A stretch of 64,000 nucleotides of DNA from Podarcis cretensis (lineage: Eukaryota), in assembly GCA_951804945.1 (NCBI GenBank), contig OX638149.1, positions 85,684,001-85,748,000 of the forward strand, given 5' to 3'. Below, one piece after another: positions 1-64,000 of this stretch; position 1 is the first letter of the stretch; every line of letters starts with the position of its first letter. The notes below the pieces were generated by a model that worked only from the letters and a program-made list of their open reading frames with translations, did no database searches and was not told where the DNA came from. The position numbers and the translations under genes were made by a program.

Positions 1-1361
1 AATAGAATCACATGCCCCTAAACTCAATCAGAAACCAGTTCCTCTCTTATTATACGCAGACGATGCTGTCTTACTATCACTAACGAGCTTGGGTCTGAAA
101 CGTCTTATATCTTCACTGATCCTTTACTGCGAATGTAACAAACTCTCTATAAATTATGAGAAGACAAAAATTTTGGTCTTCTCGAATGGTTGGAAATTAG
201 AGAAATGGAAAATAAGAGGGCAAGAAATCCAACAAGTGAAAATCCATAGATATCTGGGAATCTTATTCCAGAGCAACTTAGGGTGGGCAACCCATCGCAC
301 AAATGCCATAAAACAGGCAAAGTGCATCTCATCAGCAGTTGCCCGTTTTTATTATCAGAAAGGTAATCAATTTATTCCTGCGGCCAATCAGATATTTCAA
401 GCAAAAGTGCAATCCCAGATATTCTATGGTATCCCGCTATGGGTCCAAGCATATAACAGTGATATAAAAAAGATTCACTCCAGCTTTTTGAGACGTATTC
501 TTGGACTCCCTCTTATGATCAAATATGAAACAATGTGTGCAGAAATAGGCATACACACAATGGAATACTGGGCATGGTCCACCTCAATAAAGTATTGGTT
601 ACGCTGCCATTTTCGCTGCCCTCCATCAAGTCTGCTCGCTGATTTGCTCAAAGACCCTTATAAATCAAGATGGTATCAGCACCTTGAAAAAAAAATTGAA
701 TCTTTAGGCATCGAGCTGGAGCTCCTGTACAATTCTAATGAGCAATATATTCTCCATAATATCCTAACTAGACTAAAGGATGTCGAGAGACAAAATATTA
801 TGGCAGCTGTAAACAAAATTTGCTCCCCCAGATTCTACGATTTAAATATCTCAGATTGCAGAGCCAATTACGTCTCTAAACTAATAATCCCAGCCCAACG
901 TAGGGCTTTTATGCTGGCCCGTTTGAATGTTTTTCCCTCAGCATTTGTCTGGGGAAGATATCAAAACATTCCCAGAAGCAAGAGATTCTGCAGATGTTCT
1001 ATGAATGTCCCGGACACTGTAGAGCATATCCTCTTTCATTGCCCATTGTACAGTACGCTCCGTCAACGCGTGCTGTCCCCCCTTTCGGGTGGTCTGGAAC
1101 CCCAGCAAGCTGAATGTGTGGGACTCTACCTATCCGACGCTGACCAAAGGGTAACGGCGGGGGTAGCCGAGTTTTTGGCAGCAGTCCTCCAAGGAGCAGG
1201 TTAACAAGGAAAACCACTGATTCTATATGTATATATTTATATTTGTATGTAGCCAACTCCTGCCTTTTTATATATATCTCAAGGCTTTTATATGTTATTT
1301 TCCTTTTATGGTTTTACCTGCATAATGCCTAATAAAGGTTTGATAAGTAGTAGTAGTAGTA
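1..1361 (+). mobile_element. 3' part of a young non-LTR retrotransposon (RTEX-like LINE): ORF C-terminus plus 3' UTR
   Basis: Frame open from nt 2 to stop 1204; RT motif LLYADDAVLLS near nt 50-75; YLGI motif; C-terminal CxC...H...C knuckle (CRCSMNVPDTVEHILFHC); AATAAA 1331-1336 then (TAG)n tail. Clade assignment from recalled motifs only. Confidence 0.85.
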
Positions 1362-1559
1362 ACTCAATATTTTTAACTTGCCCCTCTAAAAAAAGGCTAA
1401 TAACTTTTACTTTCCTCCCTTAAAAAGCTCAACCATTTTGACTTTCCTCCCCCCAAAAATCTCAACAACTTTGACCTGAACCCCCCAAAAAGGGGTAGAT
1501 CACTGCCAGTTTTTTATTTTGTGAGTAGATCGCAGTCTCTTGGGAGTTGGATGTCCCTG
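1362..1559. mobile_element. One end of a hAT-type MITE (same family as 40595-40752)
   Basis: Ends ...GGAGTTGGATGTCCCTG; subterminal GTAGATC motifs; reverse complement matches the left end of the 40595-40752 copy. Confidence 0.65.
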
Positions 1560-1563
1560 CTGC

Positions 1564-2590
1564 ATCTTCTTCTTCTTTGATGATCAGTCGTAGCCGAGTA
1601 AGATTGTCTTCCATAAACACAGTTTGAACAATGAGTTCGTAAGTGACTGTTGAGGCCGATTCTGGATCCACACATCCTTCCACAGTGGGGACATTGGTTT
1701 CTGGGCGGGAGTTGATCACGGTGTGGATTTGCCAAGCATGCTTTCCTCTTAGCACATTTCTCCCTTGTGTCCTGAGTTCGAGTGTCTTCAAACCCCATGA
1801 CACCTTTGGTAAAGGCTGTTCTCCAACTGGAGCGCTCGCAGGCCAGTGTTTCCCATTTGTCAGTGTTTATACTACATTTTTTTAGATTTGTCTTGAAACA
1901 GTCTTTAAACCTCTGTTGACTACCAGTATTACGCTTTTACATTTTTAAGTTCGGAATAGAGTAGTTGCTTTGGAAGACGATCATCAGGCATCTGCACAAC
2001 ATGACCACTCCAACGAAGTTGATGTTGAAGAATCATTGCTTCAACACTGGTGATATTTACTTCTTCCAGTACACTGATATTAGTTCGCCTGTCTTCCCAA
2101 GTGATGTGTAAAAATTTTTGGAGACACTGTTGATGGAATCTTTCGAGGAGTTGGAAATGGTGTTTATAAGTGGTCCATGTTTCACAAGCATATAGTAAGG
2201 TTGGTAGTACAATAGCTTTGTAAACAAGCATTTTGGTTTCCTTGTGAATGTCCTGGTCTTCAAACACTGCACTTCAATCGGGAGAAAGCTTCACTCGCAG
2301 AGTTCAGGCAACGCTGGATTTCAGCATCAGAGTTGGCCCTTGTGGAAAGATAATTGTCTAGGTGGGAGAAGTGATCAGCATTTTCCAACGTTACACCATT
2401 GAGTTGGATTTGTGGTGCTGCAGAGGGGTTATTTTGTACTTGTTGGTGCAGCACTTTGGTTTTTTGGATGTTGAGTGATAGGCCAAGCTTTTCGTAAGCT
2501 TCTGCAAAGATATTTAGGATGGTTTGGAGGTCATCCTCTGAGCGTGCACACACTACGTTGTCATCAGCATACTGAAGCTCTATGACGGAC
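1564..2590 (-). mobile_element. 5'-truncated RTE-clade LINE, degraded by frameshifts
   Basis: Minus-strand ELQYADDNVV (~2551-2580), LPTLLYACETWT, QLRWSGHVVQM, C-terminal CPHC..HLRTH zinc finger, (GAA)n tail at ~1564-1575; split across several ORFs. Confidence 0.9.
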
Positions 2591-2908
2591 TGTATAGTTT
2601 AGTATAGAAGGTGGTATATTTCTAGTGCTCAGTCATATATATTTCTGGGGCTTTCAACAGGATTTCTACTTGGCAAATGTCAGCCATCCAGTCCATATGG
2701 CAATTCACTCCCCACCCCCACCCCCTTTTAAAAAAACTTCATATCCAATTTTGTGCCTAAGTTACACTGTTGAGGTTTGGTTTTCTGTTTCTTTTCTTTG
2801 GATCTTCTTTACTGGGAATGTATGCATTAATCACGTTACAGTACTAATTTTCTGAAACAGTGTTGTTTAGAAATAGAAAATTTTGCACTCAACATCACTG
2901 AGACATGC

Positions 2909-2935
<27 letters not shown>
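2909..2935. repeat. (CA)n microsatellite
   Basis: Direct reading. Confidence 0.95.
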
Positions 2936-2939
<4 letters not shown>

Positions 2940-5245
2940 ATTGTCAGAGTTCTGAGCTTACTAAGATGAGAAATAGTGAATATATGTTTGGGATAATAGG
3001 CAGACATCTTGAAGAATTGGTTTTGAGACCCAACTGCCAGTCAAGTTTAAAAGTACTGAGCTAAATAGAGCTATGGCCTTTCCATTATATACAAAAGATT
3101 TTTGTGTGGAATAGAAGAAGCAGGAGACTGCATTGTCTTGTATTTCTTTTACATTTCTACTTGATAACTGAACTGGAAATTCTCTTTCACTGGTGAAGTG
3201 AACGTATTCATTTTTAATTACTGATACAGTCTCTTATTAATCATTGGTGGACCTTGCAGAGCTTGCTAGGTCACAAGTACTGGTCTTACATGTCTTTAAC
3301 TTTGATCATAGGCATTTCCATCTGAAAGATTCAGCTGCCCTGATTGAGGACCCCACCCTTTTTTTCGTCTGTTAGTGTAAATGTAGCTAATTTAGTTTGC
3401 ATTCACATATTGACGTCCTTCAAATTTTTCGGAAAACCCTAATCACTGCTGTTAAAAGAAATATGTGTCTTTAGATTTTAGAATAAAAAACTACTAATGC
3501 AGAATATTTTCTGTTCAGTAACACAACCAATGAGCAGAACTCCACTCATAGGACACTCCTACTGGAGAAAGAGGAAATTTGATTTTTGCTTCATGCTCCC
3601 TGAAAAGTTTGGTTGAAGGAACCTCAAAAGAACAGTGTGAGTGGTGGTACAACAATCTGAAGAGCAAAGGGGGATTAGTTTAAGTCACCCTCTCTCCTTC
3701 AGCAGAAGCCTCTCCTGAATCTCAGTCTCTTTCACAAATGGGACACTCTGGATGCAACCCATTGACTTTCTATCAGCTGAGGAGTGCTAGTTTCTCTTGC
3801 CTGAAGCTTTTAGTATGGAAACAATAGAACTTTTGTGTTTAAACCAAGATTATGTGCTAGCATCAAATACAAAATATAAGAGAAACCACCTAAAAGTTTC
3901 TTTTCCATAAAGTTTTTCTCAAACAGCTGATCAAAGTGGTGGAGACTTTTCAAGAGTTTCAAGTCCTAAAGACTTCCTTTGCTGTTCTTTCATTTAATCA
4001 GTGGGTAAATGATAATCTGAGATTAAATGAGGAGTTGAATATTTGCATTTATTAATCAATTAAAGGCATAATCCAAACTGACAGCTGCCTGGAGGGGCTT
4101 AATGAAGCAACATTACCTACCACTGGTGCATTTGAATCGCTATTGCACACACCAGCCATGGCAGAAGGTGGGAACAAGGCAAATCAATGGGCCAGCATGG
4201 AACTGGTGCAGCAGTTGGGTCTGGTGTCAGCAGTGTGGCTGTCTTGGTAGGCTCATTTTGGAGCTTTCTGCTGGCTGCTGTTGATGGGGATCCCAGCAGC
4301 AGCAGTTCTGTCTACCTACAAAGCTGGAAACTTCACATCATCAAAGTGATGCTGGCAGCACTTTGCAGGCAGAGTTCTGAACTCTTCATGTATGCTAGGC
4401 AGTGTGATGTGGTGTCTACAACAAAGATTTGTACTTCCATAAATAGGTAAAAAATATATTTACCTTGACCAATGCCAGGACACTGTGCTAGTCTCACTTA
4501 CAGAGGATTTCATACATTGGTCACTTTGCAAAATCAAAGTATGTCTCATGTCTTATTTGAAAGCATTGAACTGTCATGGGGAAATGTCATGGGTTTTAAT
4601 TTCCTTTTTAAGATGGGCCTGTCAATTCCATGCTATTCTGGTGCACTTGATAGTTTTTGGAATGAACAATTTTGTCAGTAGAAGCATTCATTTTTCGGGT
4701 CATGCTGTCTGTCTTGAAGCCCTAGACAGTATTCAAGCTTAGTTAATTACTGGTGGTTATTGTATACTAAACAGGTCTGCTCAATTAGCCACCTGTTATT
4801 TTATCTAGGTGTGAAAGCTGGCAGCTAAGATGATAGTCTGACCCAAGAATGTGGCATGAATCCTACTTAAACTGTATCAGACCTAATCAGGAACAGGTCT
4901 TGAATGCAGAAATGACATGCAGATGTTTCTTAAAGTCAAGACAAGCAGTGGAAATGATTGGTAATCCTTCAGTTAACTTCTCTTAGGAAAACTGCTTCCT
5001 TACTAGTGTCTTAATATAGGCGTGTAATTTCTAGCTTTAGGTTGCGTGTGCCATATTACTCTCTATGTCAAGGGTAATATAGGTATATAACGTGTGTGTG
5101 TGTGTGCGCGCACGCACACACACACGCACACACACACACACAGAGATTATATGTTATTTACCCTGGTAATCCTGACATAGGTTCTGAAGTAACTGAAGCA
5201 TGTGTGAGGGGTCATTTGGGTTTGTATGTACAACTCTTACAGATA

Positions 5246-5504
5246 CAGTGGACGCTCGGGTTGCGAACGTGATCCGTGTGGGATGCATGTTTGTAACCCG
5301 CAGAGTTCGCAACCCGCAGCAGCACATCTACACACGCGTGGGTTGCGATTCGGTGCTTTGCGCATGTGCAAAGCACGATTTAGCGCTTCTGCTCATGCGC
5401 AACCGCGAAACCCGGAAGTAACCCTTTCCGGTACTTCCAGGTTTCAGCAGTCCGTAACCCGAAAAAAACGCAACTTGAAGCGTCTGTAACCCGAGGTATG
5501 ACTG
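5246..5504. mobile_element. Tc1/mariner (Tigger-like) MITE
   Basis: TA|CAGTGGACGCTCGGGTTGC ... GTAACCCGAGGTATGACTG|TA imperfect TIRs with TA target-site duplication. Confidence 0.8.
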
Positions 5505-7526
5505 TATGTTGTTTTGAACGCTATGTATTGCAGGGGATTGGACTAGAGGAGCCTTGGGGTCTCTTCCAGCCCTACAGTTCTAGATTCTATGTATACAGAG
5601 GTCTATTTATGCAACAGGGCTTCCTCTCCTTTCCCTGCAATGCTCTCAAAAATTGCTCTAGAGGATCCTACCCTCTGGAGCAGATTTTGAGGTTGCACAG
5701 GGGGTTGCCTAAGCAAGATTGTGCAAGCAAGATTGTGCCAACAAGACAGCAGCATCGGATGTGAACCTGAGGTCTTTTCACTTCATTCTATTCTTTAAGA
5801 GTACTTTGCTTGTTTGGGTCCCAAGAAGGCAGAAAAGTTGTAAAAGCATTTTGATCATAAAGAATGTACCCTTCAGTAGAATGGGGCAAGTCAGTCGATC
5901 TTCTGACAGTCCCACTTTGTGTATATACAAAGCACTGTAGAAGGTGAAGCATTTGATGGCATACCAAGAGGTTTGCAGGCAAACAAGTATATCCTTTGCC
6001 TCATTTAGTATGGAGAATCCATAAATAGGATAAACTTGAAATTAAGCGTGTAGTGTAGTTTGTCAGCTTTTCGCGATGGGCGATGCTCTTAATAGCAGAA
6101 AACTGGGAGATGAAGCTTTGCCCACCACTACATCTTAATGCCACAATAAGCTAAGCTACAGTTCACAAGTCAGTTTTTAAATGGCCATGTCATTTCCTGC
6201 GTAGCTTCTAAGCAAGGGAGTGACTGCTTATTTGGCTTTGTAACTTGTTTTGTTTTTTTGTTTCCACATTGTTTGCTTTGTTAAAATTACTGCATGTATG
6301 TGAAACCAGTAAATGTCTGACTATTCAAAACAGAATATAACAATTTGCAAAAGATCTTTTGCATCCAATCTTGTATTTAGTGGATTTTTTGGAGCAATTT
6401 TTTTTCTGGCTGAATAATAGTCATTCACCACAGTGACTTGCAGAGACGTGAAGCTGAATGGGCTGGTCAGCTTTGAGTTGCTAACCTTCCATTTCCAGCT
6501 CTTTCAAAATAGCCTAGCAAGTTTATAATTGAACTGATGATGCAACAGAGGAGTTAGTCAGTTTTCCCCTGCAGGAGAAATTTAGTTCAGCAGTATACTA
6601 GATAGACACAGTTAATTCCGTCAAATTAGAATGAGCTGGCCAATTCTTTTCTGGGCCAGAATTGCTAAATACCTCAGTACCTGGTTCAGTCTTAGCATCT
6701 TCAGATATGTCTGTGTGAGTGTTTGAAACTCCCATTGTTCTAGGTGCATTTTGCGGCAGGGAATCATTAATGGTGAACAGTTTCTGAGCTCCAGGTGCAG
6801 TACTGTGCCCAAGATTTCAGATTAAAACTGCAGAGTGGAAGGAAAGGAGGACCTTTTTCTGCGTCCTCACTTCTAGCTACTCTCTGAAGACTGGAGAAGA
6901 AACCCTCTTAAGAATATTATGGGGGTGGGTAGGGGAAGGACTAGACCATGTGAAAAATGAACATAATATTTTAGCTGCAGTTCATTCATTTTCAGCTTGT
7001 ATTCTTGTTATAAAAAGGCACGCCTAGACATTCCATTGTTGCACCCATAACCTAGTTTTAAGGTGCCATTTAGCTCCTAGCTTTCATATATCTGTTTCTA
7101 GCACTGGTCTGTGTAGATTTTCAAACTAGAATGACTTCCCCATCCTGTAAGAAAGTTGGGGGGGGGGGCTTACATGTATCCTACTCATGTGTGACTGTGC
7201 TTACACAGGTCATAAATAAATAAATAGACCTGCCCTTGCTTGGGACTACTGCCCGGAAGTCACTTGGGGCTGCCGCCCAAGTGAGGGAAGGCAGCCTTTA
7301 AGCGACCAGCGGTGCGGGGCGAGAGATGCCTTTTCTCCACCTCTGCCGCTCCACCACGTGTCTGCACCCCCATCTAGACCATCACAGCTACTTTTGCTTT
7401 TTATGCACAGAAGTAGCTTCACCCTCTTTATCTCTTGCCATGTGAAATTACTAATCCTGGTTTTATCTGGAAAACGTCCAAAAACTGTAGTAAAACTTGC
7501 ATTTCAAGGTGTATATCATGAGAACC

Positions 7527-8650
7527 AGTGAGGGGTAAGTATTAGTTTTGGACTATGCCCATTGTCCTAGGAGACCAGGGTTTGAGTCCCTACTTAACCA
7601 TGAATCTTACTGAGTGACCTACCGCCAGTCACTGTCCCTCAGCCTAACCTATCTCAAAGGATTAATTTAGTTACCTTTATTGTAGACAAACGTTTTATAA
7701 CCAATACTTACGATAACATATTTCAACAGTTGCATTCTTTGGATAGACTCTGCATTGTACCATAGAGTTCCTCCTCGTTTCATGATTTAAGTACGAATTA
7801 AGATGCCATCCAATTTCTAGACGATACCGAGTCTCACACAGTGAGAAAAAGCAATTCACACCACAGTTTCTGCGAGTTGTTTGGTGTGTGTTCTCAGTCC
7901 ATGAAGTAAAATGCACTCATAACGTACTTGAAAAGAACCTCAGCATTTTTGTTCTTCGTGTGACAACTGAAGCCATTTCACAACATAGTAATTTCTTTTT
8001 CCAATTCTAAGGAGTGACAAGCCATTATTGAGGATATGTTGTCCAAGAACAAGAACAGCATCGGGATCAGTTACTTTAATGTGGTTTATAGAAACTCCAC
8101 CACTTGCTATGTCACGATACCCCCTTGGTCCATCTACAATAGCATTTGCTTTCCGACACAAATCAAGTACTGTTGTCCCAGGTTCAAGCATCAACTCAAC
8201 ATATGGTGCTTCCCTGAAGAGTTTTGGAAGCTCTTGGTCGGACATAGTCTCTAGTGCTGCTATGTCACTGTAATAAAGGGCCCTTGTGCATCTCTTAGCA
8301 GATTCCAGACCTGCTTTGCCATGAACAAGCTTAGTTACTTCAGCAGCAAGCCGTTTCTGGGGCCCCCACTTCTCAGGCTCTTTAGCATGCATTTCCATAA
8401 TGTGTTGGATTTCCGGAAGAGGGAGGAAAGTGAAAAGCTTCAGATACCTTTTAACAGCGCTATCTGGCTGTCTGAAAAGTACTGATATAACTCAAAGGGA
8501 GAGGTCCTATTTCTGTGTAGCCAAACTGCATTGCCAGCAGATTTCCCCAACTTATCTCAAAGAGTTGTGATGATAAAATGGGGAGAACCATGTATACCAC
8601 CTTGAACTGCTTGGAGGGAAAGGTGGTATATAATAAATACAATAAATAAA
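7527..8650 (+). mobile_element. Old tRNA-derived SINE split in two by the YARS2 retrocopy (halves ~7527-7660 and ~8553-8650)
   Basis: Left half has a B-box-like GGTTTGAGTCCC and CAGTCACTGTCCCTCAGCCTAACC; right half continues GTTGTGATGATAAAATGGGGAGAACCATG to an (AATA)n tail. Confidence 0.7.
7661..8558 (-). pseudogene. YARS2: Processed (intronless) 5'-truncated retrocopy of mitochondrial tyrosyl-tRNA synthetase YARS2, with 3' UTR
   Basis: Translates [23 protein letters not shown], 1-nt frameshift at ~8474-8478, then [57 protein letters not shown] (stop 7940); no introns; minus-strand AATAAA at 7681-7676; direct repeat TATCTCAAAG at 7650-7659 and 8553-8562. Confidence 0.93.
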
Positions 8651-8898
8651 ATTTGTGTGTGGTAATATTAGAAACATGATTTAACAAGCTGATAAATCCT
8701 GCAGGAGACATAAATTCATATTTAAATAGATCCATGCTCATTTAAACACAAGTGTGCAAATAACCAGTTGCCCAGGATGACTACATTTTTCCATTAGTTT
8801 GGACTTTAGAATCCAAGGAATATTAGCCTTTTGGTTAATATAAAATATGTTGAGCTTTTAAAGTTTCAGGGAAAACTAGGTAACTGCAATGTAAAATA

Positions 8899-9139
8899 CA
8901 GTGGTACCTTGAGTTACAAACGTCTCAGGTTACAAATGCTTCAGGTTACAAACTCCGCTAACTTGGAAGAATTACCTCAAATTGAGAACTTTGCTCCAGG
9001 ATGAGAACGGAAATCATGTGCCAGCAGCGCAGCGGCAGCAAGAGGCCCCATTAGGGAAAGCATGCCTCTAGTTAAGAACTGTTTCAGGTTAAAAACGGAC
9101 CTCCGGAACAAATTAAGTTCATAACTAGAGGTACCACTG
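8899..9139. mobile_element. Tc1/mariner (Tigger-like) MITE
   Basis: TA|CAGTGGTACC ... GGTACCACTG|TA TIRs with TA duplication. Confidence 0.85.
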
Positions 9140-9330
9140 TACAGCCATTGTGGATAAATGTGGCCACTAGGGGGTCCAGTAGCAACACAATACTATACTG
9201 AGCAAATGCTTTTACAGCCCAACTTGAAATAAATAAATAAGGAAACATACCTATATGGACAAGGCTGACATAGTAAAGTATCTGTCTAGCACTGCTGGAA
9301 GGAAGGTAGTGCCTAAGGCAGTGTTTCAGC

Positions 9331-9626
9331 AGGAGGAGGAGGAGAAGAAGAAGAAGAAGAAGAAGAAGAAGAAGAAGAAGAAGAAGAAGAGGAGGAGGAG
9401 TTTGGATTTGATACCCCACCTTTCACTCCCTTTAAGGAATCTCAAAGCAGCTAACATTCTCCTTTCCCTTCCTCCCCCACAACAAACACTCTGTGAGGTG
9501 AGTGGGGCTGAGAGACTTCAGAGAAGTGTGACTGGCCCAAGGTCACCCAGCAGCTGCATGTGGAGGAGCGGAGACGCGAACCCGGTTCCCCAGATTACAA
9601 GACTACCGCTCTTAACCACTACACCA
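9331..9626 (-). mobile_element. tRNA-derived SINE (Squam3-like) with (GAA)n/(GGA)n tail
   Basis: Reverse complement starts TGGTGTAGTGGTTAAGAGCGG (A box) and has GGTTCGCGTCTCC (B box); microsatellite tail ~9331-9400. Confidence 0.8.
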
Positions 9627-10126
9627 GGAGTATGGCTTAGGCTGGGAATATCAAGAAGGGATGCTATGACTTGACTTAATTAGTCACTTGTTTTTTAATA
9701 TTATACAGTTGAGTCCAGACTGGGTATTTGCAGGAAACAAACGGCTTCAGTTGAAGTGTTTGTACCTTCACACAAATGAGGCCCTCTTCAGGAAACCCTC
9801 ATCCAAAAATTGCTCAAATTATTTCCGTGTCTCAAATCTTCCTAAGACAATAGACTTGGGGTGGAGAAGCTGTGGCACTCCAGATTTTGTTGGACTCAAC
9901 TTCCATCAGTCCCTGCCAGCATGACCAAGGATCAGGGATGATGGGAGTTGTAATCCATCATAACCTAAAGATCCATAGGTTTCTCATCCCTGCAACAGAC
10001 TGACTTCATCGCAAACATAGGCATTTCTGGATTATAGTTAATTTTCATTTTACTACATTCTCGGCTCCGAGCTTGATTTGGTACACTTAGCGAATGATGT
10101 GCTTCCAGAAATGCAATTGGTTAATA

Positions 10127-10206
10127 CAGGGTGAGTCCTTTAAAAGAGGCCCCATGAATACAGAGTACACATGTTCCACGGGGCCTCTTTTAAAAGACTC
10201 ACTTTG
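10127..10206. mobile_element. 80-bp palindromic Tc1/mariner MITE
   Basis: TA|CAGGGTGAGTCCTTTAAAAGAGGCCC ... GGGCCTCTTTTAAAAGACTCACTTTG|TA. Confidence 0.75.
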
Positions 10207-10869
10207 TACATCTTAGGGGAGCACCAGATTCTAGTACAGTGTTTGCAGAATTTAAGGGAAATATAGAAAGAATCCAATTTCTTTGGAACTATCAAAAATC
10301 TGTAGATATGAGCAGGAAGTATAATACCAGAATGTTACCATCTTGTGTTGCCATTAGCCCCCATCATGCTTTCCTCGAAGGGGCATTGTGTGAATAAAAG
10401 GGCTGTGCCGTCTTTCCTCTGGGCTCACCCTGATGACACATGGCTTTTTTTGACCCTGCCTTCTCTGTCCACACATTAGCATGGACGTCTGAGGCAGGGA
10501 ACACGATGTATGTAGACTTCCCATTTCAGGCCTCCACTTTAATATGTAGATAGTGGTACTGCAGAGAGCCATGCATCAGGGTGGAACTTGAGACATAGCC
10601 ATTGGCTCACTCTAGTAGTAGGAAAGGACTATCATTCAACATCAATATGAAGTCACACGGAAAGAGTATTCAGATAAGTAATTGCACATTTGTTAAAACT
10701 GATATAATTGTAAACAGGATCTCTTTATGGAAGGTTGTATTGGTTTAATCACCTATGCTCAAGAAGAACACGTGAGCACATGTTGTGCATGTACATTGCA
10801 TATCTCAGGAAACTAGCTGCCATCCAATACAATGGCTCCTCCAGTTCTCACCTGTCACTATTTCCACAG

Positions 10870-43430
<32,561 letters not shown>

Positions 43431-46000
43431 AGATTTGCCACACACAGACTGAAGAGAAGGAAAGATCCCAGACAAACCCCTCTTGGAGAGCAGACCCTTT
43501 CCTCCCCTCCCCCATTTCCCCCACATCCACAGGCAGGGAAGATGCCTGTCTTGACTGTGACTGTAATGTCCCTCCTCTCCTTGGGACTTCTGCAGACCAG
43601 AAAATCTCACCAGGCATTTGAGGAAGTGGCGAGATTGCTGGACGGGTGCTCTTGTGGGGTGCTTGCTCATCAGCTACATGCTCTAACTTGATGTTTTGTA
43701 GCAGCATTTTCAAGGGGGACGTGCCCCTTTCCTTTCTTCTCAACCCTTCCCCCTCTACCATTATATCCCACAAGAAACAACTATACTTACCCATCAGATT
43801 GTGGGGGGAGGATCAGACCTGGATGGTGTAGAACAGGTGCACTTTTGCACCCTGTTTCCCTGCTGTCTTGGTATGCAATTTCTTAATATGTCATTGGGCT
43901 TGGGAGTCACTTCTCCTGCCCTTCCACACTCTGCTAAGCTTTCTTTCCTTGCCCTTCAGCAGCTGAACAGGCAGCAACTGCTCTGGGCTGATTACGCAGA
44001 GCAGTAGTGTAATGTCTACAGCAGCAGTGCCTCTTGTCTGGTAAGGGACTCTCCATGTGCCCCCAGGTCAGCCTGCAGGCACCTTCCAACATGAGACTAG
44101 AGCGGGGGTGGCTAAGTGTTCATACGGAGGGAACCATGTTCTTGCCGTCAACTTTCCCAAGAAGGGGAGTTAAGCGAGCATGCTCATCCTCTGAAAAGAT
44201 GGCGGCGTTTGTAGAGGGAAAGCTGCAACAGAGCTTGGAGGCTTGGGAGGCACCTAGTGGGATTTCTTACACCAGCGGAAGTGGTCTCTGTCCCATAGTC
44301 TGTGGAAAGGAGCGTTCTTGGGAGATGCTGGCCGACGAAGAAATGCCTCCATCTTGAGGTGCATAGCTGTTGGCTCTTGAGCTGGGAGACGGGTCAATGC
44401 CCCATTAGCTGCCTCTCTTTCTTTGCAATGAATGGCCGGTCCAAAGAACTTCTCTCTTGGGCAGCAGAGAGCTTTTTGCACTTTAGAAAGAAAGGTAATA
44501 TTTTGGAACCCTATTTTATTTCCCCCTGCCCGAGTGACTGGACACTCCTTCCAGCTGTCTGAGCTTGTCAGGGTTTGAATGCACACTTTGCACTCTGCTC
44601 TCTTCCCCATAGCGATAGCACAAATTAGACTGCCCTTCACCCCGCCTCCCCCTCTGAGCCTCGCATGGCAAAAAAGAGCTCTCCAGTGTCTGCGCAGCAA
44701 GGGAAAGGAGGAATCTGGAGGAAAGCCCAATCCACCCTCGCTGCTTCTGAAGCAATAAGGGAGGGGGAGGAATCCACCCCATAGCTCTCTCAATTGCCCA
44801 GCCCAATTGCATTGAATGCTGCGGCACCTGAGCCTCAGGGAAGAGCAGCTTCCCCTGCACTGATGGGGGTGGGGGATAAATATCTAGATCTACTGAATCC
44901 CAGAGGTTCCCCCTCACTTCCACATGAGGAGCAGGCTTCTTTGCCGAGAGGACAATGCTAGTGTGATGAGTTCCAGAGTGCCTCAGTACACAGGAGCTTT
45001 GCTGCAAATTGAATTTTTCTACAGAAAACGCCCACTGATCTTCTTCTAGAAGTGGAAACCTTCTGCCTTGTTGTGTTGGCTCCTGTGGAAAAAAAAATAT
45101 TGTAGAATCAATCTCTTGCTTTTGTTTTCTTTCAAAAGAGGAAGGTGAGAATAGCCATAAATAGGAGGTTCAAGTGCATCAGCCCAGATAACTCCCACGG
45201 AGATCTCTAGGCTCTGGATATTTTGTGTTTTGTTTTGTTTTTCCAAAGTGGGAGCACCTTCACAACTCTCCATATGCATTGGTCAGCCGGAGAAGTGCTG
45301 AAATGCAGCAAGTTGGCATGTCAGGAGCATTAGTCTGGGAAGAATCTCGTCCTGCGGCAAGAGGGATAAAACAAGTAGCAGACTGATCGGGTGGGGTATT
45401 GGCTTCGCTGTCCTACAGCCTTCTCAAATGTGGCCCTCAAATGACTGTGGCTTAAACTTCAAAGCAAATTGTAATACTTCAATGCCTAAACTGGCCCCCA
45501 CCTCAGAGGGGAAGTGATGACATAAAGGAAAGAGAAATTATATATGAAATCACTTAGTGATTTAAAACAAAAACATGCTCCCTAAATAAATCTCCCTAAA
45601 GAAAGTCACTATTGTCTAAAAGGGTTTGGTTGTTCTTTTGTGTTCTTTTGTTTTTTTGAAGAAATTGTAAATATATATTTTTTGTTGCTAACTTAGAGTC
45701 AATCTCCAATGTTGTGCTTTAAAATTAAATGTAAACATTAAGGGTAAAAGAAACCAAGTCTTGCGCTCTCTCGGTTGACATGTTTAGGGTTGGGGGATAT
45801 TTGGGGCTAAAGGGAGGGGAGCTAGTTGGGATTTTTTCATTTTCTAATCATTTGCCAATAATGGTTTTAGAGAATCTTTCCTCAAACATATTACCACAGG
45901 AATGAGAGACAAGTGAAAGGGGGAAGAGAAGATACCAGCCTCTGAAGGGAGACCTTGTTTCATGGGGTGGATTTTGGAATAAAAATTTCAAGAAAAAACA
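43431..46000 (+). other. KDM2A: KDM2A 3' UTR (approximate) with candidate polyadenylation signals
   Basis: No recognisable repeats after the stop; AATAAA at 45585-45590 and 45978-45983, ATTAAA at 45724-45729; U-rich distal block. The actual end cannot be determined from DNA alone. Confidence 0.65.
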
Positions 46001-47371
46001 TGCGGGTCTGCATATTGATTGCAATGTGAGCTCAAATCCAAGGGCAACTACAGTCTGAATGAGAGAACCCAGTGGGTAATTTATCCTCCCTATATATAGG
46101 GACTTGTGTATCCCATGCTATTAAAATTTTGTACTCAGGCAATCCAAATTCTGTGTCCAGAAAAACTGAATTCTCTTAACTTGCATCAGTTACACAACCT
46201 TGTTCATTTTGCATAGCTTTGTAGGTTTTAAAAAAAAAGATATAATTATGCCAACTTAGGTAGACATGGGAGATAGACATTGAACTAAACTGGGTACTTG
46301 AAGCCCTATTCTCATCCCTTGGAAATACTGCTTTAAGACTTTGGCAAGCATTACCCCTACATTTTCAAGCATACCTTAAAAGTCACGAGGACTAGGAAGT
46401 TTTCTTTAAAAATTATGCTAAATTCTGCATTGTCTACCATTTTCTGCATGCCAAGAGTATTGCAGCATATAAATAGCCCTGCTTATATCAAATAGAGGAG
46501 TGTTTCCAGGACCACCACACAATTCTAGGTCAAAGGACCCATTACTATAGTTGAAGCCCTTAAGCTTGTTTGGTCTTAGATGGAACATTGTAATGACATT
46601 TTGGGCTGTAAGCTCATTGGTAATTTGTAAAAGATAGTGATATTGTTGCACTTCAAGATGGTAATTGAGTTTCAAGATAAATTTATGAGATAACTAAGGC
46701 GTGGAACTATTTCCTTGTAGAGCAGAATAACAAAAACTGAGCAAAATAACATTGAGATAGAATTCCATTGCAATAGCCGCGTGATTCAAACTCCCAACGC
46801 CATCTTCCAGGAATCATGTGTTTTGCTATTAGTTTTGCACTCTTACCTAGCACATTGGGTACATCTGGCTAAGCAAATTTGTAAGGCACAGCCACCTCCC
46901 AAATACTGATATTCATCCCAATCTTCTGGCATTCTTTTGCATTCACAATTTGTTACATTTTCCTCTCATGCCCAATTAGTGCTTTATTTTCTCCAATCTC
47001 TCTCCCTGTCAGCTTTTTAATTTTACTGGCTTCTTGCATTGCTCCTACCTGAGATACAACGTAATCCTTTCCTAAACGAGAGTATGTTTTTATCATAATT
47101 TAATGTAAAGGTAACACATAAAGTTCTTATCTGTTTTGTATGCAAGGTACAGGTGTATCAAGGTCATTTAAGTTGGCTGTTCTTGTTAATTCTATTTGTA
47201 GACCACCCTGTATCTGTAGATCTCAGGGCTGTTGTGAGGGGCTATCCAATTTTTTTAAAAAAAAAAATCAGACATTTATTTTTAACAGGCTATAGCATCT
47301 ATATCTCGCCTTATACTTTCTTAATATTACTAAATATATTGGTACTCCTCAAACTATATGAATATCAACAA

Positions 47372-47516
47372 TGAGAGGTGGTGGACTCTCCTTCCTTGGA
47401 GGTTTTTAAACAGGTTGGATGGCCATCTGTCATGGATGCTTTAGCTGAGATCCCTGCATTGCAGGGGGTTAGACTAGATGACCCTTGGATCCCTTCCAAC
47501 TCCACGATTCTATGAT
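47372..47516 (+). mobile_element. CR1 LINE 3' end
   Basis: ...GACTCTCCTTCCTTGGAGGTTTTTAAACAG...GACTAGATGACCC...CCCTTCCAAC...ATTCTATGAT CR1 terminus. Confidence 0.8.
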
Positions 47517-50336
47517 ATCTGAACTATTTATCCAGTCCCCTCTGGCTCACCTGTTGGTATAAATGTAACTTCAGGGCACTGTGGCCAAAATTGCTGGACT
47601 CAATTTTCAAAACACATTGGAAAAATCGGAAAAGGCTCGGGAAAATGAGTACTGTAGATACCTGGGGGATGGGGGAAAGATCTCTAATTATAAGCTGCCC
47701 TGGGAACACTGTAGTGTTGAGGATATAGGATAAAGGTGTCAAATAAAAACAGAAGTTTTCATTCTACGTATTGGCTTCTGATAGGAGCAAGTGCTAATCT
47801 AGCAGACGTATATGACAGCTGCTAGCTGAAAACAAATCGGGTAAATCTAGTTCATGAAGACAAAAAGTTCATAATAGCAAGGCCAACTCGTTGGATCCCT
47901 TTACTGAATAGCGTTTGGGGCACTTGTTGAAGATGCCCTGACAGTCTAACAAGTGACTGAGAGAATGCAGGAAATGCAGCATGAAATATGCTGGCCTATA
48001 AGGAAAGCAAAGATCATGTGAGCTCATACTCTCAGATCTGTAAAATTAGAGTGTTAAACATGTCACTTCCTTAGCGTATGTATATGAAAGCCAACTAAAG
48101 AGTCTTTGTAAGAAATTGAATTAACAAAGTGTCTTCTGCAGGTTGGTTTGCAAGCTTCTCTTAGGAAATGAGGTATACTTTGTGTTCATTCTGTCAAAAG
48201 TTAATGCTAATGGTATATCCTTTATAACTGAAACTGAAAGAAATGTTAGAAGGTGGAAGCAAACATCAAAGACTGTAGCTGTCATGCAGTGATGCATTTG
48301 GACTGTCTTGAGCAGCCCTAGGTTTAATCCCTGGCATCTCCCAATTAAAAGGATCTCCAGAAGTAAGACGTCTGTGTGTGGCCTAGCAGATCCACCACCA
48401 GCTCTGGCCTAAATTGACCAGTTTTTCGACTCCATATAAGGCAATATTTTATATGCACCAGCATCTTTGCTACTTTGAAAACACTGTCTCTCATTGGTTG
48501 CACAACTGTCAGATAATAGAGCACCAACAGTCGAGATTAATAGCAAATTAATTTCCTTTGATTTTTTAAAATCTTTATACTTCTGTTTGTGAAAATATTA
48601 ATTTCTCTCTCTTTAGCATCATTTAAGCTGTGCTTTCTATTGCCCCAACTCTCCCTACCCCAACCACCACCCTTCAAAAGCAAGCATTGGTGTATGTTGC
48701 CACCGTTTAACTTAAAGCCTCAAATTTGGGCAATGTTTGTGGCTACAAATTGCTTCCTCCCTCTTGGAGGAAAAGTACCATCTGCTGAGCTTAATTTATA
48801 ATCTCCATATTTGGGGCCTTTAAACATCTCCCTAGAGTCCAATTTCCTAAATCCATACCACCCTCTTCCTCATTCATGGATTGATTAAAACCAGAAAATT
48901 GCTACTTGAGCCAACAGCAGCTTTTGGATGTTCTGATACTCTGCAGACAATTTCTTTGTGTATATCCACAAACCATGAGGTGGGCAAAATATTTTTGATT
49001 TAGATTAATTGATGTTTGGGGTCCCTGTATCACAAGAGAAGGATATGTACTGTGTACCTCTTAATCTGTGTGCTTGGTCTGGAATAAGTTGAGTGTTCTC
49101 TGAGGAAGTTTTTAAGGAAAGATCAGATCATAAGATTCACACTTAAATGCCCACAAGGTTCTAGATTTTGAATTTTGAAGCATCCTGATGTAAAATACAG
49201 AAGGCTCCTGCACCCTCGCTCATGGATATGTTTTGGTGTATCTGCAAAATAGCAATGTATTTTAAAAACCAACATGAGTACAGTCTTTCATACAAGCAAT
49301 TCTACACATGTATAGACAACATGTAACCACATTCAGTGCAAGAGGTGAACAACTCTGCAGACGCTGGCACAACCAGGTCACTGGAGGATGAAAAATAAAT
49401 CCATATACCAGGGGGCTGTGCTAGGCCATATGTCTCTACATATTTATTTGCAAATGTGCATCTCCCCTTCAAATATTCATGCTGTTCACCATGTAGTTAT
49501 TGGTACCAGTTGGCCAGTATTTTCCTGGCCTAATTAGTAAAGCCATGATATCAAAAGTTGGGCACCCTGTGTGAGCACACCAGGAACATCTTACCTGGGT
49601 CAGGTGTAGAATGGTAATGAGGTTCTATATTAAAACAATGTTAATTTGCTCTATTTACTTTATTACCTTATTTATGTATTTACTTACTAGTCATTTGTTA
49701 GCTTTGTTTTGTTCTTCCACCAAAGTATCCTAAGATGCCTGAATCAAGCCAGTGAGGGAAAATAATTAAGTCTACAATCCTCTCTACCTGGGAGCAAATT
49801 CAATGGGACTTACCTTGTGTGTGCATGGCAAATAGCTTGGGATCTAAGTTACTAGATAGTATAGACATACACCATCTGTTAGATTTCTATCCACATAGAT
49901 TTACTACTCAAGCTTGAACCTTCTTGTAGGTAGCTAAGAGAATATTTTAGTTGCTCAAACTGTAGAGTGAGTTGGTACAAGGCTTTACAGGCAGAGAGGG
50001 CATTGTTGCATAATTTTATATTTACAAATGCTCTATGATGTAACATACATAACATGAGAAAGCTTGAAATCTGTGGGATGGGGAAAATTAAATTGTGGGG
50101 AAAATTTAATAGTGGGAAAAGGGGGTCAGATCTTGAAATGGGCTTTCCGGAGTACATTTGTAGTATTAGTATTGTCTCTTACTTTTCCATAAGGTTGTCA
50201 GTCCCCATTCCTGCAAAAACCATTTTTCAGATGAGGTTTAACCCAATATTACTTCTCTAATTGTTACAAAGCAGAGAAAGCCCCTTGGGAGAATTTGAAA
50301 ACCCTTCAGCAAAGGCTGTTTTCTGTTGGTCTAAGC

Positions 50337-51072
50337 CAGGCAAACTACGGTCCAGGGCCCAGATACAGCCCACCAGGCTCATAAATCCAGCCCACGGAAC
50401 CTGCCGCCTGCTCAGCCAGTCCCTGTGCTGAGCTAAAGCGGTGCAGCATGGCATTTCTTTGAAAAGAAGCCGCAGATGCCTCACCGCACTGGAAATGACT
50501 TCTGTGACACTGGCATGGCTTCGGATTGGCTGCAGGAAGTTCCTGCAGCCAATCTGAAGCCTCGCCACCCACATGCAGAGGTAAACCCGGCGCAGCCATG
50601 AACAGAGAGGCTGGTGGGTGGGCAGCGGGTCTGGGCCACGCCATGGGCATCATGACAGGCGCATTGTGGGCTTCAGCCGGAGCTTGGCATGCCTGTTGGC
50701 CCCGTGCCTGGCGCCCGGCTCAGCACACCTGCTGGTGGTGCGCTTGGCGGCCGCGCCGGAACAGCTGGAGGGTGAGCTGCGCGTCACCTGCCCGGCGCTC
50801 CGCATGCATGGGCCACAGCACATGGTGCACGCCACCTGGGAGCTCTGCAGGGACGGGCTGATGGAGCGGCTGCTGCTTGTCAAGAACGCCGGTGAGCGGG
50901 GGGCACCAAAACACGCTCCTGAGCACATGCAGAGTACGTTCCTCCAGGTCTGGAGGCAGCTGCAGGACTGGCTTGCAGGGTATTTATATTTTTCAAAATA
51001 TAGTCCATCCATCCCCACAAGGTCTGAGGGACAGTGGACTGGCCCCCTGATGAAAAAGTTTGCTGACCCCTG
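50337..51072. mobile_element. Non-autonomous hAT element with GC-rich coding-like cargo
   Basis: Right TIR AGTTTGCTGACCCCTG; left TIR CAGG[6-bp gap]CAAACT; GGCCC subterminal motifs; 8-bp TSD GTCTAAGC (50329-50336) / ATCTAAGC (51073-51080). Confidence 0.8.
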
Positions 51073-53097
51073 ATCTAAGCTCATATATCAAACCAGACTA
51101 AAGTTCTAATGTGCATTGGAGGCCTGAATATCCTAGCTGCCATTTAAAAAAAAAAAAAATTATAGTTCTACCTAGATACAGAGGGATGATTTAAAATGAT
51201 ACCGCATCTATAAAAGCATCCAGGACAAGAGAATTTAAGAAGGACCTCACTGGGACTTGGTCACAATCCCATGGCCCTCCTTATAAAATGCAGTCTCTGA
51301 TTCCTGATCTAGAGCCCACTGTCCTACAGGACTGTTCTGTTCGGTTAGCTGTAAATGTTGTTTCATTTTCCTTATTGTCCTGCTGTCTTTCCTCATCCCT
51401 TAACCTCCTACAACTTTGCCTTGACTTCTGCTTGCCCCACTTGTTGATGTCTTTAACAGAGGTACTCTGAAGACACTGCGGGTTTTGAATGGCACTTTGT
51501 TGGTAAAGATTAATTTGTTATGTGCATGCACAGAAACACACACATGGCGAGTCTGCTAAAAGGCTCAAAAACCAGTCATATACCTGACTCGCCATGGATG
51601 GCATGAGCCAAACTTACAGCTCCTGATATTGACTGCTATTTTGTGTATTAAGAAATTAAATATGAGTTATTACTAGTGGGCTTCATCTAATAATCTGCGA
51701 AACACTTCTGCTTGTGACTAACTTGTGGAATTTGGCTGACAAATCTGGATTTTTACTTGCACATTTTGACTTGAGTGTCGGAGACGGGATTGAATTTTGC
51801 TATTTTACTCTGTTGTTGGCTTCCAACTTAACATATGGAAATGGTCACAAAATCTTGGGCATTCGTATTATGTTGATGACTCACAAGTTAAACTGAAGCT
51901 AAGCAGCAATTTTCCAACCTGAACCCAATAGTCTATTGGAACTAAGCCTGAAATCCTGAACCAGCTTGGTTCTAATTTTTAATAATCTGTTTCAAAATAT
52001 CTCTATTCTGTGTTTTCTCCATTCCTAGCCCTCCTGTGTGGTGTTACAATGTAATAATAAACCACCTAATTCAAGTGATCTTGAATAGCTATTCTAGGAG
52101 GTTCTAGAGGGTTGTTTTTTTCATCCACAAAGCTGCTTTTCAAAAGTGGAAGCTACAGTCACCAAATGTTTTCCCTGCCAAGTGATCCCATTAATAAAAG
52201 CTGAGTGAAGTGTGTCAAGCCATCTATCCATGCAAACATCCTCAAGCATGCAGGGGACTGAAGGCTTTAAGCTATCTTCTCTCAAAGAGGTACCTGGTGT
52301 TCAACAAGCAGCTGTGTGACTGGGGAGATGGGTTTTTGATCCAGAGAAGGGCAGTGAGCCATTTTCTAGAAAAAGTCAGAATGGCAGCTTCAGAAATAAC
52401 CCAATCAAGTTGTCATAAAGATCCTAGTTCTATCTTCCACTGATTTCTCAGTCAAGCTTATCTTCTGCCCCACAGAGCTGAATTCAAGTAACAGTGCACA
52501 CATCTGCAATGCCAAAAAGCTGAACCCAAGAGAGGTTGCAGCTTAAAAAGCTGCCCAGGCATTTCCTTGCCATGGAACGGTGTTCAAAACCCAAACAATT
52601 TTTATTTAATTGTTTTTTAAAAAAATAGCACCTTATCTACATCACCTTTGCTTCAGACTTATTTCTTCTTTTGTCAATAGTATGTAAAATGCTTCAAAGA
52701 TTTATCAGATTTTATCTGTTGCTCGTAATGAATTTTGCCTCTACAACTTTGAAGACCCAAAGTAATTTGTATCTCACAGTAAGGTAATAGCTTTAACAGT
52801 GTAGACCAGAATTAAGGGGAAGTTGCTACATGATTACAGTATAGGGCCTCTCCCCTACTCAGATCCCTTCTATTTCTGCCTAGCAGGTAATATTCCTTTC
52901 CAGTTCAGGATACTTTAAATATACAGCAAGGGGATACATACAGCAAGACAGAAATTCCACTCCCTGCCTTCCACTGTCATTTGGTTAGTTCATAACCTCT
53001 AGTTCAGAGATTTTCTAGCAAGACTTCTCAAGAAGCTGTTCAGAAGCTTCCTCCATGAGATCAGTACCAACAGACAAATTAACCTGAAAGTGAAAAG

Positions 53098-53437
53098 GCC
53101 ATAGCGTTTGGTAGGTGATACAGCACATGCTGTGCAGGCAAGAGTCCCAGATCAGTCCTTGGACCTTCTCCAAAAGCAGGCATGGGGGACTGTTGGCCCT
53201 CCAGATGCTGCTGCACTACAATGCCCAGCAATCCTGGCCATTGGCCAGCTTGTTGGGGCTGATGGGATTTGTAGTGCAGCAACATCTGGAGGACCAAAGG
53301 TTCCTTGCTGCTGTCCTGAAAATATCAGGCAGTGGGTGATGGGGGAAGAGCCTCTTGCAAAGAGCTGGTGCTAGTCAGTGTAGTGGATTGTGCTAGGTGG
53401 CTGGAGAGTCTGACTTGGTAGAAAGCAGATTCCTATC
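53098..53437 (+). mobile_element. Squam2-like SINE interrupted by a small hAT MITE (~53178-53313)
   Basis: tRNA-like head GCCATAGC..GGTAG..AGCACATGC; internal palindromic CTACAATGCCCAGC / GATGGGATTTGTAG MITE; SINE tail ...CAGATTCCTAT. Confidence 0.55.
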
Positions 53438-54036
53438 TTCCGAAATGCAGCTTTCCCATTGCTCCCAACTTCCCTACCCCAAAGCTAAATTTGGGAGGAG
53501 TGGCATCGTCTGAACCAAAAGGGTCCCGCTAGTGCTCAGCATGTGTGTGTGCGCACCCTATAATATCCTCTACAACACACAGGGTTTCCATGATGACCTG
53601 GCTGAATTCTACAGTAGTCTTTTGATATGGAAAGTCAAGGCAGAAAGTTTGAAAACCACTGTCCTAGTTATGCAGGGCCTAATAAGGAAATGTGTGTTGG
53701 CTTCCCCTGGAGCTCTACAGTACTTACATCACTTTAAACATATTATTTCCTGGCCACATATATGGCATTTTGCCGGCTTCTCCTCCACAGGAAAAATTGG
53801 TCTCCTGCCCCAGGGTGGAGAGCGGTTTCTGTTGTATGGCGGTGCTGGTCTCACTTGGGCGAGGATGATCAACAGTAGTTGCTCTTCCTCCTCCTGGCCC
53901 TAGGTGAATAAGCTGGTGTGAACAATTCCGAATTCTGCTCTGGAGTAGGAGTGGGTAGACCTTTGTTAACTTTGTGGCCCCTTTCTGTCGCTTAGTCTGT
54001 GTATATATGGGTGTAGGATCAGAAGCCTCACTACAT

Positions 54037-54241
54037 CAGGACTGCCATATTTCAAACAGTGAAAATCCGGACAGAAAAGTTGTTGAGCTTTTGTTGCTGT
54101 TTGGCCAAAGTTGTTGAGCTTTTTGGGCTACCGCCAAACATCCGGATTTTCCTGGACATTTACCCAATGTCCACCTGGACACTGTTGCCAAATGCAGTAT
54201 TTTGTATATCTTCAGGAAAATCCAGATATATGGCAACTCTA
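54037..54241. mobile_element. MITE with GTTGCCATAT-type TIRs
   Basis: CAGGACTGCCATAT ... ATATGGCAACTCTA imperfect inverted ends; internal duplicated AAAGTTGTTGAGCTTTT. Confidence 0.55.
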
Positions 54242-54789
54242 AACTTCATTAAACTTTTCTTGTTGTATTCAGATAAAATGTTCATTGAAGCAATGTTATT
54301 TTTAGGTTTTCCTGCTGGAGCAACAGACATTTACTATACTGTGTAGTGGCCTGCTGATGAAAAACAGAGCTGCAAGAGCAAAGGTAGGGGAGAGTAATAA
54401 TTCCAAGGACTGGAATGTAAGTGCCTCACAGAATCCTCCTTGGAAACGTACCCTGGAATTATCCACGCTAAGTCTCCCAAATGTGTGTGCTGCTCTGATC
54501 TCAAAGTCTGAATGGCTCAGAAATAGGCCTCTATTTTATTTATTTTCAGTATTATTGATATAAATAAAAGCAGGAGAAATACATACACTTGGTAGATGTG
54601 AAGCAGTAGGTCACAGTGGAGTCCTGTGGTACCTTTCAGGTTAATTTATTAGTGCAGGGTTTTTTTTTAAGCCAGCAAACAGGCTTGCATCTGCTGAAAG
54701 GGTAAGGTCTGACTTACCAGAAGTAATGATGCCATTCATGAAGTACTGTGAAATCCTATGTATGTTTACTTGAAAGTAAATCCCACTGT

Positions 54790-54865
54790 TCTGGTCTGCT
54801 CTGGTCCATAGGGTCACGAAGAGTCGGACACAACTAAACGACTAAACAACAACAACAACAACAAC
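54790..54865 (+). mobile_element. BovB (RTE) LINE extreme 3' tip
   Basis: GGTCCATAGGGTCACGAAGAGTCGGACACAACTAAACGACTAAAC(AAC)n; 12-bp TSD AAATCCCACTGT at 54778-54789 and 54866-54877. Confidence 0.85.
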
Positions 54866-55080
54866 AAATCCCACTGTATCTCATGTAAATGGGTGCACAG
54901 AATTGCTGTTTTACTCTTTTAAGGCATCTGAGAATACTCTTTTGGCTTTGAAATTGAACAGTGTTTTAAAATGAAATCCTCTTGCAAAGTGTATCTTGTG
55001 GTGGGGGAGTTAGAAAACAGTTCAGAAATCTTTAAGATGACTTTAAGGACACTGCCAGAACTGCAGCTTTCAAAACTAGA

Positions 55081-55304
55081 TTCAGGTAAGTGTTGGTCTG
55101 ACGCAGTCGAAATATATATTAAAAAAAATAAAGAAATTGTTCAGTAGTACCTTAGAGACCAACTAAGTTTGTTCTTGGTATAAGCTTTCGTGTGCATGCA
55201 CGGTATCTGAAGAAGTGTGCATGCACACGAAAGCTAATACCAAGAACAAACTTAGTTGGTCTCTGAGTTGCTACTGGACAATTTCTTTATTTTTTAATAT
55301 ATTT
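55081..55304. mobile_element. Penelope-like element terminal fragment as an inverted (head-to-head) pair
   Basis: Arms of ~85 bp (~55115-55201 and ~55217-55302) are near-perfect reverse complements; contains a hammerhead core, as is typical of Penelope-like terminal repeats. Confidence 0.75.
55202..55241 (+). ncRNA. Minimal type I hammerhead ribozyme motif
   Basis: GGUAU-CUGAAGA-A-GUGUG(CAUG)CACAC-GAA-AGCU-A-AUACC: stem I 5 bp, conserved core, stem II 5 bp, palindromic AGCU stem III, CUA cleavage triplet. Confidence 0.7.
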
Positions 55305-56890
55305 TGAGCTTTCAAAGCATTTTATATTATTCTTGGACAAAACAAGGTGCTGACGGTTTGTATCACCTTTCCTGAATACATAATGACCTCATCTGATTAT
55401 ATTAACAAATGTTTCTCCCTTACTGTAAGGATTTACAGGATTTACAGGATTTACAGTGACTTAAAATCACAAAGAATCACCCAGCCTTGCTCCAGGAAGC
55501 TTCTGCAGCTGTTTTATGTAGAGATTTTTGTATGCAGGTGTACATTGGGTTTGAATCTCATTCCATTCAAAGTACAGGCAATGATGACACAAACAAATAG
55601 GAAAGATGATTTCACAGGACAGAGTTTTGGGTTAATTCTGTGGTAGAGGTTCTTTACCTTTTTTGGGATCACAGACCCCTTCAAGAATCTGAAGAAAGCT
55701 ATGCACATAAACACACACAAAGTTTTGCATACAATTTATGTATGCATCGGGAAAAAATTGTATGTGTGTGCCCAGTTTATGGATCCTCTGAAGCCCATTC
55801 ATGGATCCCGGATTAATAAACCCTCATTTTATGGCCAAAAACTGGGACTGCAACACCAATTCACAAGAACCTTCCTGGAGAGACTTGATTGGTTGAGATG
55901 GAGCAATGCATCACTCTTCACATTCTCTTGATGAATATAGTAACACCAAACAAACAGGGCTTCTATAGATTGTAATTTTTATATTGTTATACAGTACAGG
56001 AAAAATGAAAAGGGATTTAAAAAATAGCTCTTATGGTATTTACTTCCAATATGCATATTATTTTTTTTAGATAATAGAATTCAGATGCTAAAGTCTCTAG
56101 GGATCTTCTTAGCTAGAATTGAGCTTAGCAGCAGCACAGCACCTAAGTTGATTAGTAGCTAAAGGGGCCATGACTCTTGTTAATACAGAGCCATTGTGAC
56201 ATCAGAGCAGATCAGCCAATGACACTGAGAGGGAGGCAACCTTTGAGGGGAGCAGCAGAGAGAAAGGGGGGGAGCACAATTTGGAAGAAGATCCAGCAAC
56301 TCTAAGGCTCAGTACAAAAGTTAAAAGACTGGTGTTTTTTTGAGCCTTGTGATGAGAGGGTCTTTTTATGCTTGAGTGCAGAACACCAGGAACAAAGACA
56401 CATTTATAGACCTCAGTGAGAGGAAAGCCTTGTTACTAGGCCCTCTGGTTAAAAAAAAATGAGAAGATTGTATGCTTACTGAGACAGAGGTAGAGCATAA
56501 CAAACAATAAATACTTGTGCAAAGAAAAAATGCACTCAATCATTAACCTCACAGGTGATGGTATGGGAGTTATTTGGGTGCAGAAGCTATAATGATGATG
56601 ATGATGGCTTTCCAAAAAAACAATTTATTCCAAAAGGAGGGAGAAAGAGATGTTTAAAAACACACACCAGTTGCATGAAGTTAAGATTGGAGCCTAACAG
56701 TTCAGCCAGTTCAAAACTTCAGAAGCAGATGTACAAAACTGTACCATTAGCTCCGTAAGTGTACAGAATTATGCAATAGAAGACATCCACTATATGGCAC
56801 CATGGAGAATGGGCAATGAGGGCCTTGCTGACTTTTCAAAGGCACACGCTCCTGTGTAAACCTACAGGTGAGGATGAATAGTTTGTCTTA

Positions 56891-57085
56891 GGTTACATTC
56901 ACACTATACATTTAAAGTGCTCTTATACCACTATAACAGTCATGGCTTTCTGCAAAGAAACCTGGGAACTGTAGTTACTTAAGGGTGCAGAGAATTGTAT
57001 CTCTCGGGGCTGGGGGGGTCTCTTAACAACTCTCAGCACCCTAAACAAACTACAGATCCTAAGGTTCTTTGCAGAAAGCCATGAG
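56891..57085. mobile_element. Palindromic MITE
   Basis: TCATGGCTTTCTGCAAAGAA..CTGTAGTT..AGGGTGC mirrored by GCACCCT..AACTACAG..TTCTTTGCAGAAAGCCATGA. Confidence 0.6.
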
Positions 57086-57703
57086 TGAGTGACATTACTG
57101 AATGGGCCGCTAATTTATTTGTTTCTCCCTATGGAGTAATAACTGTGCTCCTTGGTAGAAAAAGATAAAAGAGAAGCCAGAGATACTATGTCATCCCTAG
57201 CTAACAGGACCAGTGGTCAGGGATGATGGGAACTGTGGTCCCAAAACAGCTGGAGGGCCAAGTTTGGTCATCACTGATGTGGATCCTAGTGTTTCATATT
57301 CTGCTTATTTCTGCACATCATATCTGAAAAGAAAATTGTTGTTCAAGGCAATCTTGAATAACTAACAACTTTTCTTTAGAGTTGTTCTCTGGAGAGTATT
57401 ACAACAGTGCCTTGGACCCAAATCCTGGGTGGAATCTACACACACATAAAAAATGCTGTGAAAATGTTTTTTTTAAAAAATGTTTTGGAAAAATATTTGA
57501 ATTTGTCATAGCTCATCATCGCCATCTATTGTGACATTTGTATATTGTACTTTACAACACACTTAAAACATTTTATTTGCAGCTATATAGCTGAGTCCCT
57601 GGTCTTGTTCTGCCAACCCCTAACACTTAGTGATGATTTACTATACAAGAACAAGAATAAGCTAGCCCATTTTCATACTGGCACTTTATTCATTGTGGTT
57701 CTT

Positions 57704-57901
57704 ACTATTTTATCAAATATTTCAGGAACATAACAGTTGCACTCAGAAATGTATTATTTCTGCTATTATTTTGTAGTACAAGATAACAAAGGCCTTTCTG
57801 CAACTATTTTATCAAATATTTCAGGAACATAACAGTTGCACTCAGAAATGTATTATTTCTGCTATTATTTTGTAGTACAAGATAACAAAGGCCTTTCTGC
57901 A
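57704..57901. repeat. Perfect 2 x 99-bp tandem duplication
   Basis: 57704-57802 is identical to 57803-57901. Confidence 0.95.
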
Positions 57902-59031
57902 GAAGGCAATTTCTGTCCGTGACATACATTTTTAGTTCACTTCAGCAGCACTGACAGAAGGTGAACTGCCATTCTTGCAGTTAATGCAAGAACTTCCCTA
58001 TTTGCATGTTCAAATATTACCCAGTTACAGAAGGAGGGCCTTGGCTGCAACTTCTGAATCCCCAGAGAAAAATTGGAAACGTTTTTAACTGAGATAAGGT
58101 TTATTCCAGAAAGAACAGGACCTACATTTTTTCCAGAATAAACATAAAATGCATTTTCATTAATGAACTCACCACTTAAATGTTGAGGGTGCTAGTTGAC
58201 TAAAGTTATACTCTGAATAGACATTCACTGAAATCAATGGGCAAGTATCTACACTACAACTTCATTGGATATCATCCTGAAGGCTAAAACAAAAGGACAA
58301 GATTTATGGGTTCTAAAAAAATACTGATATTACTAGGTACCATTTAAAACTAAATCTTCAGCTTTCAGAAGGGGACGTGGCTTAGCAAGGCAGAAAATGG
58401 CTGTTTGACTCCAGAGCTCCAGTGCCTGGAACCATTTCCATCATTCAGGAGCTTCAGGGAATTAATCTCCCCAGGGCATGTGTCTCTGAAATAAAGGAAT
58501 GTCAGTAAAACAAACTAGTCAAAAACGGGTGGATTTCTCCTATTTTTTCCACCTGCAGGAGAAAAACAGGCTGAACACGGAGTCTTTGTCTAAGGCCAAG
58601 TCCAATACGTTGCCTGCTCAAGCTGCTGTTGCTCAGAGGTAGAAGGAAAGAGACTACAACTTGCAGTGAATGTGCAGCTTGGTTGTTCTTCATGAGGGAA
58701 ATAGTAAAAGAAACATGAAAGCAATTAATGACTCCAATGGAAGGGACAGCTGACAGAGATTAATGTGCATCTGAACACTTTGACTGAGACTGCAAAAGAA
58801 ATAGGGCAGATGCATGCAAAGCAAATTTGTTGATTGCAAGCAGATTACAAAGAGAAAAGGGAGAGGAGGCCGAAAAATCAGGTGAGACGTGTGAATCTTA
58901 TATTTATGTGGCTTTCAGGGAAATGTGGAGAATGAGGATATGTTTACTTTGCCCAAGCCCAAGAAGGGTTCCTTTCCCTGGGATGTGGTATTGTGTTTTG
59001 GCAGACACCATAACAAAATAATATGGAAGAA

Positions 59032-59283
59032 TGACGTTTGTAGGGTTGCAAGAAGTTTTGTGAGGAGTATTATTAGAAGTATTGTAAAAATGGACAAGGG
59101 GGAGGATGATTTGTTAAGAGATGTGAAGGCAATATAAAGTTAAGAAATGCATAAGAAGTGGTTAAAACGGTGGATCATCAGAGGTGCTGATGGAAGTCCA
59201 AAAGGATTGTATAAGTGATAGGTTTTGTGGTTCCTTTTTACAATTTATATGTTAAAATTAATTTTAAAAAATTATTTTAAAAA
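59032..59283 (+). mobile_element. Short retroposed insert (probable L1 3' UTR fragment) with a 20-bp TSD
   Basis: AACAAAATAATATGGAAGAA at 59012-59031 and 59284-59303; A-rich 3' end. Confidence 0.65.
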
Positions 59284-61429
59284 AACAAAATAATATGGAA
59301 GAAGCTAAGGGACACTCAAGACATATCCCATGACAGATGGCCTATCATGGTGCTATAAGATCCAGTCCCCCAAAAGCTTAGAAAGTATCAATGTCTAAAA
59401 CCTTTTTACTAGAAAGCTGCAGGAGGCAGGGATCCACCACAGATTGGGGTTCCCAATCAAACTGGTTCTCATGAGAGTTATAACGTCATTAATCGCAAGG
59501 AATCACTGCAAAGCTATAGAGTTGCTGGAAACGCTGTGCAGTATCTGGAACTCCCTGCAGAAATAACTATGGATGACCCCCAGGAAACAGGAAATAAGGA
59601 ATTAGAAGAACCCAGATGGTGTATGGGAAGAAGTGTCTGGAAACTGGCATTCCAGGAGAATAGCTCCATATATAGCCCAGCATTTATTCCTGGTCAATCC
59701 GGGTTCACACTTATCAAGGTTTCACTGAGCACCTGTAGAAATCTATAGCAGTGACTCCATTTTACCACCTACACACTATTTTTGCTAAATGTCTCTGCTG
59801 TTTTATTTAGTAATGGTGCTTTGCCACCGTAGCTTCCCCTTCAGAGTGAGTGCATTAATAAGAAGGGCACATGTTTCAGTTGACTAGACATGTGCCTTGT
59901 CTCTCTCCTTGTAGGCACTCAGCTATGCAAAGCTGAAAACAAAAAGGTAGCTAGAGAGGTAGGGTTGTTTAAGGAAATAACATTGCAACCTGTGTGCCTC
60001 AAACTAATAAATGGCACTTCAGTGTGGAAACGGTATTAATCACAATGAGGAAAACAGTTCATATAGAAGAACTGGATGAACCACTTTCTGGAGATGTCTG
60101 CCTAACAGCAGGATTTAATGGCTGTGAGAAAACCCTGTAATAGGTGTGCAGGGAGAGGGAGGCAGGACAAGGTAGGCCTGGTTTACTCAGGCATCTCCAT
60201 CAACTGATTTCTGTACATTTGACTGGCTACTGACCAGGTGAATAAATCCATGGAAAATAACTGCATTTAAGGGTATGAACATTATTGTGTGTATGACAGC
60301 CCATTTCCACCCAGCAGTCAAGGCTGTTGCTTGCTTTTGCAGTCATGGTGATGAACCTCACGTATTATTCAACCCCTAGTCACGTCAGGCAAACTGAAAC
60401 CACATATTTTGAATAAAGTCAACCTAACTTCCCAATAGAGATAGGAATACTAATAGAATAAGAACAGCTTGATTTTTCACCCGGGAGGTTTTTAAATAAA
60501 CATTTGGCAGGAGAATGTTTTGTGTAATTTGTTCTACTGTATCTACCTTCCAGACAGGTGTCAAAGCCCTAGTATGCAAGGCCCAATGAAAGGATGTAGG
60601 TCTTGGTTGAATCTTAAGGAAAGCTTCTTAAGTGTTCAAGTAAAGCAGTAGCCACCTAGAAGGGAACCAGTGGCCTTCTAGACGCTGAACTCCTAACTCC
60701 CATCAGTTTCAGCCAGCATGGCCATTGATCAGGGATGGTGGGAGCTGAACTTCAGCACCATCTGAAGGGACACAATTTGGGCACACGTCAGGCATGGAAA
60801 ATCTTTGCCGCAAGCCAAGGCAAAAATCTATACGGTCACAAAATCTGGTGCTTCTACTCACAACTGAAACTTAACACACAGGGGAAAATGAACTATTCCA
60901 ACTCAACATACCTAGGACCATACCAGTTTGCCAGCATGAAGAAAACTGAAGAAAACTCTTATTGTGGAAACTTTAAGAGAGTAGAACTCTGACCATTCCT
61001 TAGCCCTCTGGCTGGGATTAACTACATATTGTATTTTTAATGTGTACTCTTCTCTCTAGCCTACAGTGCACACACAAGAACTTACTTATTGTAGGTCTTT
61101 AGCTCCCAAATTTGTACCTGTCAGAAAAGCAAAGGACAGTCTTTTGGTCTTGAGAATGTCTGCTCCTGAATTTTAATCCTGAATATTTTCAGAAGGGTAG
61201 CCACGTCAGTCTCTTGCAGCAAAAGCAATCTGGAGCCTTGTAGCGCCTTAAATACTGTAGTAGTTTGTTCGTTAGCCTTCAAGGGGTCACGCTGCTCCTT
61301 TGTCGTGCAGACCATCAGGATGTCCTTGAGAGACCAGAGGCCAAACGTGAATGTCAAAATTCTGCGAAACGGGTTGCAAGGAATTATTGTTGTGGCCAAT
61401 ATTTTATGCGGGATGCTACCGGACGTGCT

Positions 61430-62860
61430 AAGGCAACGGCCGGGTGAAATCATGGCCCGTTAGGCCTCCGAGCGCTCCTCGATTTGAGCGCCCGCCGCAG
61501 CATATTGCCTGGGGCCGCGCTTGAATCGAAAGGGTCTGAAAGACACCCGGCCTGCGCCAAGCCAGCTGCAAGTCTCCCCTGGGCCTCCAGAGGGCGGCCT
61601 CGGGCGACTAACTTTCTTCTCTCTGTGTGTGTCTATGTACAAAGCAGGCTTCCCTCGAGGGGCGGCTGTTGCTTTAAGCTGGCCCTGGAGCGAGCGGAGA
61701 GGGGAAGCCAGAAGCTGCGCGGCGGGCCCCGGAGGTCCTTTCCCCCTGCGGAAAAACAAAACCACCTACGGGCGGCAACAGCAGCAGCAGCAGGAGGAGG
61801 AAGAAGAAGAAGAAGAAGGAGAGCGTGTGCGAGTTTCGGATCCGCTCAGCTCCCGCCTTAAGCGCCCCGCATTGAATCAGCGCGTGGCTCCTCGGCTGCG
61901 CTTGCCTCGGGCACTTGCGCGACGCTGCTTCTCCGCCTTGGATCGCAATCAGAGGAAGAAGAAAAGCGCTGACAGATAAAGGCAGCAAGCCGCCGCCGCC
62001 GCCGCCGCCACCCCCCACCCCGCGCCGCCGCCGCCGCTCCGCGTTGACAGGCAGCGGGAGCAACAGCAGCGGCCGCGGCAGCCCTCCCTGCACGCGCGCG
62101 CGCAACACACACAAGACGCACACAAGACGCACACACACACTCAGGACACACACCGAGAGAGCCCGCCAGCCCTGGAGGAGGAAGGCAAGCCAGCAGCGGA
62201 GGGCAGCGGGGCCAAGCCGCAGCCCAGGAACTAAGGAAGGGCCGCCACTTCTCTGCACGGGCATCATGTGGGTCTGTTTGTAAGAGGGGTTGGGGGGCCA
62301 GATCCCCTCTCTTCGCCTCCCCCCCTCGCTCTCCCTCCCCTCCCCCTAGCACAGGCGGCCACACACACGCACGCACACACACCCACACCCCGACCGGGAG
62401 GAGGCGGCGGCGAGGGAGCCGCAGAGGCCGCTGGAATAATAAGAGAATTGATTGTGAAAAAGGAAAGCAGAAGAAATATTTCCTGGCAAGATGGCCGACT
62501 TGGAGGCTGTGCTCGCCGATGTGAGCTACTTGATGGCTATGGAGAAAAGTAAATCCACTCCGGCAGCCCGGGCCAGCAAGAAGATCGTGCTACCTGAGCC
62601 GAGGTGAGCCCGGCAAGGGGGGCAGGCGGAGGGGGCAGGTGCGGCGCCGGGGCCCCGCGCGAGGCGCGCCGGGCTTAGGATGGGCGCTGGGTGTTTGTGT
62701 ACGCGAGCGAGCGCATAAATGGGTCTGTATATGACTGAGCTGAAATGCACCGAGCCGACTTGCCCTTGGCCCAAGCAGCAGGGACCGTGATCTACCCCGT
62801 CCATGTAGCGGGGTGGAGTGGGGTGGAAAGAGGGCTCGCTAAAGCGGCGTCTTTCCGTGT
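61430..62860 (+). promoter_or_regulatory. GRK2: CpG-island promoter and 5' UTR of GRK2
   Basis: Very GC/CpG-rich with (GCC)n tracts, surrounding the GRK2 ATG. Confidence 0.88.
62491..62603 (+). CDS. GRK2: G protein-coupled receptor kinase 2 (beta-ARK1), first coding exon
   Basis: aagATGg; [37 protein letters not shown], then AG|gtgagc (113 nt, phase 2). The GRK3 N-terminus is nearly identical; GRK2 is chosen by synteny with KDM2A. Confidence 0.93.
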
Positions 62861-64000
62861 ACGTGGTTGTGTTGATATAGTGTGGGCATGATGATGGATT
62901 GTCAGGGTGTCCTGTCTCTGCTTCCTGATTCTTCATTCGGCTGCTCAGATCCTTGGAGATCATTCCCCCAGCACCTCTTGCAGTAGCAAACCCCCTCCTT
63001 CTCTGTTTTTTCCTACCCACACGTCACAATTCCACCCACCCCAACACAAACACACATAGTGATTCTCTCTGTGTATGTGTAATATGCAATTGTGTTAACC
63101 ACAGCAGAAAAGCAGGCTAGTAAATCAGGCTGTATATATGCCTATATAGTGCTTTTTTCTGAGCAGTCCAGCAACTGTGTTACTGGGTGTTATGAGGAGC
63201 ATACAGCTTGGCTCTGGCAGTGCCTGGAGTTGGCCTCAAGATGCCCTAACCACGGTGTTCTGTTTTGGGTGGGTGGTTTGTTTGTTTTTGTTTTTGAAAA
63301 TCTGTCTGTACAGACCTGTGCAATTCAGTGCTGTGTCTTGGTAATGTGCTGTTAGATAGCGACCAGGCCTTTGCCCACCTTGCAGCTGCCCTGAGTTCAA
63401 GCAGGAACTGGGTCTGCACAAACAACGTTGCAAGCGTGCACAAATGCAGTGCAAGGTTACCATCGTGCAGATAAGGGGAAATGTGTTAGGCAGGGGCTCT
63501 GCTTCATGTAAGGGCATTTTCTTGCTGGGAGACACAAGTGGGAGCATTAAGTCAAAAAATCTGACTGGTCATCCAGGTGGGTCAAAGGTGCTTTGGTTTC
63601 GGCCAACCAACCCTTAACTCTGCTTCCTGGCAGCAGTTACCAAGGGCAACAGGGTGGGGCCTGACAAGCATCCTGCACCTTCAGCACATGGGCAAATGGA
63701 GGCCTTCCTCGCTCTCCTTTCTTCCCTTCCACCTCCCATGTGACATCTGGCTTACCCTACCCTTCCCTGTTCTAGCCAATAACCTTGGGTTGTCCCCATT
63801 GTGGGAGAAGTCTGTTCAAGCAGAACTGCTCCCCTGCCACTGAAGGCAGGACGGAGGGTCTCTGAGAAAGCTCCAAAGGGCCCTTTTCCGCAAGAAATGG
63901 CAAGCGGCCCTTTCAAAGGATGATGCAGATGTGTTACCATGGCAATGCCTGAAAGCCCCAGCAGCCTCTGTGCTCTTCCCCCCCCACACGGTTGCTGGTT

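Follow-up and report, generated by a model that had tools for sequence, protein, structure and literature searches.

Gene capture by transposons is best known from plants, where Pack-MULEs take up host sequences with a bias towards 5' gene ends and high GC content. Among the tetrapod hAT transposons, the non-autonomous Charlie/Buster-type elements include MER58-like sequences and lizard hAT MITEs. Plant Pack-TYPE elements, including Pack-hAT, have been described with multi-gene cargo (PMC8903248). For animals, multicopy capture by cut-and-paste transposons is reported as rare: Tan et al. describe 370 Pack-TIRs in 100 genomes with four multicopy cases (1.4%), and the illustrated multicopy case is Pack-hAT-N8_XT of the frog, which carries the CAPSL 5' UTR and is present in three copies (Tan et al., 2021; PMC8277862). 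According to the same source, Ssk-FB4 of Drosophila has one junction with microhomology and another with newly added bases, and no case is listed for the one lizard genome surveyed, anoCar2 (PMC8277862). Since this survey was aimed at young cases, old high-copy Pack-TIRs have perhaps been missed.

Here, we describe an element that extends this picture. The window, the whole stretch of 64,000 nucleotides from Podarcis cretensis that was analysed, contains a non-autonomous hAT-type transposon of 736 bp at 50337-51072. In our estimation, with a probability of about 0.93, it belongs to a high-copy family of such transposons, as an old copy with a frameshift, and its interior consists of exon 1 and the beginning of intron 1 of the sepiapterin reductase gene (SPR), probably captured once from genomic DNA by template switching and probably spread by a transposase provided from elsewhere. 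A first, sequence-only reading of this DNA had proposed hAT-type TIRs and an 8-bp target-site duplication, and both are present with the imperfections given in Table 1. TIRs of 16 bp are seen across the aligned copies of the SPR-carrying family; among the pairs listed by the repeat finder the two TIRs of the window copy were not paired, probably because of the 6-bp gap in the left one. The GC content of 100-bp bins amounts to 0.51-0.76 in 50300-50999 versus 0.31-0.49 in the neighbouring bins from 49800 to 51599, where it is typically about 0.38. Thus, the interior is GC-rich as originally noted, but the rise is not an abrupt switch at about 50590, as GC is already elevated at the edge of the element.

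The mapped exons of a KDM2A-like gene span 10870-43427 on the plus strand, and the element follows at a distance of 6.9 kb from the last of them; the next CpG island, near the window end (61000-63000), is about 10 kb further on. The element is therefore placed outside the mapped coding exons, a map that comprises coding exons and not the 3' UTR. Elsewhere in the window, a frame with tyrosyl-tRNA synthetase domains is found on the minus strand (7943-8491). The 57-bp hairpin of the left arm is also part of a different, very abundant short element, as seen from loose ends in related runs, so the left arm itself may be a mosaic. Contigs from three presumed-RNA runs covered just the shared ends and the hairpin and are uninformative on expression either way.

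Table 1. Features of the window element and of related elements with their donor loci.
Feature	Position	Strand	Basis, donor or remark
Left 8-bp target-site duplication	50329..50336	+	sequence; one mismatch to the right copy
Left TIR, 6 bp deleted	50337..50346	+	alignment of 22 copies; orthologous contigs of organisms D and G have retained the 6 bp
Left arm, common to sister elements with other cargo; contains 57-bp hairpin (50511-50567)	50347..50591	+	
6 bp upstream of the SPR ATG; left capture junction within 5-6 bp microhomology with arm motif	50592..50597	+	
Captured SPR coding exon 1	50598..50891	+	donor L056:4638-4965 = G000:C9 about 1,089,137-1,089,464
Start of captured SPR intron 1, real GT donor at 50892-50893	50892..50971	+	donor L056:4966-5038
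Right arm; first ~13 bp match neither donor nor cargo-free relatives, remainder as in cargo-free short elements	50972..51056	+	
Right TIR, 16 bp, intact	51057..51072	+	sequence; alignment of copies
Right 8-bp target-site duplication	51073..51080	+	sequence
TBC1D10A sister element	L070:290-1736	minus	donor L147:1501-2738 (G000:C16 about 24.066 Mb)
C14-exon elements	L209, L212		donor L225:4098-4514 (G000:C14 about 4.640 Mb, minus); CpG-island first exon
Single-copy sister element	L223		donor L227 (G000:C6 about 64.70 Mb); CpG island
Further sister elements	L224, L230-L233		donor L229 (G000:C4 about 74.18 Mb); CpG island; L224 joins two donor pieces ~400 bp apart

The identity of the cargo follows from protein and genome searches. 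The long stop-free frame recognised at the outset extends over 162 codons (50585-51070), and the impression that it does not resemble a hAT transposase proved right: for residues 29-107 of its translation (P0001), the suggested search against host proteins yielded sepiapterin reductase as the sole PDB molecule at E<0.01 (8/8 sequences, best E 2.6e-5), the matched chains being mammalian SPR. Pfam and NCBIfam scans of both long window frames returned no real match and did not recognise SPR, which is expected for a decayed piece of 75 residues, and when P0001 was used as query against protein sequences, a single uncharacterised model was retrieved instead of SPR. Using the TIGR01500 profile, we found three collinear exons at G000:C9:1,089,185-1,091,779, an intact SPR gene on another contig than the window. 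Exons 2 and 3 are matched at this locus only; the other 16 matches of the profile comprise 14 single exon-1 pieces at cargo-bearing places and two weak, unrelated ones. The search for an intron-flanked donor thus led to a single intron-containing SPR gene, and with no left- or right-arm match in the 9.9-kb donor stretch L056 or in the merged C9 locus, this parental copy is not flanked by the transposon. That exon 1 on C9 would itself be an exapted transposon copy is not to be expected, given the alignment of this segment to mammalian SPR chains.

The captured stretch comprises the 328-bp coding exon together with the 6 bp ahead of its ATG and the first 73 bp of intron 1; the interior of the window element is consequently SPR exon 1 plus the start of intron 1. 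Window positions 50592-50971 are 75% identical to the donor L056:4632-5038 (313/417), and the majority line of 22 copies reaches 92% (382/417). The supposition that a CpG-island first exon of a host gene had been captured is in line with the CpG o/e of 1.05 in the donor segment. As intron 1 sequence and the GT donor are both within the cargo, a retrocopy is excluded and the capture occurred at the DNA level. The splice donor was misplaced in the sequence-only reading, as G/GTATTT at about 50980 belongs to the right arm, outside of the captured host DNA. Its ATG at 50598 is the true SPR start codon but not the start of the long frame, because a 1-bp deletion after 50668 puts it outside of that frame. 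Besides this frameshift, the window exon shows a family-wide 3-bp gap and a 30-bp deletion after 50807, and the captured intron part contains a 10-bp stretch that is found across the family and absent from the present donor.

Searches of the own genome returned 43 matches (40/107 candidates scored), 71 matches (110/110) and 41 matches (40/127). The 144 fetched loci merge into 76 places, four of which are cargo-free; 72 match the cargo, and 70 are left after removal of the donor and of an unrelated 60-bp match. Pooling of the match tables gives at least 86 distinct cargo-bearing places on 19 contigs, a lower bound for which the ends were inspected in part of the places. Both ends could be called in 48 of the 70 cargo copies, with 8-bp flanks that are identical in 26 cases, differ by one base in 11 and by two or more in another 11, some of the latter being end-calling errors. 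All 37 duplications with at most one mismatch are different from each other, and cross-paired control flanks reached this level in 15/2256 pairs compared to 37/48 for the real ones. The centre of the duplication is TA: 34/37 duplications have T as their fourth base, and likewise 34/37 have A as their fifth. In most full-length copies the cargo starts and stops at the same donor positions, so that the proposed search for TIR-bounded copies with identical cargo has found many of them with common breakpoints. The SPR-carrying elements are a high-copy transposon family, dispersed far from the parent gene. One copy (L025:1333-1503) is rearranged in that a right end in inverted orientation precedes the cargo. 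In addition, a UniRef 'uncharacterized protein' (P0003) reads through the SPR exon, the intron and a transposon arm; its best local match, at 85%, is the copy L095:1549-1992 (G000:C19 about 24.548 Mb), which belongs to the eight open-frame copies, and P0003 is likely a false gene model.

The duplication length (8 bp in 37/48 copies with at most one mismatch) and the short TIRs are those of hAT transposons. No autonomous hAT with the same ends was found near 65 of 69 matches to the PF05699 dimerisation domain (150/251 candidates scored, mostly 1.5 kb per side); the hAT label is thus based on ends and target duplication, by which the family would be a non-autonomous member of this superfamily. 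The domain matches at G000:C4:61,289,727 and C9:73,864,590 lie in open frames of 730 codons with identical scores at four places and possibly represent a young autonomous hAT of another family; these loci do not have the ends of the SPR-carrying family.

For the decay analysis 52 of the 70 copies were used, leaving out 18 with large insertions or deletions. Nine positions differ from the present donor in 46-50 of the 52 copies, the 3-bp gap is common to 50/52 and the 10-bp intron stretch to most, and at 11 diagnostic sites no copy has more than three donor states. Such common departures from the donor speak for a single capture and later amplification, where each difference between donor and family may date from the master element or from a later change in the gene. 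Outside of CpGs, the distance of copies to the majority has a median of 4.7% (1.5-6.9%) with 2.8% for the closest pair, and donor and majority differ in 6/258 columns. At the 68 donor CpGs (3223 cells), 1920 cells are TG/CA, as expected after methylation, and 1046 are still CG. The pN/pS ratio is 0.87-1.08 in the SPR frame and 0.90-1.36 in the other two frames, and ATG, frame length and freedom from stops are kept together in 8/52 copies. Hence, the copies evolve neutrally with heavy CpG decay. A functional SPR paralogue as explanation of the window copy was rejected by the frameshift, by this pN/pS ratio and by the restriction of exons 2-3 to the donor.

Contigs of the related organisms D and G extend from the left flank into the element at the same site (over 217 and 152 bases of it, respectively). 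Their divergence from the window is about 2-3%, and they still have the 6 TIR bases lost by the window copy. The insertion therefore predates those splits and the TIR loss came later. The missing 6 bp had been taken as the probable reason for immobility; the gap is real, but the explanation does not hold given the full TIR of these orthologues and the old age of the whole sampled family. As the divergence to D and G is below the copy-to-master distance, the amplification burst is probably older still than the splits of the sampled related organisms, and commonly used rates would put it at tens of millions of years. Organisms F and H, without bridging of the left junction under the 31-base rule, were left uncounted. 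No empty orthologous site was found in the four related organisms, none of which could be recognised as an outgroup with respect to the insertion.

The two capture junctions differ in structure. On the left side, the junction falls within a microhomology of 5-6 bp between the bases before the SPR ATG and the hairpin-arm motif of relatives that have no SPR cargo; on the right side, filler of about 13 bp is present. For the long left arm, no exact parent free of cargo was found, and the microhomology was consequently judged from the related arm motif in a handful of loci. From these signatures we infer a sequence of events in which i) a short hAT element would have undergone a break or fork stalling within its hairpin-rich arm, ii) the template would have switched to the open SPR CpG island at the microhomology and returned with the filler, iii) the product with both ends would have been amplified in trans by transposase, iv) a second family, with an inverted ATG segment fused to part of the first exon of another gene, would have descended from an early master, and v) the copies would have been methylated and dead before the split of the sampled related organisms. 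Template switching with amplification in trans is the most likely route, and its main rival is gap repair at the founder site. According to this rival, the same capture took place when the gap left by an excised resident element was filled by ordinary repair, independent of transposition, and amplification followed only later. Left microhomology and right filler fit any template-switch repair, gap filling is described as the source of most single-copy Pack-TIRs (Tan et al., 2021; PMC8277862), and the sister element L223 is present as a single copy plus its donor. However, gap filling is reported to be strongly biased to nearby donors (Tan et al., 2021; PMC8277862), whereas the donor stretch is free of any arm of the family and the copies are distal from it, so that we consider gap repair the less probable of the two, if still a serious possibility.

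Two further explanations are both extremely improbable and were rejected. One assumes a processed pseudogene or segmental SPR duplicate that became bracketed by a transposon by chance, for which nothing speaks beyond the similarity to SPR itself; the cargo crosses the exon/intron junction into intron 1 and does not contain exon 2 or 3, and the breakpoints are fixed while the 37 duplications are all different. The other regards the GC-rich interior as ordinary transposon sequence with a frame arising by chance. The interior is indeed repeated in the genome and overlapping long frames are common in GC-rich DNA, but a family majority with 92% identity to a coding exon of an intact three-exon gene, together with the mammalian SPR match, leaves hardly any room for it.

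Besides the SPR cargo, pieces of other genes have been captured by elements with the same ends. The left-arm motif gave 31 exact matches compared to 0 for the reversed control, and the 30 loci fetched comprise 19 with SPR (by BLAST), six with a second cargo and five others including one truncated SPR copy. The second cargo is exon 1 plus intron sequence of TBC1D10A, whose donor on C16 is 96% identical to a protein so named and is followed by the later exons. Both ends are present in 20 of the 29 fetched copies of this element, 16 of them with a duplication, and a shortened form is high-copy. The element does not contain a repeat of about 210 bp that is now in the donor intron, so the capture likely came first. 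A third donor, found in two elements, is a CpG-island first exon on C14, which is likely that of RORA; this name is supported only by exons for a nuclear-receptor zinc finger, located 343 kb downstream in the same orientation, as direct naming of the exon was unsuccessful. At L215:1021-1807, yet another element has these ends, and its interior is GC-rich as well.

The C14 exon also occurs in a chimera family (L299-L328; e.g., L217:1080-1722), which combines a piece of SPR exon 1 with a piece of the C14 exon and has the ATG segment inverted between short inverted repeats. It is found at at least 40 places (40/108 candidates scored), and 26 of 30 fetched copies are two-ended, 19 with a duplication. 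The left junction region and the 3-bp gap are as in the family of the window, and two donor states are kept, for which reason the chimera is likely derived from an earlier master. Taken together, the family captured gene starts serially: SPR, TBC1D10A, likely RORA and two further CpG-island pieces (Table 1). All five traced donors have a CpG o/e of 0.69-1.05, compared to 6/159 window tiles that pass the island threshold; this count left out five truncated left arms (L082, L183, L187/L076, L199 and L221). Since the traced interiors were picked for their GC-rich look, the donor bias towards CpG islands is suggestive only. Having captured at least four CpG-island segments other than SPR, the family works like plant Pack-MULEs.

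In this context, the nature of the main cargo raises the question of a function. In the common wall lizard, orange colour maps to SPR on chromosome 9, with the association reported in non-coding DNA just upstream of the gene and with expression differing among colour morphs (10.1101/481895); the donor gene found here likewise lies on contig 9. One may thus imagine functional copies that either give rise to small RNAs acting in trans on the SPR CpG island or offer an exon with ATG and splice donor to host transcripts. This is in line with the retention of the GT donor in 47/52 copies and of the ATG in 36/52, with the cross-talk reported for captured fragments in maize (10.1101/777037) and with the morph-specific SPR expression (10.1101/481895); the gene model P0003, reading through one copy, was also counted in its favour. 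In contrast, the copies change neutrally, their full-cargo identity to today's donor is at most 84%, and the donor exon, with its CpG o/e of 1.05, does not look methylated in the germ line. Furthermore, the cargo begins 6 bp before the ATG, and the colour-associated upstream region is therefore likely not part of it. In view of the preserved CpGs of the donor exon and the neutral drift of the copies, we consider functional copies improbable, including any effect on colour or host function today. The broadest version, in which this lizard hAT lineage is a vertebrate counterpart of the Pack-MULEs that harvests and recombines CpG-island first exons, with more than 100 SPR-bearing copies still feeding small RNAs or an ATG-plus-splice-donor exon into host regulation including that of SPR, appears equally unlikely.

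Independent of any function, the copies are of practical use. They are numerous, old and share their breakpoints, which allows direct tests of capture with respect to junction signatures and CpG-island bias, and the ancestral first exon of SPR is preserved in them as a dated record. On the other hand, they lead to false gene models such as P0003, and studies of SPR exon 1 in these lizards would do well to mask them. Among the literature matches listed, a set that lies outside of subscription papers and repeat databases, there is no description of the element, and repeat databases may hold a consensus of the family unlabelled.

With regard to known systems, the terminal motif, the 8-bp duplication with central TA and short cargo-free relatives with the same ends are shared with the Charlie/Buster-type hATs of tetrapods, from which the SPR family differs in its interior of host gene DNA. 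The capture and movement suspected from the start is that of a Pack-TIR, under whose definition the element falls, and the closest known kind is the multicopy Pack-TIR. Like the multicopy Pack-TIRs of animals, it has TIR ends around DNA of a distant parent gene, distinct duplications and GC-rich cargo, and its junctions, one with microhomology and one with added bases, resemble those reported for Ssk-FB4; unlike them, it exists in at least 86 copies, carries a coding exon and has sister families with other genes. A true Pack-MULE is ruled out by the 16-bp TIRs and 8-bp duplications, as Pack-MULEs have long MULE TIRs, duplications of 9-10 bp and a plant rather than a vertebrate host. What the family has in common with plant Pack-MULEs and Pack-TYPE elements is the serial uptake of GC-rich gene starts, the formation of multicopy families and the joining of pieces from several genes. 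Gene capture has thus reached a plant-like scale in one lizard lineage, where it drew on five donors or more and produced three high-copy families as well as a chimera of two genes.
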